From NCBI GenBank assembly GCA_963820555.1, contig CAWGAT010000036.1, positions 4,568 to 68,567 on the forward strand: a DNA stretch of 64,000 nucleotides, in the 5' to 3' direction. This document shows positions 1 through 64,000 of this stretch, one piece after another (within the stretch, counting starts at the first letter, position 1; each line of letters begins with the position of its first letter). This DNA comes from Candidatus Bathyarchaeota archaeon (GTDB lineage: Archaea; Thermoproteota; Bathyarchaeia; TCS64). The translations under genes were made by a program, and so were the position numbers. The notes beneath the pieces are model-generated. The model made no database searches, had not been told where the DNA came from, and saw nothing but the letters and a program-made list of their open reading frames with translations.

Positions 1-662
1 GCGATGGCGTACTCACCTGTTATCTTCGCCGCAGCGGCGAGGTAGAGCGCCGGATGAGCCCCGATCACCACCGCAACGTCAAGCGGCTTCCTCGCCGCCT
101 TAGCCTTCTCGAAGTAGCTCCACAGGTTCCCCCTACTGTGTAGCGTCGTCCCTATCCTCGAAGCGCCCTTCAGCTGCATCCTTGCGTAACTGAGATTCAC
201 AACCTCCGGCTTCGCTGGGTCCCTCGCGGCGACGAGCCCGCTGGTGATGTACCTCCCCGCGTCCTGCTCGTAGAACCTCAGAATTGGTAGCCTTGTCAGG
301 TCAACCTCGCCGCCCCTGAGCTTGATCTCCTTCACGGGGCCACTGGGCACGGTTACGGGTTCGACGCTCTTGGCCATGAGGGCACCCCACTCCCTGTACA
401 TGTCCGGGCGAGTAGCGACGGGGCGCATCGCCCCCTCGAGCGCAAGCTTGATCCTGTCTACGTGGCCGAAAACGTTCACGAGCACCGGCTCCCTGAACCC
501 CTCGACTCTCTCGAAGAGAAGGGCGGGGTTACCAGGGGCGTGGGCAGCCTCCTCCACCCTCCTTGTGACATCGTACTCGTGGCTCACGGGCTCCGAGATC
601 CTCAAGAGTTGGCCGGGCAGCTCATGCTCAACCTTCTCGAGGTATGTCCTGAGGTCGCGCAT
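1..662 (-). CDS. UbiD-family (de)carboxylase, N-terminal ~220 aa; gene continues past the window start
   Basis: Own translation of the minus strand from ATG at 662: MRDLRTYLEKVEHELPGQLLRISEPV...NPALLFERVEGFREPVLVNVFG...RFYEQDAGRYITSG, a typical UbiD N-terminus. Open to position 1. Absent from the ORF track because no stop lies in the window. Confidence 0.75.
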   Translation of the reverse strand, partial: MRDLRTYLEKVEHELPGQLLRISEPVSHEYDVTRRVEEAAHAPGNPALLFERVEGFREPVLVNVFGHVDRIKLALEGAMRPVATRPDMYREWGALMAKSVEPVTVPSGPVKEIKLRGGEVDLTRLPILRFYEQDAGRYITSGLVAARDPAKPEVVNLSYARMQLKGASRIGTTLHSRGNLWSYFEKAKAARKPLDVAVVIGAHPALYLAAAAKITGEYAI

Positions 663-701
663 GCATAGAGGTTGGTCGGACTCGATAAAAGGTCGTCGCG
701 G

Positions 702-2390
702 CTACCTGAAGAGGTCGGGCTGGAACTCCTTGAAGCCGTCGGGGAAGTCCCAGGGATCAACGATGAACTCTACCATCGCTGGGACGCCGCTCTCATTCTC
801 CTTCTTCGCCTTCCTTAGGACCTTCTTCACGTCCTCAGGGTCGGTGACTCGAGCTCCATAGCATCCCGAAGCCTCCGCTATCTTGACGAAGTCGGGCTGC
901 GCCTCGAAGTCGACGGCGATGTACCGCTCCCTGTTCGCCCTCTCATGGAGTTTGATCCACCCGAGGCTGTAGTTGTTGAGGACGACCCAGGTGACGGGGG
1001 CCTTATACTGGACCGCCGTGGGCATCTCCTTCATGAACATCTGGAAGGCCCCGTCCCCCGTCGTGCAGACAACCGGCCTCTCGGGGGCTGCCAGCTTCGC
1101 ACCTATACATCCGGCAACTGCGAGGCCCATGCAGGTCTGCTCCGCCGGAGCGACGCAGCCGTCGAGGGCACCAACCGCCCAGTACGGCCAGTAGTAGCTC
1201 CACAGGTCCTGGCTCCCATTCTCGTTTACCAGCACCGTCTTCGGCCCGAAGACCCGGCACGCCTCGTAGACGACCCTCTTAGTCTTGATGGGCTTTGAGG
1301 AGTCACAGCATTCAGCATAGACTTCGGCCATGTAGGCAGCCGTTGCCTCGACGATGCCCTTCACCCGGGGCATCTTAGAAAGAGGCGTCCTCTTCACCCG
1401 CCCTCTAACGTATGCGAGGAGGTCCTGTAGGAACAGCTTGGCGTCGCCGACGATCGGCACCGTGGGCTGAAAGTTTCGCCCCAGCTCGGATGAGTCGATG
1501 TCCACTTGGATCAGCGCCGCGCCCTCGGGGTAGTATTGCCACGCGGCGGTCTGGAACTCCTCATTTCTGCTTCCGAGGGAGATGATTAAGTCTGAGGACT
1601 GGTAGGCGTCACGCCCAAGCCTAGTTCGGTAGAGCCCAACCTGGCCCAAAGAGAGAGGATGGTCCTCGGGGATTACCCCCCTGCCACTCGGCGTAGTCAG
1701 CACAGGTGCCCCGAATAGCTCCGCCAGCTTCACTAGCTCCGCCGAGCAACTGCTGTATAGCGCACCACCCCCCGCGACTATTACCGGCCTCTCTGCAACG
1801 AGGAGCAGCTCTGCCGCCCTTTTCACGGCGGCGGCATCGGGTCTCGTCCTAACAAATGGTATCGAGGGGTGATATTGCATCTCCTTAGTCTTCTCCTGCC
1901 CGACGTCGAAGGGGACTTCGAGGTAGACTGGTCCCGGTTTGCCGTTGACAGCGAGGGTGAGGGAACGTCTCAAGGCCCACGAGGCACGATCCGCCCGCGG
2001 TACTCTGAAGCCCCATTTCGTTATTCCCCTGAAGACCTCCATCTGGGGCGCCTCTTGGAATGCGCCTTCCCCCTCGTGTTCGAGCGAGGCGGAGCCACCT
2101 AATGCGAGCATCGGGACACACCCGCTCCATGCCTCGAGCACACCGGGGACGAGGTTCGATACGCCGGGGCCGGGGCTGGCAAAGCAGACGCCGGGGCTTC
2201 GCTTCATCTTCCCGTATGCATAAGCCATGAACGAACCCGAGGCCTCGTGCCTTACCAACACGGGCTCGATGTCGGAGTCGTAGAGTGAGTCGTAGAGTGC
2301 GGCGGGGTGGCCGGGGAGGCCGAAGACGTGGCCTACCCCTTCCGCCTTCAAGCCGTCGACTATTATATCCCAACAGCGTTTATCGGCCAA
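702..2390 (-). CDS. Thiamine-diphosphate-dependent enzyme, acetolactate synthase large-subunit-like
   Basis: Intact 562-aa ORF. N-terminal TPP-pyrimidine domain (GVGHVFGLPG...). C-terminal TPP-binding motif TTGDGAFQM...VVLNNYSLG. Adjacent to the UbiD-like gene. Confidence 0.85.
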   Translation of the reverse strand: MADKRCWDIIVDGLKAEGVGHVFGLPGHPAALYDSLYDSDIEPVLVRHEASGSFMAYAYGKMKRSPGVCFASPGPGVSNLVPGVLEAWSGCVPMLALGGSASLEHEGEGAFQEAPQMEVFRGITKWGFRVPRADRASWALRRSLTLAVNGKPGPVYLEVPFDVGQEKTKEMQYHPSIPFVRTRPDAAAVKRAAELLLVAERPVIVAGGGALYSSCSAELVKLAELFGAPVLTTPSGRGVIPEDHPLSLGQVGLYRTRLGRDAYQSSDLIISLGSRNEEFQTAAWQYYPEGAALIQVDIDSSELGRNFQPTVPIVGDAKLFLQDLLAYVRGRVKRTPLSKMPRVKGIVEATAAYMAEVYAECCDSSKPIKTKRVVYEACRVFGPKTVLVNENGSQDLWSYYWPYWAVGALDGCVAPAEQTCMGLAVAGCIGAKLAAPERPVVCTTGDGAFQMFMKEMPTAVQYKAPVTWVVLNNYSLGWIKLHERANRERYIAVDFEAQPDFVKIAEASGCYGARVTDPEDVKKVLRKAKKENESGVPAMVEFIVDPWDFPDGFKEFQPDLFR

Positions 2391-2445
2391 AAGGGCACCT
2401 TGAGAAATATCCGTGGGGCGGATTGATAAAACCTAGGCTCAACTA

Positions 2446-2979
2446 ATGATGGTGTTTGAAAAGAGATATCACCTCAAAGTCTCATTCACCTTCGGGGATA
2501 CGAAGACGAACATCAATGTCTACGAGGACAAGTACTTCATCGTCTTGAGCCCCGACCACCCCCTGAACTGCAGGGAGGACGGCGGCCACCTGATAATGGT
2601 GAAGAAGGAGAGGGTCACCGACCGATCCGATATGACGCCCCAGGAGGCCATCGACTTCATGCGCGTATCCATGATGGTGGGCAAGGCGATGTACCAGGTT
2701 CTCGGAGTTGAGAGGGTAAACTACGAGGATCTTGCCAACTGGGGGCTGGATGACCCCGAGGGACCGAAGATGCACCTCCACTTCTTCGGCCGGGCGAGGC
2801 GGCAGATCCACCAGATCAGGGGGCAGCACATCTCACTGTTCCCTAAGGGGCACCCAATCTACGAAGGCCACCTCAAGCCGTTCACGGAGGACGAGGCCGC
2901 GATGCTCAGTGCGAAGATCGAGGAGATCTCCCACGAGAAGAAATATGTGAAGATGGCCGAGTTAGCGGGTTTGATATAG
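2446..2979 (+). CDS. HIT-like nucleotide hydrolase/transferase family protein (tentative)
   Basis: 177-aa ORF with NWGLDDPEGPKMHLHFFGR, resembling the HIT histidine-triad region. Only two His are aligned. Confidence 0.4.
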   Translation: MMVFEKRYHLKVSFTFGDTKTNINVYEDKYFIVLSPDHPLNCREDGGHLIMVKKERVTDRSDMTPQEAIDFMRVSMMVGKAMYQVLGVERVNYEDLANWGLDDPEGPKMHLHFFGRARRQIHQIRGQHISLFPKGHPIYEGHLKPFTEDEAAMLSAKIEEISHEKKYVKMAELAGLI

Positions 2980-3050
2980 AAAAGTAACTAGTGGATTAAA
3001 GGGAGTTGAGCTGTTTAGAGTTTGCCTTCGGCGCCTCTTCCTCGTCGTCA

Positions 3051-3944
3051 TCATCTCTCACCCTCGCCTCCGTAGATGAACTGAAGGTCGTCGAAGGTGA
3101 GCTTCTCACCAGCAGCCATCTTACGCTGTGCCTCCTGGCGGAGGGTCTCGACGCGGGCGTTAACCTTCGCCATCTTATCCCTCTCGACCTTCAGGTCATC
3201 GGCGCGCAGGCCATCTCTGATACCCCGCACCTGAAGGCTGATTCCGTCAAGCTCCTGCTCAACCTTCTTCACCTCCCCGAGGTACTCGACGAACTTTGCG
3301 TGCGCCTGGTTCGCCTTCTCCCTCTCCTCATCAGCCTTCCTGTGTAGGAGGAGCATCGACTCATGGTGCTTCTGGCTCTCCTCGCGGAGTGCGTTCATCT
3401 CATCGCGTACCTGGCGGATGTTCATCTCCGTGGCCTTGGCTTCGGCGGTGGCCTCCATGGTGGCCTCGGTCCTCTTCGGGGGCTTCTTGAACGTGCTCAG
3501 CCTACGCCTCAGAGAGTTGGCGCGCTCGACTAGTTCGAGCTCCCTCTCCCTGTCGAGTAGCTCCCTCGTCGGGGTCGTCATGACCTCCCACTCGACGGTG
3601 TTCAGGTCGCGCTCGACCCTCCTCTTCTTTGGGAGTTCTCTGTAGCCTTGCTGGACCTGCTGCTCGATGCCTGCCAGCTTCTTCCTCTTCTCATCCAGTT
3701 GATCGTAGAGGGGTTGGAGTCTATTCTTCACATCGGCGACTTGGGCGTTGATCTTATCCCGTTCCTCCTTGTGTTTAATCGCCTCCTCCCGTATCTTCCG
3801 GGCGGACTCGTTGATCCTGTCGCGCTCGTCGCGCCAGCGATTGACGTGCTCGAATAGTTCGCTCCGTTTTCTGCGGAGATCGGAATCCATTGTTTCAAGC
3901 TGGTCGAGCTTGAGGTCGTCGCCAGACATCAGCAAATACACCAC
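3051..3944 (-). CDS. Archaeal coiled-coil protein (COG1340-like)
   Basis: 297-aa ORF, highly charged heptad-like sequence rich in E/K/R/L. No enzymatic motifs. Confidence 0.55.
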   Translation of the reverse strand: MVYLLMSGDDLKLDQLETMDSDLRRKRSELFEHVNRWRDERDRINESARKIREEAIKHKEERDKINAQVADVKNRLQPLYDQLDEKRKKLAGIEQQVQQGYRELPKKRRVERDLNTVEWEVMTTPTRELLDRERELELVERANSLRRRLSTFKKPPKRTEATMEATAEAKATEMNIRQVRDEMNALREESQKHHESMLLLHRKADEEREKANQAHAKFVEYLGEVKKVEQELDGISLQVRGIRDGLRADDLKVERDKMAKVNARVETLRQEAQRKMAAGEKLTFDDLQFIYGGEGER

Positions 3945-4091
3945 TTAGGGGTCTCAGACCTACGCCTACTATTCACCTCGCCTCTTATTCAAAAAGGAAT
4001 CGGCCCCATATGCCGGCTGTTGCAGCAAAAGAGGTTACTTCCTCCCGTTTTTAGGGCTTAATCGGGGCTAAAATCAGTTATTTTAACAGTT

Positions 4092-4101
4092 AAGTATATA
4101 T
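4092..4101 (+). promoter_or_regulatory. TATA-box-like element upstream of the GT2 gene
   Basis: aagtatatat lies about 57 nt upstream of ATG 4158, which has a GAAGGAG Shine-Dalgarno-like sequence just upstream. This argues that the TTG at 4107 is not the real start. Confidence 0.3.
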
Positions 4102-4106
4102 GTTAA

Positions 4107-5675
4107 TTGAATCTAAAGCATTGGTTGCCTGCTTCTCAGGTTAGGAGTTTGAAGGAGATGGGTTCAACGATCGGGCTGTTGTCGTCGTTCGCTGCCCTAG
4201 CTTTCGGGCTTTTCTTCTTCGTCTACGCGGCGAAGTATTACACATCCATCCTTATTGCGGTTGGTACCCTTGGTGTGAGGAAGCAGCCGGAGGATGGTGA
4301 AAGGGATGAGGGAGCGGACGACCGGAAAGATATGCCCCTCGTCTCCATCCATCTCCCCTTCTACAACGAGGCTAACGTTGCCAAGAGGGTCATCCAGGCG
4401 TGCCTCGACCAAGACTATCCGAACATGGAGATCCTCGTGGCCGACGACTCACGGGACGAAACAGTACGGATTCTCAAAGATTCGACGTGGAGAAGACAGA
4501 GGCCCGTGGTCAAGTTCATTCATCGGAGAGATAGGAGTGGCTTCAAGGGTGGCGCCCTTACTGAGGCCCTCCGCTATATGGACCCGAGGGCAGAGTTCGT
4601 AGTCGTCTTCGACGCCGACTTCATACCATCCTCCAACATTGTAAGGCGGTTCTTAAACAGATTCAGGGAGGAGGATATCTCCACTGTGAAGACCGACTTC
4701 TTTCCGGATGTTCAGCCGCCCTCCATCCCTCGAAAACCTATCGCCGCGGTCCAAGGTTATCAGCTACACTACCTTAACAAGTCGGAGAATTGGGTCACAC
4801 GTGGTGTTCGAGCCGAATTCTCCGGGAGCTACATGATTGAGAGGGTAGCGGAGGAGAGACTCGGGGCTATGAAGATGGTCAGCGGGAGTGTTTTCATGCT
4901 CCGGGCTGATGTCCTCAGGGAGTTGAGGTGGGGGAAGAGCATAACAGAGGACTGGGAGCTGACCCTCCGTCTCTACAAGGAAGGATACAAAGTGTCCTAC
5001 ACCCCACTGATCCAGGCGCCCGCCGAGATGCCGACGACTGTGAGGTCGTTGGCGAAGCAGAGAATGCGGTGGGCTGAGGGGCACACCCACGCCGTTCGCA
5101 AGCATTTCAGAGACATGTTGGGCTCTACCAAGCTCAGCTTGGCGGAGAAGCTCGAGTTCCTTTACTTCGCCCCCTACTATCTTCAGAGCCTCATGCTCCT
5201 CGCCGGCTCAGCCTTCTGGCTGCTCGCCGAGTTCAACCACAGGTACCCATGGTTCTGGCAGCCCGCCTTCGGTTGGGCTCTTCTCATAAGCAACCTACTT
5301 GCCTCCCCACTGATGTGTCTCGCGGGGCTCTGGCTCGAGGGGGACCTACGCTCAGACTATAGTGGCGCTTTCAGCCTTATCGCCCTAACCTACATCCTCG
5401 CCCCATATCAGGGATACGCGGCGCTAAGAGGTCTACTCGAGAAGGAGGAAGGAACCTGGATCAGGACGCTGAAAACCGGGAGCGTAACGGACAGGTTCCT
5501 ACACCTTAGACTGAGGGGGCTGATGAGATGGCTTAGGATCGGAGGCGGCTTGAGCCGGTTTAAACCGAGGCTTGAGCTTCCGAGTGTCAACCTACCGGTG
5601 AGGGGGCTACTGGCCACGGCGTCGCTGACCCTCCTCATACTCCCGCCAACAGTGGCGTTAATATTGGTGATCTAG
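4107..5675 (+). CDS. Membrane family-2 glycosyltransferase, processive type (probable true start ATG 4158)
   Basis: 522-aa ORF. Motifs VADDSRDET, FDADF and QRMRWAEG (QxxRW). Multiple C-terminal TM segments. Confidence 0.85.
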   Translation: MNLKHWLPASQVRSLKEMGSTIGLLSSFAALAFGLFFFVYAAKYYTSILIAVGTLGVRKQPEDGERDEGADDRKDMPLVSIHLPFYNEANVAKRVIQACLDQDYPNMEILVADDSRDETVRILKDSTWRRQRPVVKFIHRRDRSGFKGGALTEALRYMDPRAEFVVVFDADFIPSSNIVRRFLNRFREEDISTVKTDFFPDVQPPSIPRKPIAAVQGYQLHYLNKSENWVTRGVRAEFSGSYMIERVAEERLGAMKMVSGSVFMLRADVLRELRWGKSITEDWELTLRLYKEGYKVSYTPLIQAPAEMPTTVRSLAKQRMRWAEGHTHAVRKHFRDMLGSTKLSLAEKLEFLYFAPYYLQSLMLLAGSAFWLLAEFNHRYPWFWQPAFGWALLISNLLASPLMCLAGLWLEGDLRSDYSGAFSLIALTYILAPYQGYAALRGLLEKEEGTWIRTLKTGSVTDRFLHLRLRGLMRWLRIGGGLSRFKPRLELPSVNLPVRGLLATASLTLLILPPTVALILVI

Positions 5676-6110
5676 ATGGCGAGATATTACTCGATTCAGG
5701 GTAACAACCTCTACGTCTATGCTACGATGGGGGACAGCCTCATCGATTTAAACACCATTCCTGAGGGGCTCGGGCTCTTCAGCGCCGAGGTTCCCTGGAG
5801 GTTAACCCCGTGGGTGGTTGTAACCGAGGAGGCCCCAGAGGAGGGACTGAGGGTCGCTGAGATATTGCTCAAGGCTGAGGGGTACAAGAGGTCATCCATC
5901 GACAAAAGCGCGCTAGAGGAATACTTCCTAAGCGGCGATGTTTCCATTCTCCCCCAAGCAGAGCCGACCGAGACCGAGGAGGTCGTACCCATGCACCAGT
6001 GGGCTCTCGACAACAGGCCGAGCGCTCAGGCGAAACCTCGTCTCCGCCGACCATCCAGGGGGAGAAGACTTCCAAAGCCCGCCCCTCTCCAGAGAACTAA
6101 TAGAGATTAA
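5676..6110 (+). CDS. Hypothetical protein abutting the GT2 gene
   Basis: 144-aa ORF whose ATG immediately follows the GT2 TAG (gatcTAGATGgcg). No recognisable motif. The R/P-rich tail may be off-frame. Confidence 0.35.
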   Translation: MARYYSIQGNNLYVYATMGDSLIDLNTIPEGLGLFSAEVPWRLTPWVVVTEEAPEEGLRVAEILLKAEGYKRSSIDKSALEEYFLSGDVSILPQAEPTETEEVVPMHQWALDNRPSAQAKPRLRRPSRGRRLPKPAPLQRTNRD

Positions 6111-6276
6111 ATCATTCCTAACATGGTAAAACTCCACTAGTTAAACCCATGAGACAACAATCTGAAACGCAGTGTCTTCTTTTTACAACTGAGTGGCTAG
6201 GACATTTACCATTGGAGTGAGGACCTCCATATTCTTCACTCATCGCCCTTCAGGCCAACTGCTGGAAGTAGGAGTG

Positions 6277-6908
6277 CTAGACTTCCTCTTCTTCCTCGTC
6301 GACCACAGGCTTAGGAGTCTCCTCACTGGCCTTCTTCCCGAAGCTGACAATGAGGTCTACTAGCTGCTTCTGGTCGACCTCCGCTCGGCTCCTCCAGTCG
6401 AGGTAGAGGACGCCCTTCTCGTCCTCGCCGAGGTAGCCCTGCTGGATGTAGCGGTCTATGCTCATCTTCACACGCCAACCCGGGGAGCTTCTCCTGTAGG
6501 AGCTTCTCCACGTCAGTGCGTAGTGCCTTGCCTTGCTTAGAGATTATGTAGGCAATGGAGACGGCGAGGCCCGCGATGTCGTCAACACGCCAACCGATAG
6601 TCTTGGCCGCCTTCTGGTCGATCCCGCTACGCATCGTTATGTAGATATCGGGCATCGGCAAGCTGCGTCTGGTCTGGGTCGATGATATTTGGATCGTCCA
6701 AGACCCTCGTAACCTTGAGGTCAAGGGGCTGGAGCTGCTTATCGAGCACCTCTAGCACGTTCTGCCAGTCTGGGCCGAGCTCCTGGCGGAGCTCCCAGCC
6801 ACGCACGCCGGGTAGCCTGTGGTGTTGGAAGAATAGTAGATGTACAGCGTCCTTTAGCTTCCGGGCGTAGCCGGCCTCTGATCTTACCCTTTTCGCCATA
6901 TTTTCCAC
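6277..6908 (-). CDS. ScpB-like tandem winged-helix (kite-like) protein; two frame disruptions as assembled
   Basis: ORFs 6627..6908, 6323..6724 and 6277..6471 join into one ~210-aa protein (...[24 protein letters not shown]... / ...[27 protein letters not shown]... / ...[20 protein letters not shown]...). Shifts near 6650 and 6478. Last gene of the SMC-like operon. Confidence 0.45.
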
Positions 6909-7673
6909 TCCTCGTAGTCGACCAGCGTGGGTATGCTGATCTTCGCCTGCCCCGGGTCTGGGAGGGGCTCGGGGTTGTGTATGATCTCTACCTTCTCTCC
7001 GAATCTGTCGGACTCGATGTTGGCGTAGCCGTAGCTGACTAGGAAGACCGTGAGGTAGCTGCGCTTCACCGTCTCCTCGTAGGTGTCTGCGCCTATCCAG
7101 TCCCAGTAGGCGATGCGGCCTCCCTTGCCAACGCGCTCCTCTAGCTCCCTCCAGAAGGACTCGATGATGTCCGCGAAACCCTCCTCGGGGAGGTATCCCA
7201 GCGCGCGGGCCTCATCCATCGTCGCGGTGCCAGCGTCGACTAGCTGGAGGTTGGATTCCTTCCACCTCTCTGCGAGGGGGATGAGGTCGGTCCAGTAGCC
7301 GAGGCTCCCCGCGAGGGTGCTCGCGCTGAGCTGCTCCATCTGGACCATCGGGTGCCAGCTCCTGAGGAAGCTAGTCGGCGATGGCGGAGATGTCCATGCG
7401 TTGTATCTGCTGGTTGAGGAGGAAGGGGTCCTTGTAGAGTGTCGTGCTCTGGTGCTGTATCCAGTCGTTCTGGCTCTGGAGGACGTTGCTGAGGCCCTTT
7501 ATTGCTGCTGCGTCGGTGCAGAAGTCCTGTAGGCTCGTGGTCTCGGGGTAGTATCTGCGGATGACCTCGAGCATGTAGTCGATGTCGACTGCGAATGGCT
7601 CGACGCTGCCGGCTTGGACGGCGCGGCAGAGGCTTATGACGCCCTCGAGTTCGTCTCTCTTCCTGCCGCTCAT
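6884..7673 (-). CDS. Kleisin-like (ScpA-like) protein; one frame disruption near 7371-7373
   Basis: Starts [11 protein letters not shown] (ATG 7673) inside ORF 7371..7922 and continues in ORF 6884..7348. The downstream frame is open across the TAG. The C-terminal [22 protein letters not shown] resembles the ScpA winged-helix motif. About 263 aa when merged. Confidence 0.5.
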
Positions 7674-9728
7674 TCCTCCACCAGCTTGACTGCTGCTTAT
7701 GTCCTCGGTCTTGTGGACCATGATGATGTGTACATCCTTGCCCTTGAAGGTGACCTGGCTCGGTGTGATGGCCATGTACTGGTCCTTTGTCCCCTCCATG
7801 GTGGAGACGATGAACTCGGAGACGACCTCCTTGTTCTTGGGGTCCATGTGGAGGTCGAACTCGTCCACTGCCCGGAATGGGCTGAGGACGTTCTGCTGGA
7901 GGGCGAGGAGGAAGGCCATCACGGTTGTGCTCCTCTCGCCTCCGCTGTGGGTGTAGGGGTCGAGGCGGCTGAGCTGCCCGCCCTTGAAGCTGACGAATAT
8001 CTCGAGGCCAGCCTCCTCGATGTCGCGAGGGGTTGATGAGGCGGACCTCGCCGCGTGCCTGGAGCATGCTTAGGAGGCTCTGGTAGCGGGCGTTGACCTC
8101 GTCGAGGAGGTTGTGGATGACCTCGCCCCACTTGCGGGTCCTCTCCTCTATCTCCGCCATGACCTGGCGGCGGTCCTCCTGGACCTGGGCGACCTTCTCC
8201 TGTATCTCCTTGTAGGTCTTGCTGTAGGAGTCGTACATCTCCTCAGCGTCCTCGGGGACCTCGGCGAGGCCCATGAGGATGCCAGAGGTCTTCCTGATCT
8301 CGTTGAGTACGTCGTCGCCTGTGCGCCCCGTCTCGACGCGTGGACCCTTGATCTGTGCCTCGGCCTCGGCGTCCCTGCGCTCCGTGTTGGCGCGGTCGAT
8401 CTCGGCCTTTAGCTCGTCGATGCGGCGCTTGAGGCGGCCCCGCTTGTCCTTGAGGAGGGCGAGCTGTATCCTGCCCTCGACGTGCTGGTCTGTGGCGGCG
8501 TCGATCTCTGACGCGTAGGACCTCCATGTCCTCGGTGACGCGGCTGACGGCGGCCTCGGCGTCGCTGAGCTGCCTACTAAGCTGCTTGATCCTAGACTCA
8601 GCCTCGCTCCTCTGGGTGATGAGCTCCCCGCTCCACCCCTCGAAGGTCTCCGTCTGCGTCTTCTCAAGCTCGTCTATGATGTTGAAGTAGTCGTCGAGTT
8701 TCGTGGGGCCCTTCTTGAGGCGCTCCCTGAGGGTCTGGGCGGTGAGCTCGAGCTTCTTCCTCTGCTCACCGCTGCTGCCGAGCATCTTGTTTATGCTCTG
8801 GATGCGGTCCTTAGAGGAGTTGATGCTGAACTCGCTTATGCCGAGGGCCTTCTCGGCCTCGACGCGGCGCTCTATGAACTCCATCCACTGTCCGCGAAGC
8901 TGCTTCAGCGCCTCGTCGCTGTCGACTACGGCTTTGCTGAAGCGGTTCATCTCCTCCTCTGCGGAGTAGAGGTCGGCGTCGGCCTGGTCGAGCTCCTGCT
9001 CTAGCTCCTTGACGTTTCCCTCCAGTTGGAGGACGCGGCTCCACGCCATCTCGCGCTGAAGGAAGTTCATGCGCGTCTGTAGCTGCTTCTTCTCCTGTAG
9101 GCGCTCGTTCTGCTCGCGCCAGTAGGCGAGGGTCTCGCGGGCGCGGTCTAGGAGCTGGTTGAGGCTCTGCTCCTCACTGAGTATGCCACCGAGGCGCTGC
9201 TTCGCGTCGACGACGTCTCTGCGGAAGGTGTTGAAGCCCACGGCCTCCTCGAGCATGACGAGGCGCTCCTGTGGGCTGAGGTTCGGCGAAGCGGCCCGGC
9301 ATGTTCTGGTGCATGATGATGAGCATGTTGTCGGGGTCGAAGCCGAAGCCCTGTAGGAGTTCAACGACCTCTGCCTTTGATACGGTGCGCTGGTTGAGCT
9401 CGAAGGTATATTTGCCGTCGCGGCGGATGTTGCGTGCGAGGCGGACCTCGTCGATGTTGAAGGTGGGGACTGGGCGCCTACCGTTCTCGCGTGGGCTGTT
9501 GTCGAGTATGAGGCTGACCTCTGCTTGGTCCTGCTCCCAGCGGATGAGGTCGCTTAGCTTCTTGCTCCTCTCCGTGTAGGTGTCGCCGAGGGCGACGCAT
9601 ATGGCGAGGAGGAAGCTGCTCTTCCCGGCGCCGTTGGGACCACACACGACGTTTACGCCGTCCCTGAGTGGGATGCGTGCGTACTCGTAGGACATGAAAT
9701 TCTTGATTATGACTTCCTTGATCAGCAT
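7670..9728 (-). CDS. SMC/Rad50-superfamily ATPase, short (~690 aa) and hinge-less; four frame disruptions as assembled
   Basis: Walker [12 protein letters not shown] (ORF 9174..9728). Coiled coil in 8243..9364 and the central part of 7240..8667. Signature SGGERS and Walker [10 protein letters not shown] in 7371..7922. Shifts near 9285, 8520, 8029-8032 (G4 run) and 7695. No hinge GxGGG and no CxxC zinc hook seen. Confidence 0.75.
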
Positions 9729-9854
9729 CCGCGGCGCCTCTGGACTCCTGAGTCTAACAGTCCTCTATTTTTAAACCTACCCCGCTTTTTTCCGGTGGGG
9801 TGGATGAAAGTGAAGGTAGAGGGTGCCCCTTAAACCTTTTACACGGATGGGGCC

Positions 9855-10886
9855 ATGGTTGAGGGGATTGTGATGGTCGAACTCTCGAAGAGGCAGGAGG
9901 AGGAGGCAATGCGCATCCACAAGGAGGCCGTCGTCGTCGACACCCACTGCGACACATTGATGGCGTTCATGCCACAGCAATATGGGCAGCCGCCGGCCAG
10001 GAAGCTCGGTGAGCGAGGCGAGAAGGGCCACCTCGACCTCCCCCGGATGAGGGAGGGGGGAGTGGACTGCCAGACATTCGCCATGTACACGGGGCGCCGT
10101 GAGGGGCAGCCCGACGCCCTCCTCACGGCGATGCAGATGACCGACGTCTTCTACAGGGAGATGGAGGAGAACAAGGAGGACATAGTGCCCGTTGTCTCCG
10201 TCGGGGAGATACTCGCCGCGAAGGAGGTCGGGATGTGCAGCGGCCTCCTATCCATCGAGGGGGCGGAGCCCCTGATGGGGGACCTCGGGGTGCTCCGCGA
10301 CTTCTACAAGCTCGGCGTCAGGATGATCAGCTTCACATGGAACTGGCGCACGCCCTTCGCGGATGGCCTCGCCGCCTCCCGCGCCGAGAGCAAGCTCACC
10401 GACCTCGGCGTCAAGGCGATAGAGGAGATGGACCGCCTTGGCATCGTCCTCGACACGAGCCATATAAGCGACACCTGCTTCTGGGACATCGCCGAGGTGA
10501 AGAAGGGCCCCTTCATAGCGAGCCACAGCAACAGCCGCGTCCTCTGCGACCACAAGAGGAACCTCACCGACGACATGCTTCAGGCCCTCGCGGACCACGG
10601 CGGGGTGACGGGGATGAACTTCGCCCCCGACTTCATATCCAAGGATGGCGCAACCGTCGAGAAGCTTGTCGACCACATCGACTACATCGTGAAGAGGGTG
10701 GGGCCGGACCACGTGGGGCTCGGCTCAGACTTCGACGGCATAGGGACGCCCCCAGTGGGACTAGAGGACGCCTCGAAGATGCCAAACATCACTCGGGAGC
10801 TCGTCCGCCGCGGCTACGAGGAGGAGGATATAAAGAAGATACTCGGCGGCAACCACCTCAGGGTCCTCGGCCAGATCCTCAAGTAG
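9855..10886 (+). CDS. Membrane dipeptidase, peptidase family M19
   Basis: Intact 343-aa ORF with VVVDTHCDTL, LDTSHISD and ASHSNSR, motifs typical of renal-dipeptidase-family enzymes. Confidence 0.85.
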   Translation: MVEGIVMVELSKRQEEEAMRIHKEAVVVDTHCDTLMAFMPQQYGQPPARKLGERGEKGHLDLPRMREGGVDCQTFAMYTGRREGQPDALLTAMQMTDVFYREMEENKEDIVPVVSVGEILAAKEVGMCSGLLSIEGAEPLMGDLGVLRDFYKLGVRMISFTWNWRTPFADGLAASRAESKLTDLGVKAIEEMDRLGIVLDTSHISDTCFWDIAEVKKGPFIASHSNSRVLCDHKRNLTDDMLQALADHGGVTGMNFAPDFISKDGATVEKLVDHIDYIVKRVGPDHVGLGSDFDGIGTPPVGLEDASKMPNITRELVRRGYEEEDIKKILGGNHLRVLGQILK

Positions 10887-10936
10887 CGTCAAGTGACGGC
10901 GATATTTCTATCAACTCACGCGCCGAAGACTGTCAC

Positions 10937-11684
10937 GTGACTACCTTCGAGGTCCTTTTCCGAGTCAAGCACGAGGGGTGCCCTCCTCGAGCTGAGTGAG
11001 AGGCACCCGTCCATGCGGGTCTACACTTGGTGCAACAGGGTGAACGAGGTGCTCGAGGTCGAGGTGGGTGATCCCTCGGAGTACGAGGAAGTGTTGGAGG
11101 AGGTGGGGAGGGTCGCCACCGTCGTCGGGGAGTCGGAGGGCGGCGGCATCAACCTCATCGAGTCCACGTGCTTCTGCACTCCCCAGAACAGCGTGGGGAT
11201 GAACGTCGAGGACCTGCCGGTGCTCGTCGTCTCCCCCGAGGTCATGAAAGGGGGCTGGGAGCACTACCGCCTAGTCTTCTTCAGGCACGAGGACTTCGCC
11301 GAGGTGGTGAGACGCCTAGAGGGAAGGGGATTCACCGTGGAGGTGCTTGAGAAAGCGGAGATCAGGGGGTCGCTCGCTGGTAGCCTGCTGGAGGCGGACT
11401 CGGTCTTCTCCTCGTTGACGGGGAAGCAGATGGACGCCCTAATCCGCGCGTACGGCCACGGCTACTACAGGCTCCCCCGGTCAGCGGACATTCAGGAGAT
11501 CGCTAGGAGGGAGAGGGTGAAGAGGACGACGTTCCAGGAGCACCTGAAGAAGGGGGAGAACAAGATCATCGAGCGTATTATTCCCTACATGAGGCTCTAT
11601 GCCTCTAGGGCTATGGGGCGGTCAGGTGACGCCGCCAGACTTACCCCGCCTAATGGGGAGGGGAGGACGATGAACCATGACTGA
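10937..11684 (+). CDS. HTH_10 (bacterio-opsin activator-like) DNA-binding regulator; one frame disruption near 10978-10985
   Basis: C-terminal LTGKQMDALIRAYGHGYYRLPRSADIQEIARRERVKRTTFQEHLKKGENKI is an HTH_10 domain. The N-terminus VTTFEVLFRVKHEGC lies in the frame of ORF 10235..10999 and joins LLELSERHPSMRVY in the frame of ORF 11013..11684. Confidence 0.7.
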
Positions 11685-12041
11685 GGGGATCATATCGTGT
11701 TGCGGGCTGGATTGCTCGAAATGTAAGGCGTACGTGGCCACGAGGAAGAACGATTACGCCTCCGCGGCTAGAGACCGCGAGGCGCTGGTCCAACCCACGA
11801 GGAGGGCTACTACAAGCCGGAGGACATCTGGTGTGACGGCTGCCACAGCGAGCACAGGCTCCACGCCTTCTGTGCCAAGTGCCCGGTTAGGGCCTGCGCC
11901 GGGGGTCACGGCCTCGACAACTGCGCCGGCTGCGTGGACTACCCATGCGGGAAGCTGGAGTCGCTCTGGGGGTCGTGGATCGAGGCTTCGCCGGTTGAGG
12001 CGAGGACCAATCTCGACCGTATAAAGCGAGATAGAAGCTAG
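11677..12041 (+). CDS. DUF3795-like Cys-rich (zinc-binding) protein; one frame disruption near 11780-11810
   Basis: N-terminus CCGLDCSKCKAY. The shifted frame gives ...DIWCDGCHSEHRLHAFCAKCPVRACAGGHGLDNCAGCVDYPCGKLESLW..., ending at TAG 12039-12041. Confidence 0.55.
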
Positions 12042-12439
12042 AATTCCTCCATAGTCGTGGGTTTCTCCCTGCTGTGGAAGAGTCGGTCAAGCTTCTCGAC
12101 GTGGGCGGGGTCGGAGACCGTGGCCAACCCGTAGGTCAGGAGGGACCTGAAATCGACTACGCCCATTATGAGGCTGCTGAACCACTCAACGTTCATCGTC
12201 GCCTCGGCGTCGTGCCGGCCTCTGTCTAGGACCTTGGCCTCTCCGCCCTTGAACTGGATTAGGGTGGAGCCCTGGTTCTCGGGGAGGAAGCTGTCCTTGA
12301 TGGTGAGTTTGAGGCGGATGGATTCGCCGTTGAAGTCGTGGCCCGCGAGGGCTTCGAGGAGGTGCCTCGTGTCGAGGACCCTGTACATTATGCCGAGGGC
12401 CTGGGTGGCGGGTGTAGCCGCGCTCGGCCTGGGTTCCAT
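12038..12439 (-). pseudogene. C-terminal fragment of an Eis-like GNAT acetyltransferase (SCP2-like domain only)
   Basis: The 133-aa ORF matches only the C-terminal sterol-carrier-like domain pattern (IMYRVLDTRHLLEAL...NVEWFSSLIMG...). The ~270-aa N-terminal GNAT part is absent. Upstream is AT-rich non-coding sequence and then a plus-strand gene. Confidence 0.45.
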
Positions 12440-12669
12440 CTACTATCCGCTGGTTCACCATAAGAGGTCTAACATCAATAATTCAGGGTAAATGCAGTAA
12501 CGAAGACGTTGGAATATCAAGTGATGAAATCCTGAAAAAATTTCTAGAATACCAATAAAATGTCCGATGCGGCTGTTTTTCGATGAGGTAGAGCTGATTC
12601 ACTAAAAACGTGTTGTTCTGTATAACCCTTAAATGGGGCTTCTAAATCCCCTTCCCTTAGGTGTAAGAT

Positions 12670-13386
12670 ATGCCGACGGCTGGGAAGGTCTTCGTCTCTA
12701 CCGAGTTCAAGAAACTCGCCGACGTCGCCGCCGCCCTCGAGGGGCACAAGGTTGAGGAGGAGTACGCCGAGGGCGACTTCAAGCTCACCCTCCTCACCGA
12801 GGTCGCCAACGTGAAGGTAACCGAGGGCGTCCTCACGGGGCTCTACAGCTACGACCACGTCGTCTACAACTACCACCGCGGCAAGGTCCTCCCAGCCGCC
12901 GCGACGAAGGAGGTGCTCTTCAGCATGAACGAGTACGAGGGCCGCCTATACCTCGCCGTCGTCGACAAGAAGGCCATCGCGAACAGGGTCGCCAACAGGC
13001 TGAGCGAGATCGTGTACGGGGAGATGGGCGTCATAGTCGAGGCGCGTATCCTCCCCGAGACATTGAAGAAGTTCCACCTTGCCAATAAGGAGGGCACGAA
13101 GGTCATCTTCTTCGAGAACATGGACATCCCCAACATAAACAAGCTCAGCCTCTACGGCCCAGACCTCGTCGACACGAAGCTCTTCAAGGAGTACGACAGC
13201 ATCGGCGACCCGTGGTACGTGCTGGCAAAGAGCAAGAAGTACGGATACACCGTCGGCCTCGTCCGAGACGGCTCCGTCACCATCTTCAACACCGTCGATC
13301 AGGGGCAATACCTTCAATACGTGCGGGAGGAAGTGATCCCAATGACCCAGCCCCCGAGGGCTAGGAAGGATGAGGAGGAAGAGTGA
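12670..13386 (+). CDS. Conserved-looking hypothetical protein, translationally coupled to tusA
   Basis: Intact 238-aa ORF with normal composition. Its TGA overlaps the ATG of the next gene (TGATG). No motif I can name. Confidence 0.5.
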   Translation: MPTAGKVFVSTEFKKLADVAAALEGHKVEEEYAEGDFKLTLLTEVANVKVTEGVLTGLYSYDHVVYNYHRGKVLPAAATKEVLFSMNEYEGRLYLAVVDKKAIANRVANRLSEIVYGEMGVIVEARILPETLKKFHLANKEGTKVIFFENMDIPNINKLSLYGPDLVDTKLFKEYDSIGDPWYVLAKSKKYGYTVGLVRDGSVTIFNTVDQGQYLQYVREEVIPMTQPPRARKDEEEE

Positions 13387-13610
13387 TGGTGGACAAGACG
13401 CTTGACTGCACGAGTCTCTTCTGCCCGGAACCCGTATTCCGCACACGTATGGCTCTGGACGAGCTCGCCTCAGGCCAGACCCTTGAGGTCCACGCCGACG
13501 ACCCCGCCGCCTACGAGGACCTACGCCGCCTCGCCGAGAGGCTCGGCCACGAGGTGGTCTCTCTCAAGAAGGAGGGCGACGAGACCGTCATCGTAATCAA
13601 GAAGAAATAA
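13383..13610 (+). CDS. tusA: TusA/SirA-family sulfurtransferase
   Basis: 75 aa. LDCTSLFCPEPV contains the conserved CPxP active-site Cys motif. Likely start ATG 13386. Confidence 0.85.
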   Translation: MMVDKTLDCTSLFCPEPVFRTRMALDELASGQTLEVHADDPAAYEDLRRLAERLGHEVVSLKKEGDETVIVIKKK

Positions 13611-13724
13611 CAGCCATAACCCGGTATTTTTCAGAGCCTCGCCTTGAACATGCAATTATTGTATGCTTGAACTCCTCGGATACGATAGGTATATTGAGCA
13701 CAAAGGTTCGATGCCCGCCGCACC

Positions 13725-13740
13725 ACGAAAAATTTTTCGT
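13725..13740. promoter_or_regulatory. Perfect 16-bp palindrome ACGAAAAATTTTTCGT in the iscS promoter region
   Basis: Lies about 30 nt downstream of a TATA-like ggtatatt (about 13689-13696) and 87 nt upstream of the iscS ATG. This is the position expected for a repressor operator. Confidence 0.35.
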
Positions 13741-13826
13741 TATCAGTAGTAGCAGGTGATAGCCACTACCAACATCTCTGAACCCTTTTAATCCACCGAA
13801 CCCACAATCAACAAAAGGCGAAACAC

Positions 13827-14996
13827 ATGAAGGCCTACCTCGACAACGGCTCAGGAGCACCCGTCGACCCAAGAGTCCTAGAGGAGATGCTCCCCTACTT
13901 CACCGAACACGTAGGGAACCCGAGCAGCTTCCACAGCGAGGGCTTCAAGGCCCTCAAGGCGATAAACAGGGCACGCGAACAGGTCGCCGCCCTCATAAAC
14001 GCCGACCCAACCGAGATAACCTTCACCGCCAGCGCAACTGAGGCCACAAACCTCGCCATAATTGGCACGTGCAAACCGCTACAAGAACAAGGGCAACAGA
14101 ATCGTCTCAAGCGCCGTCGAACATATAAGCACCGTAAACATCTGCAAGGACCTCACCACGAGGCGGCTGGGAGTACCAGCAGGCACCTGTCGACAGGTAC
14201 GGCGTCGTCTCCCTCGAGAAACTCGACGAACTCACCACAGACAAGACCGTCATCGTCACCGTCATGGCCGCAAACGGAGAGATAGGCACCATAGAGCCCA
14301 TCACAGGACGCAGCCGCAATCGCCCACGCCAAGGGCGCCTACTTCCACACAGACGCAACCGCTGCCTTCGGCAAGATCCCCCTAGACGTCAAACAAATAG
14401 ACATAGACCTGATGACCCTCAGCAGTAACGACATATACGGCCCCAAGGGTGTCGGGGCACTCTACGTTAAGAAGACCATCCGCCCCCGCCCCGTTATCAT
14501 CGGCGGAGGCCAGGAGCAGGGGATGCGCAGCGGCACCGAGAACACACCCGGTATAGTCGGCTTCGGAAAGGCCGCCGAACTCGCCAAGCGGGAGCTGCCC
14601 GAGGAGTCGAAGCGCCTCACCGAGCTCCGCGACCGCCTCATCAAGGGCCTCACCACGACAATCCCCGAGGCCTACCTCAACGGCCACCCAACCAACCGCA
14701 CACCAAACAACGCCAACATCCGCTTCAGCTACATCGAGGGCGAGGCACTCACCCTCAGCCTCGACGACGTCGGCGTCCAGTGCAACACAGGCTCCGCCTG
14801 CGCTGCGAAGACCCTCGAACCAAGCGCCTGCCTCCTCGCCACCGGCCTCAAACCCGAAGACGCCCACGGCAGCCTCGTATTCACCCTCGGGAAAGCCAAT
14901 AATAAGGACGAGATCGACTACGTCATACAGCAGCTACCGGGGATAGTCAAGCGCCTACGCGCCATGTCGAGCATAACCCCACAGGAGCTAAAGTAG
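13827..14996 (+). CDS. iscS: IscS/NifS-like class V fold protein lacking the PLP lysine; at least three frame disruptions as assembled
   Basis: Pieces are 13827..14285, 14062..14385, an unlisted third frame ([35 protein letters not shown]) and 14412..14996. The catalytic loop GSAC is present. The usual S-x-H-K is S-S-N-D (14427-14432). Confidence 0.85.
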
Positions 14997-14997
14997 A

Positions 14998-15378
14998 ATG
15001 TACAGCGACAAGGTCATGGAACACTTCAAGAACCCCCGCAACGTCGGGGAGATAAGCGACGCCGACGGCGTCGGTACCGTCGGCAACCCCGTCTGCGGCG
15101 ACATGATGACCATGTACATCAAGGTCAAGGACGGAAAGATCGCGGACATCAAGTTCAAGACCTATGGCTGCGGCGCCGCCATAGCCACAAGTAGCATGAC
15201 GACCGAGCTCGCCATGGGCAAGACCGTCGAGGAGGCCGACAAAATCACCCGCCAGAGCGTCGCCGACGCCCTCGACGGCCTACCACCCGTCAAGATGCAC
15301 TGCAGCAACCTCGCCTCAGACGCCCTACACGAGGCCATAAAGGACTACAAGAAGAAACAGGAGGAGAAGAAGAAATGA
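14998..15378 (+). CDS. iscU: IscU/NifU-type Fe-S cluster scaffold
   Basis: Intact 126 aa. GNPVCGD, YGCGAAIA and HCS provide the three conserved Cys ligands. Confidence 0.9.
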   Translation: MYSDKVMEHFKNPRNVGEISDADGVGTVGNPVCGDMMTMYIKVKDGKIADIKFKTYGCGAAIATSSMTTELAMGKTVEEADKITRQSVADALDGLPPVKMHCSNLASDALHEAIKDYKKKQEEKKK

Positions 15379-15512
15379 ACGAGAAGGTAGTAAAGTGCCC
15401 GATGTGCGGGCTCCCGAAGGGGGAGGACTGCGACCTAATGGTCGGCAAGGGCGGGGAGAAGACCCTCGTCTGCTGCTGCGACAGACTACAGAAGAAAAAC
15501 GTTAAGAAGTAG
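15375..15512 (+). CDS. 45-aa Cys-rich mini-protein coupled to iscU
   Basis: Own translation: MNEKVVKCPMCGLPKGEDCDLMVGKGGEKTLVCCCDRLQKKNVKK. Its ATG overlaps the iscU TGA (ATGA). Below the ORF-track size cut-off. Confidence 0.4.
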   Translation: MNEKVVKCPMCGLPKGEDCDLMVGKGGEKTLVCCCDRLQKKNVKK

Positions 15513-15517
15513 TAACC

Positions 15518-16143
15518 ATGGGGATAAATACAGCACCCGAAGAGGGCCATTATTTGGATAGATTCAAGCTAGCCTCACGCCTCTCCGCCGCCCTAAACGC
15601 GCCCTTCATCACCCTCATAACCTTCATCCCCCTCATCCTCCTAAACGGCCTCAGCGAAGCCCCCCTCCTAATCGCGATAACGAGCTTCTTCGGCTGCATC
15701 CTCCCCCTAGTCATGGTCTACGGCCTCCTCAAACTCGAGATAATAAAAGACTTCTACGCCCACGAAGGGTCACGCGCTTCATCCCCTTCCTATGGACCAC
15801 ATTCTTCTACCTCCTGGGGGCGCTCAGCCTCATTCTAGTCTCGGCTCCACCCGCCGTCACCGCCTTAATGGCATGCTACTTCGTAAACGGCATAGTACTC
15901 ATGCTGATCACTCTAAAGTGGAAGATCAGCATCCACGCCAGCGGGATAACCGGGCCATTCACAGCGCTCGTCTACCTACTCGGCGCGGTGATGTTGCCCC
16001 TCCTCCTCGTCGTGATACCAGTCGCGTGGGCGAGGGTCGAACTAAAGGCCCACACAATCATGCAGGTGGCGGTGGGGGCCGTACTCAGCTGTGCCCTGAC
16101 GTGGGTACAGATGAGCTTCTACCTCCACAGGCTAATCCTTTAG
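15518..16143 (+). CDS. Polytopic membrane protein, possibly PAP2-like phosphatase; one frame disruption near 15765
   Basis: ORF 15518..15838 joins ...RRVTRFIPFLWTTFFYLLGAL... and ORF 15868..16143 (KISIHASG..., ARVELKAHTIMQVAVG). Confidence 0.35.
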
Positions 16144-16155
16144 GGAGAAGTGGAG

Positions 16156-17333
16156 CTAAGCCCCAATAATCTTTTCGCCTACCATCTGGCCGAAGGCATA
16201 CGCCCGCTTCGCCTCATCCCCATTCGGCTTGAAGACGAAGTCTATGTCGCTCTCAATCATCTGGATCCCGCTCGCCTGCATCTCGGTCTCCACCACCTTC
16301 TTCGCGCCGCCGGCCCAGCCATAGCTCCCGAAGGCAGCCCCGATCTTGTTAACGGGCTTCAGCCCGCGCATGTAGGCGAGGAACCCGGCGACAGTGGGGA
16401 AGATGTGGTTGTTGAGCGTCGGGGAGCCAACGAGGATGGCCTTCGCCTCAAGGATGTCCGCAATGACATCGCTATTTATGCTGGCCCCCAGGCAATGGAC
16501 CCTCACCTCCACCCCCTTCGAGGCTATGCCATCGGCTATCGCCCTCGCGAGGACCTGCGTGCTCCCCCACATCGTATCGTAGACCACGACGGCCCGCTTC
16601 CTGTTTACCCCCGCGACCCACCCTTGGTAGGCGTTCATTATCTTCCCCGGGTCCTTCCTCCAGACCACTCCGTGGCTCGGCGCAATCATCTCTACCTGCA
16701 CACCCTCAAGCGCCTTGAGGGCCCGTGAGACGCTCCTCCAGAGGGGCATCAGAATATTGGCGTAGTAGGTAGCGGCCTCCTGCATGAGCTCCGCCTCATC
16801 GACCTCGTCATCGAAGCGGCCGCTGGAGGCGAGGTGCTGCCCGAAGGCATCGTTGCTGAAGAGGAGTTTCTCCTCAGGCATGTAACTGACCATTGAGTCG
16901 GGCCAGTGAGCCATGGGAACGGGCACGAAGGTTAGGCTCCTCCGTCCCAGCTTGATAGTTGGCATCCTCTCGACGGGCGTCGCCTTGATGTCCTCGCCAT
17001 AGTACTTCTTGAGGATGTTAACGCAGCGCTCCGTCGCCACAAGCTCCGCGTTTTGGCAGACCTCCATTAGCCTCCGGATGCTCCCCGAGTGGTCCGGCTC
17101 CGCATGATTCGCCACTATATAATCAACCTTCTTCGGGTCGATGACTTCGGTTATTCTCGCGACCTGTTCCTCGGCGAATGGAGCCTTAACGAAGTCAATT
17201 AGCGCCACCTTCTCGTCGACGACGAGGTATGAGTTGTAGCTGACGTCCCCCTGTGGGTGATATATCCATGGAAGTTGCGTAAACTCCAATCAACTGCGCC
17301 AACCCAGTGGATGCCCTCCTTAAGCTGCGTCAT
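16156..17333 (-). CDS. fprA: FprA-type flavodiiron protein (metallo-beta-lactamase + flavodoxin domains); one frame disruption at the C5 run 17247-17251
   Basis: ORF 16156..17289 carries HAEPDHSGS and a flavodoxin-like C-terminus. The true N-terminus [29 protein letters not shown] lies in ORF 17199..17420. Adding one base to the homopolymer restores ...[16 protein letters not shown]. Confidence 0.85.
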
Positions 17334-17395
17334 GAGAACTAACCTTCGAGTTCTCCGAAGGAAGGAGTGAATAAAAGCGTTATGTGCTGGGGACC

Positions 17396-18287
17396 TCAAC
17401 CTCGAGGAGGTCGCTCGCAACCAACGGTGTTAGGGAATATCTTCACCGCCGCCTCAAGCAGTGGAGCGACGTCGCCGTATCGGCTGCTGATATGGGTCAG
17501 TATTAGGCGTCTTCACACCCGCCTTCACGGCGACCCCAGCTGCTTGGCTGAAGGTCGAGTGTCCGTCCTCCTTCGCTCGCTCAACCATGTCGTCGGCGAA
17601 CGTGGCCTCGTGTATAAGCAGATCCGCCCCCGATGCAAGCTTCGCGACCTCATCGCTTGGCCTCGTGTCCCCGGTATAGACGATGACCCTTCCACCACGG
17701 GGCGCATCGGCCACATCTAGCGACTTGATGATCCTTCCCGCGACCTCAACATCTTCCCCTTCCTGGAGTCGCTTCCAGAGTGCCCCCTCTGGCACACCAA
17801 AGGCTCTCGCCTTCTCTGGGTGAAACTTACCCGGCCTCGGTTTCTCGATGATGGCGTAGGACCAAGCCTCGAGCCTGTGATCCGCCCTGCAGACCTCTAC
17901 CTTGAAAGAGTGTCCCTCATAGACCATACCGGGCTCACCTATCTCGTGGATAGTTACTGGGAAACCTGGGCCGCCCAGGGTATTCGAGACCCCCTGTAGG
18001 AAGGCATGGGTCCCCTTGGGGCCGAATACGTCGAGGGGCTCCTCCCGCCTCTGGAGGGTCATCGATTGGAGCAGGCCCGGGACCCCTAGTACGTGGTCGC
18101 CGTGGAGATGGGTGAGGAATATCTGCTTAACCCTACTGAAACCGATGTGGGCGGCGACCATCTGCCGTTGCGTACCCTCGCCGCAGTCGAGAAGGATGAC
18201 CCCCCTCCCAATCTTCACAGCGACGCACGATGAACTCCTCTCGGGCGTAGGCAAACTCCCGCTGGTCCCGAGGAAAACGACCTTCAA
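17396..18287 (-). CDS. rnz: Ribonuclease Z; one frame disruption near 17515
   Basis: HLHGDH motif. After the shift the C-terminus reads [26 protein letters not shown]..., ending at TGA 17396-17398. Confidence 0.85.
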
Positions 18288-18336
18288 CCCTGCAAGCTCC
18301 GTCGGCTCAGAATCGAGCCCACCGATTTAAAACACC

Positions 18337-19254
18337 TCAGCGAATAGACTGAGCCTCGAACCAGTGTATCGCTTCGAGAGCTGCGGCACAGCCGCTACCG
18401 CAACTCGTAACAACTTGACGGTAGTCCATATCCATGAGGTCCCCAGCGACGTATACGCCCGGCTTTCTTGTCTTGACTCCAAACGTCTCCAGGTTACCCG
18501 ACTCGTCCATATCTAACTGTCCCTTGAATATTCCAGTGTTAGGGTCCCAGCCGATGGCTAGGAGGACGCCATCCGCGTCAATGACGCTAGCTGTCCCGGT
18601 TTTAAGACTCCTGAGCCTCACCTGCTGAACCCGTTTCTCCCCGACTATCTCCTCCACGATGGTGCTGTAGAGGAACTTTATCTTCGGCTCACTCAATGCC
18701 TTGTCAACGAGGCATCTGCAAGCCCGTAGCTCATTCCTCCTGTGGACAATCGTTACCTGGTTGGCGAACTTGGCTAGGTCTATTGCCTCTTGAACGGCGG
18801 AGTCGCCTCCCCCCACAACGATGACCTTCCTGTCCTCGTATAGGACCGCGTCGCAAGTGGCGCAAACGAAGACTCCCCGCCCGAATAGTCGATCCTCCCC
18901 AGGGACGCCGAGCCTCCTGTTAGTCATTCCTGTCGCCACGATGATTGACTTTGCCTCGAGTAACTTCTCGCCGACCCACACCCTATACGGCGAAGAGCTG
19001 AAATCGACTCGAGTAGCCTCTGCATCGATGAACTCCGCCCCGAACCTCTCCGCGTGCGCCTTGAACCTGTCTGACAACTCCGGTCCCGTGAGTCCATCGG
19101 GGAAGCCGGGATAGTTGTCGACCTGATAGGTTAGAGCTATCTGGCCCCCGATCATCGGGCCGACTATGACGAGTGTCTTAAGCTTCCCACGGGCAGCGTA
19201 CATCGCTGCTGTGAGGCCAGCTGGCCCCGCGCCCAATACTATGACGTCGTGCAA
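18337..19254 (-). CDS. trxB: Thioredoxin-disulfide reductase
   Basis: Intact 305 aa. GAGPAGLTAA FAD motif, redox CATC, and a GGGDSA NADPH-binding motif. Confidence 0.9.
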   Translation of the reverse strand: MHDVIVLGAGPAGLTAAMYAARGKLKTLVIVGPMIGGQIALTYQVDNYPGFPDGLTGPELSDRFKAHAERFGAEFIDAEATRVDFSSSPYRVWVGEKLLEAKSIIVATGMTNRRLGVPGEDRLFGRGVFVCATCDAVLYEDRKVIVVGGGDSAVQEAIDLAKFANQVTIVHRRNELRACRCLVDKALSEPKIKFLYSTIVEEIVGEKRVQQVRLRSLKTGTASVIDADGVLLAIGWDPNTGIFKGQLDMDESGNLETFGVKTRKPGVYVAGDLMDMDYRQVVTSCGSGCAAALEAIHWFEAQSIR

Positions 19255-19266
19255 CGGGGTGTCCTC

Positions 19267-19608
19267 TCAGGTGCAATCCTTGATGATGTTCTCGATGGTC
19301 TCGAGGAGGTTGACAGTGGTCTCCAGTCCGACGATCTCCCCAGTCTCAATGCCTTTGCAGTAGACCTTGAATGTGGGCGTCCCGATGACGCCCTTGTCTA
19401 TCGCGAAGCGGCGTGCCTCCCTGCTCTCCATGACGTTGAAGCGGAGCAGCCTCGCTCTGTCGCCCAATTTCTGGGGAAGCCCCTGCACCACAGGCTCGAT
19501 CTTCTTGCAGGTGGGGCATGACTGGTGCCAGAACTCGACTATGATCGGCTTATCTGACTTCATAACTTGGCTGTCCCAGTCACCGTATTGGAGATTATCC
19601 CCGGACAA
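19267..19608 (-). CDS. Thioredoxin-family protein (CPTC active site)
   Basis: 113 aa, VEFWHQSCPTCKKIEP. Located immediately downstream of trxB. Confidence 0.8.
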   Translation of the reverse strand: MSGDNLQYGDWDSQVMKSDKPIIVEFWHQSCPTCKKIEPVVQGLPQKLGDRARLLRFNVMESREARRFAIDKGVIGTPTFKVYCKGIETGEIVGLETTVNLLETIENIIKDCT

Positions 19609-19660
19609 TGAATATCACTTGATGAGAATCTGGAAAGGCCGGATTTAACCCGTTCCCCAG

Positions 19661-20002
19661 CTACGCCTCGGCGAAGTTGAGGGCACCGTCGGTTATCGTT
19701 AGCTCGTAGAGCATATTTGGGTAAGGCTTGAGGCGGAAACTCTCCAGCTCCTCTCCAGTCAGGATTAGAGTGAGCTTCATCTGCTCATAGTCCTTCCCCA
19801 TGCCGGGCAGGACGCTCTGGAAGCTCTTTGTGACCTGCATTACCATCTGTCCTATCTCCTCAGGAACATCTTGGTTGGTCATCATCATAACCGGGGGGCG
19901 CTGCCGGACCTCGACGAAGTCGATCTGGAAGCACTCCCTCCCCTCCATATCCTTCACCGACTTGACGGACTGGACCTTGATCCTGATCTTTGAGCTGATC
20001 AT
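19661..20002 (-). CDS. Hypothetical protein
   Basis: Intact 113-aa ORF with plausible composition. No motif recognised. Confidence 0.4.
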   Translation of the reverse strand: MISSKIRIKVQSVKSVKDMEGRECFQIDFVEVRQRPPVMMMTNQDVPEEIGQMVMQVTKSFQSVLPGMGKDYEQMKLTLILTGEELESFRLKPYPNMLYELTITDGALNFAEA

Positions 20003-20049
20003 GGTCTTCTCCTCAAGAAATGGGTGGGTGTGTATAAAGGATTGGGGAG

Positions 20050-20941
20050 TTACTCTAACTCCCTCAACTTGTTGGCGATGAGGTTTGCCACACTCACTTT
20101 GCTGAAGGGTGTCTCTATCGAATCAGTGGCTAGGATGGGATCGGCGCCGGCTTTCCTGATCTTCTCCTCGGCGCCCGGCATGTAGAGCACGTGCGTGCAG
20201 GCTGCTGCTACCCTCTCGGCGCCCTGAGCCATGAGGGCCTCCACGGCCTTCGCCATCGTCCCGCCGCTACTGATCATGTCGTCGAAAACCACGGCTTTGC
20301 GACCCTTGATGTAGAGGTCTTTTATATCCATCTTGATCTCACCCGTTTTCTTGTCACGGGTCTTCTCGAAGTAGTTGTATCCGCCGCCGAGTATCTTGGA
20401 GGCGGCCTCCACGATGTAGATTGCTCCCTTGTCAGGGGAGAGGCTGTAGGCGCCGGCGAAGCCCTCCTTCTTGAGATGCTCCGAGAGGAGAGGGATCGCG
20501 GATAGGTTATGGATCTTGACGCCGTGTTTTCGCCTCGATGGATCGTATCGACGCCTCGTTGTGGACGTTCACGACCACAAGATCGGTCACGCCTGCGGCG
20601 TCGAGGAGACTGATGATGACGTCGAGGCTCAACGCCTCTAGCTCTAGGAACCTCTTGTCTTGGCGAGCGTAGGCGAGGTAGGGGACGACTGCAACAATGT
20701 CCTCCGCCCCGAAATCCTTCGCCGTCCTCGCCATGAGGAGGAGCTGCATGAGCTTCGAGTCTGGGTTTGGGGCCGTGGTCTGGACGATTACGACCTTCTC
20801 GCCAGCCACGGGCTTTGTTAACCTAATATAACTCTCCCCATCGGGGAAGACGCGGTGCTCCACGGGGTGTGGCTCCACGCCGAGGGCCTCCGCGATCCTC
20901 CAGCCGAGTCCGAGGGAAGAGGGACCGGGTATGACGATCAT
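20050..20941 (-). CDS. prs: Ribose-phosphate pyrophosphokinase; one frame disruption at the T4 run 20527-20530
   Basis: ORF 20507..20941 (N-terminal domain) and ORF 20050..20412 (VVFDDMISSGGT PRPP loop). Removing one base of the homopolymer gives ...SIEAKHGVKIHNLSAIPLLSEHL. Confidence 0.85.
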
Positions 20942-20980
20942 ACGGGGAGGGATAGACGCATCGGATAGATAAGCGGAGCC

Positions 20981-21794
20981 CTAGATCCCCGTAAAGAGCA
21001 GGGCAAAGAGCAGGAGGAGACCCGCAGTGAGGGCCGCGGCTGCCCAGGCCCTCTTATCCCAGTTGAATATCTTCATCCCATCGAATACGCCGAAGGGGAT
21101 GAGGTTGAAGAGGGCTAGGAAGGCGTTAATCTCGATGCCGTAGCCGGCGAGGTATCCAAGCAGACTTGCGGGCGTGATGATGAGGATAATGAAGTATATA
21201 ATGGCCTGGGCGATGTTTGTAGCTGGGCCAGCTATCGAGATCTTACCGTACTCGTTCTTGTTCATGAGGCCGGCAATCATCACAGCACCCGGGGCGACTA
21301 TCATTATTGGGAAAACTGAGGTCTGTAATAGAACAAATGATAGGAATGTAAAGAGTAGCCCTATTGTGCTGAGTCTGAACTCGGCCCACATACCTAGTCG
21401 TTGTGCGGCGAACTTGTGTGCGAGTTCGTGGAGGATAAAAGCGAGGGCGAGGATACGTAACGACCCCGACTACGAAGAATGGATCGACTGTGAAGTAGCT
21501 CCATATCTTGAAGAAGGGCAGGGTCACGATCACGAGTAGCCCGATGGCGAGGTCCCGCAACTCCTTCTTACTGAACCAGTATGGACGTATAATTCGACTG
21601 GTCGAGTAGTTGCCGTAGAACCCGCCCGATGTGGTGTACTCACCGACCTGGACGGTGTTCGGCTTCGTCTGGTCGTACTTGCCTTTGCAGTCGTGGAACT
21701 CGGGTAGCCTGTGCTGCTCGCAGAAGTAGCCCCCGCAGTAGTTGCACCTGAAGGGCATGTATGTCTCTACGCCGCACTTGTCGCACTTGACCAT
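20981..21794 (-). CDS. AN1 zinc-finger fused to an M50 (site-2 protease-like) membrane metalloprotease; one frame disruption near 21470
   Basis: N-terminus fits C-x2-C-x9-C-x2-C-x4-C-x2-H-x5-H-x-C exactly (KCDKCG...FRCNYCGGYFCEQHRLPEFHDC). The shifted frame gives ILALAFILHELAHKFAAQRLG (HExxH) and runs into ORF 20981..21391. Confidence 0.75.
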
Positions 21795-21868
21795 CGGGCC
21801 TTCTCCGAATTAGGCGGGTTGCCTCACTTTAAGACTTTACTGAACGGGAAAAGAGTGAAGAGGAGCGA

Positions 21869-22840
21869 TTATGTCGTTGCTTGCTTTATCGCGGCGACGA
21901 TCTTTTCCTTGCTCGGGAGTAGCTCCTTCTCGAGCCTCGGGTTGAAGGGCAGTGGAATATTTGGTGTCGCGACGCGGATCGGCGGCGCCTCAAGGCTCTT
22001 CAGCGCCTTCTCCGCGACCAAGGCGACGACCTCGCCGCTGAAGCCGTAGTGGAGGTAATCCTCGTCGACGACGACTAGGCGCCCGGTCTTCTTGACGGAG
22101 TCGACTATCGCCTCCTCGTCGAGGGGGACGAGGGTGCGGGGGTCGAGGACCTCGACACTTATCTTGCCTTTTAGCTCGTCGGCGGCCTTCATCGCTTCCT
22201 GCACCATGAGGCTGGTGGCGACGACGGTGACGTCATTTCCCTCCCTGACGAGGTTGGCAACGCCCAGCGGGACCTCATATGGCTCCTTCGGGACCTGCCC
22301 CTTGACTGGGTAGAGGAGCCTATGCTCCATGAAGATTTTCGGGTTGGGGTCGCGTATGCTGCTGATTAGGAGGCCTTTGGCGTCGTAGGGGTTGCTTGGG
22401 ACAACGACCTTTAGGCCGGGCATGTGGGCGAAGAGGCCGTGTAGGCTCTCGCTGTGTGTCGCGCCGCTGCTCGTGCCCGCTCCGGTGAGGACGCGTAGAG
22501 TCATCGGGACGCTGACTGCTCCCCCACTCATGTAGGTGCTCTTGGCGAACTGGTTGAGTATCTGGTCCATGGCGACGAGACCGAAGTCGACGAGCATGAG
22601 CTCGACGACGGGACGGTAGCCGGCTATGGCTGCGCCGACGCCTGCGCCGATGAAGGCTGTCTCGGTGATTGGGGCGTCGCGGACGCGCTCGCGCCCGAAT
22701 CTCTCCTTGAGCCCCTTCGTTGCCTCTCGCCAATGGCTGGAGACGTTCTCGCCGAAGACGATGACCTTGGGGTCTCGTTCCATTTCGGCGAGATGGGCCT
22801 CGTTGAGGGCTTGGCCAAAGGTTATCTCACGTGCTGGCAT
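21869..22840 (-). CDS. 2-oxoacid (pyruvate/acetoin) dehydrogenase E1 component, beta subunit
   Basis: Intact 323 aa with a typical transketolase-like pyrimidine-binding and C-terminal domain sequence. Confidence 0.9.
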   Translation of the reverse strand: MPAREITFGQALNEAHLAEMERDPKVIVFGENVSSHWREATKGLKERFGRERVRDAPITETAFIGAGVGAAIAGYRPVVELMLVDFGLVAMDQILNQFAKSTYMSGGAVSVPMTLRVLTGAGTSSGATHSESLHGLFAHMPGLKVVVPSNPYDAKGLLISSIRDPNPKIFMEHRLLYPVKGQVPKEPYEVPLGVANLVREGNDVTVVATSLMVQEAMKAADELKGKISVEVLDPRTLVPLDEEAIVDSVKKTGRLVVVDEDYLHYGFSGEVVALVAEKALKSLEAPPIRVATPNIPLPFNPRLEKELLPSKEKIVAAIKQATT

Positions 22841-22841
22841 C

Positions 22842-23789
22842 TTAGTCGACCTCCTCGAATACGCAGGTGTACGCCTGATCAGGTGTCGGCTCAGGGCTCT
22901 TGAGCCCGAAGTCGATGGCCTTCTGGATCCTCGCTGCCTCCTCTGCCCTGATCTGCTCGTCGAGCTTCCGGGGTATCTTCTCCTTTAGAAGGTTTATGGG
23001 GTCCCACTGTCTCTCCTTCTCGTTTGCCTCGAGGCGCCCCTCTAGATTACCTTCAAGCTGGTGGACCTTGAACTCTAGGAGGGTGGGACCTTTTCCAGCG
23101 CGTGCACGCCTGATGGCCTTCCCCGCTGCCTTGTAGACCTCGGCTACGTCCCAGCCTATGTGGGTGCTGCCCGGCATGCCGTAGTTCTTCGCCCTTAGAC
23201 TCACCTTATCTATGCTGAGCTGAGGGTAGTCGATCTCGTGGCCTAGCATCCTCTGGACCTCGGGGCTGCTGTTCTCGCAGACAAAGACTATGGGTAGCTG
23301 CCAGCAGGCGGCGAGGTTGAGGGTCTCTTGGACGCCTCCCTGGTTGCTGCCGCCTTCACCGAAGTAGGAGACTGCGACGTTTCGCTTGGCCTTGAGCTGG
23401 TCGGCGAGGGCGTAGCCCGCGGTCATGGGGACGCTGCCGCCGACGATGCCGTTTGCGCCGAGGGCGCCGACGCTGGGGTCGAAGGTGTGATAGGGGCCCG
23501 CCTTGCCGTGGTTGAAGCCGGTCTCCTTCCCCATGAGCTCGGCCATGAGTTTGTCGAGGTCGCAGCCCTTGGCTATGAGGTGGCCGAGGGCGCGGTGGGT
23601 GCTTCCGATCTGGTCGCCCTTCCTGAGGTGGGCGGAGACGCCCGCGGCGACGGCCTCCTGTCCAGTGTAGAGGCCGAAGCGGGCGGGTATCTTTCCTTCC
23701 TTCGTCAGCTTCCGGACGGCGTTCTCGAAGGTCCTGATCCGGATCATGACGCGGTAGAGTTCAGCTGTCTTAGTTTCGTTTAGGCTCAA
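22842..23789 (-). CDS. 2-oxoacid (pyruvate/acetoin) dehydrogenase E1 component, alpha subunit (TPP-binding)
   Basis: Intact 315 aa with YTGQEAVAAG and GEGGSNQG TPP motifs. Its stop abuts the start of the beta subunit. Confidence 0.9.
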   Translation of the reverse strand: MSLNETKTAELYRVMIRIRTFENAVRKLTKEGKIPARFGLYTGQEAVAAGVSAHLRKGDQIGSTHRALGHLIAKGCDLDKLMAELMGKETGFNHGKAGPYHTFDPSVGALGANGIVGGSVPMTAGYALADQLKAKRNVAVSYFGEGGSNQGGVQETLNLAACWQLPIVFVCENSSPEVQRMLGHEIDYPQLSIDKVSLRAKNYGMPGSTHIGWDVAEVYKAAGKAIRRARAGKGPTLLEFKVHQLEGNLEGRLEANEKERQWDPINLLKEKIPRKLDEQIRAEEAARIQKAIDFGLKSPEPTPDQAYTCVFEEVD

Positions 23790-23916
23790 GGTTGACTCTG
23801 GGAATGTGTGTGATCTAGTGAATTTAGGATTTCCTGCGTATGTGTTTAGGTGCTTGTGGCGTGCTACTACTCATACTTAATTTTTTTTACTCTCGTTGTG
23901 TACGAATGGAGAGAAG

Positions 23917-24159
23917 TTAAACAGAGTGTTGGTCTTTAGAATCTATTCTGGGCTGAGTTGTGTTCTTAGGGTGGATGGCCTTGACGCGCCCGACCTTTCC
24001 GTCGGATAGACGGACCTTGATTCCGTGTGGGTGGAACTGGCTGCCAGTCAATATCTCCTTGATGACCCCTCTGGTGAGTTTCCCAGTCGTCTGGTCCTTC
24101 TTGAGGACCACGTCGACTGTGTCGCCTGGGTGTATTTCGCTTCTCTTCGTGCCAGCCAT
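23917..24159 (-). CDS. YwbE-family small protein
   Basis: 80 aa. IHPGDTVDVVLKKDQTTGKLTRGVIKEILTGSQFHPHGIKVRLSDGKVGRV closely follows the YwbE pattern. Confidence 0.65.
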   Translation of the reverse strand: MAGTKRSEIHPGDTVDVVLKKDQTTGKLTRGVIKEILTGSQFHPHGIKVRLSDGKVGRVKAIHPKNTTQPRIDSKDQHSV

Positions 24160-24325
24160 CGGCTTTTCGGGATAAGACAGTGGAGTCTATAATTAAAACA
24201 CTTGGAAGAGCCCACTTCTAAAGGATTTTTACTTTCGTTACCCTAATCACAGCTATTGAATAATCGTGGGCCTCTCATGTCTTTCGCATGTGTAATTGAA
24301 CACATGGGGTATGTAATTGTAGGTG

Positions 24326-24436
24326 TGGCGGGCCCGGAGGGATTTGAACCCACGATCTCCGGCTTAGAAGGCTTGCGCGCCGGCGTCGGGTTGCGGCGAC
24401 CGGCTAGGCGCCTTATCCTGGCTTGGCCACGGGCCC
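24326..24436 (-). tRNA. tRNA gene with about 33 nt of intervening sequence and encoded CCA; probably tRNA-Arg(UCU)
   Basis: Acceptor GGGCCCG/CGGGCCC+G+CCA. D-arm GCCAAGCCAGGATAAGGC. T-arm GTGGG-TTCAAAT-CCCTC (one T.T mismatch). Loop CTTCTAA followed by GCCGG. A/T-rich tcttaaaaag lies 25-34 nt upstream. 111 nt in total against about 78 expected. Confidence 0.6.
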
Positions 24437-24526
24437 CCACCGTCTTGAGGAGCGCCCCCTCTTTTTAAGAATTGATGCAGAATCCTAAGCGTTGGGAGTC
24501 TGAGCCTCTCATCGCTAACGGAGTAT

Positions 24527-25036
24527 TTACCACGTGTTGCGGTGGACACGGTCGTCCCTGTAGCGGTTCCCTGGTGGCTTCTCTTCAAGGGGGTAGCCCA
24601 CGGCAATGATGCAGAGTGGAGTAACCTTTTTGGGAATTCGAAGGAGTTCTTTTACACCTTTGACAAGGTTCTCATTTGGGTAGACTCCCAGCCAGACTGC
24701 CCCTAGCCCCGTTGCCTTGGCGGCAAGGAGGATGTTCTGAGTCGCAGCGGAGCAGTCCTGGACCCAGAAGCCGGTTCCCCCCTCGAGTTCGAGGTCTCCG
24801 CATACGATGATGGCGAGGGCGGCCTCTTCCAGCATCTTGGAGTAATTGTGGAACTTGGGTATCTCCAGTAGCGTCGCCCTTTCCCTAACTACTATGAAGT
24901 GCCAGGGCTGCTTGTTGTGGGCGCTCGGTGCCGCCATAGCCGCTTCGAGGAGATGCATGACCTGCTCATCGGTCACTGGCTTTTCCGAGTACTTTCTGAT
25001 GCTCCGCCTTCCGAGTATTACTTCTATCGCTTCCAT
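24527..25036 (-). CDS. Nitroreductase-family protein
   Basis: Intact 169 aa. RRSIRKY...APSAHNKQPWHF is the nitroreductase signature. Confidence 0.85.
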   Translation of the reverse strand: MEAIEVILGRRSIRKYSEKPVTDEQVMHLLEAAMAAPSAHNKQPWHFIVVRERATLLEIPKFHNYSKMLEEAALAIIVCGDLELEGGTGFWVQDCSAATQNILLAAKATGLGAVWLGVYPNENLVKGVKELLRIPKKVTPLCIIAVGYPLEEKPPGNRYRDDRVHRNTW

Positions 25037-25040
25037 GTCC

Positions 25041-25547
25041 TCACCACTTGTTCACGTGGATTATCTCTGTTGTGGGTTTCTTAGAGCGTGACCCCGGTTT
25101 CTCGTCGGGGAGGCCAAATGATATCACTGCCACCACATTGGCCTCCTGCGGGATGCCGAACCCCTTCTTCACCTCGTCCTCCTCGAAGTCACCGACCCAG
25201 CAGCTGCCCACGCCTTGAACCTCTGCGGCGATTACCATGTTCTGGAGAGAAATAGTCGTGTCCACGACGCCCCACCTGCGGCTGATATCGTCAAAGGGCA
25301 GAGAGACCCCAATGACGGCGAAGGAAGAGTCCTTAATGAAGCCACACCACTTCCCCTTAGAGAGCTTCTCCTTGGCTGCTTGGTCTTCGCATATTACAAA
25401 GTGCCATGGCTGCCTGTTAGCGGCGCTGGGGGCCAGTCGCCCCGCCTCGAGGATCTTCTCCTTGACCTCCCGTGGTACGGGTTCCTTCTTGTACCTACGC
25501 ACGCTCCTCCTGCTGAGTATCTTGTCTATGCAGCTCATAGTATCCAC
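25041..25547 (-). CDS. Nitroreductase-family protein (tandem paralog)
   Basis: Intact 168 aa. RRSVRRY...APSAANRQPWHF. Confidence 0.85.
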   Translation of the reverse strand: MDTMSCIDKILSRRSVRRYKKEPVPREVKEKILEAGRLAPSAANRQPWHFVICEDQAAKEKLSKGKWCGFIKDSSFAVIGVSLPFDDISRRWGVVDTTISLQNMVIAAEVQGVGSCWVGDFEEDEVKKGFGIPQEANVVAVISFGLPDEKPGSRSKKPTTEIIHVNKW

Positions 25548-25614
25548 CGATTTATCGGATAGCCGTGGGTTTTTAGGGTAATCGCCTTATCCCAGTCACA
25601 GGATCGTTTCACCT

Positions 25615-25989
25615 ATGGAGGTCCTTGTTGAGAAGGGGCTACTCGGTGAGATGCTGATGTTCGCCAAGGATAGGCACCCGAAAGAGGCAGTCCTCATGCT
25701 GAGGGGGAACGTTAAGAAGGAGTCGATCACCGTCACAGATTACCTCTTCCCACCATTCGCCACCACAAACAGCATCTCCGCGAGCTACCCAATCCACATG
25801 CTCCCCATCGACTTCTCCATAGTGGGCACAGCCCACAGTCACCCTTCCGGCTCCCTACAGCTCTCGGCGCAGGACATGAACAACATATACGGGCGAATCA
25901 GCATGGTGATGGGCTTCCCCTATGGGCTCGAGGACGTGGCGGCTTACAACAAGCAGGCCGAACGCCTCCTCGTCAGGTTAATAGATTAG
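25615..25989 (+). CDS. JAB1/MPN/JAMM metalloprotease (desampylase-like)
   Basis: 124 aa with the JAMM motif GTAHSHPSGSLQLSAQD. Confidence 0.8.
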   Translation: MEVLVEKGLLGEMLMFAKDRHPKEAVLMLRGNVKKESITVTDYLFPPFATTNSISASYPIHMLPIDFSIVGTAHSHPSGSLQLSAQDMNNIYGRISMVMGFPYGLEDVAAYNKQAERLLVRLID

Positions 25990-26186
25990 CCCCCAGTGAC
26001 GATAGGCATAATCGTCACCCTATCCCCACGCACCAACCTCGAAGAAGGCCACTTGCTCTCCCCGTTGACGAGCACGACTATAACGCGTTGATTATACGCG
26101 TAGACGACGTCGGACCCAAGCTCCTCCATGAACTCGCGCAGTGTGGAAGGCTTGACTACACATATGGTCTGGGGGCTGGGGAACAT
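25986..26186 (-). CDS. Ubiquitin-like small archaeal modifier protein (ThiS/MoaD fold) ending in Gly-Gly
   Basis: 66 aa ending ...RVTIMPIVTGG-stop. Its stop codon overlaps the JAMM stop codon (TTAG). Confidence 0.7.
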   Translation of the reverse strand: MFPSPQTICVVKPSTLREFMEELGSDVVYAYNQRVIVVLVNGESKWPSSRLVRGDRVTIMPIVTGG

Positions 26187-26213
26187 CTGTGAACCACCTC
26201 GGATGCGTCCCGC

Positions 26214-26615
26214 TTAACCCTTTCTCAGTCTTCCTGTTTCCCTGCGCTTCTCCTGAAGCCTCTTGAACCAGACATCGACGTTCTCCCTAGTGACGAAGTT
26301 TTTGTGGTGGCGGAATCCGCCCTGGAAGCCGTGTGGGATGTGGAGAAGCTCGTGGACGAGGACCCTTTCCTGCCCGTCCCGGCTTAGGGGATCGAACTGT
26401 TCTGAGATCACCTCAATAATATAGGTGGCTTCTATGTCCATGGCGAGCTGCCAGATTCTCCCCAAGCCGTGAATACGGGCGATGGTCCTCCTGGACTGGC
26501 TCCCCCTGCTGCGGATACAGTAGATGTTCCTAGGCCGGCAGTGGTCGAAATGGAGGGTCTCGATGATGTCATCCACTCGGCTCTTAATATCCGGAGCGGG
26601 GTAGTACTCAATCAA
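26214..26615 (-). CDS. Putative zinc metallopeptidase (HExxH)
   Basis: 133 aa with LVHELLHIPHGFQGGFRHH. Lies 27 nt upstream of the SAMP gene on the same strand. Confidence 0.5.
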   Translation of the reverse strand: MIEYYPAPDIKSRVDDIIETLHFDHCRPRNIYCIRSRGSQSRRTIARIHGLGRIWQLAMDIEATYIIEVISEQFDPLSRDGQERVLVHELLHIPHGFQGGFRHHKNFVTRENVDVWFKRLQEKRRETGRLRKG

Positions 26616-27268
26616 GCCTGGACCGGTTTCTGCTTGGGCTCCCCAGTATTCAACGTTTCCGGGAGCCTCCTTATCCCCTGAATAATCGGCGGGGCCAGAA
26701 CGGCGAAGATTATCGTGTTTGTCACGGTGTGGATAATTGGTGGCCAGGGGTAGTATAGAGGTACGAATGTCAGGTAGATGGTCTGAACAGGGTCTGTTTG
26801 GTAGGCGAGGGCGAACCCGAGGCTTGATGTGAGGTCGTAGATAAGAGTTAGGGCGAATCCTATGACACCGAGGCTAAGACTGAACCTCCCCCAGCCCGCT
26901 GGTTTTAAGAACCTGGAGGTGAAGGCACCCGCCAACCCAAATAGCGCGCCGAGGCCAGCCATCACTATGAGGAGAACTGGGGAAATCGTGTATAGCCACG
27001 CAGCGGGATGGGCGAAGGGATAGGGGACGAGCATGTATATGCTCAGGCTGATTACACCGACGCTTACGCCCACAGCTGCTCCGAAGCAGAATCCGGCTAT
27101 GAAGATCATCACAGTCATGAGTTCGAAGACCCCGGGCAATGTGGATAGTGCTAACCCCCTGCTATAGGCAACGACGATTGCGAGTGCCGACATCACCGCG
27201 GTTATGGAAGCCTGCTTTGAGTTCATATGTGTCTGGATTATCCATCCAGCCTTAAATAATTTACCCAA
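26612..27268 (-). CDS. Polytopic membrane protein (ECF S-component-like, tentative)
   Basis: 218 aa with about 6 predicted TM segments. Its stop overlaps the metallopeptidase start by 4 nt. Confidence 0.35.
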   Translation of the reverse strand: MGKLFKAGWIIQTHMNSKQASITAVMSALAIVVAYSRGLALSTLPGVFELMTVMIFIAGFCFGAAVGVSVGVISLSIYMLVPYPFAHPAAWLYTISPVLLIVMAGLGALFGLAGAFTSRFLKPAGWGRFSLSLGVIGFALTLIYDLTSSLGFALAYQTDPVQTIYLTFVPLYYPWPPIIHTVTNTIIFAVLAPPIIQGIRRLPETLNTGEPKQKPVQA

Positions 27269-27302
27269 ACTTTAACAGGCAAAACCCCAGTTTTTTATCA
27301 GA

Positions 27303-27908
27303 ATGAGCTTCAAACCCATCCTAAACCGTGTTGCGGAGAGGTCCGCCCCCGGCAGGTCCCCATCCTACGGCGAAACCCAGGTCCTGAGGGCACTTGAACT
27401 CGTATCGGGCGAAGGAATCGGCAGGGCCGCCCTCGGTTTAAAACTCGGTATAGGCGAGGGCGTCGTAAGAACCCTCATCAAGCACCTCTTGGCGGAAGGT
27501 CTGGTGGAGGTGTCGATGAGGGGAGTTAAGACGTCGAAGAACGGGGGGAGGCTCCTCTCGGATATACACGCGGTGATATTGAGAGGGATTGGAGCCCCGG
27601 CGACTGAGGACGTCGTGGGGGGATGCGGCTACATCGTCCTTGTGAGGGGGGTAGCATCCCATGTGCGTGTCGGCCTTGAGCAGAGGGACGCCGCGCTGCT
27701 CGCAGGTGCTAAGGGGGCAACGACCATAACATTCGTGGGCGGAAGGGCATCGATACCCGGAATAGATCGTGGCCCCTCCCGGTCCTTATTGTCCTTCTTG
27801 GAGGAGAAGGTCAGACCCGAGGACGGTGATGTGGTGATCGTGGGAACGGGTGACACAAGCTCGGATGCGCAGGTCGGAGCCTACGCCGCGGCGCTGAGTC
27901 TGATTTAG
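27303..27908 (+). CDS. Winged-helix DNA-binding protein with an uncharacterised C-terminal domain (DUF4443-like, tentative)
   Basis: 201 aa. ETQVLRALELVSGEGIGRAALGLKLGIGEGVVRTLIKHLLAEGLVEV looks like a wHTH. Confidence 0.4.
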   Translation: MSFKPILNRVAERSAPGRSPSYGETQVLRALELVSGEGIGRAALGLKLGIGEGVVRTLIKHLLAEGLVEVSMRGVKTSKNGGRLLSDIHAVILRGIGAPATEDVVGGCGYIVLVRGVASHVRVGLEQRDAALLAGAKGATTITFVGGRASIPGIDRGPSRSLLSFLEEKVRPEDGDVVIVGTGDTSSDAQVGAYAAALSLI

Positions 27909-27918
27909 AATATCCGGA

Positions 27919-28055
27919 CGCTAAGCATACGCCCTACATCCGCCGCCAAAGCAACTAGAAAAACGCCCCGATTAACAACACCGGCTAAAACAGCCGGAAA
28001 CGTGGCGGCGGCGAAAGTACTCCTCCTCCCCCTGCATGCACACTGAGACACAGGG
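27919..28055. repeat. Intergenic conserved element, copy A (candidate structured RNA or 5' leader)
   Basis: Aligns ungapped with 46733..46870 at about two-thirds identity by manual count. Helix 27940-27947 (ccgccgcc) pairs with 28004-28011 (ggcggcgg). Hairpin 27981-27986/27992-27997. C-rich cctcctccccc tail. Confidence 0.6.
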
Positions 28056-28065
28056 TTAACCTCAA

Positions 28066-28539
28066 ATGGCGAAGAGCGGCACAATACCTATGCTCCACTT
28101 CGCCTACGGATCAAACCTATCTGCCAAGTTCCTCCGCCAACACTGTCCGACCGCCGTATTCCAGATGAAGGCAGAACTACCCAACTTCAGGATAACGTTC
28201 CCGTTCTACAGCCAGAAACGGCAGGGGGGGATAAGCAGCATAATCCCAGCCCCCGGCGAACTCGTACGCGGGGTTCTATACGAGGTCAACCAACACGAAA
28301 TGGAGGAGCTCGATGTCGTCGAGAGCGTCCCCCAAGGCCTCTACGTCAGGGAGACATACCTCGTCCTCGCCGAAGACAAGAGGTGGCACAGCGCCGATCT
28401 CTACCGCTGCACTAAACCAACCGGCCCATACGCCCCTGCTAGGAGCTACGTCGAACTTATGCTCGAAGGCGCAGAGGAGCACCAACTCGACCCCAACTAC
28501 GTCAAGGAGCTGCACTGGCTCATAAGCAGTTTAAACTAA
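28066..28539 (+). CDS. Gamma-glutamylcyclotransferase (AIG2/GGCT-like) family protein
   Basis: 157 aa. LHFAYGSNLSAKFL is the YGSNL motif at the N-terminus. Confidence 0.75.
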   Translation: MAKSGTIPMLHFAYGSNLSAKFLRQHCPTAVFQMKAELPNFRITFPFYSQKRQGGISSIIPAPGELVRGVLYEVNQHEMEELDVVESVPQGLYVRETYLVLAEDKRWHSADLYRCTKPTGPYAPARSYVELMLEGAEEHQLDPNYVKELHWLISSLN

Positions 28540-28547
28540 AATGCTGA

Positions 28548-29337
28548 TTAACTGGTTGGAACGAGCTTTATCTCGTAGAGGTTGGGCCACATCTTGCCCG
28601 TGACGAAGAGGCGGTCACTAGATGCATCATAGGCGATCCCGTTCAGGACACTGTTAACGTCTGGATGCGACGGTCCGGGTAAGCCAGTTAGGTCTGATCC
28701 AGGAATCGACGTGGCCGGTCGAGGGGTCGATGACGGCTATCATGCTCGTCAGGAATATGTTTGCGTAGATCTTTCCATTGATGTATTCGAGCTCGTTCAG
28801 GTCCGTGACGGGTGAGCCGTCAGTCACCGTCACATGCCCGACGTTTCTGAGTGTCTGGGGATCCAGGAAGTAGAGGGTCGAGGACCCGTCGCTCATAATT
28901 AGCCTGCTACCGTCGTATGTGAGGCCCCAGCCCTCCGTTGGGTAGGTGAAGTTCCCAAGGAGGGCGAAGCTTGACAGATCGTAGATGAAGCCGATCCCGT
29001 TCCGCCAAGTGAGTTGATAAATTCTGTTGCCCACGATGGTTATACCCTCCCCGAAGTACTCAGCTGGGAGAGAGATGCTCTGGAGCACAGTCCCTGTTTC
29101 AAGCTGGACCCGCCTCAGCGTTGATTGTCCGTTGATCCCGGTTCCCTCGTAGAGGAATCCACCGCGATACACCAAACCCTCCGTGAAGGCGTCAGTCGAA
29201 TGAGGGTAGATGTTGACTATCTGGTAGTCGTAGACGGGGGCTCTCGACACGGTTAGCCTCGGTAGAAGAGCATAAGTCACTACGAGTACCAAAGCCACCG
29301 AGAAAATGAGCACCGGGACGAGGTACTGCCTCTTCAT
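28548..29337 (-). CDS. Glutaminyl-peptide cyclotransferase (beta-propeller type), signal-anchored; one frame disruption near 28690
   Basis: ORF 28654..29337 ([14 protein letters not shown]...[16 protein letters not shown]...). The shifted frame restores the conserved C-terminus [29 protein letters not shown], ending at TAA 28548-28550. Confidence 0.8.
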
Positions 29338-29440
29338 CCTATTTCAGGAAGCCTTGCCAGAGCTTAAACAGTTGATCTTTCCGCTGTCTGTTGATACGGG
29401 GGAGACATCTCATTAACCCGCGCTGACGTAGATTGTCCCG

Positions 29441-30067
29441 ATGGGATCAGTGGATAGTCACTTCGTCGTTGTCGCTCTGGGGGACAGCCTCACAGCGGGG
29501 TATCGTTTCAGGGATCCCTATGCCATGGACCCCCGTGTACCTTACCCCGCACAGCTTGAGACCATGATGAGATCAACGCTGACGAAATCGGGTCGGGGCA
29601 CCCTCGCCTTCGTCGTCAACGCGGGTGTCAACGGGGACTCCACCGATGGCATGCTGAAGCGGTTCGAAAGAGACGTATCAGTCGAGAGGCCGGACATCGT
29701 CGTGATCTGGGGAGGCGTAAACGATCTGGGTGCCGGCCGAAAACCTGAGTACGTGATCGGGAATCTACTCAAGATCTACGAGATGACCAGAGCTTCCGGC
29801 GTGGAGCCGGTAGCCTGTACACTGACACCTATGCGACGCACGAGCAACGCGATGAGGGAGTTGAACGAGCTGATCCGCGCCAATTGCGCCACAACGGGGA
29901 CGAGGCTAGCAGACCTATTCCCACAACTCGCAGACGCGGATGGCAACCTGAAGCCCGAATACTCCGATGATGGCGCTCACCTTACAGCCTTAGGCTATGG
30001 CCTCGTTGCGAAGATCGTCTACGACGCCATAAGACCCATTTTAGATGCACGTGGCCCTGACCCGTAG
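29441..30067 (+). CDS. SGNH/GDSL hydrolase
   Basis: 208 aa. VVVALGDSLTAGY block I. GVNDL and DDGAHL blocks. Confidence 0.8.
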   Translation: MGSVDSHFVVVALGDSLTAGYRFRDPYAMDPRVPYPAQLETMMRSTLTKSGRGTLAFVVNAGVNGDSTDGMLKRFERDVSVERPDIVVIWGGVNDLGAGRKPEYVIGNLLKIYEMTRASGVEPVACTLTPMRRTSNAMRELNELIRANCATTGTRLADLFPQLADADGNLKPEYSDDGAHLTALGYGLVAKIVYDAIRPILDARGPDP

Positions 30068-30076
30068 TATTTATAA
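30068..30076 (+). promoter_or_regulatory. TATA box upstream of the eS26 gene
   Basis: tatttataa lies about 35-43 nt upstream of the TTG start at 30111. Confidence 0.4.
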
Positions 30077-30110
30077 CAAGGTGCCTCACTAATCTGCTGA
30101 GGTTTCATCT

Positions 30111-30422
30111 TTGACGAAGAAGAGGAGCAGCGGAGGCCACAGCGGGGGTAACAAAGGGAGCTCCGGGTTGGTGCAGTGCAGCATCTGTGGGGCTCAGGTG
30201 CCCCGCGATAAGGCCAAGAGGCAGACGAGGTACACGAGCCTCGTCGACTCCCGGCTCCTGAAGGAGCTCCAGAACCAGGGCTCCAGCATCCAGCGCACGA
30301 AGGTGACGAAGTACTACTGCATCAGCTGTGCAGTGCACCGCGGTGTGGTCAAGGTGCGCGGGAAGGAAGAGCGAAAGTTCGTGCCGAGGCGCCGCAGACC
30401 GAGACCCGGGCAAAGCGCGTAA
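30111..30422 (+). CDS. rps26e: 30S ribosomal protein eS26
   Basis: 103 aa. MTKKRSSGGH...VQCSICGAQVPRDKA...YYCISCAVHRGVVKVR matches the eukaryotic/archaeal S26e pattern closely. TTG start. Confidence 0.85.
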   Translation: MTKKRSSGGHSGGNKGSSGLVQCSICGAQVPRDKAKRQTRYTSLVDSRLLKELQNQGSSIQRTKVTKYYCISCAVHRGVVKVRGKEERKFVPRRRRPRPGQSA

Positions 30423-30444
30423 CCGTTCATCAATTTTACTACTG

Positions 30445-30475
30445 TAATCCTTTTAGAGGATTATTTTGCGTTTTT
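30445..30475. terminator. Hairpin plus T-tracts between convergent genes
   Basis: taatcc-ttttaga-ggatta stem-loop followed by ttttgcgttttt. Confidence 0.35.
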
Positions 30476-31055
30476 CTTAAAGTGCATGGCCCTCTGGATC
30501 ACCGTCAGCATGTGATAATACAGCGAGTAAGATGACTCCATAGTTGAGGGCATCGATCCAGAAGACGGCGATGAAAGTCACAGCAGCGAGGATCAGCATC
30601 CTCTCCGCCCTCTCGGCGAGGCCGACACCGGCCATGCTGACACCCGCGGCCTCCGCCCTTGAACGCGTGTAGCTTACCATCAGTGAGCCTATGAGGGCGG
30701 CGAAGCCAGCTATCGGGTTGCATAACCCTCCGAGGGTTATTCCCGCTAAGACCATGGCGTCCGCGTACCTGTCGGACACCGAGTCGAGGAATCCCCCGAA
30801 GGCGGTGACCTTGCCCTTCGTCCGCGCGATTATCCCATCGATGGCATCGAAGAGCCCCGAGAGCAGTATCAGCAGCGCCGCAGCTGGCAGTAGGAACGGT
30901 GACGACGCCCAGCTGTAGTAGCACCAAGCCGAGGCGAGGGAGACGATGAGGCCAAGGATCGTCACGGTGTTCGGCGTGACCCCGGCGTCCGCGAGCGGCT
31001 TCACGCCAGCCAACACGACGCCCTCGAACCTCTTCTTCAGCTTGCTTGAGACCAA
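30461..31055 (-). CDS. CDP-alcohol phosphatidyltransferase (archaetidylinositol-phosphate/archaetidylserine synthase-like); possible C-terminal frame disruption near 30515
   Basis: FDAIDGIIARTKGKVTAFGGFLDSVSDRYAD is the D-x2-DG-x2-AR...G-x3-D-x3-D motif. The ORF track ends at 30477. The shifted frame gives a family-typical ...HMLTVIQRAMHFKKNAK tail ending at 30461-30463. Confidence 0.85.
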
Positions 31056-31136
31056 ACCGCTGAGAGATACGGTGGAGCCGGTATAAGTCTATTCGTAGTA
31101 CTACTTTTATCGATTTTATTGCATTAAACGTGTTAA

Positions 31137-32177
31137 TTGACATGTTCATGTAAAAAGAAAGTTGATATACCAAGGAACCCGGGTATCACCATTAACGCCG
31201 TTGAAACCATCGGAGTAGTGGATGGATTGAAGGAGGCCCGCATAATCGACGACCCCCTCGCCGAGGGGAAGGTTGAGGTACTAAGGTATAGCGACGCCGT
31301 CAAGGGAGTGGAGCCCCGCCGAGGCAAGGTTAGGGATGTATACGACCTAGGTAATGAAATGCTGATAGTCACAACGGACAGGATAAGTGCCTACGACGTC
31401 GTCTTCCCCACGCTCATCCCACACAAGGGGGAGAGCATCAACCGCCTCTCCGAGTTCTGGTTCAACAAGACGCGGAACATCATCCCAAACCACTTCATTA
31501 AGATCGAGGACGAGCGCACGATGCGCGTCAGGAAGGCGGAGAGGATAGACATCGAGTTCGTTTGCCGCGCCTACCTCTACGGTTCAGCGTGGCGCGCCTA
31601 TCGCGACGGGGCTAGAACCGTGAGCGGAGTCAAGCTTCCCGACGGTCTCAACATGGCGGATAAGCTCCCCGAGGTCATCCTCACCCCGACGACGAAGGCG
31701 GAGGCCGGCCACGACATGGAGATCAGCGGCACGGAGGCCATCGCCCAGAAGCTCGTCACCAAGGACGAGTGGAGGGAGCTAGAGGAGTCCACGCTAAAGC
31801 TCTTCGACGCCTACCAGAGCCACGCCAAGAGCCGCGGCTTCATTATCCCCGACTTCAAGCTGGAGTTCGGCCGCCTAAACGGTGGCCTCATCCAGATCGA
31901 TGAGCCGCCGAGCCACGACTCCGCCCGATTCTGGGCCGAGAAGTTCTACGAGCCCGGCAAGCCACAGGAAGCCCACTGCCTCGACAAGGAGTTCCTACGT
32001 GCCTATCTGCGCGAGGTGGGCTACATGGGGGACGGCCCCGCACCCGAGATCCCCGCCTCGATCGTGAAGCAGGTCTCCATGAGGTGCGTCGCGAGCTACG
32101 AGGTCCTCAGCGGCAAGAAGAATCTCGGCGACTACAACCTCAAGAACGTCGATCAGGTGATGAGGGAACTCAAGTGA
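31137..32177 (+). CDS. purC: Phosphoribosylaminoimidazole-succinocarboxamide (SAICAR) synthase; true start probably downstream of 31137
   Basis: GKVRDVYDLGNEMLIVTTDRISAYDVV and LIPDFKLEFG motifs. Confidence 0.85.
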   Translation: MTCSCKKKVDIPRNPGITINAVETIGVVDGLKEARIIDDPLAEGKVEVLRYSDAVKGVEPRRGKVRDVYDLGNEMLIVTTDRISAYDVVFPTLIPHKGESINRLSEFWFNKTRNIIPNHFIKIEDERTMRVRKAERIDIEFVCRAYLYGSAWRAYRDGARTVSGVKLPDGLNMADKLPEVILTPTTKAEAGHDMEISGTEAIAQKLVTKDEWRELEESTLKLFDAYQSHAKSRGFIIPDFKLEFGRLNGGLIQIDEPPSHDSARFWAEKFYEPGKPQEAHCLDKEFLRAYLREVGYMGDGPAPEIPASIVKQVSMRCVASYEVLSGKKNLGDYNLKNVDQVMRELK

Positions 32178-33629
32178 GTATATCTGAGAAGTGTGGCGTC
32201 TTCGGCGCCCAATCAGAGAACGGGGAGGTTTTTCCCATCCTCTATTGGGGGATGCTGGCCCAGAACCATAGGGGGCATCAGAGCCACGGCTTCGCCACCT
32301 GGGACGGGAACATCGAGCTCTATACCCAACTCGGCCTCATCCCCCCCAACCAGGGCTCCGGTTTTAACGTGAAAAACCTCAAGGGATCCGTGGGCATCGC
32401 GAACGTCCGGTATGCGACGTCGGGCGCCCTTGATCTCGGTGCGAGGCAGAGGGACGCCATGCCCATTGCGGTCAAGGGGGAGAAACGGAGTGTCGCAATC
32501 AGCTTCAACGGTAATATCGTCAACGTCCGCTCCCTCCAAGACCGCGTCGGTGTTGACCGGAGCTACTCCGATACCCACGCCCTCGCCCTGCTCCTCGTTC
32601 GGAAGCTGGACGAGACGGGGAGCATAGAGGAGGCGGCACGAGCCTGCATGGAGGGGATAGACGGTAGCTTCGCGGTCACGGGGATTGTCGACGATGGCAC
32701 CCTCTTCGCCTTCAAGGATCCGATCGGCGTCAAGCCACTCTGCTACGGAAAGGCTGATGGGCGTCCACGGTTTCAGCTCAGAGAGCGTCGGCCTCGATAT
32801 AAACGGGCTCAAGTGGGACCACGAGTTCAGACCCGGAGAATTCATGTCCGTCGAGGAGGGGGAGGTCATTAGGAGGCAGCTCGTTGAGAGCAGTAAGCGA
32901 GCCTTCTGCGCCTTCGAGTTCGCTTACTTCATGCGCCCCGATAGCAGGATGAACGGCAAATTCGTTTACCAGGCCCGCGTAGACTTCGGCCGAGCCCTCG
33001 CCAGCGTCTACGCCGAGAAGGCAAAGAGGTGCGACATAGTCGTGAGTCTTCCCGAGACGGCGGACGACGCCGCGTACGGGTTCCACGAGGCTGCAGGGAT
33101 CCCCTGGGAGCGCGCCACGAGGCGGCACCGTTACGTCACCCAGCGCGCCTTCATTACCGACGCCGAGGACAGGCGCAGCGTCATCTACAGGAAGGTGAAC
33201 ATCCTCGAGCCCCTCATCAAGGGTAAGAGCCTCGCAGTCGTCGACGACAGCATAGTGCGAGGCGACACGACGATGGGTACAGTCAAGAGGCTCAGAGAAG
33301 CTGGGGCGAAGGAGATACACCTCTTCATTACTTACCCCCGAATCATTGGTCCCTGCTTCTATGGGATAGACATGGCAACCTATACCCAACTCATCGGAGC
33401 CAGGATGACCCCAGAGGAGATCGCCAAGGAGGTGGGCGCGGACAGCGTCAATTACCTCGATATCGATAACTACGTAAAGTGCACCGGCTTGTCCAGTGAT
33501 CAACTCTGCCTCGGGTGCATAACGAATGGCTACCCGACGCCGATGGCGGACTCCCTCGCGAAGCAGATGTGGGAGAGGGTGAAGCGCGGAGAGGCCGAGA
33601 CCGGGCGCATCTACGAGTCCGTCCGGTAG
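32174..33629 (+). CDS. purF: Amidophosphoribosyltransferase; one frame disruption near 32760
   Basis: GTG start overlaps the purC TGA (GTGA). N-terminal nucleophile ...EKCGVFG. ORF 32084..32872 joins ORF 32685..33629 (SSESVGL..., VVDDSIVRGDT PRPP loop). Confidence 0.9.
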
Positions 33630-34422
33630 CCGCGCTTCATGTTCCTGTAGGTTTCAAGCGCGGCCTTAGCTATTCTGTGTGCGAGCATCAGCCTGTAGAC
33701 CCATGATTCCGGGTTCCTCTCGTAGTATTCCTTCACGTCCACAAGCGTCTTCCGTCGGGGAGGGTCATTTGCTCCCGCTTGAGGCGGGTCTCCCACTCGA
33801 GCCCCTCCGCCTCAATGTAGCCCAAACTCAACCCACCCTTACTGAGAAGGATGGTAGGCCACTCCGAGTCGTTGTCGAAGAACCTCCCCCGTGAGTACTT
33901 CGTGAGGACCTCGGTTGCCGCCTTGGATACGCCACGGGACGCCGCCGTGATGTCAACATCCTTCCCATATATGAGTGAGAAGACTCTGTTGGCGATTGCC
34001 TCGGTCTTGATCTGGTTCTGTGGATGGGTCTGGAGAGCCCTAGGCGTCCTTCCAATTATTGTAAAATCCAGATCAGGGATTTTACCGACAATCTCCCTAA
34101 GTTCATCAGGATAATGTGCTACCCAATGTAGAACCCGATCCATATCTATGAGGTGTACATGGTTAGCACCAGCTTCGACGCCGGCTCGGATGACCCTAAG
34201 TCGAGAGTCGGCGATGTACTCGACGCCAACGTTGCTTCGAGGCGAGATGAGGATCCAGCCAGACGCCTCAAGTGCATCTATGACAGCGGAGCTCGTTCCC
34301 TTCGTCGCAACGACGATACGCCGTTCATAGAGCGCATCAAACAAGGACGCACTCTCCTCTAGGAGCGCAATGCTCCAACCGGCGGAGTCGTGAAGGGTCG
34401 ACACGAGCGTGACTCGGGGCAT
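33611..34422 (-). CDS. Hypothetical protein (possibly a nucleotide-sugar-transferase-like fold); one frame disruption near 33760
   Basis: ORF 33733..34422 joins ORF 33611..33796 (...TLVDVKEYYERNPESWVYRLMLAHRI...). No firm motif. Confidence 0.35.
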
Positions 34423-34516
34423 GGTTGAGAAGAGCCGCGTCGCCGATTTATCTCTACATCCTCAGGGGACAACCAAGATTGTTTGAGTAAGTAATTAGTT
34501 GTTTACCCGATAGATT

Positions 34517-35209
34517 CTAGTCCCTTCCTTGTAGGTACCCGTATAGCTCCCAGAGATTCATCTGATGAGACTTCCCCTCGAACTTCCCGAATTTGAAAGC
34601 ATATTGGACAGAGTATCCAAGGCTTAGGGCGGTAACAACCGTCCCGACGCCAACGGGGCCACCGAGGAAGAAGCCGAGGATCAGGACCGTGACCTCTATG
34701 CTACCCCTCACGAGCCAGATGGGTTTGTTCAGCTGCTTAATCAGCCCGACCATGAGGCCGTCTCTTGGACCCGCGCCGAGTTGCACCCTCATGTAGAAGA
34801 GACTGCCTAAGCCCACGAATACAATGCTGAGTAGGAGCAGCGACACCCTGCCCACTGAATCAGTGGGCTGTGGAACTATACCCCATTCCATAATCCGGTC
34901 CGTGAACCAACCTATGAAGAACATGTTCATCACCGTCCCGAAGCCCGGTGGGAAGCCGAGCCCCCAACCGATCAAGAGGACAACAAGCCCAACCATCTGA
35001 CTGATCTGCCCGAGGGTAAAGCCGCTCAGCCCCGAAACACCGACGTGGAAGACCCCCCAGGGGCTCATCCCTAGCCCCGAGTAGAGATTCGTGACCGATC
35101 CAGCTGCGAACAAGAAGAGGCCGAAGTAGAGAGAGGGAAGACGAATCAGGAAGCTCTTGAGATTCTCCCCGTGGATCGGCATCTCATGAGCGGGGGTAAG
35201 CCACCTCAA
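34517..35209 (-). CDS. YczE/YitT-like integral membrane protein
   Basis: 230 aa, 6 or more TM segments. ...LYSGLGMSPWGVFHVGVS... is typical of this family. Confidence 0.45.
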   Translation of the reverse strand: MRWLTPAHEMPIHGENLKSFLIRLPSLYFGLFLFAAGSVTNLYSGLGMSPWGVFHVGVSGLSGFTLGQISQMVGLVVLLIGWGLGFPPGFGTVMNMFFIGWFTDRIMEWGIVPQPTDSVGRVSLLLLSIVFVGLGSLFYMRVQLGAGPRDGLMVGLIKQLNKPIWLVRGSIEVTVLILGFFLGGPVGVGTVVTALSLGYSVQYAFKFGKFEGKSHQMNLWELYGYLQGRD

Positions 35210-35221
35210 AAAGGGATCGGT

Positions 35222-35992
35222 CTAGAGGGTGACCTTAAGCCAGTCGAGAACAGCCTTGATGAGGGGTATCCGGTGCTCCGAGAAGCCGTGGTCCGCCCCC
35301 TCGATCAGAACCCACTTCTTCGGCTCGTGCGCCCTATCATAGAGAATCTTACAGAGGTCGGGCGGAGTCACGTCGTCCTCCGTTCCAACGACGATCATTG
35401 AAGGCCCCTTTATGGCCGAGATTAGATTAACCGGGTTACCGGTCTCCGTGACCTCCTTGAGATCAGCCCGGAGCTGCTCCACGCTCATCCCATCGAGCTT
35501 ACCCTTAGCTGACTGCATGAAGTGGGGTATCACCGTCTCGAGGGCGTCACCACTCGTCCAGAGGCTAATGTCGCTCACAGGAGACATCAAGACACAAGTC
35601 TTCAGGGTCGCGTCGAGACTCATCCTCTTTGAGAGGGGGAGGGCTCCCATGCTATGGCTGACGAGGCCGACGCGCTCCGGATCGACGCACACAAGGGATC
35701 GCAGATAGACTACGGCGTCTCGCGTGCTCGGCTCCAGCTTGGCGAACCTGTAGGCCCCCTTGCTCCCCCAGGCGCCCTGGTAGTAGAAGACGAGCGTCAC
35801 GATGCCGTTGAGGGCGAGCTCCTCGGCTAGGTCCATGTTCTTGGTGTCCCCAGGGTAGCCGTGGCAGATTGCCACCGCGGGGTACCTACCCTCCGGTGCC
35901 GGCCTGTAGAGTCTACCTAGAAGTGGTATGCCATCACTCTGGAAGGAGACGTTCTCGACAACGATGCTCATTGGAAGGCATACCCCCGTCAA
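35222..35992 (-). CDS. Alpha/beta hydrolase (dienelactone hydrolase/S9-like), tandem copy 1
   Basis: 256 aa. Nucleophile elbow VSHSMGA. C-terminal GADHGF. Confidence 0.75.
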   Translation of the reverse strand: MTGVCLPMSIVVENVSFQSDGIPLLGRLYRPAPEGRYPAVAICHGYPGDTKNMDLAEELALNGIVTLVFYYQGAWGSKGAYRFAKLEPSTRDAVVYLRSLVCVDPERVGLVSHSMGALPLSKRMSLDATLKTCVLMSPVSDISLWTSGDALETVIPHFMQSAKGKLDGMSVEQLRADLKEVTETGNPVNLISAIKGPSMIVVGTEDDVTPPDLCKILYDRAHEPKKWVLIEGADHGFSEHRIPLIKAVLDWLKVTL

Positions 35993-36037
35993 CTAACTTA
36001 AATCAACCGATTGAAACTTTCAGTCCACTGTGTGGGG

Positions 36038-36817
36038 TCAGATTTGCTTCAAGAGCCAGTCGAGAATCGCCTTGATGAGGGGTATCCGATGCTCCGAGAA
36101 GCCGTGGTCCGCCCCCTCGATCAGAACCCACTTCTTCGGCTCATTCGCTGCCTCGTAGAACCTCCGGCATATTTCAGGTGGAGTGACCTCGTCCTTCGAC
36201 CCCACAACGACCATTACGGGCACTTTGATCTGCGGGGCGAGATAGACGGGGTTCGTCGTCTTCGAAACCTCCCCAAGGTCCTTCAACAGGCTCTCGTATG
36301 TCGCGCCCTTCAGCTTCCCCTCCGCCATAGTAGCGAGCCGCTTCGCGCTACCCTCAAGCCTCTCTTTGGCCGCGAGGGCTCCGACGTCGGCCGCCGGCGA
36401 CATCAAGACTCCAGTCTTTATGGTCGGGTCGAGACTCATTGTCTTCGAGAGCGGCAGTGCTCCCATGCTGTGGCTGACGAGGCCGACCCTCTTCGGGTCG
36501 ACGTATGGGAGTGAGCGGAGATACGCGACGGCGTCCTTGGCCCCGACCTCAAGCTTGGTCAAGCTGTACTTCCCGCCGCTCCCCCAGGCGCCCTGGTAGT
36601 AGAAGACGAGCGTGACAATGCCGTTGAGGGCCAGCTCCTCGGCGAGGTCCATATTCTTGGTATCCCCCGGGTAGCCGTGGCAGATGGCCACCGCCGGCTT
36701 CCTAGCCCTACCCTCTGGTCTGTAAATCCTTCCGAGGAGGGTGTTGCCCCCGCTCTGGAACTCGACGTTCTCCAGCTTCACCATCGTTATCACTTTCACC
36801 TCCACCCACCTCCCCAT
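36038..36817 (-). CDS. Alpha/beta hydrolase, tandem copy 2
   Basis: 259 aa. Shares AVAICHGYPGDTKNMDLAEELALNGIVTLVFYYQGAWGS and KKWVLIEGADHGFSEHRIPLIKA with copy 1. Confidence 0.75.
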   Translation of the reverse strand: MGRWVEVKVITMVKLENVEFQSGGNTLLGRIYRPEGRARKPAVAICHGYPGDTKNMDLAEELALNGIVTLVFYYQGAWGSGGKYSLTKLEVGAKDAVAYLRSLPYVDPKRVGLVSHSMGALPLSKTMSLDPTIKTGVLMSPAADVGALAAKERLEGSAKRLATMAEGKLKGATYESLLKDLGEVSKTTNPVYLAPQIKVPVMVVVGSKDEVTPPEICRRFYEAANEPKKWVLIEGADHGFSEHRIPLIKAILDWLLKQI

Positions 36818-36870
36818 AACACCTGCGCCTCGATACCCCTATAACCGCCGAAGGTAGGAGAACCACCAGA

Positions 36871-38216
36871 TTGGGGAAGAGGATCGCCAAGAGCTTCAAG
36901 CCCAGCAATACGTGGGTCCGGGAACTTGTCCAATCAGACCCAGAGATAGGCGCCTCCCTCGACTACACAAGCGACCAGCTCAGGCTCCAGGCTCGGGATA
37001 ACCTCTGCACCGTCTGCAAGGGCAGTAAGATGCTCTGCGGGAAGACGCGGTGCCCCATCATAGAGCAGGTCGCGGCCCACACACGGATGTTCCGAAGCGT
37101 TCACGGCACAAACATCGAGGGCAGCTCACCCCCAAGCGTCTTCGTCGGGCGATTTGGGTACCCCTATGTCCAGGTCGGACCCATGACCCCCGGTTTCTAT
37201 GGTGACACCGCCATCCTCGACGATACCGAGAAGTGGTTCGGAAAGAGCATGGACGAGATAATCAGGCTTCCGCAGCCAGCTCGTCCGAGGCATGACCCCA
37301 GTAAACGTCCACAAACCCGAGAAGGCGGGCAAGATACTCGATGCCACCCGTGAGATTAGCCTCAGCGAGCACTATGTAGAGACCGAGATGAAGCTCCAGA
37401 AGCCCCCGGTGAAACGCCTCTACATGGACAACGACCTCCAGCCCATAGGCCCCACTGCCCCCCTCGACAGGGTCAACATAGGCTTCATCAAGTGGAACCA
37501 GTGGATGGAGAAGGCCCACTACGACACCGACCTCAAGGCGGGGCAAGCCGCGAAGACCCTCTACAAGAGCGGCGTCCCCGTCAGCAGCATAGTCAAGGCC
37601 TTCAGCACAGGCAGCTTTGGCATAGAGAAGAACAGGCGCCTCGTCCCGACGCGCTGGAGCATCACAGCTGTCGACGACCTCCTCGGCAAGGACATGATAA
37701 AGACTGTCAAGGACTACCCCCTCATCAACATGCACGAGGTCTACGAGTCCGAGTACCTCGGCAACCGCTTCGAGATACTCCTCGTCCCCGACGCGTGGTG
37801 CTACGAGGCCTACGAGGCGTGGTATCCACGGACCCTATGGAACCCATCGGAGACGAATGTGAACATAGTCACGGACTGGGAGGACTACGATGGGCGGAGC
37901 ACATATGCCTCGATGGGGGGCTGCTACTACTCGGGACGCCTTGCCGTTCTCGAGTACCTCACAAAGGTTCGCCGCCAGGCAAAGGTCTTCATCTTCCGGG
38001 AAGCCTACCCCGACTACATCCTCCCCGTCGGCGTCTGGCAGGTCAGGGAGAACTGCAGGAACGCGATGAGGCAGATGCCACGTCTCTTCACCTCCATGGA
38101 CGATGCCCTCAAACACGTCATGAGTCGACTCACCATCCCCCTCGAGAAGTGGATGGAGGTCAGGCCCCCTCCTCAGACACACCCTCACCCAGAGCAAAAT
38201 AACTGAGTATACATGA
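36871..38216 (+). CDS. nreA: NreA-family (archaeal Nre) DNA-repair-associated protein; frame disruptions near 37280 and probably 38160
   Basis: N-terminus ...CTVCKGSKMLCGKTRCP...SPPSVFVGRFGYPYV. ORF 36871..37353 joins 37292..38206. An alternative tail SGPLLRHTLTQSKITEYT ends at 38214-38216. Confidence 0.7.
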
Positions 38217-38355
38217 TAGAGTCACGTAAAATGGCCCTGCAATATTCTCACGGCATGAACCTCCTGCCGCTTACACTGAACCTAGGATATATGACAAACA
38301 GGACGCCTAGGCAAATCTCGTCAATCCGAAGACGGCTAACTACTCCTGCCCCGTG

Positions 38356-38365
38356 TATTTTTAAA
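38356..38365 (+). promoter_or_regulatory. TATA box upstream of pheS
   Basis: tatttttaaa is centred about 34 nt upstream of the GTG start at 38394. Confidence 0.4.
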
Positions 38366-38393
38366 CATCCAACCTAGCCGTTATGATAGGCTA

Positions 38394-39935
38394 GTGAGAC
38401 CTTTGAACCCCGAAGAGGTAGCATCAAGGCTAAACGAGAACGAGAGGAAGCTCCTGGTCGCCCTGAGGGGCGGCGGGGCATCCTCCACCGCCGCGCTCAG
38501 CCAGGCTACAGGTCTGGGCAGGGACGCCGTCGAGAAGGCCTCCGCTTGGGCGGAGACCAAGGGCGTCGTCAGCTTCAGGGCGGAGGTCTCACGATTCTTC
38601 AAGCTCACAGAGGAGGGAGCCAAAGTACGCGGACGAAGGGCTACCCGAGAAGCAGCTCATCGAGGCTGCGGTGAGCGGCGACAAAGAACTGACGCATCTC
38701 AAGGCGGATATCCCCGCCATCAACATCGCCCTCGTCTGGGTCCGCAGCAATGGCTGGGCAACCATCAAGGGTGGGAAGGTCGAGCCGACCCCCGAAGGCG
38801 CCAAGGCAGCGAAGACTGAGACCATCGACGAGAAGATACTAAAGCGTCTCGCTAAAGGCATGGTCCACGAGGGCAAGCTAGACGCAGAGCTCGTCACCCG
38901 AATCCCAATCCTCACAAAACGCGGACTCGTTGAGGTCAAGGAGGAGACGGAGCGATTCGTAGAGCTCACTCCATTTGGTGTTGAGGTCCTGCCCTTCGTC
39001 GAGGCAATAGCCTCGAAGCCCGTGATCACCCAGATCACCCCCGAGGTGCTCCAAGCGGGCACGTGGCGCGACGCCGTCATCCAACACTACGATGTCACCC
39101 TCCCCGTCCCGAGCCTCACCCCGGGCAAGCGCCACTTCATCAGCCAGATAATCGACTACATCCGCCGCTTCTGGGTCGAACTAGGCTTCAAGGAGATGAA
39201 GGGGAACTACCTCGAACTCAGCTTCTGGAACTTCGACGCCCTCTACCAGCCTCAGGACCACCCCGCAAGGGACCTCGCCGACACTTTCTACATGAAGACC
39301 CCCTATCAGGGGAGGCTCCCGGATAGGGAGCTCGTCATGCAGGTGAAGGAGACCCATGAGTATGGTTGGACCACTGGCTCCACCGGCTGGCAGTACAAGT
39401 GGAGCCCCGAGTTCGCTAGCCGCTGCGTGCCTCCGAACCCATACAACCAGCCTCAGCGTCCTTCAACTCAGCAAGCTCAAGGCTGAGGACCTCCCCGGGA
39501 AGTTCTTCAGCGTAGGCCGTGTCTTCCGGAACGAGGCAATAGACTGGAACCACCTCGCCGAGTTCTACCAGACCGATGGCATAGTCGTGGGTGAGGATGT
39601 CACATTCCGCGACATGCAGGGCTACCTCAAGGCGTACCTCGAGGGGCTTGGGGCTGAAGAAGTTCAGGTTCCGCCCCGGCTACTTCCCCTACACGGAGAT
39701 GAGCATGGAGGCCGAGGTCTGGATAGAGGAGCGAGGCGGCTGGATGGAGCTCTTCGGCGCCGGGATGTTCCGCCCCGAGGTCGTTAAGCCCCTCCTTGGC
39801 GTCGATGTCCCAGTCCTCGCCTGGGGCCCAGGCTTCGACAGGCTCGTCATGCAGAGCTACCATGTCAACACTATCAAGGAGCTGTATGGCAACGACATCG
39901 GGCTTCTCCGGAAGGCGAAGCTCTGGACGAGGTGA
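38394..39935 (+). CDS. pheS: Phenylalanine--tRNA ligase alpha subunit (archaeal type); three frame disruptions (about 38624, about 39430, G4 run 39650-39653)
   Basis: Pieces 38394..38819, 38671..39486, 39356..39787 and 39591..39935. Restored motifs LRTHTT, FSVGRVFRNEAID and FRPGYFPYTEMSMEAEVW. Confidence 0.9.
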
Positions 39936-39940
39936 CTTGA

Positions 39941-41604
39941 ATGCCGGTTATTAACGTCAACCTTGCGGACCTCCAAGAGGTACTGGGGAGGAAAGTCACC
40001 ATCGAGGAGCTTCAGGAGAAGCTCCCAATGATGGGGACGAGTTGGGAGGGGCAACACGAGGAGGGCTTCGCCCTAGAGGTCTTCCCCAACCGCCCAGACC
40101 TCATGAGCACCGAGGGGCTTGCGCGCGCATACGCGAGCTTCACCGGTGAGAGACCCGGCCTACACCACTACAGGGTCAAGGACGCCACATACTTGGCAAT
40201 CGTCGACGAGAAGACCCAAAAGATACGACCCTACTTCGTCTGCGCGGTCGCGAAGGGCGTGGACTTCAGCGACTCCCTCATTCGCAGTATAATTCAACTG
40301 CAGGAGAAGCTCCACATCACACACGGCAGGAAGCGACGCAAGGTCGCCATAGGACTCCACAACCTCAAGCCCATCCAGTTCCCCATCACCTACACGACAA
40401 AGCCGCCGGAGTTCAAGTTCAGGCCCCTCGGCGAGCGCTTCGAAAAGGATCTTCACTGGATGCTGACGGAGATGCAGAAGGGCGTTGAGTACGCCTGGAT
40501 ACTCGAGGGGGCCGAGGAGTACCCGATGATACTCGATGCGAAGGAGATGGTCCTATCGATGCCCCCGATTATAAACGGGGAGTACACCCGCATCGATGAG
40601 GCGACACGGGACATCTTCATCGACATCACTGGCACCGACATGAAGGCGATAACCGAGGCCCTCAACATAATATGCACCACGTTCGCGGACAGGGGCGCCG
40701 AGATCTACAGCGTCGAGGTCATGTACCCGGATAAGGCGATAAAGACCCCCGACCTCAGGCCCACGGAAGTGGAAGCTGAGCAACCATTACGTCAACAAGA
40801 CCCTCGGACTGAAGCTGAGCCACGCAGGAGACCGTGATGCTCCTGGGGAAGATGGGGCACGGCGCCGAGGTCGTGGGCGACGAGATCGACGTCTACGTCC
40901 CATGCTATCGGACGGACGTGATGCACCCCATAGACCTCGTCGAGGACGTCGCCATCGCCTATGGATACGATAAGATCGTCCCTAACATCCCGCCTATCCA
41001 CACGAAGGCGGGGGAGGACCAACTCGAGATATTCAGCAGGTACATCCGCAACTTCCTCGTCGGCTTCGGCCACATGGAGGTCGTGACCTTCATGCTGAGC
41101 AACAGGGAGAAGCTCTTCACGAAGATGAGCATCCCCGTTGAGTCGGTGGCTGAGGTCGAGAACCCGAAGATGGAGGGTTACAACGTCCTCCGCAACATGC
41201 TCCTCCCCAGCCTCATGGAGGTCCTCAGCGTCAACAAGCACCACCCGTACCCTCAGAGCCTCTACGAGGTGGACGACGTGATCCTCCTCGACGACAAGAC
41301 GGACATAGGGGCAAGGAGCGCCCGCAGACTAGCTGTGGTCCAGTGCCACGCCAAGGCGAGCTTCAGCGACATCAAGGCGACGATGAACTCGATCCTCGAG
41401 AACCTGGAGGTCAAGGCGGAGATAGAGGCGGGAGGCTGGGACTGCTTCATCGACGGGAGGCGCCTCGTCGCGAAGGTGAATGGTGAGCCCCTCTGCTGGG
41501 CTGGGGAGATCAGGCCGGAGTCCCTCGAGGCGTGGGGGCTGGAGATGCCAGTCGTCGCCCTCGAGATGGACATCGACCTCCTCAAGAGGGTCGTTAAACC
41601 CTAG
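39941..41604 (+). CDS. pheT: Phenylalanine--tRNA ligase beta subunit (archaeal type); two frame disruptions (about 40775, about 40828)
   Basis: ORF 39941..40837 and ORF 40834..41604 are bridged by a third-frame segment WKLSNHYVNKTLGLKLSHAG. Starts 5 nt after pheS. Confidence 0.9.
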
Positions 41605-42035
41605 TTTTTCGCCTTTTCCACTATTCCGTTTATGAATCGTCTTCGTCTGTGTAAGCGACCCTGTCGTCCGTATTTCTCGAAGCTGATTTCAATCTGTAGG
41701 CTTCGGCGTCGCGGGTGGTCGTAGCCAGTCGCGGAAGAGATGTGTTCGTGGAATGGCTCCCTCTTGACAGGTGAAGGTGGAAGCCGGGCTGTGGGCTTCC
41801 AGGCAGTAGTACCAGTCGGGGTCCCGGAGGCGTCTCGTATCGAGTTGAGGAGCCCTGCACCTTCGGCGCTCCGTTCACGCCGCGATGATGTCAATGATGG
41901 CTTCGCCCAGAGGCCGGGACGCTCGTGCTCCCGATGTTCGAGGATGATGTCTCCCGCGTTCTTGATGAGCTGCTCTCCTCAGTAGATCCTCGGCCACTCG
42001 GGGTCGTAGGGCACCAACACGACTGGTCTGGGCAT
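41601..42035 (-). pseudogene. GrpB-family (UPF0157) gene remnant with an in-frame TGA and at least five frame flips
   Basis: Starts MPRPVVLVPYDPEWPRIY-TGA. The family motifs HIGSTSVP / GLWAKP / IIDIIAA / FHLHL / DAEAYRLK / DRVAYTD / FINGIVEKA are scattered over all three frames. Confidence 0.55.
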
Positions 42036-42096
42036 CAAATCTCTGTGATGACTTGCTCTCTTTTATAGCTCATGCCACAATATTCAGTGGATCGTC

Positions 42097-42977
42097 TTGG
42101 GTGAGAGGCCCGGCGTCCCACCGAACCTGGTTCTGTTCGTTAGCATGTAGCAGTTTCGACGGCCTCGATCCTTATCCGGCTTACAGATGCGCCACCCATG
42201 GCAATCGCTACTTGGCGACTCGTCCTCTCTACGCTGATGTTGCTCCCCTTCTTCTTAAGTCGTGGCGGGGTCTCCAAGCTGCGCGCAATGGGGCGGGGTG
42301 ACCTACTGACGCTGGCTGGGGTTGGAGTGGTGCTTGCTGTCCACTTCGCGACTTGGATAACGAGCCTCAGCTACACCTCGGTGGCGAGTTCGGTGATCTT
42401 CGTCCACGTTGACCCCATCTTCGTGGCGCTGGTGAGCCACTTCGTCCTCGGGGAGAGGGTGAGCAGGCGCGTCGCATTAGGGATAGGGATCGCCTTCGTG
42501 GGGGCGTCGATCATCGCCTTCGGTGACCTCGGCGTCGGTGGGGAGAATCTAGTGGGGGACGCGCTGTCCCTCGTGGGGGCGATCGCGCTAGGCATCTACA
42601 TCATGGCTGGGAGGAGGCTCAGGCAGAGGCTCGATTTAACGACGTACGTCACTCCGGTGTACGCGGTCTCCGCCGCCGTGCTGGCGATTGGAAGCGTCGC
42701 CGTCGGGGCCCCGCTCGTCGGTTACGATTCCGGGGTGATCCTGATGTTCTTCGCCATCGCCCTCGTCCCCATGATATTCGGCCACACCCTCTACAACTGG
42801 GCGCTGAGGTGGATATCAGCCCCCGTGGTGAGCATCAGCCTCCTCGGGGAGCCCGTGGGGGCCTCGATACTCGCCTTCTTCATCCTAGGTGAGTACCCCG
42901 GTCCCCTCACCCTCGTCGGCGGTGCCGTGACTCTCGTGGGCATCCTCGTCTGCGCCTACCAACCCGCGAGTAAGTAA
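42097..42977 (+). CDS. EamA/DMT-family transporter; one frame disruption near 42145
   Basis: The frame of ORF 42198..42977 is open upstream to 42144 (VAVSTASILIRLTDAPPMAIATWRL). The likely N-terminus from TTG 42097 lies in another frame. Confidence 0.7.
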
Positions 42978-43044
42978 ATATCGGGACCTGCTCGGAGTGG
43001 GAAACGAAATAAACCCTGTCGTGGTTAGTTAACCTCGATCATTA

Positions 43045-43971
43045 ATGGTGTTCAAGGGCAAGTTCAAGGGCATACTCTGCCTGCCTGTCACCCCCTTCGT
43101 TCCGGGGGGAGAGGAGATCGACGAGGAGGCGATGCGCCGCATCACCGACATCATAATCGAGGACGGCGCCGACGCACTCGTCCCCGTGGGCGCCACGGGT
43201 GAGTTCCCCTACCTCCTCCACGAGGAGAGGAAGAGGGTCATCGACATCACTGTCGATCAGGCGAATGGGCGCGTCCCCGTCATCGCCGGGACAGGTGCCA
43301 TGTCTACAAAGGAGGCCCGGATGTTCACGCAGTACGCGAAGGACGTGGGCTGCGCCGGCGTAATGCTCAGCCACCCCCTCATGGTCCGGGCGAACGACCA
43401 TGAGACCTACCACCACTTCGAGGAGATAGCCACCAAGGTGGACATACCCATCATACTCTACAACAACCCCGGCTTCGGAGCCTCCATAAGCCCCAGCGTC
43501 GTCGCCCGCCTCGCGGAGAACTTCGACAACGTAGTCGGTTACAAGGAGGACGACTTCTTCAGCCTCCGCTACAGCGACATAATCTGGCGCGTCCGCGAGA
43601 AGATCGCCGTATACACGGGTAGCCCTTCAGCTTATCTCGCCTTCCTCGCCCAGGGCGCGACGGGTGCCCTCATCGCCGAGTTCCAGGCATTCCCCCACAT
43701 AATGATCGGCCTCAAGAAGGCCTGGGAGAAGGGGGACATGAAGAAGGCCCTCTACTACCACGAGCTCGTCGTGAAGATGTTCAACATCATCGACACCAAT
43801 TTCGGTACTGCGAGTTTCTGGGGGCGATACAAGGCGATCTGGAGGCTCAGGGGCGTCGACATGGAGCTGGATGTTAGGGCACCATGCACACCGGTTACGC
43901 CGGAGCAGCTCGAGAAGGCGGCGCCGGAGTTCATGAAGCTCGACATCGAGAAGACGTGGTTCAGGGGTTAG
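43045..43971 (+). CDS. DapA/N-acetylneuraminate-lyase-family class I aldolase
   Basis: Intact 308 aa. PVTPF..., VPVGATGEF, AGTGA and YNNPG motifs. Confidence 0.85.
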   Translation: MVFKGKFKGILCLPVTPFVPGGEEIDEEAMRRITDIIIEDGADALVPVGATGEFPYLLHEERKRVIDITVDQANGRVPVIAGTGAMSTKEARMFTQYAKDVGCAGVMLSHPLMVRANDHETYHHFEEIATKVDIPIILYNNPGFGASISPSVVARLAENFDNVVGYKEDDFFSLRYSDIIWRVREKIAVYTGSPSAYLAFLAQGATGALIAEFQAFPHIMIGLKKAWEKGDMKKALYYHELVVKMFNIIDTNFGTASFWGRYKAIWRLRGVDMELDVRAPCTPVTPEQLEKAAPEFMKLDIEKTWFRG

Positions 43972-44025
43972 ACTCCTTCTGGGGAACCTTTCTTATTCCC
44001 CTGACACCTTTTTTCAGAGATCAAC

Positions 44026-45240
44026 ATGGCTGATATCAAGGTTCTCAGGGAGAAGGTTAGGGGCGAGGTGGACACCGTCATGCCCCGCCTCGTCGAGATG
44101 AGCGACTGGATAGGGAAGCACCCCGAGCTGGGCAGCGAGGAGGTGGAGTCCTCGAAGCTCCTCGCGGGTGAGCTTAGGAAGCACGGCTTCAAGGTGGAGA
44201 TGGGGGTCCTCGGTATGCCCACCGCCTTCAAGGCCGTCTACAAGGGTAAGGGGAAGGGCCCGATTATCGCCTTCCTCTGCGAGTACGACGCCTTACCCGG
44301 CGTCGGTCACGGTTGCGGCCACAACATAATAGGCACCTCAGGTCTCGGGGCTGGGATAGCTGTTTCGAAGCTGATGAAGGGGCTCCCCGGAGAGCTCTGG
44401 GTCGTCGGCACACCCGCCGAGGAGGGGCACGGCCCGAGCAGCAGCGCCAAGAAGAGGATGGCGGAGGCCGGTTTCTTCAAGGGCGTCGACGCGGTGATGA
44501 TGATGCACCCTATGGGTAACAGCAAGGCGACGGTCGCCACCGGGTTCCTTGCTATCACCGGGATCAGGATCGAGTATGCGGGGAAGACGGCGCATGCGGC
44601 GGCTGACCCCCAGAACGGGCTCAACGCCCTCAACGCGGCGGTTCTCTGCTTCATGGCTATTCACGCCAACCGGCAGCAGCTACGCCGAGACGCCAACCCA
44701 GTCGTCCACGGCATCATAACCGAGGGCGGTCTCGCCAACAACATAATCCCCGACCGCGCAGTCCTCCAGTTCGGCGTCCGCAGCAGCGACGACGCATATA
44801 TACCCACCCTCGTCCAGATGGTGGAGAACAGCGCAAAGGGGGCGGCCATCGCCACAGGTTGTGAAGTCAAGGTCTCGGTAAACCCTGGCCTCAAGTCCAA
44901 CGTCAGGAACCCTCCACTTGAGAAGCTCTTCGTGAAAGCGTACAAGGAACTTGGGATCGAGGCGGAGGACCCAGACTACACGGCCGCCCAGCCGCCGGGC
45001 GGGAGCACCGACTTCACCGACCTGAGCCACTTCGTCCCCGGCATGCACACCATGCTCGGCTTCACGAAAGCCAACATCACCAGCCACAGCAGGGAGCTCT
45101 GCGCCGCGACGATGACGGAGGAGGGACACAGGGGCATAGAGATTGGGGCCAAGGTACTAGCCCTCGCTGGCGTCGAGGTCCTCACCGACGTGAAGCTCCG
45201 CGCCGAGATCAAAGAAGCCTTCGACAAGGCGAAGAAGTGA
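44026..45240 (+). CDS. M20-family amidohydrolase (AbgB/M20D-like)
   Basis: Intact 404 aa. GVGHGCGHNIIG metal-binding motif and GTPAEEG. Confidence 0.85.
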   Translation: MADIKVLREKVRGEVDTVMPRLVEMSDWIGKHPELGSEEVESSKLLAGELRKHGFKVEMGVLGMPTAFKAVYKGKGKGPIIAFLCEYDALPGVGHGCGHNIIGTSGLGAGIAVSKLMKGLPGELWVVGTPAEEGHGPSSSAKKRMAEAGFFKGVDAVMMMHPMGNSKATVATGFLAITGIRIEYAGKTAHAAADPQNGLNALNAAVLCFMAIHANRQQLRRDANPVVHGIITEGGLANNIIPDRAVLQFGVRSSDDAYIPTLVQMVENSAKGAAIATGCEVKVSVNPGLKSNVRNPPLEKLFVKAYKELGIEAEDPDYTAAQPPGGSTDFTDLSHFVPGMHTMLGFTKANITSHSRELCAATMTEEGHRGIEIGAKVLALAGVEVLTDVKLRAEIKEAFDKAKK

Positions 45241-45295
45241 CTCGGGGCCCAGCTCCCAAACCCTAAATACGCTCCAGCTTAACCTACTTGAACCG

Positions 45296-46060
45296 GTGAC
45301 TATTATGAAGAACGAGTTCAAGCGTATGATGAAGGCCGGGAAGCAGGGCTTCGGCACCTGGATCACGGTCGAGAGCCCCATGTGCGCAGAGATGATGAGC
45401 AGCATGGGATTCGACTACTTCGTGCTAGACAACGAGCACAGCCCCCTCGACATACTCCACATCCAGACCCTGATGCAGGCCTTCCGCCCCGACTCGAAGA
45501 CGTCCCCCATCGTCCGCCCCTGGTGGAATGACATGGTGGCCATCAAGCGGGCCCTAGACATCGGCGCCCAGGGACTCCTCATCCCCTGGATAAACACCCC
45601 TGAGCAGGCGAAGGCCGCCGTCAGCTACACTCGCTATGCCCCCAAGGGGCTCCGCGGCTGTGGTCCCCGCCGCGCGGCGATGTTCGACCCCGACTACCTC
45701 AAGACGGCGAACGACGAGATCTTCATCGCGGTCCAGATCGAGACGAAGGAGGCTGTGAAGAACATTGACGCCATTCTGAGCGTGGAGGGTGTCGACTGCG
45801 CCTACATCGGGCCTGCCGACCTTTCTGCGAGCCTCGGTCACATCGGTGACTTCACCCCAAAGGACGAGCAGGATGCCATCGACAAGGTCTTCGACGCCTG
45901 CAAGGCTCACGGCGTCGCCGCCGGCATCCACGAGGGATGCGGAAAGCCCCTCAAGGAGAGGATCCAGAAGGGCTATAATATGGTGACATGCGGGAACGAC
46001 CTCGTCTACATGAAGATGGGCGTCCAGAACCAGTTCAAGGAACTGGGAATAAAGAAGTAG
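45296..46060 (+). CDS. HpcH/HpaI-family 2-keto-3-deoxy-acid aldolase
   Basis: 254 aa. GFDYFVLDNEHSP, VRPWWND and QIETKEAV motifs. Likely start ATG 45305. Confidence 0.85.
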   Translation: MTIMKNEFKRMMKAGKQGFGTWITVESPMCAEMMSSMGFDYFVLDNEHSPLDILHIQTLMQAFRPDSKTSPIVRPWWNDMVAIKRALDIGAQGLLIPWINTPEQAKAAVSYTRYAPKGLRGCGPRRAAMFDPDYLKTANDEIFIAVQIETKEAVKNIDAILSVEGVDCAYIGPADLSASLGHIGDFTPKDEQDAIDKVFDACKAHGVAAGIHEGCGKPLKERIQKGYNMVTCGNDLVYMKMGVQNQFKELGIKK

Positions 46061-46141
46061 TCGAGCCCCTTTTTCGCTCGACCCGAAGCGACGGCTCGCG
46101 TCCTTTATATACACGGAGATTTTCTCCAGCCTACGACGACT

Positions 46142-46684
46142 ATGAGCGGGAACGCGGCGCTGGTGATAATCGACGTTCAGAGCGCCTTCTTCGACAAGGA
46201 CGGCCACGTCTACGCCTACCGCGGGGACGAGTTCCTGTCAACGATCAAGGGGCTGATCTCGCGGGCGAGGAAAGCCGGCGTACCGGTCATATACGTCCAG
46301 CACGACGGGGATAAGGGGACCCCATTCGAGCCCGGGAAACCGGGCTGGCCAATACACCCCGCAATCGCTCCCCTGAAGGGGGAGCTGGTCATTCACAAGC
46401 GGACCCCCGACTCCTTCTACGGCACGACGCTTCAGGCTGAACTCGAATCACGGGGAATAAGGAAGCTCATAATCACGGGCTTCCAGAGCGACTGGTGCGT
46501 CGACACGACGGTGCGCCGCGCCTACAGCCTCGAATACGACGTTACGGTTGTGGAGGACGCCCACAGCACGTATGACACGAAGATACTGAAGGCGCCCCAG
46601 ATAATCGCCCACCACAACTCGATCTTTGGCGGCAGATTCGCCAAGCTCGTGAAGGCCGCGGACATAGACTTCGATAAACTTTAA
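46142..46684 (+). CDS. Isochorismatase-family cysteine hydrolase
   Basis: Intact 180 aa. ALVIIDVQSAFF, and ITGFQSDWCVDTT containing the catalytic Cys. Confidence 0.85.
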   Translation: MSGNAALVIIDVQSAFFDKDGHVYAYRGDEFLSTIKGLISRARKAGVPVIYVQHDGDKGTPFEPGKPGWPIHPAIAPLKGELVIHKRTPDSFYGTTLQAELESRGIRKLIITGFQSDWCVDTTVRRAYSLEYDVTVVEDAHSTYDTKILKAPQIIAHHNSIFGGRFAKLVKAADIDFDKL

Positions 46685-46732
46685 GCTGAGGTTGTTGCAG
46701 AGTAGCAAGACATCTCCAAGAAATTTACTCAG

Positions 46733-46870
46733 CGAAAAGCATCCGCTGCACCTCCACCGCCAAAGGAACGATAAAAACCCGCCAAACAGGAAAAATGGTT
46801 AAAATAAGCGGAAACATGGCGGTGGCGAGGGTACCCCCCTCCCCCCCTGCGCGCACGCACAGATACAAAG
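46733..46870. repeat. Intergenic conserved element, copy B (candidate structured RNA or 5' leader)
   Basis: Partner of 27919..28055. Helix 46754-46761 (ccaccgcc) pairs with 46818-46825 (ggcggtgg), which is a compensatory G-C to A-T change relative to copy A. C-rich tail. Confidence 0.6.
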
Positions 46871-46972
46871 AATCTACCGAATAACCAGCGACAATCCATC
46901 CAATACGTAAAACCGAACCACCTTAGCCAATTCTTAATAGCAAGCTAGGCTCACGGAATCTTGGCGAACCCA

Positions 46973-47783
46973 ATGGTCGGCACGGTAGCAGTCATCGGCG
47001 CAGGAGTAATCGGCGGAGCCATCGTCAAGTGCCTACAAGAGTCCGAGGAGGTCGGTAAGGTCATCGCGACCCGCCGCAGCCTCGAGGCCCTCAAGGCGCT
47101 GAAGGAGCTAGGCGCCGAGGTCACCACGGACAACAAGGCCGCGGCCAAGAAGGCGGACATCATCTTCCTCTGCGTCAAACCCAACGATGTCGCCACCGTC
47201 CTCCAGGGCATAGAGGAGGAGGTCGAGGGAAAGTTAGTCATAAGCACAGCCGCCATCATCCCATTAAAGTACTACAGCGATGCCGTCCCCGTCGCGAGGT
47301 ACGTCCGTAGCATGCCCAACATAGCCGCACTCGTCGGCGAGAGCTTCACCGCGTACGTCTGTGACCCAAAGGTCACAACAGAGGACAAGATCCACCGTGA
47401 AGACCCTGCTAGACACCATGGGCACATGCACCGAGGTGGAGGAGAAGTACATGGACGCCATCACTGGCCTCACGGGTAGTGGTCCTGCTTTCGTCGCTAT
47501 AGTCATCGACGCCTTAATGTTCGCCGGCTTAAAGGTTGGGCTCCCTCGGGAACTGAGCCTACGTGGTGCCGCCCAGTCCGTTCTCGGAGCCGCAAAACTT
47601 GTTCTCGACGGCACAATGAAGCCGACCGAGATAGCGGAGATGGTAACCACCCCTGGAGGCACGACCATCGACGGCATCTACGAGATAGAGGACGGAAAGC
47701 TCCGCACCGCCCTCATGAACGCGGTCGAGGCAGCGACAAAGAAGAGTGCAAACATGCGCTTCAAGTGGGAGAAGAGCGAGTGA
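46973..47783 (+). CDS. proC: Pyrroline-5-carboxylate reductase; one frame disruption near 47393
   Basis: VAVIGAGVIGGAI Rossmann motif. ORF 46961..47479 joins 47361..47783 (GSGPAF..., TPGGTTIDGI...). Confidence 0.85.
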
Positions 47784-47823
47784 AGAAGCTGTTAAATCCC
47801 CTATTCAACCCATTTCTCAGCCA

Positions 47824-49453
47824 GTGAATGACTTGTCGTACGATCTTCTGATAATGAATGGCAAGGTGATCGATGGTGCGGGGAACCCCTGGTATTGGGG
47901 GGACGTAGCCGTCGAGGGCGATAGGATCGCCGCCATAGGTAAGCTATCCGACGTGAAGGCAGGGCGGGTCATCGATGCCAAGGAGCTTGTGGTCGCCCCG
48001 GGCTTCGTAGACGCCCACAGCCACAGCGACTTCAACACCCTCGTCTACCGGGAGATGGAGAGCACCGTGATGCAGGGCATCACCACGGTGGTTGCGGGGC
48101 AGTGCGGCTCGACCGCTGCCCCGGTCGAACCCGGCTCAGCGCGAGTCCTTCGAGAAGCAGGCCAACGCCCAGCTCCCGTCGGGTGTCAAGATCAAGGTGA
48201 CCTGGAGCACTTTCGACGAGTACCTCAAGGAGGAGGAGAAGGCGGGCCTCGGCGCAAACGTCGCCCACATGGTCGGCCACGGCGCCATACGCGAGGCAGC
48301 AATGGGCGCAGACGCCCGCCCCCCAACCGCTAAGGAGCTGAGGAGGATGAAGGAACTCTGCGAGGAGGCGATGAAGGCCGGCGCCTACGGCCTTAGCTCG
48401 GGGCTCATCTACCCCCCCGGCATCTTCGCCAACACGCGGGAGCTGATCGAGGTCGCCAAGGTCGCCGCCGAGTACGGCGGCATCTACGACACCCACATCA
48501 GGGGCGAGGGCCGCGCCCTCCTCAAGTCGGTCCGCGAGGCCATCAAGATAGGCGAGAAGGCGGGGCTCCCCGTCCAGATAAGCCACCACAAGGCCGCGAA
48601 CAAGGCAGTATGGGGGAAGAGCAGAACCACTCTCAGGCTCATCGAGAAGGCCCGCGCAAAGGGAATAGACGTGACCGTCGACCAGTATCCCTACCGCGCC
48701 GGAGCCACCAGCCTGGTCACCCTCCTCCCCCCTGGGCCCACGACGGGGGCATGGAGAAGCTCCTCGCCCGACTCGCTGACCCGAAGCAGAGGGAGAAGAT
48801 GAGGAAGGACATTAAGGACGGCATCCCAGGCTGGGAGAACTTCGCGGGCGAGCTCGGCTGGGAGAACGTCATGGTCTCCAGCATCAAGGGGGAGAAGAAC
48901 CGTCGAATACGAGGGGAAGACCATGGACGTCATCGCGAAGGAGATGAAGGAGAAGGACGTCTTCGACGCCCTCTGGAAGCTCATCCTCGCCGAGGAGGGG
49001 ACGCCCGGAATGATCGTCTTCAGCATGGACGAGGGCGACATAAAGCGAATAATGGCGAGCCCCTACCAGATGGTCGGAACCGACGCAAGTAGCGTCTGCA
49101 CGGTCGGCCCATTCGGCCTCGGCAAGCCGCACCCACGCTACTACGGCACCTACCCGAGGGTCCTCGGCAAGTACGTCCGCGAGGAGGGGGTGATGCGCCT
49201 CGAGGAAGCCATAAGGAAGATGACGAGCTTCCCCGCCCAGCGCTTTGGCATCCTAGACCGCGGCCTCCTCCGCCCAGGCATGCACGCTGACATCACCGTC
49301 CTCAACCCAGACAAGGTCATCGACAAGGCGACGTTCGAGGACCCCCACCGATACCCTGAGGGCATTCCCTACGTCGTCGTAAACGGCACAGTTACTGTAG
49401 ACGACGGGAAATTTAAGAAGGTCCTTGCCGGGAAGACACTGAGAAAACATTAA
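47824..49453 (+). CDS. N-acyl-D-amino-acid deacylase (D-aminoacylase) family amidohydrolase; about three frame disruptions
   Basis: N-terminus YDLLIMNGKVIDGAGNPWYWGDVAVEGDRIAAIG...PGFVDAHSHSD. Pieces 47746..48333, 48092..48802, 48610..49092 and 48923..49453. Confidence 0.85.
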
Positions 49454-49480
49454 CCCGATTAAATAACAAATAAATCCAAT

Positions 49481-49514
49481 AAAACCCTCCCGAGAAAATA
49501 AAGGAGGGGGTTTT
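49481..49514. terminator. Bidirectional hairpin with flanking T/A tracts between convergent genes
   Basis: aaaaccctcc-(12 nt)-ggagggggtttt. The stem is ccctcc/ggaggg. A TTTT run follows on either strand. Confidence 0.45.
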
Positions 49515-50544
49515 ACTTGAGGTACTTCCTCATGTGCTTCGGCGTTGCATGGGGTACCGGCAGGTCGATCATCGTCTTGAAGCCGGGCTCCGCATTGATC
49601 ACAAGCGGGATCATGTTAGCCGTGATGGCGATCGTCGCGTAGTCGCCGTGTGTGCATGGGCTGATCTTCTCGTTGATCGGCGGCACGCCCTTTATCGTGA
49701 CGCTGTCGAATTCCTCGGGGGCGCCTATGTAGGCCTTGAAGTCCATCGTGATCAGCTTCTTGCCCTTCACGATGCCGTATGCCATCTGCATCGAGCCGGC
49801 GTTGTAGCCCTTGGGCACCTTGATCGCCTCACTCGCCACGTCCTTCTTCAGCACCACAGGCTCGGGGGTCTCCACCTTGATCTCGTCGAGCTCCCAGCCC
49901 AGCGCGTCCGCGATCATCTGGATGCTCTGCTCGAGGCCCACGTGGCCGGTGATCTCGTGGCTCGCGATCTTCTTCTTGAAGTCATCCACGGTGAGGCCTG
50001 CGCCTATCTTCGTCTGGAAGGGTATGCGGCGGGTCGCGGCGTCCATCTGCCGCGCTATGTAGATGTCGTCCACCTTCTGGCAGACGGCTGTGAGGAATGT
50101 CGGGAGTGTGTCCATCACGAAGCCAGGGTTGACGCCTGTTCCGAGGATCGTCGCCTTCCCCTTCTTCGCCACCTTATCCAGCTTCTCCGCGTACTTCTTC
50201 CCCTCGGGGGTCGCGTATGGGTAGCTAAGCTCCTCACAGGTGGAGACGACGTTCACGCCGTGCTTGAGGATCCCCTCGAACTGAGTGTAGGTCTGCTTCA
50301 GGTAGCTCATCGTCGTGTGGGCGACGATGTCAGGCTTGGTCGCCTCGAGGACCGCGTCGACGTCGTCGCTGATCTTGACGCCGAGTTTCTTCCTCCCCAT
50401 GACCTCGCCGAGGTCCTTCCCGACTATCTTGGGGTTGATGTCGATAGCGCCGACGAGCTCCACACCCTCCTTCTCGAGGAGGTGGGTCGCCAGCTTCTGA
50501 CCGATCACACCTATGCCATAAGAGACGACCTTGACGTTCTCCAA
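49513..50544 (-). CDS. NAD(P)-dependent amine dehydrogenase family (2,4-diaminopentanoate dehydrogenase/DapB-like)
   Basis: Intact 343 aa. N-terminal Rossmann VVSYGIGVIGQ, and GTGVNPGF typical of the family. Confidence 0.65.
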   Translation of the reverse strand: MENVKVVSYGIGVIGQKLATHLLEKEGVELVGAIDINPKIVGKDLGEVMGRKKLGVKISDDVDAVLEATKPDIVAHTTMSYLKQTYTQFEGILKHGVNVVSTCEELSYPYATPEGKKYAEKLDKVAKKGKATILGTGVNPGFVMDTLPTFLTAVCQKVDDIYIARQMDAATRRIPFQTKIGAGLTVDDFKKKIASHEITGHVGLEQSIQMIADALGWELDEIKVETPEPVVLKKDVASEAIKVPKGYNAGSMQMAYGIVKGKKLITMDFKAYIGAPEEFDSVTIKGVPPINEKISPCTHGDYATIAITANMIPLVINAEPGFKTMIDLPVPHATPKHMRKYLK

Positions 50545-50584
50545 GTTGGATCAGGATAGAAGGAATGGGTCAACGTTATAGCCC

Positions 50585-51670
50585 TTACGCGTTAGGAGGC
50601 GCAGGTGCGTCGGGGGAATCGGGGACGACAACTGGTTGCTTGGCCTCTTGGGTAGTAGCCTCAGTCTCAGCTGGAGGCGTCTTAGGTGGGGCTCCCCTCA
50701 GCTTCCTCATCCACGAGTCGAAGGGTTCCCACCCCTTCCGCTTCGCGTATAGAACGACGACGAAGATGACCACACCGGGTAGAAGCGATCTCAGGATCGA
50801 GTTGAAGACCACGTCGAAGGCGGGCTGCTCCTGCATCAGGAACCAGTTGATGGGTACGGTGCTCCCCGTGTTGTACCACCAACTGCTTGGGGTGATATTG
50901 TTAGTCCACCATGTCACATCACATGCGATTGGGACCATCACCAGGACAAGGTGGTATAGCCATACCATGACCCCCGTGTCATCGTCATGGAATGCGAGGG
51001 GAACCACCAGGCAGGTTACATACCATGCTGCTATTGAGAGGTTGTCGAGGGCGAGATGCGCGGTGTTACTCTGGATGAACCAGAAGCTGGCCACGATCAC
51101 CGGAGCCACAAGTAGAGGAGCTAGGGACAGGACTGGGAATCTGCCAACTCCAGTTCTCTTCGCCGGTAGGATGTAATCTATGAAGAAGGCAAGTGCCATG
51201 AACCCGATTACTAGTCCGAAGCCTCTGAGCGTCTTTATGAAGAGGCTGAAGTAGCCGATTATCGGGATGTGTCCGACCACCTTGCCCATGACGTTCGAGG
51301 CGGGCACCGGCGTTCCATCGGCGAAGGCGTTATAGTCACCCTTCGTCACGTAGCTGACAACGCCATTCGAGTCGATCTTACTGATTGCCCGATGCACTAT
51401 GTACTCATCGGTGGTCCCCGGTTTCAGGAAGACGATGATCTCCCCCTCTGGAGGAGACGCCGCCGTGATTTGGTTCACATTCGGTATCTTCGCAACGATG
51501 ATGTAGTCGCCGACCCCGAGGGTCGGGACCATGCTCTGGCTTACCACGACCATCATCGGGTACTCGGTTCCGAGGACGCCCCTGAGGATGTACGTGCCAC
51601 CGAAGAAAGCGGTTAGTAATACGGCGAAAGCGACGCCGTATTTTATAATCTCCTTAAACTTGGGGTCCAA
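50585..51670 (-). CDS. Archaeal-type signal peptidase I (S26B) with a long polytopic C-terminal extension
   Basis: VVSQSMVPTLGVGDYIIV (SxSMxPT catalytic Ser box), then about 5 extra TM segments and a Pro-rich tail. Confidence 0.7.
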   Translation of the reverse strand: MDPKFKEIIKYGVAFAVLLTAFFGGTYILRGVLGTEYPMMVVVSQSMVPTLGVGDYIIVAKIPNVNQITAASPPEGEIIVFLKPGTTDEYIVHRAISKIDSNGVVSYVTKGDYNAFADGTPVPASNVMGKVVGHIPIIGYFSLFIKTLRGFGLVIGFMALAFFIDYILPAKRTGVGRFPVLSLAPLLVAPVIVASFWFIQSNTAHLALDNLSIAAWYVTCLVVPLAFHDDDTGVMVWLYHLVLVMVPIACDVTWWTNNITPSSWWYNTGSTVPINWFLMQEQPAFDVVFNSILRSLLPGVVIFVVVLYAKRKGWEPFDSWMRKLRGAPPKTPPAETEATTQEAKQPVVVPDSPDAPAPPNA

Positions 51671-51694
51671 CTTAGATAGCCCAAGGGGGGCTTG

Positions 51695-52048
51695 CTAATC
51701 AGCCTTTCGGGGTGTGAGCCACCCCGTCAAGTCTTGGCAACTGACTGGGTCCCTGACGCCGCTCTCGAAGCATTTGTCAATGTCGGCACAGATCATGCAT
51801 GGGCATCCCTCGATGCTGTCCATCGTGACCAGCTCCTTCTTACTGAACAGCTTGTAGCTCCACCTTCCTTCATGTAGCACCTTACGCCTCTCTACTGAAC
51901 CTTTCTCCTCGAAACGCAGGGCGAGCCTCGACCCCTCCCGGCTACTGACGCCGAGCTCCTTCCAGAGGTTGCTCTGCATAATCCCGCCTTCGCCCGCCTC
52001 GAAGATTATCTTCAGGGCGCGCTGCTCAAGGCTGTTCTTGTGGGACAC
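51695..52048 (-). CDS. Winged-helix protein with a C-terminal Cys cluster (possibly TFE-beta/RPC34-like)
   Basis: 117 aa. wHTH IMQSNLWKELGVSSREGSRLALRFEEKGSVERRKV, then CPCMICADIDKC...SC. Lies directly downstream of tbp. Confidence 0.4.
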   Translation of the reverse strand: MSHKNSLEQRALKIIFEAGEGGIMQSNLWKELGVSSREGSRLALRFEEKGSVERRKVLHEGRWSYKLFSKKELVTMDSIEGCPCMICADIDKCFESGVRDPVSCQDLTGWLTPRKAD

Positions 52049-52064
52049 GCGGAGCCCCTCCAGA

Positions 52065-52629
52065 CTATTCCTCGTAGTAGATGAGGTCGTAGTCCTCTAG
52101 GATGCCGTGTAGCTTCTCGACAGCCTCGCGGACCATGTCCTCGTGCTTCGCCCCCGTGCAGACGAGCTTACCGCTTGCGAAGAGGAGCATGACGACCTTC
52201 GGTTCGCCCATCCTGAAGATGAGGCCCGGGAACTGCTCTGGCTCGTACATGACGTTGTCCATGATGTCGGCGGCGGTCTCGAGGTCGATCTTACCGTGGA
52301 GGTTCGCGGACGCGACTATGTTCTGTATGACGATCTTCGGCTTACCGAGGATGATTATTCCGTTGGTCTTCAGCTCCCTGACGACCTTCTTCACCGCGCT
52401 CCTCGCCTGTTTCTCAGACTTTGCGCCGGTGCACACCATCTTCCCCGAGCCGAAGATCAGCGTCGCGGTCTTTGGCCTCTTCAGCCTAAAGACGAGACCT
52501 GGGAACTGCTTTGGGCGATACTCGACGTTCCGGAACACCTTCATTATTGCGAGTAGGTCGATCTTCTGGTCAAGGGTCGCCGAGGCGACGACGTTCTCGA
52601 TGCTTATATGTAGGTCCTTTTTTCAGCAA
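52065..52629 (-). CDS. tbp: TATA-box-binding protein; start obscured by a 1-nt error in the T6 run 52618-52623
   Basis: Two TBP repeats (ISIENVVASATLDQKIDL... and IVIQNIVASANLHGKIDL...). The frame is open to 52622 with no ATG/GTG/TTG. Shortening the run by 1 gives TTG(52629)-LKKDLHISIENVV. Confidence 0.9.
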
Positions 52630-52672
52630 CGTTCTTGACGCTTACAGGTCTTTCTTCTCAGCCAATTGATCT

Positions 52673-53017
52673 TCACCAATCACCCATGGCTAGAGTCCGT
52701 CCAGCCTGCTCAGTAGGTCCGCTGGTGAGCAGATCCTGATTTACTATCTCGACGACGGGGAAGCTGCTCACGTTGGGCTCATGCTGCACCTTCTCCGACG
52801 CCCCGATCTCGCCGCTGTAGCTGTTGTATGTGATGAAGTTGCCCTTGATCTGCTCCTTCTCCTTGACGAAGTATAGGAACATCTCGTGTAGGGTCCCGCC
52901 CACTAGGAAGTAGAGGTGTGAGGAGCCGTTTGCCAAGTGCTGTATTACCCCGCTTGAGGGGGATGATGCTACGAGCATTATTAGGTCCCTGAGGGACCGA
53001 AGTTGGACGAACTTCAT
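52673..53017 (-). CDS. Hypothetical protein
   Basis: Intact 114-aa ORF. No motif recognised. Confidence 0.35.
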   Translation of the reverse strand: MKFVQLRSLRDLIMLVASSPSSGVIQHLANGSSHLYFLVGGTLHEMFLYFVKEKEQIKGNFITYNSYSGEIGASEKVQHEPNVSSFPVVEIVNQDLLTSGPTEQAGRTLAMGDW

Positions 53018-53247
53018 GGCGTTACCTTATAAAGGGCTGCATTCAAGTATATAAATAGTTTAAATATGTCTAAATGTTTCAGCTTGAGTTAAATTCGTTT
53101 CATGAGAATAACGTCCCATTTATAGAATTTGACTCATCCAGATCAATTCACCAAAGAACCATCTTACACATTTATGATCTATACCTTATACGCCTCGACT
53201 ACTCCTTGAAGCAGGTTTATATCAAACACTTTTCCACCATCTGAAGC

Positions 53248-53690
53248 GTGAACATCACCGATCTTCTGGTTGTCCTGCAGACGTCGCTCGCCCCCTGCGT
53301 CTTGATCAGCGGCGTCGGGCTTCTGGTATTGTCCATGACGAATAGGCTGGGTCGCCCCCTCGATAGGATTCGGGCGCTCACTGGTGAGATCAGCAGGCGA
53401 ACGGCGAGCAGAAGCGGGTATTGCTCGAGGAGATCGACATCCTCTACAGGAGAGCGAGGCTTCTTCAAGCGGCGGTCACCTTCTCGGTTCTGAGTATCTT
53501 CTTCGTGGCCACGATCATCTTCTCGATATTCGTGACAGTCACATTCGGGGCGGGCCTTGAGGGGCTCATCGTGGTTCAGTTCTCCGCGAGTCTCATCGCA
53601 CTCGTCGTCTCTCTCGTACTCTTCGTATGGGATATCCAGCTCGGCCTCAACTCGATAAAGATCGAGATTGATCGCTGGAAGCCACGCTGA
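53248..53690 (+). CDS. DUF2721-family membrane protein; one frame disruption near 53410
   Basis: LAPCVLISGVGLLVLSMTNRLGRPLDRIRAL (ORF 53248..53493) joins LLEEIDILYRRARLLQAAV... (ORF 53421..53690). Confidence 0.6.
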
Positions 53691-53777
53691 GCCCACGGCA
53701 TCCTCTATATCCAGCTACATTTTCTATATAGAGTAGACCTAAACCACCGATACACATAGCCTTGATCGGCGAAGAAC

Positions 53778-53873
53778 ATGAACTGTAAGGTATGCGGGGA
53801 GACTAATCCTGACGACGCGAGGTTCTGCAGCCGCTGCGGCTCCAGCCTGAGCGGCGACAGCATGGTTTCATAG
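53778..53873 (+). CDS. 31-aa zinc-ribbon mini-protein
   Basis: Own translation: MNCKVCGETNPDDARFCSRCGSSLSGDSMVS. Two CxxC pairs. Its TAG overlaps the GTG of the next gene (TAGTG). Confidence 0.4.
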   Translation: MNCKVCGETNPDDARFCSRCGSSLSGDSMVS

Positions 53874-54202
53874 TGGCCACGATGCCCACAATCCCAGGCT
53901 ACAGGGTGAAGAGGGTCATCGGGATCGTATCGGGCATCACGCCGAGGACGAGGGGGTTACTCGGGAAGTTCATTGCCGGGATCGAGTCGATGAAAGGCGG
54001 TGAGGTAACTGCGTTCAGCTACGAGATCGAGAAGGCGCGGGCGGAGGCAATCGACAGGGTTAGGGCCAAGGCGGCGGCGCTGGGCGCGAACGCTGTCCTG
54101 AGCGTGGACATCGAGACCTCTGACATGGGTTACCAGATGGGGATACTCGTCTTCTCGGCGACGGGCACCGCTGTCGTCGTGGAGCCTGAGGCTCAGCCCT
54201 GA
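53873..54202 (+). CDS. YbjQ/UPF0145-family protein
   Basis: 109 aa. IPGYRVKRVIGIVSGITPRTRG...ALGANAVLSVDIE. Confidence 0.8.
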   Translation: MATMPTIPGYRVKRVIGIVSGITPRTRGLLGKFIAGIESMKGGEVTAFSYEIEKARAEAIDRVRAKAAALGANAVLSVDIETSDMGYQMGILVFSATGTAVVVEPEAQP

Positions 54203-54203
54203 G

Positions 54204-54737
54204 CTAACCAGTTTTTTGCTGGATGTCCAACATGATTGGTGCGAAGAACTCCTTCTTCGCCCTACAGATGGGGCAGATGTAGGGTGGGTCATCGCGGAAG
54301 ACGACGTAGCCGCACTGCTTGCAGTACCAGAGCTTTCTGTCGGTTGTATGGGGGGCCGTCGCCGGAGGGGTCTTCTGTTCCTCAGCAGGTTTCGGTGTTG
54401 AGTCTGGGAACATTTTCTCCGGGGGTCTCCGCTCCGGTATGGGTTTGATTTTACCGGAGTCGTAAACCTCCTTGTTGACGTAGAGGCAACAGTAGCAAGC
54501 CCCGAACTCGGCGACGTCCGGGTCGCGGTAGTCGCAGGGGCAGATTATGTCTCTATCCTGCTCGAAGACGCCTGTCGCGGGCCTGCAGGGGCAGGATGGG
54601 TAGCCGTAGCGTTCCTCGTTCGTCTTCAGGCCTTCTAGTAGGTCCTGTAGGAACTTTGGGTCGGGGGTCAAGTAGTAGCCGTGCATCTTGGCGTCGGCCT
54701 CGGCTCGCTGCCTGACCCTGTCTATTGTTACGCTCAT
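54204..54737 (-). CDS. Ferredoxin:thioredoxin-reductase-like catalytic domain fused to a rubredoxin-like domain
   Basis: YPSCPCRP...ICPCDYR...CYCCLY (FTR catalytic Cys pattern), then WYCKQCGY...YICPICRA. Confidence 0.8.
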   Translation of the reverse strand: MSVTIDRVRQRAEADAKMHGYYLTPDPKFLQDLLEGLKTNEERYGYPSCPCRPATGVFEQDRDIICPCDYRDPDVAEFGACYCCLYVNKEVYDSGKIKPIPERRPPEKMFPDSTPKPAEEQKTPPATAPHTTDRKLWYCKQCGYVVFRDDPPYICPICRAKKEFFAPIMLDIQQKTG

Positions 54738-55018
54738 AGTCCCAACGCGCCTAGGATCTTCTCTGGTTGGTAGCCGCTGATGAGCTGGGCGTCGTCTATG
54801 ATGACGATGGGGAAGCCGAGGGGGGCGTTCCGTTTGTGTAGGTCTTCTATGGCGGCTTTGCGCTCCTCGGCCTTGAGGTCGTCTACGTCGAGGTACTCGT
54901 ATTCTACGCCCTTCTCTTTTAGGAGTTCCTTAGTCTTCTTGCACCAGCCGCAGGTGCTGAGGGTGTAGAGGAATACCTTGTGTTCCTTCTTGTCTCCGTC
55001 GACCTTGGTGATGGGCAA
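54734..55018 (-). CDS. Glutaredoxin-like protein (CGWC)
   Basis: 94 aa, FLYTLSTCGWCKKTKELL. Its stop overlaps the start of the FTR-like gene by 4 nt. Confidence 0.8.
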   Translation of the reverse strand: MPITKVDGDKKEHKVFLYTLSTCGWCKKTKELLKEKGVEYEYLDVDDLKAEERKAAIEDLHKRNAPLGFPIVIIDDAQLISGYQPEKILGALGL

Positions 55019-55121
55019 CTGAGAATTCTCCTAGATTAGAGTTCATTCTGCGAGGTTTATAAATGGTGATTCGACTCGGAATCGTCTTCTACTCGTTTGG
55101 TGGATTTTATTTCGATCTGTT

Positions 55122-56351
55122 TTGGGCGGGGCGAAGGTGTGGGACGGCTACGGGGCGTATGGTTACCTTGAGGCTGGGTTCGACTATAGGGTCTTCAAGC
55201 TGTCGAGGGGGGCGGGTAGGGTCCCCGAGTATAGAGTTCCCCTGTCGAGGGCGGAGGAGGAGAGGTTCGAGGGACTCATGGAGAGGAACATGATCATCGA
55301 CCTGCATGAGCATCCTGTTCTCTATCCCGAGGATATGACTCAGCTGCCCGAGGTCAACGGGCTGGGGAGGCAGTTCACCGCTTACGAAGACATCGCGAAG
55401 GCGGGCGTGGACTGTGTCTTCGACCACATGATGGACGGTATGGGCTACATAACGAGCTTTAACGGGTGGAAGTGGAACGACGTCGTTCACGACATCGGAG
55501 TCAGGCTCTGTGATCTGGCTCATCAGGGGACGGTGATCCACTGCAGGGGCGTCGGCGACATTGAGGAGGCGCGTAGGAGGGGTAAGGTTGCGCTCGTCCT
55601 CTGCCTAGAGTCGGCGACGCCGATTGAGAACGAGGTGGATCGGGTGGATGTTCTCTACGGCTTGGGGGTCAGGAGTATGGGGGTCTGCTACTCTGAGTCG
55701 AACATGCTCGGTGGTGGCATGGGGGAGAGTAGGCTTGACTCGGGGCTGACGGACTTTGGCTACGATGTTGTGAAGCGCATGAACAAGGTAGGGATGCTAG
55801 TCGATGTGGGGCACACGAACGATAGGACGGCGCTTGAGACTATTGAGGCCTCTGGAGACCCTATTTACAACAGCCACAGTGGGCCGGGGGCGATTGCTCA
55901 GGGGCACACGAACGGGGATGAGTTCCTGCATACGTTGGCGGAGAGCGATGGCCTACTCGGGATCGGCGGCGCGGGGAGGGGGCTGAGGACAAGGAAGCAT
56001 CCGGTCGGGAGCATCGACAGCTATGGGGAGTGCCTAGCTTACTGCATAGACTTGATGGGGGTGGATCACGTCGGCTGCGGCCCTGACACGCTGTACGGTG
56101 ACCACCAGGCGCTCTATAGGGTGTGGTTCCCGAGGCGGATGGGTCACTACAGGAGGCCGGGCGCCGGTGAGGCGGAGGAGTTCCCCGTGTTGAATGGGGA
56201 GGTTGACCCCAGCTATGTCAGGGGGCTTGAGAATCCGTCGGAGTTCACGAACATCGCCCGGTGGATGGTGGCGAATGGGTATAGCGATGGGGAGGTTGGT
56301 AAGGTGATGGGCGGGAACGCTCTCAGGCTTCTGGGGCGGGTGTGGGGGTAG
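55122..56351 (+). CDS. Membrane dipeptidase family M19 (second, divergent copy)
   Basis: Intact 409 aa. IIDLHEHP, DVGHTNDRT and YNSHSG. Confidence 0.75.
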   Translation: MGGAKVWDGYGAYGYLEAGFDYRVFKLSRGAGRVPEYRVPLSRAEEERFEGLMERNMIIDLHEHPVLYPEDMTQLPEVNGLGRQFTAYEDIAKAGVDCVFDHMMDGMGYITSFNGWKWNDVVHDIGVRLCDLAHQGTVIHCRGVGDIEEARRRGKVALVLCLESATPIENEVDRVDVLYGLGVRSMGVCYSESNMLGGGMGESRLDSGLTDFGYDVVKRMNKVGMLVDVGHTNDRTALETIEASGDPIYNSHSGPGAIAQGHTNGDEFLHTLAESDGLLGIGGAGRGLRTRKHPVGSIDSYGECLAYCIDLMGVDHVGCGPDTLYGDHQALYRVWFPRRMGHYRRPGAGEAEEFPVLNGEVDPSYVRGLENPSEFTNIARWMVANGYSDGEVGKVMGGNALRLLGRVWG

Positions 56352-56691
56352 GGTTACCGAGTCTCCTCCTGAGTATTGATGAGCAGACTATGAGCCAGTA
56401 GGTATAGTTGGGGAGGGTGAGGGCGAAGCTGAGCCAGTAGCCCTGCTGGGCGTAGTAGGCGAGGGCGAGCCCGATCGCTAGGACGATGAGTATCGTTCCG
56501 GGTAGGTTGTACCCCCTGAGGACCTTTCTGTCCCTGTAAGCAGTGTAGAGCATGAGGAAGCCGCTTAGGAAGAGGAATAGGTTGCCGGCGTCGAGTAGGA
56601 GGGTGTCCACGATACCTCCTCTTCGTTTAGGTTGATAACGGTTGAGAGTTTGTTTATGCGTGTGTGTGGGTGGGGGGGTGTATAACATCAT
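56323..56691 (-). CDS. Small membrane protein, hypothetical (start uncertain)
   Basis: 122-aa ORF with 3 hydrophobic segments. The N-terminal ~20 aa are probably not translated. Confidence 0.3.
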   Translation of the reverse strand: MMLYTPPPTHTHKQTLNRYQPKRRGGIVDTLLLDAGNLFLFLSGFLMLYTAYRDRKVLRGYNLPGTILIVLAIGLALAYYAQQGYWLSFALTLPNYTYWLIVCSSILRRRLGNPTPTPAPEA

Positions 56692-56760
56692 CCAGCGTCT
56701 CCTTCTTTAACGGTTCCATGGTGTGACTTGGGGATTGCCTGTTTACTTTATTTATTTATG

Positions 56761-58003
56761 GAGAATTTTGATTTACTCTGGTTTTAGTGGTTTTTACCCC
56801 CCCTCGGCATTCAGACGCGTTTTTTCCACCCCCCACGGGTAAGCTTAAAGATCTCTAACACGAACACCCATCATGCACTCCTTCAAGACCTACCTCCTGA
56901 AGCAATCCTACGAGAACGTGGCCAAACTAGGAGACAAACTCGCCGAAGCGGACAAGATAGACTGGGAGGCCTTCAGACCCATCACCCAGGGACTCTTCGA
57001 CAACGGCGGAACCAACGGCGGCCGCCCCAACCTGGACCCGGTGATGATGGTGAAACTGCTGGTGCTTCAGGCCTGGTACGGGCTGAGCGACCCCGAGCTC
57101 GAGAGGCAGGTCGCGGACAGGATCAGCTTCCAGCGGTTCCTAGGGTACCCGGAGTCGGCACCGGACTTCTCGACGGTGTGGAGGTTCAGGGAGAGGCTCG
57201 CCGTCTCCGGTAAGGACAGGCTGATCTGGGACGAGCTGCAGCGCCAGCTGGACGCCGAGGGCCTGAAGGTGGAGAAGGGCGTGATCCAGGACGCCTCGTT
57301 CATCACAGCCGACCCCGGCCACGCCGGGGCCGACGAGCCCCGTGGCGACGCGGCCCAGACCCGGAGGTCCAGGGACGGGGCCTGGGCGGTGAAGGGGAGG
57401 AAGGCCTACTTCGGCTACAAGCTCCACGCGAAGGTGGATACGAACCACGGCCTCGTCCGCGACCTCGAGGTGACGCCCGCCAACGTGCATGACAACGAGG
57501 TCGACCTGAGTAAGCCGGGTGAGGTGGTTTACCGTGACAAGGGGTACCAGGGCGTGGGGCCTCGTGGCTGGGACGCGACGATGAGGCGTGGGGCCCGTGG
57601 CCACCCGCTGAGCATCTGGGATAAGCTGCGGAACGCGCGGATCGGCCGAAGGCGGGCGCCGGGTGAGAGGCCGTTCGCGGTGATCAAGCGCGTGTTCGGC
57701 TCGGGGCACGTGCTCGTGACCACTGTTTCCAGGGTCCGGGTTAAGATGGTCTTCGCGTGTCTTGGCTTCGACGTGGTTCAGCTGGGGAGGCTGGGCGTGT
57801 AGCCGGCGGCGTGGGCCATCGATCTGGTGGCCTTTTAGGTGGTTTGAGGGTGGTGTATGGGGGGCTGGGGAGGTGTGTAGGGCTTTGGGGAGTGGTCGGT
57901 GAGGTGGCTTGAGGCTTGTTCCAGCGTTGTTTCATGCCGATCACAGCCCCTTTCTTGAACAAAAATAACCAGTATCAAAGAAAACGAAGATTATCAAAAT
58001 CCT
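56761..58003 (+). mobile_element. Complete IS5-family insertion sequence (1243 bp) with imperfect terminal inverted repeats and a 4-bp target duplication
   Basis: IRL GAGAATTTTGAT (56761-) versus the reverse complement of IRR GAGGATTTTGAT (-58003), 11 of 12 identical. Flanking direct repeat TATG at 56757-56760 and 58004-58007. Confidence 0.8.
56873..57802 (+). CDS. IS5-family DDE transposase
   Basis: Intact 309 aa. InsH-like N-terminus (LDPVMMVKLLVLQAWYGLSDPELERQV...ISFQRFLG). DDE region (DASFITAD, YRDKGY). Confidence 0.9.
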   Translation: MHSFKTYLLKQSYENVAKLGDKLAEADKIDWEAFRPITQGLFDNGGTNGGRPNLDPVMMVKLLVLQAWYGLSDPELERQVADRISFQRFLGYPESAPDFSTVWRFRERLAVSGKDRLIWDELQRQLDAEGLKVEKGVIQDASFITADPGHAGADEPRGDAAQTRRSRDGAWAVKGRKAYFGYKLHAKVDTNHGLVRDLEVTPANVHDNEVDLSKPGEVVYRDKGYQGVGPRGWDATMRRGARGHPLSIWDKLRNARIGRRRAPGERPFAVIKRVFGSGHVLVTTVSRVRVKMVFACLGFDVVQLGRLGV

Positions 58004-58049
58004 CTATGTTAATTTCTTGGTCGTCTGGGCTTTTTTCCTGTATTTAAGT

Positions 58050-58084
58050 GGGATGATAGTGTGATGATAGTTTATACTATCATC
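58050..58084. repeat. GGATGATAGT / GATGATAGT direct repeats plus inverted ACTATCATCC
   Basis: 58050-58059 and 58075-58084 form a perfect 10-bp inverted repeat. A second direct copy lies at 58062-58070. Located between the IS right end and the dam 3' end. Confidence 0.6.
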
Positions 58085-58150
58085 CATCTTCCTACGAGTC
58101 TTCAACCGAGATGATTGGGGCCTTTTTTCTTACGTGTGGCGATACTTATG

Positions 58151-58156
58151 AAAAAA
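58151..58156 (-). terminator. Oligo-T tract immediately after the dam stop codon
   Basis: The minus strand reads TAA-A-TTTTTT. Archaeal termination typically uses oligo-T. Confidence 0.3.
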
Positions 58157-58157
58157 T

Positions 58158-58964
58158 TTATTTTCCTATGTTAGTGACGATGATCTCCTTTATGGGGCCC
58201 CTGCCCGTGGTCTTCGTGTTTATGCTACGGTTGGCGTGGACAGTCGCGGTCTTGAAGCCCCTGTAGAGTTTTTTGACTGGCTCGCTGTTGCTGAGGACGA
58301 ATAAGACGCCGCGGGCGTCGAGTTTCCTGATCGTCTCGCTGAGTCGGACCTGTTCGGTCCAAGGGAAGCCGTCTGGGCTGTAGGTGTTGAAGTTGGAGGT
58401 GCGGCTCAGCGGCTCGTAGGGTGGGTCGAGGTAGATGATGTCCCCCTCGTGGGCGGCGTCGAGGAGGTAGGAGAAGTCCTCGTTCCTGATCTCGACGCAG
58501 CTCAGCGCCTCGCTGGCGGAGAGGATGTCCTCCTCGGGGACTATTGTGGGGTTCTTGTATGTGCCAAACGGGACGTTGAAGACACCCCTGCTGTTCACCC
58601 TGTATAGGCCGTTGTACCCAGTCTTGTTCAGGTAGAGGAGGAGGGCGGCGTCCTCCACTGGTTGTAGCCCGCCCTCGTTGAATCTGTCTCTAAGTTGGTA
58701 ATACGTGTCCCTGTCGTATGGGTACTTTAAGGCCTCTTCGATGAGTTGATCCGGTTCGTCCCTCACGACCCTGTAGAAGTTTATCAGGCGTGGGTTGACA
58801 TCGTTCACGGTCCCCCTCCTAGGCTTGACGGTGAAGAAGAGGGCGCCGCCGCCAAGGAATGGTTCGTGATATGCACGTTCCTCATAGTCGGGTGGGAAGG
58901 TGGCGAGGATAGCCTGTATCAGGCTCCTCTTCCCCCCGGCCCACTTCAGTATCGCCGTCATCAC
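58158..58964 (-). CDS. dam: DNA adenine methyltransferase (Dam/D12 class, N6-adenine)
   Basis: Intact 268 aa. LKWAGGKRSL, EPFLGGGALFF (FxGxG) and IIYLDPPY. Confidence 0.9.
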   Translation of the reverse strand: MMTAILKWAGGKRSLIQAILATFPPDYEERAYHEPFLGGGALFFTVKPRRGTVNDVNPRLINFYRVVRDEPDQLIEEALKYPYDRDTYYQLRDRFNEGGLQPVEDAALLLYLNKTGYNGLYRVNSRGVFNVPFGTYKNPTIVPEEDILSASEALSCVEIRNEDFSYLLDAAHEGDIIYLDPPYEPLSRTSNFNTYSPDGFPWTEQVRLSETIRKLDARGVLFVLSNSEPVKKLYRGFKTATVHANRSINTKTTGRGPIKEIIVTNIGK

Positions 58965-59311
58965 CCAGTTACCAGCTTCAAACCGTACTTCGTCAGTCGC
59001 TGAAAGTGGCGGTCCCCGGTTAATAGGGCTGAATCATTGGTCATCGCCGTAGCCGCGATTATAAGGTCAGCGTCTGGGATTGTCGCCCCAGCTTCCTTCA
59101 ATTGATTATAGATCGAGCTCACGAGGAGCACGACCTCGTTATCGATCCCGAATACCTCATAGTTTTGTTCAAGCAGCTCTTTAACGGCTCGTCTCTTACC
59201 TTCATCGACGCCGCGGAGAATCTCCAAGAGGGTGATCGTTGAAATGGCGCCCGCGTGGGTGGCGCCTCGCTGGATGTCATCGATCACTACATCGCTGTCA
59301 ATGAGGGTCAT
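58961..59311 (-). CDS. vapC: PIN-domain ribonuclease toxin VapC
   Basis: 116 aa. N-terminal LIDSDVVID. Acidic residues are spaced as in PIN domains, with a C-terminal LLTGDRHF. Confidence 0.85.
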   Translation of the reverse strand: MTLIDSDVVIDDIQRGATHAGAISTITLLEILRGVDEGKRRAVKELLEQNYEVFGIDNEVVLLVSSIYNQLKEAGATIPDADLIIAATAMTNDSALLTGDRHFQRLTKYGLKLVTG

Positions 59312-59535
59312 CGTAGCTCGAAGTGCTCCCTGAACTCCCTGCTAGCCTTCCTCATCTTCTCAATGTCCTCGTCCGTGAGTAGTTCCCTCAGCTTCTGGGA
59401 TGCGGTTATTCGGCGGGCCTCGTCTGCCTCGTTGTAGAGGTTCATGAGGTATTCCCCCCACTCCTTGTCGCCCTTCGCCTTCTCCAGGGTGGCCTTGACC
59501 TCCTTGGGGACCGAGATGGTCTGGTACTTGCTCAT
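59308..59535 (-). CDS. vapB: VapB-type antitoxin (archaeal PF02697-like)
   Basis: 75 aa, MSKYQTISVPKEVKATLEKAKGDKEWGEYLMNL. ATGA overlap with vapC. Confidence 0.65.
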   Translation of the reverse strand: MSKYQTISVPKEVKATLEKAKGDKEWGEYLMNLYNEADEARRITASQKLRELLTDEDIEKMRKASREFREHFELR

Positions 59536-59550
59536 GGCTCTGGGAATATT

Positions 59551-59573
59551 ATAGTTGTGTAACTATATAGTTA
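59551..59573 (-). promoter_or_regulatory. Operator-like repeats in the vapB promoter
   Basis: Perfect 14-bp palindrome TAACTATATAGTTA (59560-59573) plus an extra ATAGTT (59551-59556), 16-38 nt upstream of the vapB ATG. The A/T-rich core could double as the TATA box. Confidence 0.45.
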
Positions 59574-59632
59574 TATCGTTATTTTTGTAGTCGACGCGAT
59601 AGCCATAATTACATCCCCTTAATTTTGATCAC

Positions 59633-59896
59633 TTGATGAGACCACGTGTCCTAGTCGCGAGCATAGTCGTTGTTGCCATAGCGCTTCTAACCATGCTATG
59701 GGGTTCGACTTACTCCGTACCCGACCTAGTTAGGGTTGATTACGGGCTGCCGCTGAGGTGGGGCGCCAACACCCTAGACACGCTGGCGGGGCCGGTTGAC
59801 CGGTGGGCCGTGGACTTGATGTCGCTCGCCGTCGACCTCGTCTTCTGGTTCGCGACGCTGATCGTGGTTCAGTTTCTCGTCTCCAGGCGGGGCTAG
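59633..59896 (+). CDS. Small membrane protein, hypothetical
   Basis: 87-aa ORF (TTG start) with two hydrophobic segments. Confidence 0.3.
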   Translation: MMRPRVLVASIVVVAIALLTMLWGSTYSVPDLVRVDYGLPLRWGANTLDTLAGPVDRWAVDLMSLAVDLVFWFATLIVVQFLVSRRG

Positions 59897-59982
59897 GAGC
59901 TTTTCTCCCCTCTACCCCCTTATTCGGTAGTAACTCCAAGAAACGCGTGCCTATTCAAGGTTAGAGAAAAGGCGAGGCGGGG

Positions 59983-60879
59983 CTAGAAGATGTCCTTGCC
60001 ATCCATCGCAAGGAGCCTCGACCAGTTCTCCGTCGTGGCCTCCTGTATCGACGCGATCTCCTCATCTTTCAGGTGCCTGAACCTGCCCTGCATCTTGAGC
60101 GCCTCGGAGACGGGCTTCAGCTCCCTCGGCTTGTAGGTCAGCTTCATGTGGTGCCCGTCCAGTATCTCGTACAGGGGCCAGAGGCCCGACTCGACGGACA
60201 ACCTCGCGATCTTGATGGTGTCCTTTGGGTCTGTGCCCCAGCCCGTCGGGCAGGGGCTGAAGATGTGCATGTATCGGAAGCCCTTCAGCTCCTTGGCGTA
60301 AACGATCTTGGCGGTCAGGTCCTCGGGGTAGGCAACGGAGGCCGTAGCGACGTATGGCACATGGTGTAGGGCGAGTATCATGGGGACGTTCTTCTTCTCC
60401 GATGTCTTGCCCCTGCTCATCTTCGCGATGGGCGTCGTTGTGGTCTGCGCGTGCTCGGGCGTGGCGCTGCTGCGCTGCCCGCCCGTGTTCATGTACGCCT
60501 CGTTGTCGTACGTGAACCAGAAGACGTTCTCGTTCCTCTCCGCAGCCCCGGAGAGGCCCTGGAAACCTATGTCCACCGTCCCGCCGTCTCCGATGAGGCC
60601 GGCGACCACGATGTCCTCCCTGCCGATGATCTTGTAGCCCCTGGAGAGACCCGTCATGAAGGCCGCCGCGCCCTCGAATGCTGGGCCGAAGAAGCTGGGT
60701 ACGCGTATGTTCATGAAGCCCGGGGCGCATGAGGCCACCTCGACGCGTGCGGAGTTCCTGCCGAGCGCCTTGAACACGAGCCTGCCCACGATGGACCCGC
60801 CGCAGCCCTGGCACGCTGGGTTGCCCGGCCACATGACCTCCTCCTCACGGAGATCCCGTATGCTCATTTTCTTGCTCAT
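59983..60879 (-). CDS. porB: Pyruvate (2-oxoacid):ferredoxin oxidoreductase beta subunit
   Basis: Intact 298 aa. CQGCG and GDGG TPP-binding motif. Confidence 0.9.
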   Translation of the reverse strand: MSKKMSIRDLREEEVMWPGNPACQGCGGSIVGRLVFKALGRNSARVEVASCAPGFMNIRVPSFFGPAFEGAAAFMTGLSRGYKIIGREDIVVAGLIGDGGTVDIGFQGLSGAAERNENVFWFTYDNEAYMNTGGQRSSATPEHAQTTTTPIAKMSRGKTSEKKNVPMILALHHVPYVATASVAYPEDLTAKIVYAKELKGFRYMHIFSPCPTGWGTDPKDTIKIARLSVESGLWPLYEILDGHHMKLTYKPRELKPVSEALKMQGRFRHLKDEEIASIQEATTENWSRLLAMDGKDIF

Positions 60880-60890
60880 ACCATCAATCC

Positions 60891-62142
60891 CTAATCCAGC
60901 TTACGGGGGAGTCCGATCTTCTCGCCCCTGGCCACCTTCAGCGTCCTCTCCGCCGCCTTCTCTATATCACTTACCCTGACCTCCCTACCGGCGAGGCCAG
61001 CGTAGTAGCCGAGGACCTTCGGTTTCTCCTCCTGGTCATAGATGGCGCTCCTCACGGAGCCGTAGACGATGCCACCCTCCCCGAGGGATATGTTGCGGTC
61101 AATGACGCCGATGGCCTTGACCCTCTTGCCGATGTCTTTGAACTCCTCGTCTGGGAAGGGCCTGTAGGACTTGAGCTTGACGAGGCCGACGCGTTTTCCC
61201 TCCTTTCTCAGCTTGTCGATGGCGGCGCGTGAGGTGCTGGCGATTGTGCCCATGGCGACGATGACGGCCTCGGCGTCCTCGCAGCGGTACTCCTCGAGCA
61301 GGCCGCCGTAGCTCCTGCCGAAGAGCTTGCCGTACTCCTCGTCGACCTCCTTGATGACCTTCTTCGCCCTCATCATCGCCTCCTGGTGCGCCCTCCACCT
61401 CCACTGGAGGTCGTGGCCCTTCCCCCAGCTGATCATGGTGAGGTGGGAGAAGTTCTCGTCACCCGCGAAGGGTGTGAAGGGCTCGTTGATGCTCTTGCCC
61501 TGCTGCCAGTGCTTCTTGTACTCCTCCAAGCTCCGCGTCCCAGGTCTCGGGGAGGACGGGGTACTTGCTCTTGAATGGCTTGAGGAAGCCGTCGACCTTC
61601 TCCTGCTCGGGGATTGTGACGGGCTCGGCTGTGAAGCTGAGGACGTAGCCGTCGAGTGCGAAGGCGACGGGGAGGCGTACGCGGTCATCCTCGGCGATCT
61701 TGTACGCCATGATGCCCGTGTCGAGGACCTCCTGGTTGTTCTCGCAGTAGAGCTGTATCCAGCCCGTCTCCCTCTGCGCGAGGAGGTCGGTGTGGTCGGG
61801 CTGCATCGTCCTGACGCTCCTGTTGACGACCGCCATGACGACGGGTGCCCAGTAGCGCGCCGTGTGGTGCAGGGCGTGGGACATGTAGAGCAGCCCCTCG
61901 CCCGAGGTCGCCGTGAAGGCCCTCGCCCCGGCGATGGAGCCGGAGAGGCAGACGAGCTGCGCCGTGATCTCACCCTCCACGGTGACGAACTCCGCGGGGA
62001 GCTCACCGCTGGCAACGAAATCCGACAGGTACTCGACTATGGTGGTCTGGGGCGTGATTGGGTACGCCGCTATCAGGTTTGCCCTCGCGAGCTTGACGGC
62101 GTAGGCGACCGCCTTGTTACCGACCATGACTTCTGACTTCAT
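60891..62142 (-). CDS. porA: Pyruvate (2-oxoacid):ferredoxin oxidoreductase alpha subunit; one frame disruption near 61550
   Basis: ORF 61459..62142 (MKSEVMVGNKAVAYA...YPITPQT) joins the real C-terminal part of ORF 60891..62015 (from ...SLEEYKKHWQQGK to ...KIGLPRKLD). Confidence 0.9.
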
Positions 62143-62143
62143 C

Positions 62144-62505
62144 TCATTGCACCTCTTCCCTCTCCATCTTTATCGCGCCCACGAGGCACTCCTCGGAGCA
62201 GATGCCGCAGCCCTTGCAGTAGTCGTAGTTGATCTCCGCCTTGCCCTCGACCATGCTTATCGCCGTCTCGGGACAGTAGACCCAGCACCTCTTACACCCC
62301 ACGCACTTCACCTTGTCTATGACAGGGTGCGAGACTCTCCAATCCGAGACGACCCGGGAGTAGGAGATGAGCGGCTGCCGTGGACGCCCTCTTCACTATC
62401 TCGGCCTTCTTGAGGCCGGAGGCGTCTACAGGCGCGGAAGTCTCGCTTATAAGGCCCTCCGCATCGTCTCGACGTTCGACGCTACGATCCTGCTGGGCAG
62501 CTCAC
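62144..62505 (-). CDS. porD: Pyruvate (2-oxoacid):ferredoxin oxidoreductase delta subunit (2x[4Fe-4S]); at least two frame disruptions in the N-terminal half
   Basis: Own translation of the C-terminal ~80 aa: ...[70 protein letters not shown] 62505 overlaps the porG TGA. A PGSS motif lies in another frame. Confidence 0.7.
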
Positions 62506-62972
62506 TCTTGATCGGCCTCTTCGAGAGACTCGAGCTTAACTAGCCCCGTCGCCTTCGCGAACGCGCCGAGGATCGCGGTGTTGGTGATGGGTCTCCCTAT
62601 GACGTCGAGTGCTATCTTAGTTGCGTCGACGGTGGCGATCTTGAAGTTCCCGGCGAGACCCGTCTCCTTGTATGTGCCCGGGTAGTTAATGAGCACTAAA
62701 CCACCCTGCTTCAGGCCCTCCGTGACATCAACACTTCTGCTGAGGAGGGGGTCAAGGACCACGACGATATCAGGTTCGTGGACGAGGTCGCGTTCTCTGA
62801 TGCGTGTGTCGTCGATACGGCAGAAGGCAACGACTGGGGCTCCGCGCCTCTCGGTGCCATACATCGGTATGGCCTGCGTGTATTTGCCTTCAAGGTAAAT
62901 GGCTGATGCCAGAATCTTGACGGCAGTTACAGCGCCTTGCCCGCCTCTGCCGTGAAAACGTATCTCTATCAA
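62502..62972 (-). CDS. porG: Pyruvate (2-oxoacid):ferredoxin oxidoreductase gamma subunit
   Basis: Intact 156 aa. [17 protein letters not shown]... Confidence 0.9.
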
Positions 62973-63094
62973 CGTTGATTGACCTGTCAGTATGAGATAT
63001 TTTTTGTAGTTAAAAATTCTCTCAACTAGAACTTAGCTTTAAAGGTGGGTGAGCGCACGTCAATAACTCACCGATTAAAAAGTTGAGTGGGTTT

Positions 63095-64000
63095 CTACCC
63101 CAATCCCTCGATGAGCTTGTCGATGTCATCACGAGTGTTGTAGAAGTGGGAAGAAACGCGCATGTGGCCACCGTGGGCATCCCTCCCCGTAACCTTGATC
63201 TTCTGTTTCTTCAGCTTCTCGGCAAGTTTAACCGCCCTCTCCTGGGCGAAGCTCACGACGGGGGACTCATTCCCCTCCGGGGTCCAGATATCCTTACCCA
63301 GCTCGTCCAGTCTCTTGAAGAGGTACCCAGTGTTGTCGAGCACCCTTTTCTCCACATAGTCCATCCCGAGGCGGTTCAGGTACTTCAGCGACTCCTCGAG
63401 GGCGTAGACGCCCTGGAAGTTTATGGTGCCATACTCGAACTTCTCCGCCGTGTCAGCGGGGGTCGGCGCCTCCGCGTGGGCCCCCTCCCAGATTCTGGTT
63501 CTTCCACCCCGTCCTGTCAGGGGTCAGCTCCTCCACCGACTCGGAGTCGACATATAGGAAGGCGAGCCCCGCGGGACCCATCAAGTACTTGTAGGGGGCG
63601 ACTGAGACGTAGTCGGCCCCGTCGCGCTTGTAGTCGACCTTGATGGCACCTACGGCCTGTGTCGCGTCCACGAGCAGCTTCGCCCCGTGGACGTGGGCTA
63701 CGTCCGCCACCTCCGCGAGGTCCGCCCTGAAGCCGTTCACGTAGCTAACCTGACTAACCTGAACAAGCCTCGTCCTGTCGTCGACAAGTTTCTCCAAGTC
63801 GGAGACGTCGAACCGTCCCTCCCTCGGCTTCCACACCCTCGACTCGACGCCGGCGCGCCTCGTCGTGTATGTCTCAAGTGGGTTGTGCTCCCACTCGGGG
63901 AAGACGACGTTGTCCCCCTCCTTCCAATCGGTGCCGTTTATGACTATGTTGAGGCCGGAGCCCGTGCACATTGTGTAGGCTATCTCCCTCGGGGACGCGC
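63095..64000 (-). CDS. Class V aminotransferase/cysteine-desulfurase-like PLP enzyme; 5' end outside the window; one frame disruption near 63465
   Basis: ORF 63453..63971 (...VAPYKYLMGPAGLAFLY, with a PLP-Lys context) joins ORF 63095..63364. The frame is open to the window end. Confidence 0.8.

Follow-up and report, generated by a model that had tools for sequence, protein, structure and literature searches.

A low-copy family of intergenic elements in one Bathyarchaeia clade, possibly acting in cis on the mRNA of flanking genes

In the intergenic spacers of one Bathyarchaeia clade we identified a group of related sequences that is best read as a low-copy family of non-coding elements of about 110-140 nt. 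In total, seven full copies and one fragment were found at three loci (A, B, and C) in at least five genomes or contigs. We file the element, as the best fit, under lineage-specific small dispersed intergenic repeats and candidate cis-RNA elements. The explanation that we prefer, and hold tentatively, is that this lineage-specific element is co-transcribed with the flanking genes and acts in cis on that mRNA. The main alternative, a strong contender that we hold somewhat less probable, is a decaying dispersed repeat of about 130 nt without function, spread by some form of transposition or ectopic recombination around the radiation of the clade, with the GC-rich inverted repeat as a relic.

Results

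Two copies of the element in the window

The window, that is, the whole 64-kb stretch of DNA analyzed here, contains two copies, A and B, which are identical in 97 of 138 alignment columns (70%; MAFFT), with a single 1-nt gap located inside a C-run. The original prediction had described a gapless similarity at about two-thirds identity; the similarity stands, while the absence of gaps does not. With copy A as query against the remaining window, blastn retrieved copy B at E=2e-6 (110 nt, 73.6% identity), and the best match other than B reached only E=0.06. Searches with nhmmer and a covariance model (filters off) returned A and B as the sole two copies in the 64 kb. Both are non-coding, as had been claimed, each lying between an upstream stop and a downstream start codon (stop at 27906-27908 and ATG at 28066 for copy A; stop at 46682-46684 and the proC start near 46961-46973 for copy B). 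The C-rich, CCUCC-like tails of the prediction are found at 28020-28033 and 46834-46847, with CCUCC in both. The features of the two copies are as follows.

27919-28055, plus strand: copy A, the full region of paralogous similarity (covariance model, 121 bits), flanked by genes for a DUF4443/CggR_N-type regulator (27303-27908) and a GGACT-family protein (28066-28539)
27940-27948, plus strand: copy A, 5' arm of helix P1, CCGCCGCCA, nine of nine pairs with 28003-28011
27949-27980, plus strand: copy A, 5' side of the loop, A/C-rich and T-poor, with the invariant GAAAAAC and GCCCCGAU blocks (from conserved columns and base composition)
27981-27997, plus strand: copy A, inner hairpin CCGGCU-AAAAC-AGCCGG, six of six pairs (three to five of six in the other copies)
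28003-28011, plus strand: copy A, 3' arm of P1, UGGCGGCGG, with a conserved GGAAAC directly 5' of it
28020-28043, plus strand: copy A, pyrimidine tract (CCUCC-type) with the conserved UGCAUGCAC block after it; copies vary in C-run length
28030-28055, plus strand: predicted hairpin specific to locus A, CCCUG (28030-28034) with CAGGG (28051-28055), just 5' of the GGACT start
46733-46870, plus strand: copy B (covariance model, 110 bits), between an isochorismatase-family gene (46142-46684) and proC
46754-46762, plus strand: copy B, 5' arm of P1, CCACCGCCA, nine of nine pairs with 46817-46825
46795-46811, plus strand: copy B, counterpart of the inner hairpin, AUGGUU-AAAAU-AAGCGG, only four of six pairs
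46817-46825, plus strand: copy B, 3' arm of P1, UGGCGGUGG, nine of nine pairs with the 5' arm
46834-46860, plus strand: copy B, C-rich tract and UGCGCGCACGCAC block (from the alignment of copies)
46926-46940, plus strand: promoter-like box of proC, GCCAATTCTTAATAG, outside the element and 3' of copy B; the sole part of the spacer conserved in contig L085

Some genes of the window appear to be broken. By frameshift or premature stop, proC (46961-47783) is split into 46961-47479 and 47361-47783; Glu_cyclase_2 (28548-29337) and a NifS-like gene (13827-15378) are also affected, and a glutaminyl-cyclase-like gene encodes 227 aa in the window and 262 aa in the short-read contig L001. These are likely to be homopolymer errors of a long-read assembly, or pseudogenes. 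Because there are several apparent frameshifts in the window, homopolymer lengths within the element may be unreliable.

Other features of the window were recorded. On the minus strand, 24325-24440 has the look of an archaeal tRNA gene carrying an insertion or intron (GGGGCCCGTGGCCAAGCC...GGTTCAAATCCCTCCGGGCCCGCCA), with a good TATA box, TTCTTAAAAAG, upstream of it; ARAGORN reported no tRNA gene in the window, and the Rfam tRNA model gave 17 bits only, on 24333-24390. A tandem duplication with a period of 816 nt occupies 35238-36707 in three collinear blocks of 76-86% identity and probably represents two tandem paralogous genes. The most strand-skewed stretch of the window, 57730-57900 on the minus strand (A+C about 0.78), gives a Pro/Thr/His-rich low-complexity reading (CCACCTCACCGACCACTCCCCAAAGCCC...) and is unrelated to the element according to nhmmer and the covariance model.

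Distribution of the family

The repeated element of the original prediction proved to be a genuine family with homologues at further sites: the search for more copies brought to light five additional full copies, together with a fragment, on contigs of related Bathyarchaeia.

Locus A: copy A of the window; A2, L147 10618-10756; A3, L148 4445-4572; fragment, L149 755-815
Locus B: copy B of the window; B2, L083 825-964, the orthologue in a near-identical strain
Locus C: copy C, L080 644-787; C2, L147 2858-2997, minus strand
Empty locus C: window 23790-23916, minus strand, a spacer of 127 nt without any match, between a DUF2196 gene (24159-23917) and an E1-alpha gene (23789-22842)

At locus C, the spacer is flanked by genes for a DUF2196 protein and for a 2-oxoacid dehydrogenase E1-alpha. 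Scanning species-representative genomes with the loose pattern CGCCAAAG-N35-60-CGGAAACNTGGCG gave 81 matches, of which nhmmer confirmed a single one, in L080 (a Candidatus Bathyarchaeota MAG), and a strict pattern for the 3' half had a single match in the metagenome scan, the copy B orthologue in L083. A2, C2, A3, and the L149 fragment were found by reading contigs that carry orthologues of the flanking proteins. As the exact patterns cover only four (genome) or three (metagenome) of the seven known copies, the number of copies should be read as a minimum. A covariance model of all seven full copies detected no extra copy in the window or in about 230 kb of Bathyarchaeia loci. The viral-contig scan produced 53 chance matches, none of which was confirmed, and BLAST against phages and plasmids gave no match; nothing points to an origin from a virus or plasmid.

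The clade range is narrow (flanking proteins about 84-100% identical), and the loci lie within 23 kb of one another, at 23.8, 27.9, and 46.7 kb in the window. Empty orthologous sites were observed for locus C in the window, for locus B in L085, and for loci A and C in L150. In L085, where locus B is syntenic and free of the element, only the proC promoter box is conserved in the spacer. This presence/absence polymorphism at orthologous sites speaks for a decaying repeat, as do the narrow range, the lack of copies in the 230 kb of other loci and the single true match in each pattern scan. At all three loci the neighbouring genes are co-oriented and the element has their sense orientation; in every copy the sense strand contains 7-22% T and more C than G. 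Such a consistent orientation (three of three loci) and the extreme T-poverty retained on one strand in all copies argue against a functionless repeat, as does the lack of phage, plasmid, and viral matches. T-runs of five or more occur on the sense strand of A3 only, as judged by inspection of the aligned copies, and the pyrimidine-tract motif, CCUCC or CCACC, is present in six of the seven copies and missing in B2.

About 70 nt upstream of copy C, at L080 577-597, the 16-nt GAAAAACGCCCCGATT was observed, which also occurs on the minus strand of L147 near 3040-3060. It matches the loop of the window's copy A exactly, a small hairpin with the loop AAAAAC comes next, and the stretch is possibly a truncated, tandem second copy; a partial second copy adjoining copy C in L080 would favor a decaying repeat. 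In L151-L158, from more distant Bathyarchaeia, a gene-free spacer of about 490 nt separates a DUF4443 gene from a TFIIB gene (e.g., L151 10601-11093); this spacer does not match the element, and a short way beyond it there is an integrase gene.

Boundaries of the element

MITEs (transposable elements of the miniature inverted-repeat type), archaeal ones included (PMC10969869), are similar in size (100-150 nt), intergenic location, possession of an inverted repeat and presence/absence among relatives. The element differs from them by an internal inverted repeat, the lack of target-site duplication, fuzzy boundaries, strand asymmetry, consistent orientation with genes and an apparently very low copy number, and assignment to the MITEs was rejected: homology extends about 20 nt 5' and 40 nt 3' beyond the arms of the repeat. 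By inspection, the ends of the element (CGnnnAGCAUCC... and ...UGCACGCAC) are not complementary and no target-site duplication is found at A, B, C or their orthologues; comparison of filled and empty locus C gave no clean junction. The possibility raised earlier, that the element is the end of a mobile element, thus found no support in terminal repeats or target duplications, and the absence of terminal inverted repeats, target-site duplications and an associated transposase in the aligned ends and flanking gene lists also counts against a decaying transposed repeat. Copies A and B are not direct repeats bounding an 18.8-kb island, as the interval is syntenic housekeeping DNA (PheRS etc.) in L085 and L147.

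Helix P1, the inner hairpin, and covariation

The original prediction had named an 8-bp helix with a compensatory double change between the two copies, and this observation is correct. The helix, P1, actually has 9 bp (CCGCCGCCA/UGGCGGCGG in A, CCACCGCCA/UGGCGGUGG in B), and its pair 3 is G-C in A, A-U in B, and G.U in B2, the last being a classic intermediate between the other two. The inner hairpin (27981-86/27992-97) does keep four of its six pairs in copy B, as had been stated. In the family as a whole, P1 is perfect in A, A3, B, and B2 (four of seven copies), and A2, C, and C2 have each lost three of the nine pairs without compensation. C2 might form a shifted alternative closing helix of 8 bp (GCCUCCAC/GUGGGGGC); A2 has no closing helix. 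Broken helices in three of the seven copies are what a decaying repeat would be expected to display.

The 81-nt cores were compared with dinucleotide shuffles, giving folding z-scores of -3.56 for A, -3.37 for A3, -2.47 for B, -1.59 for B2, -1.39 for C, -0.58 for C2, and +0.06 for A2, and the full 137 nt folds no better than shuffles (z about -1). Across the seven copies, 82.9% of the cells are paired against 81.0% after shuffling (reached in 71 of 500 shuffles), the covariation score is 0.200 against 0.166 (59 of 500), and four pairs have double changes against 2.0 expected (36 of 500). The covariation term of RNAalifold is unfavourable (+1.02), and realignment to the model left the outcome for covariation unchanged. 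The inner hairpin shows double changes in three pairs, yet nine of its 42 cells are unpaired. Counts of G.U versus C.A did not permit a choice of strand, since standard pairs, summed per copy, amount to 54+33 on the plus and 56+31 on the minus strand.

The claim that the compensatory change demonstrates a structured RNA is thus not borne out: covariation over seven copies, a small number for such a comparison, is close to that of shuffles, and P1 is broken in A2, C, and C2. Independent variation of paired positions, which had been put forward as an observation that would speak against the structure, was seen in part. The lone compensatory change is real but receives no backing from the wider family; a structured RNA is possible, though unproven.

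Sequence constraint

Overall conservation of the element is unremarkable, as orthologous copies (57-67% identical) are no closer than paralogous ones (62-72%) and on par with other orthologous spacers (54-67%). These star-like pairwise identities are in keeping with a decaying repeat. At locus A, branch rates were estimated for three taxa from 107 element sites and 158 shared 4-fold sites of the two flanking genes. In this comparison, which uses uncorrected distances at a single locus and is thin in data, the element evolved at 0.59x the 4-fold-site rate on the window branch (95% bootstrap 0.30-0.98), at 0.46x on the L148 branch (0.27-0.74), and at 1.27x on the L147 branch (0.79-2.05). The value for L147 is consistent with neutrality and as such favors a decaying repeat, against which stand the rates below those of 4-fold sites on the two other branches and the variation of rate among sites. 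P1 is intact on the slow branches, and the helices of the two copies residing in L147 are degraded. Conservation of a site in one locus lineage tends to go along with its conservation in the others; two of six comparisons gave Fisher p=0.019 and 0.007. Taken together with the strand asymmetry, the slow branches and the shared conserved sites indicate weak purifying selection on the element in some lineages.

Promoter signals

A TATA matrix was derived from 112 upstream regions of the clade (consensus yTTWAAWt; median of true promoters 6.3 bits). The weak A/T-rich boxes reported upstream of the helices do exist (27903-27914 and 46720-46728); a promoter role for them was not upheld, as their scores are 3.3 and 1.6 bits and the orthologues do not retain them. 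With this matrix, no conserved promoter was found on either strand of the element, and the positions of the boxes differ in A2 and A3. At locus A, no TATA box precedes the GGACT gene itself, whereas L150, which is free of the element, shows CTTTAAACG around position -35; this would agree with a transcript running through the element into GGACT. The downstream genes of loci B and C, proC and E1-alpha, each retain a conserved promoter 3' of the element.

These data bear on an alternative that we consider unlikely, namely a regulatory module at the DNA level. In this reading, candidate protein-binding sites for a common regulator of GGACT, proC, and E1 would be provided by the conserved blocks and by the CCGCCGC(C) boxes, of which two are direct and one is inverted, at a distance of about 55 bp; in a possible variant, the hairpin loop would also hold a weak TATA-like box. 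The invariable position upstream of a co-oriented gene, the proximity of the three loci (within 23 kb), the DUF4443/CggR_N regulator gene adjoining copy A and the lack of a TATA box for GGACT at locus A would agree with such a module. So would the loop of A3 (GTTTAAACA), which scores 8.3 bits. However, the corresponding sites in A, B, B2, and C have at most 3.8 bits or fall outside the top sites, and the TAAAAC-type loop as TATA box of the element, with a start 3' of the GGCGGCGG arm, was rejected because a high score is seen in A3 only. The strong strand asymmetry speaks against palindromic operators, many element-free genomes also carry the regulator gene, the downstream genes have no demonstrated common pathway, and the likely operator of the regulator is a different palindrome (27232-27250). 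This near-perfect palindrome, TCTGGAT-TATCC-ATCCAGC, lies directly upstream of the TATA box TTAAATAA in the divergent spacer that separates the DUF4443 regulator gene from an ECF-transporter S-component gene. It is retained in L147, L148, and L150 and is probably the operator of the DUF4443 regulator.

Mobile or duplicated promoter-upstream segments are found before unrelated genes, and resemble the element as homologous upstream segments co-oriented with non-homologous downstream genes. In contrast to such segments, the element has no promoter conserved under the clade TATA model, and its downstream genes have retained a promoter of their own in two cases out of three.

Comparison with known classes

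Rfam 15 gave no match at the gathering threshold in the whole window and none at E<=10 on both copies apart from an 11-bit chance match to anti-hemB, in agreement with the earlier statement that the element belongs to no known RNA family. Literature searches returned nothing specific to the element, and to our knowledge no regulatory RNA has been described for Bathyarchaeia. A C/D box sRNA was rejected because UGAUGA is absent from both strands and CUGA is present only in the tail of copy A, and an H/ACA sRNA because the 3' arm is followed by CGA(A/G)(A/G)GUAC, the two sides of the internal loop measure 32 nt and 5 nt, and tandem G.A motifs are lacking. A riboswitch or cis-regulatory leader was also rejected, given the own promoters of proC and E1-alpha, the lack of a shown common pathway for GGACT, proC, and E1-alpha and the non-significant conservation of the fold. 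No CRISPR array is present in the window, and the Pfam lists of related loci contain no cas domains. In an informal comparison with the sequence, ORB boxes, integron attC sites, template/variable repeats of DGRs, K-turns, and BHB motifs did not fit. Phased A-tracts were dismissed on the basis of a hand count, which gave a mean spacing of about 13 nt and hence no helical phasing.

Discussion

We infer for the element transcription, strand, and function in cis. Its sense orientation, the T-poor, terminator-free strand, and the lack of a promoter of its own fit read-through transcription. Read-through from the flanking genes would place the element in their sense transcript, where the 9-bp GC clamp P1 would enclose a 55-nt, A/C-rich, largely unpaired loop with a small hairpin, followed 3' of P1 by the pyrimidine tract (CCUCC/CCACC type) and the conserved UGCACGCAC block. 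A candidate role is that of a stability or processing barrier between cistrons. At locus A, the C-tract may alternatively pair with a G-run that precedes the GGACT start codon; for the upstream cistrons of loci B and C, a barrier would be the more natural guess. A hairpin between tail and G-run can be drawn in all three orthologues of locus A (CCCUG/CAGGG in A and A2, ACCCCU/GGGGGU in A3), the G-run 5' of GGACT is also present in element-free L150, and loci B and C have no such G-run. This pairing, to a G-run that L150 has without the element, suggests that the C-tract may locally occlude the ribosome-binding region of GGACT. Counted against a cis-acting element are the non-significant covariation, the losses in P1, the pair counts that do not tell the strands apart, the unremarkable overall conservation, the empty sites and the separate promoters at loci B and C.

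The nearest bacterial counterparts are the REP/BIME sequences. These intercistronic palindromes (e.g., the malE-malF REP) are thought to affect mRNA stability and the differential expression of cistrons; REPs are tight hairpins of 20-40 nt that number in the tens to hundreds and are associated with RAYT transposases. The element shares with them a GC-rich inverted repeat between co-directional genes, would likewise be carried on mRNA and is dispensable at individual sites. It differs in that its arms are 55 nt apart, that the homologous region goes beyond the arms, by about 20 nt on the 5' side and about 40 nt on the 3' side, that it is apparently very low-copy and resides in an archaeal host, and that no RAYT was seen.

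A more specific version of a cis-acting element would be a regulatory RNA class particular to Bathyarchaeia, controlling translation or stability of the transcripts of amino-acid/2-oxoacid metabolism genes (GGACT, proC, and E1 dehydrogenase) by means of a GC-clamped, A/C-rich platform and an anti-SD-like tail, possibly together with a protein or small-molecule partner. We regard this as unlikely too. If it were true, loss of the partner in the L147 lineage would explain why both copies there have degenerated.

Also to be weighed, and quite improbable in our estimation, is an independent trans-acting sRNA whose C-rich, anti-SD-like tail or A/C-rich loop would pair with G-rich ribosome-binding sites. 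Archaeal sRNAs that mask ribosome-binding sites, such as those of Methanosarcina mazei, have their own promoters and terminators and validated targets. The element is similar to them in being short and non-coding, with a C-rich, anti-SD-like single-stranded stretch beside a stable stem. CCUCC or CCACC in six of seven tails, a GC clamp that would give a stable body, and SD-like GGUGA/GGAGG upstream of 17 of 112 genes in the Bathyarchaeia upstream set, compared with four in a control window, would suit such a molecule. In contrast to the known sRNAs, the element has neither a conserved promoter nor a conserved terminator (there is no T-run terminator past the tail) and no known target; the motif is missing in B2, SD sequences are used by a minority of the genes of the clade, and the tail is the least length-stable part of the element.

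A small protein or leader peptide, read either on the plus strand from A/GUG in the 3' arm (MAVARVPPSPP... in B) or as a hydrophobic minus-strand peptide (MFPLIL...), is highly improbable: although ATG/GTG is aligned in six of seven copies and the frames stay open across A, B, and C since the core is nearly free of indels, both the proline-rich leader peptide before proC and the hydrophobic antisense peptide were rejected on start (AGG in A2), frame and stop (two classes of plus frames, ending after 14-25 codons as read by eye; minus-frame stops in A2 and A3, though A3 is under constraint), indels (1 nt between B and its close orthologue B2), and periodicity (no coding-type 3-periodicity, p=0.12).

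Bathyarchaeia are abundant, uncultured archaea of sediments. If the element is only a decaying repeat, the finding is ordinary, and it illustrates that one compensatory change between two copies can mislead. The repeat itself is unsurprising; what is unusual is only the link between an intact helix and constraint, in a group that is not known to have any described regulatory RNA. The pattern among lineages leads to the prediction that copies with an intact helix are constrained and those with a broken helix evolve neutrally. If functional, the element would provide a first handle on post-transcriptional control in Bathyarchaeia, as a conserved non-coding element located inside operons.

What the first reader, a model, noticed from the sequence alone, without database searches (positions are those of the whole stretch)
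58158..59535. vapB-vapC-dam: an orphan Dam methyltransferase translationally coupled to a PIN toxin-antitoxin pair
Three intact genes on the minus strand overlap at their junctions. vapB/vapC share ATGA (59308-59311), and the vapC TGA overlaps the dam GTG/ATG start (58959-58964). No restriction endonuclease gene is adjacent. The flanks are an IS on one side and a small membrane ORF followed by porB on the other. The trio sits in an islet that by eye looks less GC-rich than its surroundings, and none of its genes carries a frame disruption. A methyltransferase embedded as the third cistron of a type II TA operon is not a standard arrangement. It could be an addiction-stabilised epigenetic module, or a defence or anti-defence cassette.
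Basis: partly seen in the sequence, partly recalled or inferred. Interest (0 to 1): 0.6.

Follow-up and report, generated by a model that had tools for sequence, protein, structure and literature searches.

The report
VapBC toxin-antitoxin fused onto resident dam
An ordinary VapBC toxin-antitoxin pair, with its own promoter, sits directly in front of a DNA-methylase gene that is an old core gene of this group of uncultured Bathyarchaeia archaea, so the three genes form one operon in about nine related lineages; this looks like evolutionary hitch-hiking, not a new three-part system.

Summary
vapB (59308-59535), vapC (58961-59311) and dam (58158-58964) are intact minus-strand genes that overlap at both junctions. 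There is no restriction gene nearby, and the only terminator-like T-run lies just after dam.

- dam is a resident, syntenic, orphan GATC-type methylase. It was found in 17/17 genomes of the genus and 22/24 of the family, nearly always without vapBC.
- The same trio, at the same site next to the por operon, occurs in about 9 diverged lineages (17 contigs). All three genes are under purifying selection there, so the adjacency is not unique.
- It has one origin. About 150 loci with more distant members of this vapBC family never carry dam, and 50 other Thermoproteota dam loci never carry vapBC.
- The palindrome TAACTATATAGTTA upstream of vapB is the hallmark operator/promoter of this vapBC family.
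- Three vapBC-less sister species keep that promoter plus a 47-nt vapC 3' remnant in front of dam. vapBC was therefore deleted there and its promoter kept.
- The region is not a low-GC islet.

Most likely a selfish TA cassette captured the upstream region of dam. A dedicated epigenetic or defence module is unlikely.

The parts
59560..59573 (-). Perfect 14-bp palindrome TAACTATATAGTTA, 25-38 nt upstream of the vapB ATG. I read it as the vapB operator overlapping the TATA box, that is, the promoter of the whole operon.
   Evidence: Coordinates and uniqueness: it occurs exactly once in the 2.38-Mb genome. A match with 3 or fewer mismatches is found in 56/72 distinct 60-nt upstream regions of unlinked vapB homologues, against 1.9% of random 60-mers from the same loci. 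It is conserved with 0-1 mismatch in the eight trio loci whose dam hit was long enough to be scored.
59548..59558 (-). Second half-site-like repeat (ACAACTATAAT on the sense strand) between the palindrome and the vapB start.
   Evidence: Read from the sequence. Repeated TAGTTA/TAACTA half-sites are typical of the upstream regions of this vapB family.
59308..59535 (-). vapB, a 75-aa antitoxin of family PF02697. The DNA-binding N-terminus is probably ribbon-helix-helix and the C-terminus is helical.
   Evidence: Pfam hit above the gathering score. AF2 model has pLDDT 88.5, with an extended N-terminus and three helices. The top Foldseek hits are RHH antitoxins and M. tuberculosis VapB, but with E 6-9, so this is inconclusive. 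dN/dS is 0.14-0.32 across lineages.
58961..59311 (-). vapC, a 116-aa PIN-domain toxin with the acidic quartet D5, E30, D82, D100.
   Evidence: PIN E 2.4e-9. The four acidic residues are invariant in 17 homologues. Weak sequence hits to solved VapC structures 3zvk and 6nkl. dN/dS is 0.08-0.15.
58158..58964 (-). dam, a D12-class N6-adenine DNA methyltransferase of the Dam family. The conserved start is the ATG at 58961-58959. It is an orphan and probably GATC-specific.
   Evidence: TIGR00571 covers the protein end to end. Best solved relatives are DpnM 2dpm (E 1e-60) and E. coli Dam (E 3e-41). The FxGxG and DPPY motifs are present, and the positions aligned to EcoDam K9, Y119, N120, L122, R124, P134, Y138 are identical. 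It is syntenic in relatives. dN/dS is 0.09-0.2.
58959..58964 (-). vapC-stop/dam-start junction (GTGATG). The TGA and the ATG share one base, a translational-coupling configuration.
   Evidence: The other trio lineages have the classical ATGA overlap at this junction.
58151..58156 (-). T6 run on the sense strand immediately after the dam stop codon, a likely archaeal terminator and the end of the transcription unit.
   Evidence: It is the only run of five or more T on the sense strand between 58101 and 59640.

Best explanation
This is a canonical VapBC type II toxin-antitoxin cassette: an RHH-type VapB of family PF02697 plus a PIN RNase VapC. It brought its own palindromic operator/promoter and inserted once, in an ancestor within this Bathyarchaeia genus, directly upstream of a resident, family-conserved orphan Dam (GATC) methyltransferase gene. 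It took the place of dam's own promoter. As a result, dam in this lineage is the third cistron of the TA operon. What the sequence and comparisons show: the gene order, the overlaps, the TA-family operator upstream of vapB, a single terminator-like T-run after dam, purifying selection on all three genes, and vertical or recombinational inheritance at one chromosomal site. What I infer: a VapB dimer, alone or with VapC, binds TAACTATATAGTTA over the TATA box and autorepresses a nearly leaderless vapB-vapC-dam mRNA; dam is translated by termination-reinitiation at the TGATG/ATGA junction; Dam methylates GATC genome-wide as a housekeeping orphan enzyme; VapC is an RNase that is released when VapB is degraded. 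The link between the TA pair and dam is historical, a selfish cassette hitch-hiking on and capturing the 5' region of a core gene. It is not a dedicated three-component system. Sister species later deleted vapBC and kept its promoter to drive dam.
For: (1) dam is a core gene. It was found in 17/17 genomes of the genus and 22/24 of the family. The conserved order is porA-porB-small membrane ORF <-> dam-mem122-(glutaredoxin/dipeptidase) in 11 relatives, none of which has vapBC. (2) The trio has one origin. All 17 contigs whose VapC is at least 62% identical (about 9 lineages, 67-88% nt identity to each other) carry vapB-vapC-dam at the same por-linked site with overlapping junctions. None of the 17 family loci or the roughly 150 further loci with VapC of 58% identity or less, from Bathyarchaeia, Hadarchaeia, Desulfurococcales, Culexmicrobium and Chloroflexia among others, has dam. 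None of 50 dam loci inspected in other Thermoproteota families has vapBC or a coupled upstream ORF. (3) The promoter belongs to the TA family: the motif is enriched 56/72 against 1.9% and occurs once in the genome. (4) Loss leaves scars. In G007, G011 and G012 the same promoter (0-1 mismatch) is followed by a roughly 46-nt stretch, about 80% identical to the vapC 3' end, that still reads RHF...GLKLV with stops. The VapC family conserves exactly this C-terminus. (5) Six other species carry a different, vapBC-free dam promoter box, GGTAAAAGATCTAAATC, including the basal lineages, which I read as the ancestral state. (6) No internal dam promoter is visible: third-codon-position conservation at the vapC 3' end is 0.39-0.53, against a gene mean of 0.49. 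The only T-run follows dam. (7) The orphan status fits: GATC is not strongly avoided (observed/expected 0.84, 10,506 sites), and no DpnII-family or MutH-family nuclease was found.
Against: Co-transcription and translational coupling are therefore inferred from anatomy only. The trio has been kept, with overlaps, over dS of about 0.5 to more than 1, with dN/dS of 0.1-0.3 on vapB and vapC. That could also reflect selection for a functional link. The polarity of events (insertion, then losses) rests on attributing the motif to the TA family and on a partly unresolved Dam tree in which lineages with and without vapBC are interleaved. Allelic recombination is evident: between the window and L045, vapB has dS 0.25 while vapC has dS 1.4. 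The number of gains and losses is therefore uncertain. The genome is only 69% complete, so a cognate nuclease elsewhere cannot be excluded.
Confidence: 0.75

Rival explanations
1. The trio is a selected functional module. Placing dam under VapB/VapBC autoregulation and translational coupling would tie GATC-methylation levels to the TA state, giving a stress-responsive epigenetic switch. Alternatively, the TA pair would stabilise the dam locus by addiction.
For: The trio is retained with intact overlaps in about 9 diverged lineages, and all three genes are under purifying selection. dam has no visible promoter of its own. The ancestral dam promoter box contains a conserved GATC, so regulation of dam may matter.
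Against: dam is kept in every relative without vapBC. vapBC was deleted in at least one clade with dam retained. In one lineage dam is interrupted after about 35 codons while vapBC stays intact. The vapBC family is otherwise never linked to dam. Persistence and purifying selection are expected for any addictive TA pair.
Confidence: 0.12
2. It is a defence or anti-defence cassette. One version is a restriction-modification-like system in which the PIN nuclease replaces the restriction enzyme and Dam marks self. Another is an abortive-infection TA whose methylase counters phage-encoded or DpnI-like nucleases.
For: TA pairs and methylases both occur in defence islands. An IS and a variable region lie downstream of dam. 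Earlier notes of this scan describe methylase-PIN modules in other genomes.
Against: There is no mobility and no island context: the site is a single one beside the por operon. dam long predates vapBC. A separate, complete VapB is present. Dam aligns end to end with TIGR00571 and has no antitoxin-like tail, unlike the modules noted earlier in the scan. VapB and VapC match no PADLOC model, and Dam matches generic type II and orphan MTase models. VapC-type PIN toxins are RNases (general knowledge).
Confidence: 0.03
3. The adjacency is purely physical. dam is transcribed independently from a promoter embedded in the vapC coding sequence, and the overlaps have no consequence for expression.
For: An AT-rich CTTATAATC (the L-I-I codons) lies about 100 nt upstream of the dam ATG. 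Archaeal promoters are short and can hide in coding sequence. There are no transcript data.
Against: There is no excess synonymous-site conservation in the last 100 nt of vapC. The ATGA/TGATG junction is conserved in all lineages. After deletion of vapBC, the sister species kept the vapB promoter in front of dam and did not use any other.
Confidence: 0.1

Closest known systems
VapBC type II toxin-antitoxin systems (PIN-domain VapC with an upstream VapB; archaeal PF02697-type antitoxins)
   Same: A small antitoxin gene overlaps a PIN toxin gene by ATGA. The acidic quartet is conserved. A palindromic operator lies over the promoter. The family is scattered sporadically across many archaeal, and some bacterial, lineages.
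   Different: Here the operon has a third, unrelated cistron (dam) joined by a stop/start overlap. This copy has been inherited at one chromosomal site across about 9 lineages rather than moving about.
Orphan Dam methyltransferases (E. coli Dam, PDB 2g1p; DpnM/M.DpnIIA, PDB 2dpm)
   Same: Full-length Dam-family match. FxGxG and DPPY motifs are present. The residues aligned to the EcoDam GATC contacts are identical. There is no cognate nuclease. The gene is conserved at genus and family level, like other orphan methylases.
   Different: It is archaeal (Bathyarchaeia). In this lineage it is expressed from a TA promoter. Its specificity and biological role are untested.
Three-gene TA operons such as the tripartite TAC (HigBA plus a SecB-like chaperone) and paaR2-paaA2-parE2 (from general knowledge)
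   Same: A type II TA operon with an extra co-transcribed cistron.
   Different: In those systems the third protein acts on the TA pair, as a chaperone or regulator, and travels with it. Here the third gene is a resident housekeeping gene that exists without the TA pair in most relatives.
Methyltransferase-PIN modules noted earlier in this scan (e1-4018757, e1-3613500, e1-4875199, e1-2834572)
   Same: A DNA methyltransferase lies next to a PIN toxin.
   Different: According to those AI notes, which I did not check, those modules are large RM-like methylases whose C-terminal tail replaces the antitoxin, and they are mobile. Here a separate complete VapB exists, Dam has no tail, the gene order is TA then methylase, and the unit is not mobile.
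Type II restriction-modification systems as addiction modules (from general knowledge)
   Same: A methylase associated with a toxic nuclease, with post-segregational-killing logic.
   Different: There is no DNA endonuclease. VapC is an RNase-type PIN with its own protein antitoxin. The methylase is not needed to neutralise it, since vapBC occurs without dam at about 150 loci.

Membership tests
VapBC type II toxin-antitoxin | Toxin is a PIN domain with the conserved acidic residues | tested here: met
   PF01850 E 2.4e-9. D5, E30, D82 and D100 are invariant in 17 homologues. The NCBIfam VapC equivalog models score below their cut-offs (43.5 against 80), so membership holds at domain level only.
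VapBC type II toxin-antitoxin | Small antitoxin gene immediately upstream, overlapping or abutting the toxin gene | tested here: met
   ATGA overlap at 59308-59311. The pair is kept together in every homologous locus tabulated and in every trio locus listed.
VapBC type II toxin-antitoxin | Antitoxin has an N-terminal DNA-binding fold (RHH, AbrB or similar) and a C-terminal toxin-binding region | tested here: inconclusive
   PF02697 scores above its cut-off. The AF2 model (pLDDT 88.5) has an extended N-terminus and three helices, which is compatible with RHH. Foldseek's best hits are RHH antitoxins and Mtb VapB, but only at E 6-9. There is no sequence relative in the PDB.
VapBC type II toxin-antitoxin | Palindromic operator in its own promoter (autoregulation) | tested here: met
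   TAACTATATAGTTA lies 25-38 nt upstream of vapB. The same motif (3 or fewer mismatches) occurs upstream of 56/72 unlinked family members, against 1.9% background. Binding itself is not tested.
VapBC type II toxin-antitoxin | Toxin arrests growth and the antitoxin neutralises it | not testable with these tools
   Needs expression in a laboratory host.
Dam family (D12-class, GATC N6-adenine methyltransferase), orphan type | Full-length match to the family model above its curated cut-off | tested here: met
   TIGR00571 268.7 bits against 114.85, covering 1-267/267. PF02086 203.6 bits.
Dam family (D12-class, GATC N6-adenine methyltransferase), orphan type | Catalytic motifs I (FxGxG) and IV (DPPY) | tested here: met
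   EPFLGGGALFF and YLDPPY are read in the translation and align to DpnM and EcoDam.
Dam family (D12-class, GATC N6-adenine methyltransferase), orphan type | GATC-recognition residues | tested here: met
   The positions aligned to EcoDam K9, Y119, N120, L122, R124, P134 and Y138 are identical. The role of these residues comes from my knowledge of the EcoDam-DNA structures.
Dam family (D12-class, GATC N6-adenine methyltransferase), orphan type | No cognate restriction endonuclease | tested here: met
   None is adjacent in the window or in 11 syntenic relatives. PF04556 (DpnII) and PF02976 (MutH/Sau3AI) were not found in the genome, which is 69% complete. GATC observed/expected is 0.84.
Dam family (D12-class, GATC N6-adenine methyltransferase), orphan type | m6A at GATC in vivo | not testable with these tools
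   Needs a long-read methylome or DpnI/MboI digestion.
Mobile three-gene module (TA plus methylase as one unit) | The unit recurs at different genomic sites or in unrelated taxa | tested here: not met
   All 17 trio contigs are at the por-linked site in one genus-level clade. There are 0 in about 150 wider vapBC loci and 0 in 50 other dam loci.

The most novel reading that the evidence does not exclude
A toxin-antitoxin promoter has been exapted as the promoter of a genome-wide epigenetic enzyme. In lineages with vapBC, Dam output would be set by VapB/VapBC autoregulation and so by whatever degrades VapB, such as stress. In sister species the TA genes were deleted but the orphaned vapB operator/promoter was kept as the sole dam promoter. 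It replaced an ancestral dam promoter that carried a conserved GATC, which may have been self-regulating. This would be a documented case of a selfish TA cassette permanently rewiring the regulation of a core gene.
Probability: 0.3. Interest if true: 0.5.

Novelty: new variant of a known kind. Interest (0 to 1): 0.35.

Why it matters
The parts are ordinary: a VapBC pair and an orphan Dam. The value lies in the evolutionary record, where three allelic states of one locus are preserved in one genus. They are the ancestral dam promoter, the TA cassette inserted so that dam becomes its third cistron, and the TA genes deleted with their promoter retained. This shows how a selfish TA cassette can capture and lastingly rewire the expression of a housekeeping gene. 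It also offers a natural experiment for whether TA autoregulation influences DNA methylation in an uncultured archaeal group. Finally, it adds a family-wide conserved orphan Dam to the little that is known about methylation in Bathyarchaeia.

Tried and rejected
- Low-GC islet or horizontally acquired trio: rejected. GC is at the 48th percentile and dam is syntenic in relatives.
- Unique, accidental adjacency: this was my own reading. I rejected it when closer VapC homologues from metagenomes all showed the trio.
- IS-mediated delivery of the trio: rejected. The IS5 element lies downstream of dam, is private to this genome and is single-copy in the assembly. No terminal inverted repeats were found, and its ends could not be placed because the spacer is too diverged.
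- Cognate restriction enzyme: DpnII-family and MutH/Sau3AI-family nucleases were not found in the genome.
- Known defence systems: PADLOC gives nothing for VapB or VapC.
- Structured RNAs in 56000-60500: no Rfam match at E <= 0.1.
- Internal dam promoter: no synonymous-site conservation signal.
- Link between the ATAGT repeat cluster at 58044-58090 and the upstream operator: rejected. That downstream spacer is hypervariable and the cluster is absent from the other trio loci compared (L048, L050, L051, L053, L054) and from the vapBC-less relatives.
- VapB fold: the model fits RHH, but the Foldseek matches are not significant.
- Literature: I found no paper on a vapBC-dam operon or on GATC methylomes of Bathyarchaeia.
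Full report
**1. What is there.**

On the minus strand of 58158-59535 lie three intact ORFs.
- vapB is 75 aa (59308-59535). It matches Pfam PF02697 (VAPB_antitox) above the gathering score.
- vapC is 116 aa (58961-59311). It is a PIN domain (E 2.4e-9).
- dam is 268 aa (58158-58964). It covers the TIGR00571 Dam model end to end (268.7 bits, cut-off 114.85).

vapB and vapC share ATGA at 59308-59311. The vapC TGA shares one base with the ATG at 58961-58959. Relatives show that this ATG is the conserved dam start. The only run of five or more T on the sense strand of the whole unit is a T6 directly after the dam stop, at 58151-58156.

Two details need correcting.
- 'porB' is the beta subunit of pyruvate:ferredoxin oxidoreductase.
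- The trio is not a low-GC islet. Its GC is 56.3%, against a genome mean of 55.4% +/- 6.1, which is the 48th percentile.

**2. The parts.**

VapC keeps the PIN acidic quartet D5, E30, D82, D100, invariant in 17 homologues.

The VapB model (pLDDT 88.5) has an extended N-terminus followed by three helices. That is what a ribbon-helix-helix antitoxin monomer looks like. The Foldseek matches to RHH antitoxins and to M. tuberculosis VapB are not significant, however.

Dam is closest to DpnM (2dpm, E 1e-60) and E. coli Dam (E 3e-41). It has the FxGxG and DPPY motifs. It is identical at the positions aligned to the EcoDam residues that, to my knowledge, contact GATC: K9, Y119, N120, L122, R124, P134 and Y138.

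Several results fit an orphan enzyme.
- No DpnII-family or MutH/Sau3AI-family nuclease was found in the 69%-complete genome.
- GATC is only mildly under-represented, with observed/expected 0.84 and 10,506 sites.

**3. dam is a resident core gene.**

The window lies in a MAG of 2.38 Mb. Earlier notes of this scan call it Bathyarchaeia. A close VapC homologue comes from a record named Candidatus Bathyarchaeota.

A dam orthologue was found in 17/17 genomes of the same genus and 22/24 of the family. It was found in 0/16 sampled genomes of other families of the order and class.

In 11 relatives the order is porA-porB-small membrane ORF, then divergently dam-mem122-(glutaredoxin or dipeptidase). None of these has vapBC or the IS5 element. 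At that point the adjacency looked unique to this genome.

**4. The trio recurs, but only as one inherited locus.**

VapC homologues in the family's representative genomes are about 50% identical, always paired with a vapB, and never near dam.

The large protein collection holds 15 VapC clusters at 62-78% identity. Every one I looked up shows the same context, as do the close hits of a metagenome scan. In total 17 contigs carry porB-small ORF <-> vapB-vapC-dam with overlapping junctions.
- By vapBC nucleotide identity (67-88%) these contigs, with the window, make about 9 lineages.
- Each is only about 80% identical in DNA to any representative genome.

Across the lineages compared, dN/dS is 0.14-0.32 for vapB, 0.08-0.15 for vapC and 0.09-0.2 for dam, at dS of about 0.25 to more than 2. 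All three genes are therefore functional and maintained.

The arrangement does not occur outside this locus.
- None of about 150 loci with VapC of 58% identity or less has dam. These come from Bathyarchaeia, Hadarchaeia, Desulfurococcales, Culexmicrobium, Chloroflexia and others.
- Dam-family genes occur in 83 of 401 sampled Thermoproteota genomes. In 50 of those loci from other families, no vapBC or coupled upstream ORF is present.

The trio is thus a single-origin arrangement at a single site. It is not a mobile module.

**5. The promoter came with the TA cassette, and deletions left scars.**

The perfect palindrome TAACTATATAGTTA (59560-59573) lies 25-38 nt upstream of the vapB ATG, where a TATA box for a nearly leaderless mRNA would sit. 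It occurs exactly once in the genome.

A match with 3 or fewer mismatches is present in 56 of 72 distinct 60-nt upstream regions of unlinked vapB homologues from many lineages. In random 60-mers of the same loci the figure is 1.9%. The motif is therefore the operator/promoter signature of this vapBC family.

The locus exists in three states in the genus.
- **State B** is the trio.
- **State C** is found in G007, G011 and G012, which have no vapBC. In front of dam they carry the same promoter (0-1 mismatch), then a few filler bases, then a roughly 46-nt stretch about 80% identical to the last codons of vapC. That stretch still reads RHF...GLKLV, broken by stops and indels. The VapC family conserves exactly this C-terminus, so it is a vapC remnant. 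A deletion of about 540 bp removed vapB and most of vapC and left the TA promoter driving dam.
- G015 and G002 have the motif (2 mismatches) directly before dam with no remnant. G017 has a weaker version.
- **State A** is found in six other species, including the basal ones in the Dam tree. They have a different conserved box, GGTAAAAGATCTAAATC, 30-47 nt upstream of dam and no trace of vapBC. I take this as the ancestral state.

In the Dam tree the three states are interleaved. The operon is also mosaic: against the L045 group, vapB of the window has dS 0.25 while vapC has dS 1.4. Several losses, allelic replacement by homologous recombination, or both must have occurred. I cannot count the events.

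**6. Mechanism.**

Shown by sequence and comparison:
- one promoter-like element of TA type upstream of vapB;
- no space between the cistrons;
- no excess synonymous-site conservation in the vapC 3' end that would betray an embedded dam promoter;
- one terminator-like T-run after dam.

Inferred:
- VapB, alone or with VapC, binds the palindrome and autorepresses a vapB-vapC-dam transcript.
- dam is translated by reinitiation at the stop/start overlap.
- Dam methylates GATC as a housekeeping orphan enzyme.
- VapC is a PIN RNase held in check by VapB.

**7. Against a dedicated module.**

- dam persists everywhere without vapBC.
- vapBC persists at about 150 loci without dam.
- vapBC was deleted with dam kept.
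- In one lineage (L270/L271, two independent assemblies) dam is interrupted after about 35 codons by AT-rich foreign sequence while vapBC is intact.
- In another lineage (L046/L047) the dam behind vapBC has been swapped for an allele closest to a dam of restriction-modification type.
- VapB and VapC match no PADLOC model.
- Dam has no antitoxin-like tail, unlike the methylase-PIN modules that this scan noted on other DNA.

Long retention under purifying selection is what an addictive TA pair produces by itself. Still, dam expression in state B must now pass through a TA-regulated promoter. The rewiring of a core gene's regulation is real even if it arose by accident.

**8. Verdict.**

The object is a new variant of known kinds: a VapBC cassette fused upstream of a resident orphan dam, with a readable history of insertion, promoter take-over and deletion. 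Interest is moderate. I found no paper describing a vapBC-dam operon.

Noticed in passing
L006, L007, L009, L010, L012, L034 (30-47 nt upstream of the dam ATG): In the six species with no trace of vapBC, dam is preceded by a strongly conserved box, GGTAAAAGATCTAAATC, which contains a GATC inside AGATCT. This may be a dam promoter that senses its own methylation. The vapBC-type promoter that replaces it in the window has no GATC.
   Followed up: partly
L046:4310-4759 and L047:4290-4739: In one trio lineage the dam behind vapBC keeps the same first codons, but the rest is only about 65% identical to the usual allele. It is 75% identical to the dam of G001 (L035). That gene lies 0.8 kb from a MutH/Sau3AI-family nuclease gene (PF02976, E 7e-13), which suggests a GATC restriction-modification system. 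This points to allele replacement by recombination inside dam.
   Followed up: partly
L270:2762-3010 and L271: In the lineage with the most diverged dam-linked VapC (62%), dam breaks off after about 35 codons and runs into AT-rich unrelated sequence, while vapB and vapC stay intact. The same is seen in two independent assemblies. The contigs are too short to show what was inserted.
   Followed up: partly
window 56873-57802 (+), up to about 58040: An IS5-family transposase ORF (GC 65.6% against 55% for the genome) lies between dam and the conserved mem122 gene. It is absent from all relatives and single-copy in this assembly. No terminal inverted repeats were found, and its ends could not be placed because the spacer is hypervariable among relatives.
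   Followed up: partly
It is not conserved in the other trio loci compared or in the vapBC-less relatives, so it is not a second operator of the cassette. Its origin is unknown and could be the IS end.
   Followed up: partly
search across Thermoproteota: A Dam-family gene is present in 56/56 sampled genomes of one other family of the phylum (f21; genomes of about 1.6 Mb, many complete), and patchily in others. Conserved orphan-like Dam genes therefore seem to have become fixed independently in several archaeal families.
   Followed up: no
window 59308-59535 compared with L045/L054: vapB of the window is much closer to the L045 group (dS 0.25, 92% aa identity) than vapC (dS 1.4) or dam (dS 1.1) are. 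This indicates a recombination breakpoint near the vapB/vapC junction.
   Followed up: partly
G000 contigs C47, C23, C48, C19: The genome holds four further PF02697 vapB genes. The exact palindrome TAACTATATAGTTA occurs only at the dam-linked copy.
   Followed up: no
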